DNA of 10,490 bases from contig JBDKSP010000037.1 in the NCBI GenBank assembly GCA_039680575.1, positions 1 to 10,490 on the forward strand, in the 5' to 3' direction. This DNA is from Armatimonadota bacterium (GTDB taxonomy: Bacteria; Armatimonadota; UBA5829; DTLH01). Each line of letters begins with the position of its first letter. Within the stretch, counting starts at the first letter, position 1. Under the pieces are notes generated by a model. The model worked only from the letters and a program-made list of their open reading frames with translations. It had not been told where the DNA came from and ran no database searches. This document shows, in pieces, positions 1-10,490 of the stretch. Made by a program: the position numbers and the translations under genes.

Positions 1-125
1 GTTTGCATTCCGCTTCCTCCAGACATCACCTCACAATGATGCCCTTGCGGTTCCGCTAGTGGTTCCTGTCACCAAGGCCCACAGGGGTCTCTCACCCCTT
101 AGTTACTGCGCCCTGCCGGGCGCAC
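1..125 (-). mobile_element. 5' end (start of domain I) of a group II intron, class C (IIC); continues off the left edge of the window
   Basis: The minus strand reads GTGCGCCCGGCAGGGCGCAG...AGGGGTGAGAGACCCCT...CCGCAAGGGCATCATTGTGAGGTGATGTCTGGAGGAAGCGG...GCAAAC. This has the canonical GUGCG 5' boundary at 125 and the domain I hairpin order typical of IIC introns. It lies directly after a terminator hairpin, the known IIC target. Confidence 0.9.
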
Positions 126-162
126 AACGAAAAGGGGGTGAGGCCATCACGGTATCACCCCC
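126..162 (-). terminator. Intrinsic terminator of the 555-aa gene and intron target site
   Basis: Minus strand GGGGGTGA-taccgtgatggcc-TCACCCCC-TTTTCGTT, with arms at 155-162 and 134-141. It begins 14 nt after the TAA at 177-179. Confidence 0.85.
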
Positions 163-176
163 GATCATGCTTCATT

Positions 177-1844
177 TTATCTTGAAATCAGCACCCACTT
201 GCCGCTCTTTTCATCACGGTCGAGTCTGGTTCCTACAAGGCTCTTCAGGAGCTTGACATCGACTACCGTTCTGCCATTGGAGTTGACGTACGGCGTGCTC
301 GTCAGCCGCATCGCCTTTCCATTGATTATCGCGGTCCTGTCATTGATGCGGAGCTTGAACTTCCTTCCTTCGATTACGGCAAGGACAGTTTTCAGCCTGG
401 GGTCCCAGGCAACGATAGTTCCGCCTGCTGACTCGATCACATAACGAAGCTCCGAGACTACGACTCCATTTATCTTCTTTGTCTCAAGAGTCAGCTTTAC
501 TCTTCTGGGCTCCAAAGACGGCTGCACAGCGGGGATTACCGGCTTGGGAGCGGCCGCCATCATTACAGGTTTAGGCGTAGATACAGCCATTGCTATCTGC
601 GGACGCGCGAGCCTCTGTCCGAATTCAGACTCGGTACTGACGCTCTCAAGAGCGGATTGATCGATACTGACTCGCTGATGCGTCATTGTCGCAGCCGGAG
701 GCGCGACGGATGGGGCCATGGTAGACACAGGCGCTGCCATATCGGTGGGAAGCGCTGCGATTATATTTGATGAGATTCTATCGGACTCAGCAACACCGGG
801 ATTTGTCCTGACCGGGTCGGCTGCGGGTTTGTCATTCGCCTGTATTTTGGGAACGTCAACAGAAGGCATCGCAGGTACGGATGATTTGATATCAGGTATA
901 ACAGCGACGACAGTCGGCTTTCCAAGCTCGGCTGATACCGCGGGAGGAACAGTCACTCTACTCACAGAAGACCGGGATGATTCTGCGGTAATGCTTTTAG
1001 CTGTCACAACCGGACACTCCGGCTTTGCAACCGGAAAATTCGCCTTGCTGACTGAGCTGATCTTATCGACCGATCTTGCCGCAGATGCCTTGGTTTCCCG
1101 GCTCATCGGAATTATCGGAGCAGTGTCAGCCTTAGCGACAATGGTCTTTTCCGTTACCGGGCGAGCAGCTATCGCAGGTCTCCTGCCATTCTGTACAAGC
1201 ACTTCGATCATCTCGGCTTCACTCTTATTGCCGGACGAATCATAGGCGCAAGCCTCCAGTGTATGCTTGCCATTCTCGCACTGGGACGTATCCCACTCGT
1301 AAACATACGGCGGAACGTTTTTAATGAGCTTGAGAGTCTTGTCGACAAATACGGAAATCAGCGGATTGTCCCGGCCGTTATCCTTGGCGGCAAGCTCTAT
1401 GTAAGCCACACCGGATACAACGTCGCCCTTTTTGATGCCGGTAAACTGGAGGTCTGGTGCGAGCACATCTATGGGGCGGTTTCCGATCCTATAGCTGCTT
1501 GATGTCGAACCCACCAGCTTGTCTCCGGAGAAGACTTTAATAACAAAGTTATGACCGCCGTTTCCGATCCTCGTGGTATCGATCAAAAATGACACGATGC
1601 CTCTGGTTGTCGGATTAGCTATGTGCTTAATACCATAAGCTGCACCATCGACCAGGATTTCCACACGAGTTACTTTCGTAGAAGAAGCTGTGTTATAAGC
1701 GGCCGACACTTCCACGTTTCGTCCATTGACAGTCTCTCCTGCGCTTGGAGAAACTATGGTTACGCGGCTGGTTTGTGCAACTGCCGGAACAGGCAGATAT
1801 GCAGCTAAGAGAGCTATTGCTACAATTATTGATACTGCTCGCAA
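177..1844 (-). CDS. Secreted/surface protein: signal peptide, two bacterial Ig-like domains, long P/A/S/V/T-rich linker, C-terminal copper amine oxidase N-terminal-like (stalk) domain
   Basis: 555-aa ORF with a TTG start and AGGGGGG SD 6 nt upstream. Hydrophobic N-terminus ending AVA-Q. Ig-like motifs IVSPSAGETVNG...RVEILVDG and PPYVYEWDTSQCENGKHTLEACAYD. C-terminal LRYVIESAGGTIVAWD...AIINGK...PYVNSNGRTVV stalk-like motif. Confidence 0.75.
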   Translation of the reverse strand: MRAVSIIVAIALLAAYLPVPAVAQTSRVTIVSPSAGETVNGRNVEVSAAYNTASSTKVTRVEILVDGAAYGIKHIANPTTRGIVSFLIDTTRIGNGGHNFVIKVFSGDKLVGSTSSSYRIGNRPIDVLAPDLQFTGIKKGDVVSGVAYIELAAKDNGRDNPLISVFVDKTLKLIKNVPPYVYEWDTSQCENGKHTLEACAYDSSGNKSEAEMIEVLVQNGRRPAIAARPVTEKTIVAKADTAPIIPMSRETKASAARSVDKISSVSKANFPVAKPECPVVTAKSITAESSRSSVSRVTVPPAVSAELGKPTVVAVIPDIKSSVPAMPSVDVPKIQANDKPAADPVRTNPGVAESDRISSNIIAALPTDMAAPVSTMAPSVAPPAATMTHQRVSIDQSALESVSTESEFGQRLARPQIAMAVSTPKPVMMAAAPKPVIPAVQPSLEPRRVKLTLETKKINGVVVSELRYVIESAGGTIVAWDPRLKTVLAVIEGRKFKLRINDRTAIINGKAMRLTSTPYVNSNGRTVVDVKLLKSLVGTRLDRDEKSGKWVLISR

Positions 1845-1967
1845 GATTATCCCCCCTGCTGGGCGATTGGCTTTTGTACAATTCTACTCTTGGCATTCCC
1901 AGCTTTACCCGGCAGCCTCAGAGACGGAGAATTTACAGACGCCCTAGTGCTTGATAGGCTTATTCTA

Positions 1968-1996
1968 ACTCTACCATAGCGATCCGTATTAGTCAA
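1968..1996 (-). promoter_or_regulatory. Putative sigma70 promoter of the 555-aa gene
   Basis: Minus strand TTGACT (1996-1991), 17-nt spacer, TAGAGT (1973-1968), with TG at the extended -10 position. Confidence 0.55.
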
Positions 1997-2023
1997 TTTT
2001 TAAAGGTAAGAGTTCACTCTTGG

Positions 2024-3025
2024 CTAGAGTAAATTAGAAGACAGTAGCTTGTGGCACTCAGTAAAGGTATCGAACCCCCGCAGATTCCAGGTGCCGAAAA
2101 TGCTCATCAGGACCATCCTGGTCTTGGAGCCTTTCTCTGAGCGAGTTCCTCCGCTTATCTTTCTTGCTATCACCGAAGGTCTTACGGAACGCTCCGCTGC
2201 ATTGTTGTCGGATGGAACTTCAGGCTCCTCAACAAAAACAAACAGTTCAGCCAGATGTTTCTCTATCCTTCCGGCAAGCGTGCTTTGTGGCTTCTTCTTA
2301 CCAAGATATGGATCGGTAAGTGTCATCAGCCGTCTCTCAAATACAAGCTTGGCCTTAAGCCTATGCCTGGCTGATGTGCTGGTAAATGCCTTTGCCCGCT
2401 CATATACATCCACAACGGCCTCTACCCATCGACACACAGACTCGTCTTTCTCATACTTGTCCTTCAGTTTCTTTAGGTCGCGTAGAAGGTGAACCCAGCA
2501 CCTCTGGCAGACGACCCCAATCACTGAATACGCCGCGTAGAAGTCGCACCCAGGCCAATCCTCACCCAAGACTCCCTTGGGTTATGTCAGACGCCCGGCT
2601 CCTGTTGTAGACGAAGTAGCGCACACTTGGAGTGGAGAAACTCCAGATATAGCCGTTTACTCCGTCCTGTCTCCATCCTGTTTCATCAGCGTGAACCACT
2701 GAGCTTCCGCGCACTTCATCTCGTATCTTCTCATAAAGTGGCATCGCCACATCAGCCACCCTCTGCAGTATCCTTGATATCTCTCCTTTGGATATCGAAA
2801 GTCCGTATAGGGTGAAGAGCAGTCCCTTGATCTGGCTATTGCACGATGCTCTATCACCCAAACTGGAACATCGGGCAACTCCACTACTTCTCGCGTTCTG
2901 GCTACCCATCCACCGGAAAGCTTCCATCCGCAGTCAGGACAGATATCGATGCTGTGATCTACGACCTCCGTCGGAGTCTGTCGATGTCGCGCGAAGCTTT
3001 GCTTGCGCTGCTTACGCTGCCTCTG
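2024..3025 (-). pseudogene. IS66-family DDE transposase pseudogene in three fragments
   Basis: Fragment 1 (~3025-2832): RKQRKQSFARHRQTPTEVVDHSIDICPDCGWKLS...REVVELP (zinc-finger region). An apparent deletion/frame change follows at ~2832. Fragment 2 contains VVHADETGW. A frameshift follows at ~2575-2585. Fragment 3 contains DFYAAY, QRCWVHLLR and PSDNNAAERSVRP..RKISGGTRS. No start codon or N-terminus is recognisable. Confidence 0.9.
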
Positions 3026-3085
3026 CCATTTATCATCGACCGAAGCATAGAAAGGGTCTTATTGTAGATGCTTTAGGTCTCCACC

Positions 3086-3121
3086 ATTCGTGAAATCCGT
3101 TAAATCCGCGTAATTCGCGTT
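3086..3121. repeat. Degenerate 9-mer tandem repeat, four units
   Basis: ATTCGTGAA-ATCCGTTAA-ATCCGCGTA-ATTCGCGTT. Confidence 0.7.
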
Positions 3122-3150
3122 TCAAAATGACGGATAGTGGATGCCGATAG

Positions 3151-3183
3151 AAAAGCGGAAGCGGCAGCTTCCGCACTCCAAAG
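3151..3183 (-). repeat. GGAG-type REP-like palindrome
   Basis: Minus strand TTTGGAGT-GCGGAAGC-TGCC-GCTTCCGC-TTTT. Perfect 8-bp arms (3155-3162/3167-3174) preceded by a GGAG tetranucleotide. Confidence 0.65.
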
Positions 3184-3243
3184 AGATTAGCGGAGACTTG
3201 TACCATTCACACTAACCTCTATTCTCAAACTTGCCCCTTCTAT

Positions 3244-3311
3244 ATCTATAGATTTTCGGCTGATTAATTAACAGCCAGTCATATATTGGTTGTTGCCGAA
3301 AATCCATAGAT
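3244..3311. repeat. Long nested inverted repeat
   Basis: Outer arms ATCTATAGATTTTCGGC (3244-3260) / GCCGAAAATCCATAGAT (3295-3311) match 16/17. Inner arms AACAGCCAGT / ATTGGTTGTT pair over 10 bp with two G-U pairs. Confidence 0.75.
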
Positions 3312-3332
3312 TCAGGGTCCATTCCTTTCCTG

Positions 3333-3377
3333 GATGCTGAGTCAAGCTCAGCATGACGTTGTGTTCGTTCAGCATGA
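3333..3377. repeat. REP-like palindrome ending in TGAC, plus a partial second copy
   Basis: ATGCTGAG-TCAAG-CTCAGCAT-GAC (3334-3357). The half copy TCAGCATGA recurs at 3369-3377. Confidence 0.6.
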
Positions 3378-3448
3378 TGTTATACTCATCAACTCCGAAC
3401 TCTTACTTTTCCTTGGCAGCACCGAGAGAAATATGATAAAGCTCTTCG

Positions 3449-3466
3449 GTGTATAATGTGTATAAT
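3449..3466 (+). promoter_or_regulatory. Tandem GTGTATAAT x2; candidate -10 elements for the HEAT gene/valS region
   Basis: Perfect 9-bp tandem duplication, each copy with consensus TATAAT (3452-3457, 3461-3466). No convincing -35. Confidence 0.4.
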
Positions 3467-3654
3467 ATTGTTTTTGGTAAGAAGGTATTGGAGAGTCCTC
3501 ACAAGTAGCTAAATAATAGGAGCTGCCGGTGGAAACCCACAGGCCTGTGCTGCAATCATGTGTATTAGCGGCTTATTGATAAATTGTGCGTTATCTTTGC
3601 CAAGTGAATTATCGCATTTTTCGGGTGTATAGAGGATTCGAGAGGGGCTTTTAG

Positions 3655-4443
3655 ATGTCCAGCAAAGCAAAAAAAGTAAAAAAGGTGCAGCGTACTATAA
3701 TCAACAAAGATCAACGATGGTTTGAGCAGATCGATCCTTCGCTTGCTGCCGATGTGCGTGCAAGATTGATAGAAGAGTCAGCCAAACGGTATTTCGATGC
3801 GACAAAAGACAGCTCCGACGGCACTTTACCTGATGAAGATGCCAAACTGCTGCTTGAGTATTCGAAAGACGATGACCCGCGCGTAAGAAAGACCGCGGTG
3901 AGTACACTGCTCGACGGCGCCGATGTGGATTGGGAGAGCATCGAGAGGTGGGCACTGGATCCTGAAAAAGATGTGCGTGAAGAAGCGCTTTCCCACCTGA
4001 TGTTCTCCGTCCACAATGAGGAGACCATCGAATGGTATATATGGCTCCTTTCTGAGATCATAGAGCGCTATGCGGACGGTCAGGCCGGGATAGCCATGAG
4101 CTTGCTTGCGACACAAAGCGAAGAGTGGCTCAACCTGACATGGCAGGCCGCAGGTGAACTGCTCGACCTGGATAATAAGGATGTTACGATGCTCCTGACC
4201 TGCGGTTACATTGAAGATGTAATCCGTGAGTCACGCGGACCGGAAGATCCGCGCGTTGCAGCCTGGATTAAATCCGGTGACAAGCCTAAAAAGAATGCAC
4301 TGCTCGAAGTGGTAGACTGGTTGACTGATTACGATGGCCACCTGGGGAAAATCGCAGCCGCACTGGTGAATGACCCGGACGAAGAGATTGCGGAGAAGGC
4401 AAAGAAATTGGCTGGAGATAATTGCAGGGGAGAGGAACGATAA
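3655..4443 (+). CDS. HEAT-repeat (alpha-solenoid) protein, function unknown
   Basis: 262-aa ORF with an ATG start and GAGAGGGG SD. HEAT-like motifs SKDDDPRVRKTAVSTL, ALDPEKDVREEALSHL and LVNDPDEEIAEKAKKL. Acidic body with a basic N-terminus. Confidence 0.75.
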   Translation: MSSKAKKVKKVQRTIINKDQRWFEQIDPSLAADVRARLIEESAKRYFDATKDSSDGTLPDEDAKLLLEYSKDDDPRVRKTAVSTLLDGADVDWESIERWALDPEKDVREEALSHLMFSVHNEETIEWYIWLLSEIIERYADGQAGIAMSLLATQSEEWLNLTWQAAGELLDLDNKDVTMLLTCGYIEDVIRESRGPEDPRVAAWIKSGDKPKKNALLEVVDWLTDYDGHLGKIAAALVNDPDEEIAEKAKKLAGDNCRGEER

Positions 4444-4598
4444 TGGACGACATTGTAGTTGCATCAAGATATATGTTCCCGCCTGAGGGCGATACATCCA
4501 AGCTCCTTATAAGCATGCAGGGAGGTGACACTCTCGCCAAAACTGCCATGAAGTGGGTTAACCGGATTTACGATGAATTGGGAATCGAAGACGAGTAA
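4443..4598 (+). CDS. Small hypothetical protein, 51 aa (MDDIVVASRYMFPPEGDTSKLLISMQGGDTLAKTAMKWVNRIYDELGIEDE)
   Basis: The ATG overlaps the upstream stop (TAATG) and has its own SD GGAGAGGA 6 nt upstream. It ends at TAA 4596-4598 and fills the gap to valS. It is absent from the supplied ORF track. Confidence 0.6.
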   Translation: MDDIVVASRYMFPPEGDTSKLLISMQGGDTLAKTAMKWVNRIYDELGIEDE

Positions 4599-4644
4599 AT
4601 TACTGAATTTTTGCGATTTAAATTGTTAGCAATGGAGGCAATTG

Positions 4645-7329
4645 TTGAATACGGATAATGAGAAACTACCGAAGGTGTATGATCCCTCCCAGGTAGAGGA
4701 TAAATGGTACGCTTACTGGCTGGACAAGAAGTATTTCCACGCCGAAATCGACCCTTCGCATGAAAATTATTGCATAACTATCCCTCCGCCGAACGTGACT
4801 GGGTCGCTTCACATGGGGCACGCGCTCTGCTATACGATTCATGATGTCCTCGGGCGGTGGAAGCGCATGAAAGGGTTCAATACCCTCATCCTGCCGGGAA
4901 CCGACCACGCCGGAATCGCAACTCAGAACAAAGTTGAGCAGCAGTTGGCCAAAGAAGGGCTGACCAGGTTCGATATAGGACGGGAGAAGTTCCAGGAGCG
5001 CGTCTGGAAGTGGAAAGAGCACTACGGCGGCACGATCATAATGCAGTTCAAGCGCCTCGGATGCTCCTTCGATTGGGAGCGCGAGCGGTTTACGATGGAC
5101 GAGGGCTACGCCGACGCGGTGCTGGAAGCGTTCGTCAAAATGTTCGACAAAGGCTACATCTATCGCGGCGCGCGTGTCGTAAACTGGTGTCCGCGCTGCC
5201 ATACGGGGATTTCGGACCTCGAAGTCGATTATGAAGAAGAAAATTCGCACCTCTGGTTCATCAATTATCCGCTGGCGGACGGCTCCGGATATATCCAGGT
5301 GGCAACAACAAGACCAGAGACGATGCTCGGCGATACAGCAGTAGCTGTGAACCCGGAAGATAAGAGATATATGCAGTGTATCGGCAAGACTGCGATCCTG
5401 CCGATTGTAGGCCGCGAAATCCCGATTGTGGATGACAGTTTCGTTGACCCTGAGTTCGGTACCGGCGCTGTGAAGGTCACACCGGCGCACGACCCGAATG
5501 ACTACGAGATCGGACAGCGGCACAACCTGCCTCAGATCGTGGTCATCGGACCCGAAGGCAAGATGACCGACGAGGCTGGGAAATATGCAGGTGTCGACCG
5601 TTACGAAGCACGAAAACGGATCGTCGAAGAGTTGAAAGAGAAGGGACTTCTTGCGAAAATAGAGGATTATACCCACTCGGTCGGCAAGTGCGAGCGGTGC
5701 GGAACGACAATCGAGCCGCTTCTTTCCGAGCAGTGGTTCGTCAGGATGAAGGAACTTGCCCAGCCCGCGATAGACGCGGTTAAAGACGGCAGAGTGCGCT
5801 TCGTCCCGGACCGCTACACCCGGATTTACCTCGACTGGATGGAGAATATCAAGGACTGGTGCATCTCCCGGCAGCTCTGGTGGGGCCACAGGATCCCGGT
5901 CTGGAAATGCGCGTGCTGCGGCGAGTATTTCGCGTCGAAAACATCCGTCGATGCCTGCCCGAAGTGCGGTTCGACGAACATAGAACAAGACCCGGACGTG
6001 CTGGACACCTGGTTCTCGTCGGCGCTCTGGCCTTTCGCTACTCTCGGCTGGCCGAAAGACACGCCGGAGCTTAAAAACTTCTTCCCGACGAACGCGCTCA
6101 TCACGGCAAGGGATATCATCTACCTCTGGGTAGCCAGGATGATCTTCCAAGGCCTGCAGTTTATGGATAACGTCCCGTTCCACGACGTTTACATCTATGC
6201 GACAGTGCTGAACGAGGAAGGCCGCCGCATGTCCAAGTCGCTTGGGACCGGCGTTGACCCGCTCGACCTGATAGAGCGGTTCGGTTCGGATGCGCTCCGC
6301 TACGCGCTCATCCAGCAGGCCGGAATGGGTCAGGACATGCGCTTCTCGGACTCCAGAGTCGAGAACACACGGAACTTCGGCAACAAGATCTGGAACCTCT
6401 CTCGGTTCGTCATGATGAACCTGGAGGGGTTCGATTTTGAGAATACCCGCGCCGCCTACGGTGACGGCTTCGGCAGCAAGCAGGCCGAAGCAACGGGGCT
6501 GAAGCTCGAAGACAAGTGGATTCTTTCCCGGCTGAACCGTGTGGCAAAGATAGTCAATGACGGATTTGCCAACTACGATATGGATGACGCGGCGAGATCG
6601 CTTTATGACTTCCTGTGGAGCGAATTCGCAGACTGGTATGTCGAGCTTGCCAAGCCGAGGCTGCGGACGGATGAGCGGGAGCATGTCCAGTATATGCTCT
6701 GGCACGTGCTCGAGACCTCCATGAGACTCCTGCACCCGATAATGCCGTTCATCACGGAAGAAATCTGGCAGGCGCTGCCTCACGATGGCGAAAGTATAAT
6801 GGTCGCTCCGTTCCCGGAGGCAAATGAGTCCTTGATCGACGACGAAACAGAGCAGCAGATGACAGCGGTTATGGAATCCGTAAGGTTGATCCGAAACCTC
6901 CGCGCCGAAGTCGGCGTCGCTCCGAGCAAGAGCGTCAATATCGTGGCTGTCTCGGACAATCCTGAGATGAGAGAGCTGTTGAAAGCAGCTGCGGATGGGA
7001 TTAAGTCGCTCGCAAGAGTCGAAGAGCTCGAGATAGCGTCCGAATCACCCTACGAGGACAAGGGGCAGTATGTCTCGGCACACACTGCAGGGTTCAGCGT
7101 CTTTATGGCGGTAGCCGGGCTGATAGACATCGAGAAAGAGACGAAGAAGATCGCCGCTGAGATCGCATCCATCGACAAAGACCTCGCGCGCGTGAACGGA
7201 AAGCTTTCAAATGAGAAGTTTCTTAAAGGCGCGCCTGCTGAAATCGTCGAAAAAGAGCGCCGCATCCAGGCGGAGCTTACGGACAAGAAATCGAAGCTGG
7301 AAGAACGGTTGAACGCTGTCAGCGGTTAG
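4645..7329 (+). CDS. valS: Valine--tRNA ligase
   Basis: Motifs PPPNVTGSLHMGHA (HIGH), GTDHAGIATQ, ATTRPETMLGD, GTGAVKVTPAHD (editing domain), WCISRQLWWGHRIP, DVLDTWFSS and RMSKS (KMSKS), plus a C-terminal coiled coil (KLSNEKFLKGAP). Tandem TTG codons at 4642 and 4645; spacing from the GGAGG at 4634-4638 favours 4645. Confidence 0.98.
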   Translation: MNTDNEKLPKVYDPSQVEDKWYAYWLDKKYFHAEIDPSHENYCITIPPPNVTGSLHMGHALCYTIHDVLGRWKRMKGFNTLILPGTDHAGIATQNKVEQQLAKEGLTRFDIGREKFQERVWKWKEHYGGTIIMQFKRLGCSFDWERERFTMDEGYADAVLEAFVKMFDKGYIYRGARVVNWCPRCHTGISDLEVDYEEENSHLWFINYPLADGSGYIQVATTRPETMLGDTAVAVNPEDKRYMQCIGKTAILPIVGREIPIVDDSFVDPEFGTGAVKVTPAHDPNDYEIGQRHNLPQIVVIGPEGKMTDEAGKYAGVDRYEARKRIVEELKEKGLLAKIEDYTHSVGKCERCGTTIEPLLSEQWFVRMKELAQPAIDAVKDGRVRFVPDRYTRIYLDWMENIKDWCISRQLWWGHRIPVWKCACCGEYFASKTSVDACPKCGSTNIEQDPDVLDTWFSSALWPFATLGWPKDTPELKNFFPTNALITARDIIYLWVARMIFQGLQFMDNVPFHDVYIYATVLNEEGRRMSKSLGTGVDPLDLIERFGSDALRYALIQQAGMGQDMRFSDSRVENTRNFGNKIWNLSRFVMMNLEGFDFENTRAAYGDGFGSKQAEATGLKLEDKWILSRLNRVAKIVNDGFANYDMDDAARSLYDFLWSEFADWYVELAKPRLRTDEREHVQYMLWHVLETSMRLLHPIMPFITEEIWQALPHDGESIMVAPFPEANESLIDDETEQQMTAVMESVRLIRNLRAEVGVAPSKSVNIVAVSDNPEMRELLKAAADGIKSLARVEELEIASESPYEDKGQYVSAHTAGFSVFMAVAGLIDIEKETKKIAAEIASIDKDLARVNGKLSNEKFLKGAPAEIVEKERRIQAELTDKKSKLEERLNAVSG

Positions 7330-7346
7330 ATTTCTCATCACGAAAT

Positions 7347-7372
7347 GTAGTGGCCGCACTCCGTGGCGGCCA
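7347..7372 (+). repeat. GTAG-type REP-like palindrome
   Basis: GTAG-TGGCCGC-actccgtg-GCGGCCA, starting 17 nt after the valS stop. Confidence 0.55.
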
Positions 7373-7387
7373 TAGGCTTCTTTGAAG

Positions 7388-7422
7388 CTGGATATCCCCT
7401 TCTCCCGCAAGGGGATATCCGG
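7388..7422. terminator. Strong hairpin between convergent genes (possible terminator or mRNA 3' stabiliser)
   Basis: GGATATCCCCTT (7390-7401) / AAGGGGATATCC (7409-7420), a perfect 12-bp stem. No U-tract on either side. Confidence 0.5.
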
Positions 7423-7443
7423 TAAACAGTCTTCGCAGGCCAA

Positions 7444-9876
7444 TCAGCTCTTAATTACCACAACCACTTCGGCTTTTTCGCCTTTCGGGAGGACCGGAAG
7501 GACGTTTCCTGCCACTTTTTCGCCGTTCATCTCTATATCGAGAGGTCCATGCTGAACATGACCCGGATTTTTGACCTCGATCTCATAGGTCGCGCCCCGG
7601 TACCGGCGGGTGATCTTGTAGCCGTCCCAACTGCTTGGGATGCACGGGTCGAGCATCAGCCCATCATAAGTCGGGCGGACGCCCAGTATCCAGTCGATCC
7701 CATCTCTGAACATCCAAACGCCTGAACCTGTAAGCCATGAATGGCTCGCCTGGCCGAATGTCGGGTGGTCGGGGCTCGTGACGTATTCCGAATAGACATA
7801 AGGTTCCATCTTGTAGATGTCCGGGTCTGCGGCCTGGACTATCGGCAGGCACTTTCGGTACCACTCGTAAGCCTTGTCGCCGTTTCCGAGGACGCACTGC
7901 GCAAGTATCCCCCAGCTTGCCGGATGGTTGAATATCGCGCCGTTTTCCTTCTTGCCAGGGACGCATCTGGTGGCGAGCCCGACGCCGGGATCGACCTTCG
8001 TATAAGCCGGGTGGAGCATCTTCGGTCCGCGAGAGGTGCTGAGCATCTGCCAGGCTGATTCCATGCACATCTTAGCGCGGTCGGGTGGGGCGATTCCGCT
8101 TATTACCGCCCAGGTCTGGGTGTTCAGGAAGATTCGGCCTTCCTCGTTCTTGCTCGAGCCGATCACCCCGCCGTCGTCCCGTGTCCCTCGGATATACCAC
8201 TCGTCGTCCCAGCACAGCTCGTTCAGCGCTGCGGCGATCTTGTCGTATTCGACCCGGTATCTTTCAGCTACAGCAGAACAACCTTCTTTCTGTTCCCTGT
8301 TCTTTGTCACCTGTTCCCTACCGAGCAGCCCTATCATCTCTCTTAAGATGAAGCACAGGAACTCGGCTACCCACATGCTCTCACCGATGCCTTTCCGGCC
8401 TACATAATCGAGGGTGTCGTTCCAGTCGCCGGGCCCGAACTTGGGCAAGTGGTTCGGAGTGAGGTTCGAAAGGGTGTAATCGACCGCACGGATGATGTGG
8501 TCCAGCACATCGGCAGGTTCTCCGCCGTCCTGGAAGCAGACCCCGCGGTCAAGGAACGCAAAATCTCCTGTTTCCCTTAAATAGGTCATCACCGCAAGCG
8601 GCAGCCAGAGCGGGGTGTCTGAGTGCCCGGTCTTTTCGCCCTGCCCGGTCAGCTTGAAGTAGTTGTGGAGCGTGCTACCGTCCTGGAACTGGTGCGATAT
8701 GACTTCGGCTACCCGGTCTGCGACTTCGTTCGGCTGAGAGAGGATCGGTCCCATCATGTCCTGGGACTGGTCCCTGATTCCGACGCCGAACAGAAGCCCG
8801 CCGTGATAGTAACCGGCGTTCCGGTTCATATTGAATGTCACCCAGGACTGCCGCATCCCCCAGGCGTTCAGCATAATGTTCATCTCATTGTCCGGGGTCT
8901 CAACATGAATAGGAGAAAGATAATCGTCCCACCAGTTTTTCACGCGGTCAAGCTCGACTTTTGCCTTCTCAGGCTCGATATATTTCGAAACTATCTTCTG
9001 CGCATTTTCCCGATAGTTTTCGACACCGGTCACGCCGAGCAGAACGGTGAATTCTATGGACTCTCCCGGTCCCAGGACTATCTCGGACTGAAGCGCGCCG
9101 CAGGCGTCTCCTGCTGTGATGTTGGTGTTGCTGAGTTTCCCTTTTTCTATTCCCTCAGGGTTGGACTCACTCCTCCACCGTCCGATGAACTCATCTTTCA
9201 GCCCGTCCCAGCCTGATACCGGCAGCGTAGTCGTGAAGAACACATACTTGTCCCAGCCCTGGTTCGGCTGCTCAACGGAGACGCCCCGGTTCGTCACCCA
9301 GTAGTTCTTGGTGGCATAGAGAGTGTTGTCATTGCGCTCGAAATTTACGATGTTGAAGTGCTGGTCGTTCGGCTGGTTGATGAGGTCTATCAGCGCGTGC
9401 CCGAGGCACAGCTCGACATAAGAGAATATCAAGAGTTTCCGCACCTTGTCGGTGTTGTTCGTGAGCTTAACGAGCCATATTTCCAGGTCGTCATCCTGCG
9501 GGACGAAGTAAGTTATCTCTCCGCGCAGTCCCCGGCGCTCCGTGGTGATGGTCGTATAGCCCATGCCGTGGTGGCACTCGTAGAAATCGAGCTTGCCGGG
9601 TGTCGGCTGCCAGGAAAGCGACCAGTAGTCTCCGTCTTCCTCGCGGACATAGACATATCGTCCCGGCCTGTCCCAGGGAAGGCTGTTATACCTCCAGCGG
9701 GTTATCCGGGAGTCGCGCGGGTCCATCCAATAGCTGAATCCGCCGGCGGCGTTAGTGATAAGCCCTGTGTAGCGTCCGTTCGATATATAATTGACCCACG
9801 GCGCCGGTGTGTCAGGCCGTGTGATGATAAATTCCTTGCTATCCTCTGAGAAATGTCCGTAATCTTCGAGCCGCAT
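7444..9876 (-). CDS. GH94 glycoside phosphorylase (cellobiose/chitobiose phosphorylase-like), substrate unassigned
   Basis: 810 aa with an ATG start and AGGAG SD. Motifs ITRPDTPAPWVNYI, CHHGMGYT, GIRDQSQD, catalytic GDWND, PGKKENGAIFNH, EPYVY, SWLTGS, ILGVRP..LDPCIPSSW and RGATYEIEVKNP. Confidence 0.93.
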   Translation of the reverse strand: MRLEDYGHFSEDSKEFIITRPDTPAPWVNYISNGRYTGLITNAAGGFSYWMDPRDSRITRWRYNSLPWDRPGRYVYVREEDGDYWSLSWQPTPGKLDFYECHHGMGYTTITTERRGLRGEITYFVPQDDDLEIWLVKLTNNTDKVRKLLIFSYVELCLGHALIDLINQPNDQHFNIVNFERNDNTLYATKNYWVTNRGVSVEQPNQGWDKYVFFTTTLPVSGWDGLKDEFIGRWRSESNPEGIEKGKLSNTNITAGDACGALQSEIVLGPGESIEFTVLLGVTGVENYRENAQKIVSKYIEPEKAKVELDRVKNWWDDYLSPIHVETPDNEMNIMLNAWGMRQSWVTFNMNRNAGYYHGGLLFGVGIRDQSQDMMGPILSQPNEVADRVAEVISHQFQDGSTLHNYFKLTGQGEKTGHSDTPLWLPLAVMTYLRETGDFAFLDRGVCFQDGGEPADVLDHIIRAVDYTLSNLTPNHLPKFGPGDWNDTLDYVGRKGIGESMWVAEFLCFILREMIGLLGREQVTKNREQKEGCSAVAERYRVEYDKIAAALNELCWDDEWYIRGTRDDGGVIGSSKNEEGRIFLNTQTWAVISGIAPPDRAKMCMESAWQMLSTSRGPKMLHPAYTKVDPGVGLATRCVPGKKENGAIFNHPASWGILAQCVLGNGDKAYEWYRKCLPIVQAADPDIYKMEPYVYSEYVTSPDHPTFGQASHSWLTGSGVWMFRDGIDWILGVRPTYDGLMLDPCIPSSWDGYKITRRYRGATYEIEVKNPGHVQHGPLDIEMNGEKVAGNVLPVLPKGEKAEVVVVIKS
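8291..8318. repeat. Degenerate heptamer tandem repeat inside the GH94 CDS
   Basis: TGTTCCC-TGTTCTT-TGTCACC-TGTTCCC, encoding REQVTKNREQ. Confidence 0.6.
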
Positions 9877-9912
9877 TTAAGTCTCCTAAACAAACCTGTT
9901 GTTGACAGGGCA

Positions 9913-9921
9913 ATTGTAGCA
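9913..9921 (-). promoter_or_regulatory. Extended -10 promoter candidate for the GH94 gene
   Basis: Minus strand TG-C-TACAAT, 36 nt upstream of the ATG. The -35 is weak. Confidence 0.5.
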
Positions 9922-9949
9922 CAGAGGCAGAAAACAGGGAACAGAGGGA

Positions 9950-10023
9950 GTAAGAGTTCACACTTAACGAGAGATTGTACATCAACCTGAATAACCAACA
10001 CGTCATCATGGAAGCACGTCACC
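9950..10023 (+). mobile_element. Second IS66-type terminal repeat, interrupted by the IS110 insertion
   Basis: GTAAGAGTTCACACTTAACGAGAG matches 2006-2029 GTAAGAGTTCACTCTTGGCTAGAG at 20/24, with the first 12 identical. Confidence 0.55.
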
Positions 10024-10054
10024 CTTGTATCTTAAAACTATGCTAAAGTAAGAA

Positions 10055-10200
10055 TATCTATGGAGCGGCAATAGGCCGATTCACCCTTGGACCATAGAGT
10101 CCGTAGTTCAGTAAGGGTCGTTGCCGCTTCTCCTATAATACGAGCCCGAACAGTTGCCTGGGACAAGAGTCCGCATCATATGCAAGGATGGGCCGTTAAG
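10055..10200 (+). ncRNA. Putative IS110 bridge RNA (target-binding loop and donor-binding loop); boundaries approximate
   Basis: Loop 1: stem GAGCGGCAAT/GTTGCCGCTT (10063-10072/10120-10129), large internal loop, apical GGAC-cataga-GTCC. Loop 2: stem GCCCG/TGGGC (10144-10148/10189-10193), large internal loop, apical GGAC-aaga-GTCC. The loop strands match the flank and the element end. Confidence 0.8.
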
Positions 10201-10212
10201 GAGCAAATTAAT

Positions 10213-10368
10213 ATGAATACCATTTATGTCGGCATTGATGTTTCCAAAGATAATCTCGATGTTGGGTTGACTCAATCCACTTCGATAAGGCGATTTACCA
10301 ATACCGCTGAAGGCATAACCCAGCTGAGAGATTGCCTGACTCAGTTTTCCCTGCAGCTAATAGTACTA
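10213..10368 (+). pseudogene. IS110 DEDD recombinase, N-terminal 52 codons, disrupted by IS630
   Basis: MNTIYVGIDVSKDNLDV...RRFTNTAEGITQL...LIVL with an AAGGAG SD. The sequence switches at the codon where the catalytic Glu is expected. Confidence 0.88.
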
Positions 10369-10490
10369 GTGTTCTGTAAAGTTGAATCATTTTGCTTCTG
10401 TACTCGTATATACAGGTATGAAACATCAAGTCTATTTAAGTAACGAGCAACGCTCGCACCTTGGAAATATGATAAGCTCGGGTCGTGACT
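10369..10490 (+). mobile_element. IS630-family element left end inserted at a TA; runs off the window
   Basis: Junction C-TA|GTGTTCTGTAAAGTT; IS630 elements target TA, often within CTAG. It is followed by an IS630-like ORF start. Confidence 0.7.
10418..10490 (+). CDS. IS630-family transposase N-terminus (partial)
   Basis: MKHQVYLSNEQRSHLGNMISSGRD resembles the 'V.L(S/T).E(E/Q)R..L..(L/M)I..G' start of IS630 transposases. Only 24 codons are visible. Confidence 0.65.
   Translation, partial: MKHQVYLSNEQRSHLGNMISSGRD

Follow-up and report, generated by a model that had tools for sequence, protein, structure and literature searches.

The window, a stretch of 10,490 nucleotides that makes up contig C37 of a 122-contig draft assembly broken at repeats, raises the question of what is encoded by the non-coding DNA lying between a multi-copy genomic repeat and the start of a truncated recombinase gene. 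An earlier note, made from the letters alone, had read this DNA as a bridge RNA of the IS110 family whose guides match the adjacent DNA. We are strongly confident that positions 10026 to 10212 are the left non-coding end (LE) of an IS110-group insertion sequence and that this end encodes an IS621-type bridge RNA. All features described here lie on the forward strand and are given in window coordinates.

The place of insertion is defined by the flank. The left part of the multi-copy intergenic repeat, which provides the target context, occupies 9950 to 10023, as judged from repeat matches and from contig depth, which goes up about 30-fold across 9943–10023 in contigs of the sequencing runs. The 26 bases 10000–10025 recur eight more times in the genome, the similarity ending at 10025–28. 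A looser search located 41 further look-alike repeat sites; after ...CACCCT none of the 41 reads TGTAT and the majority read GAAC or TGAAC. Contigs from three sequencing runs share the left flank, depart at 10025–27 and continue GAAC.... The end of the flank similarity and the departure of the run contigs thus place the element exactly after the CT core dinucleotide at 10024–10025, and the left end proper begins TGTATCTT. The left ends of relatives likewise begin CT-TGTAT, so that flank, run contigs and relatives agree on the boundary at 10024 that had been proposed. Uninterrupted copies of the repeat read ...CGTCACC-CT-GAACT. The 12-mer TCACCCTGAACT has 57 perfect sites in the genome, where 0.4 would be expected from composition, and CACCCTGAAC is present in 86 copies. 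The next letters are TTGATTCAGGGT in 32 of these 86, forming a palindrome with ACCCTGAA, which puts the target within the stem of a REP-like element. The element has therefore entered a REP-like repeat, ...CGTCACC-CT-GAACT..., at its CT. Other insertion sequences are also located in the same genomic repeat.

The bridge RNA core, comprising the target-binding and donor-binding stem-loops, extends from 10059 to 10199, as delimited by its fold, an RNAalifold consensus of relatives, the model derived from that consensus (R1) and covariation. It is encoded by the left end, and the recombinase ATG at 10213 follows directly downstream. The minimum-free-energy fold of 10059–10199 consists of two stem / internal-loop / hairpin units. 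The 5′ strands of the target-loop outer stem (10062–72) and inner stem (10074–77), together 10062–10077, find their partners in 10116–10130, where the inner stem (10116–19) is followed by the outer stem (10120–30); fold and covariation both define these helices. The target loop is capped by the hairpin GGAC-CATAGA-GTCC (10089–10102, paired 10089–92/10099–102), whose pairs covary. In the donor loop the 5′ strand of the outer stem (10140–10147, from the fold and the RNAalifold consensus) pairs with the 3′ strand at 10190–10196, and the capping hairpin GGAC-AAGA-GTCC sits at 10161–10172 (paired 10161–64/10169–72), with covariation again in agreement with sequence and fold. The strings, their positions and the two stem/internal-loop/stem units given in the earlier note were all found again at the same coordinates. 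The z-score of the fold of 10059–10199 is modest at −2.46, with 4 of 200 shuffles folding equally well, and for the longer stretch 10020–10213 it is just −1.32. A scan of 9850–10490 against Rfam 15 gave no matching family, the matches being chance snoRNA/U4 ones alone with E ≥ 5.

The RNA had also been described as compact and without an extra 5′ hairpin. This is plausible on a weak test: ahead of the two loops we predict no convincing 5′ stem-loop in the window's left end, just a 5-bp A+T-rich stem in 10030–10053 that would sit partly upstream of the expected RNA start. Among relatives the 5′ hairpin is absent in locus L020 and G+C-rich in L023 and L019. A missing 5′ stem-loop is no bar to membership, since the published consensus, as described in the text available, was drawn from diverse orthologues.

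The internal loops carry the sequences that identify the RNA. In the target loop the left guide ATTCACCCT (ATTCACC-CT, 10079–10087) matches the flank CGTCACC-CT (10017–10025) at seven of nine positions, contiguously through the CT; its last 7 nt are the flank's TCACC-CT. The right guide, AGTTC-AG (10105–10111), is the reverse complement of the CT-GAACT of the uninterrupted repeats. The two target halves are thus present as TCACC-CT in the sense direction (10081–87) and AGTTC-AG in the antisense direction (10105–11). In IS621, as far as the available text of PMC11208160 describes it, the left guides pair the bottom strand and the right guides the top strand, with the core part of each. When the 187-nt left end was shuffled 200,000 times, TCACCCT followed by AGTTCAG within 60 nt came up 5 times; the proposed match of left target half and core to the adjacent DNA is therefore unlikely to be due to chance. 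The second 7-mer, AGTTCAG, had not been recognised as target in the earlier note, which left the right half as either GAACT or TACTG. The former holds, as the repeat reads CT-GAACT with its 57 perfect 12-mers; TACTG is ruled out by the uninterrupted repeats, which read GAACT after the CT. None of 82 repeat copies shares the AT with which the left guide opens (CG stands there in 62 of them), so the effective left target guide is 7 nt and not 9. Comparison with flanks and empty sites, suggested at the outset, gives TCACC-CT-GAACT from uninterrupted repeats, fitting the target guides, and the target specificity TCACC-CT-GAACT is in this way confirmed by empty sites in the same genome.

Two other readings of this region have to be weighed against these matches. 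The structured region might merely be a 5′ leader through which translation of the recombinase mRNA, or its stability, is controlled, with flank matches arising by chance. Its position directly upstream of a ribosome-binding site (AAGGAG, 10198–10203, 9 nt before the ATG) and the modest thermodynamic z-score would suit such a role, and small RNAs were once thought to modulate expression of the ISPpu9 recombinase, according to work cited in the available text of PMC11208160. Both target halves, on the right strands and in the right order, arise in just those 5 of 200,000 shuffles, which speaks against a leader, as does the behaviour of the relatives (below). Alternatively the left end may simply have captured a piece of the genomic repeat, the similarity being repeat DNA and no guide. 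The repeat is indeed very abundant, with its 86 CACCCTGAAC sites, and it houses other insertion sequences too. The two halves in the RNA are nevertheless non-contiguous and of opposite sense (10081–87 and 10105–11), they flank a conserved hairpin, and the scaffold around them is common to elements of other phyla that carry other targets in their loops. Capture of a repeat would not lead to such a layout, and we find this reading scarcely credible.

Relatives were collected by a six-frame search with the 51 recombinase residues through 401 genomes of the phylum, which gave 10 other genomes; the upstream regions yielded a 7-sequence alignment, and from its RNAalifold consensus R1 was built. The consensus of the seven has the same two-loop shape. 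R1 scores 106.9 bits on the window, whose sequence is part of the training set, and it also finds non-training relatives (L014 at 65 bits, L020 at 55.6 bits, and others). Matches occur in 15 of 151 phylum genomes, the window's own genome included, where the window's copy is the sole match. A pattern for the donor loop only is found at 123 or more places in species-representative genomes, and the matches listed come from Dehalococcoidia, Gemmatimonadota, Nitrospirota, Burkholderiales, Armatimonas and others. When 80 loci with the donor-only pattern were fetched out of these at least 123, 79 gave a full-length R1 match, target loop included, with scores of up to 101.6 bits. Over its 51 residues the window's recombinase fragment is 33–53% identical to the proteins of the donor-loop loci, with a match at all in 22 of the 80. 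A DNA search with 10024–10365 in 60 related genomes gave no match outside the window's own genome, and exact-pattern scans of JGI metagenome contigs gave 0 matches. The suggestion that the guide set may be uncharacterised is not contradicted by these searches as regards the set as a whole; its donor loop, with at least 123 matches, is common.

Covariation was assessed in two alignments, A3 and A4, both of which were fitted to the model structure in a manner that favours pairing. A3 holds 29 sequences, with 91.5% of cells paired and double changes in 26 of 30 pairs; no shuffle out of 500 reached as high, and slid controls gave 31–41%. For the 73 distinct sequences of A4 the corresponding values are 93.7% and 20 of 30 pairs, again none of 500 shuffles came as high, and slid controls gave 31–45%. 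The slid controls and the independent finding of the 80 loci argue that the covariation signal is real. In A4, whose 73 distinct relatives come from many phyla, all nine target-loop outer-stem pairs show double changes. The donor-loop letters of helix 5 are invariant in five of eight pairs; the target-loop stems vary with compensation. Covariation in both alignments and the consensus of the seven relatives thus bear out the proposal that the two-loop structure is conserved among homologues.

In the donor loop the string ACAGTTGC begins at 10150. The left donor guide ACAGTTGCC (ACAGTTG-CC, 10150–10158), read from the sequence and from relatives, predicts a right end that finishes ACAGTTG-CT. 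The right donor guide lies at 10178–10186, within which ATGCAAG (10180–86) is complementary to the element end CTTGTAT (10024–30) at all seven positions, counting one G-T wobble. The right half of the donor, CT-TGTAT, can be seen directly and is paired as the earlier reading had it. A discontiguous pairing is an alternative, in which CAAG pairs with CTTG, two bases are skipped and AUA pairs with TAT; a nine-on-seven discontiguous guide pattern is mentioned for IS621 in the available text of PMC11208160. Among relatives (A/G)CAAG is conserved, and ATATAAG is found where the left end is CT-TATAT.

The element's own right end is absent from the assembly, in which a TTGACA...ACAGTTGCT-GAAC junction fits none of the 17 ACAGTTGCT sites, and the ACAGTTG-CT reading is hence drawn from relatives. 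In 68 of the 80 loci CT-TGTAT stands upstream of the same donor loop, and in 62 of the 80 with CCGAACAGTTGCC the string ACAGTTGCT (ACAGTTG-CT) follows 0.7–1.7 kb downstream. Both ends are present in 57 of the 80, 1,108–1,321 bp apart. Changes in the left donor guide go along with changes in the right end: ACAGTTG, ACGGTTG, ACAGCTG and ACAGTAT are the four variants, each present in both places of its own element. By analogy the missing right end of the window's element would finish TTGAC(A/T)-N6-ACAGTTG-CT. The ninth letter of the left donor guide is C and not T (ACAGTTGCC against ACAGTTG-CT), a mismatch shared by L020 and L023. This mismatch would vanish in a different donor register, with the core CT of the left donor guide at 10158–59 and a right end of ...CAGTTGC-CT; the window reads ACAGTTGCCT, which permits a perfect ...GC-CT. 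We consider that register very unlikely, as the right ends are ACAGTTG-CT in L020, L025 and L026 and in the 62 loci with the same string, and the CT of the target loop likewise has one extra base before the hairpin stem. The register ending in ACAGTTG-CT is the one used below.

The relatives also permit the guides to be compared with the flanks of many elements. One relative, in a complete genome, has nine copies, and its guide GGGTCATCC-CT equals or nearly equals the flank of each. Across the 57 elements with both ends, a strict test finds an exact guide match to both own flanks in 22, compared with 45 of 3,072 mismatched pairings. It fails in 35 of the 57; the failures include guides with one mismatch, and the test scores the right guide solely after a left match. 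A 5′ leader would not be expected to have loops that track the flanks of each element, which differ between relatives (the 22 of 57 above), or a left donor guide that co-varies with the right end; taken with the ordered target halves, these properties make that reading extremely improbable.

No complete sigma-70 site was found in 9880–10370, that is in the integrated state. A −10-like hexamer, TATCTT, lies at 10028–10033 and is the commonest hexamer at this place of the left end among relatives (36 of 57). In 49 of the 57 elements TTGA[CT]N occurs 6 nt before the right-end guide match, together with TANNNT at left-end positions 3–8; once the ends are joined, these promoter halves stand 17 nt apart. 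For IS621 the available text of PMC11208160 describes a promoter built by excision, across the RE-LE junction of the circle, and the putative split promoter of the window's element fits this idea.

By extension from the relatives and from the IS621 mechanism, as set out in the available text of PMC11208160 (Durrant et al. 2024) and PMC11208158 (Hiraizumi et al. 2024), excision of a circle would join the −35 of the right end to TATCTT (10028–33) and so switch on the RNA. Bound by a recombinase tetramer, the RNA would pair the repeat with one loop and the circle junction with the other, and strand exchange would follow after the CT, aided by handshake positions 10112–13 and 10187–88. According to the portion of PMC11208158 available, the two bases after each right guide pair positions 6–7 of the other DNA after exchange and must not pair with their own DNA. 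Applying this rule, the target-loop handshake positions would be 10112–10113, UA here and CA in uninterrupted copies from two sequencing runs of another study, X2 and X3 (10112 T>C), and the donor-loop positions are predicted at 10187–10188, GA. Given the predicted right end ...TG-CT, U10112 would face G7 as a wobble and A10113 would face T6; the C at 10112 in the X2/X3 copies would make a full pair with the predicted G7. G10187 would face C7, the last C of TCACC in the target, with which it can pair. Neither first handshake base would pair with its own cognate position 7, given the same right end. The handshake letters thus appear to agree with the predicted right end.

The closest characterised system is IS621 of E. 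coli, compared here by its published description in the text available. As in IS621, the left end carries the RNA ahead of a recombinase gene, here a putative DEDD one, and the RNA has two stem-loops with internal loops. Left guides are sense and right guides antisense, each including the CT core, with the left donor guide assigned from relatives. Of the two loops, that for the donor varies less among elements than that for the target. A repeated extragenic sequence serves as target in both systems, the promoter would be divided between the two ends and put together at the RE-LE junction (the −35 half of the window's element being predicted from relatives), and putative handshake positions come after the right guides. 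The T-G-T of the window's right donor half also fits the published dT10 and dT12. The two differ in that letters 6–7 of the left donor are predicted to be TG here, whereas IS621 has A and T, and in the length of the right target guide, here 7 nt (5 plus core) and in IS621 four bases. The window's RNA moreover lacks a convincing 5′ stem-loop, and its core is shorter, about 141 nt where IS621 has 177 nt. Neither the window's left end nor a relative, used as queries, showed DNA similarity to complete E. coli genomes in distant mode.

Closer still in sequence are the IS110-group relatives with CCGAACAGTTGCC...GCAT...CAAGG. They share the donor ACAGTTG-CT-TGTAT (the window's right end being predicted), a donor loop that is 87–91% identical in DNA, the scaffold and, by prediction, the split promoter, and differ in having other target loops and other targets. 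ISPpu10 and ISPpu9 of Pseudomonas putida, known here by description in the text available, are likewise IS110-family elements inserted at one conserved intergenic or REP sequence, but have different hosts and sequences. Elements of the IS1111 group, with their seekRNA, use recombinases of this family too and follow the two-specificity logic as well, as far as PMC11208160 sets it out in the available text. Their RNA is in a long right end, however, with long subterminal inverted repeats there. The location of the RNA in the left end thus indicates that the window's element is not of the IS1111 group.

The RNA described here is then a naturally occurring bridge RNA, one more from an IS110 subfamily that is widespread and whose mechanism has already been described for IS621. 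For biology at large it changes little, as mechanism, REP-like targeting and wide spread are already published. It does provide a worked natural example from Armatimonadota, with a full 12-bp target backed by 57 empty sites, and it illustrates that a reading of raw sequence made without tools is able to identify a bridge RNA along with its boundary and the two halves of its target. The 57 complete relatives, with one donor and many targets, form a data set from which rules of natural retargeting and handshake pairing could be derived.

The recombinase gene itself begins at 10213 with MNTIYVGIDVSKDNLDV... and is truncated after its first 51 codons (10213–10365), as seen from the reading frame and from alignment with PF01548. 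The 51-residue fragment aligns with profile positions 1–43 of PF01548; at 13.9 bits (E = 0.046) it falls short of the cut-off of 29 bits, a weak score explained by just a third of the domain being present. The truncation leaves no room for a PF02371 domain. Both PF01548 and PF02371 are found in relatives that carry the same RNA. A word-based protein search with the 51 residues, aimed at longer relatives, returned none, and HMMER against 1.84 billion representatives gave nine weak matches, mostly fragments, with a best E of 3.8e-7.

The frame stops at a CTAG site (10366–10369) that was entered by a second insertion sequence, an IS630-like element whose left end (10369–10490) runs off the contig edge. 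The same 124–127 nt are found at four other contig ends, and all five copies in the assembly are preceded by CTA. The window's copy of the IS110-group element is dead, its recombinase being cut after codon 51 by this IS630-like element. IS630 elements have a DDE_3-type transposase and terminal inverted repeats, duplicate TA and prefer CTAG. Assignment of the interrupting element to this family is tentative: the name used in the earlier note is consistent with its CTAG site, and Pfam searches with the element's short peptides of 24–31 residues produced no domain match. The assembly does not contain the element's interior. A DDE_3 fragment at the end of contig C98 belongs to a different element. 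Alone among the contig ends, that of contig C14 holds a candidate for the element's other terminus, with 18 similar letters; it was rejected as the far side of the insertion, since the flank there does not continue the recombinase frame.

An uninterrupted form of the gene exists in runs X2 and X3. A contig matches 10016–10369 with two changes and reads through the CTAG (...GTACTAG/AGGCC), and the frame continues LEATGGYEAAV in the 30 letters read beyond 10369, a normal continuation for this enzyme family. The contigs with the uninterrupted copy are 1,184 and 1,447 nt long. Their depth, 30.1 against 9.45 in X2 and 12.3 against 4.45 in X3, hints at several copies; contig depth is not copy number.

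Might the element still move in this strain with the help of an intact copy that failed to be assembled and acts in trans? A draft of 122 contigs with breaks at repeats could lose such a copy, the uninterrupted copies of X2 and X3 exist, and bridge RNA works in trans according to the available text of PMC11208160. Against this, a search of the assembly turned up no cognate recombinase gene outside the window's element: the single match of PF02371, and likewise of PF01548, is to an element on contig C20, the gene of which carries an in-frame stop. In run X1, from which the assembly probably derives, no contig was seen to pass through 10369, bearing in mind that contigs can drop rare variants. 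Mobility in trans is thus unlikely, and we treat the window's copy as inactive. The search for the rest of the present element thus led to this unrelated C20 element alone, which R1 does not match at E ≤ 1.

The divergence of the recombinase fragment (33–53% identity) leaves some room for a distinct system. It is tempting to picture an orthogonal, unusually compact bridge system that combines a standard donor loop with a recombinase N-terminus at most 53% identical to any relative found, no 5′ stem-loop, a 7-nt right guide, 12-bp specificity and, in intact copies, a ready handshake base; we regard this as doubtful. If the intact copy of X2 and X3 is active, it would offer a distinct scaffold for programmable recombination, together with a natural experiment in which one donor is combined with dozens of natural targets across phyla. 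A further run, X4, holds just a small share; its 151-nt contig of depth 2 hints at a relative with another right target guide and is no evidence of habitat.

Two contigs from a soil metagenome run (X4) resemble parts of the bridge RNA in the window. One, of 151 nt and low depth, aligns with window positions 10066-10195; its scaffold is kept and its right-guide region altered. The changes are a deletion at 10105, a C inserted after 10107, 10109 C>G, 10112 T>C and 10114 A>T, so that the region would read GTCTG-AG-CA. The other shares 10142-10178 with the window and then continues CGCAAGG. Both look like natural relatives carrying other guides. Paired matches to R1, the bridge-RNA model built from the window and its relatives (a 7-sequence alignment), were also observed. 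Two of them lie head to head within 400 bp at L132:1676-2054, and one Nitrospinales chromosome (L105 and L106) holds two copies in opposite orientation, about 3.6 kb apart. Pairs of this kind might allow the DNA between the copies to be inverted or excised.

The genome from which the window derives holds another, different IS110-group element of about 1,162 bp on contig C20 (locus L011:1260-2432). Its left end starts CT|TGTAT, as does that of the window element, and its right end is TTGACA-N6-ATAGAAT-CT. No match to model R1 was found in the C20 element. The CCCGAAG in its first loop is the reverse complement of its own right flank, CT-TCGGG. The recombinase frame runs for 275 listed residues to an in-frame TAG, beyond which the same frame still encodes the conserved C-terminal motif.

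The REP-like repeat at window 9950-10025 belongs to a family with about 86 places in the same genome, and many contigs of the assembly stop within it. The repeat unit is ...AACCA(A/G)CACGTCACCCTGAAC... and often occurs in tandem, in two to four copies spaced by about 21 bp. The units are followed by palindromic tails of one of a few types, TTGATTCAGGGT in 32 of 86 and TAAGGAGTTTCA in 16 of 86. The 3′ part of a DDE_3 (PF13358) transposase gene sits at the end of contig C98 (14700-15335). The terminal sequence of this element is one of the tails found elsewhere after CTGAAC-TA, thus at least one more insertion sequence lies within the repeat family.

The insertion sequence that interrupts the recombinase gene (window 10366-10490) is also found at the ends of contigs C3, C67, C73 and C76, and a possible second end of it lies at the end of C14. 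It is always directly preceded by CTA, and its target site is therefore CTAG. The element starts GTGTTCTGTAAAGTTG and opens the frame MKHQVYLSNEQRSHLGNMISSGRD; its interior is absent from the assembly. In the likely source run, X1, contigs of the element reach about 12-fold the depth of single-copy DNA, which is a contig depth and not a copy number. A same-genus genome (G001) holds two copies with 86-90% identity, each at a contig end.

Elsewhere in the window, very long open frames of 895 residues (4642-7329, plus strand) and 705 residues (4666-6783, minus strand) overlap on opposite strands; one of the two is presumably a shadow frame.
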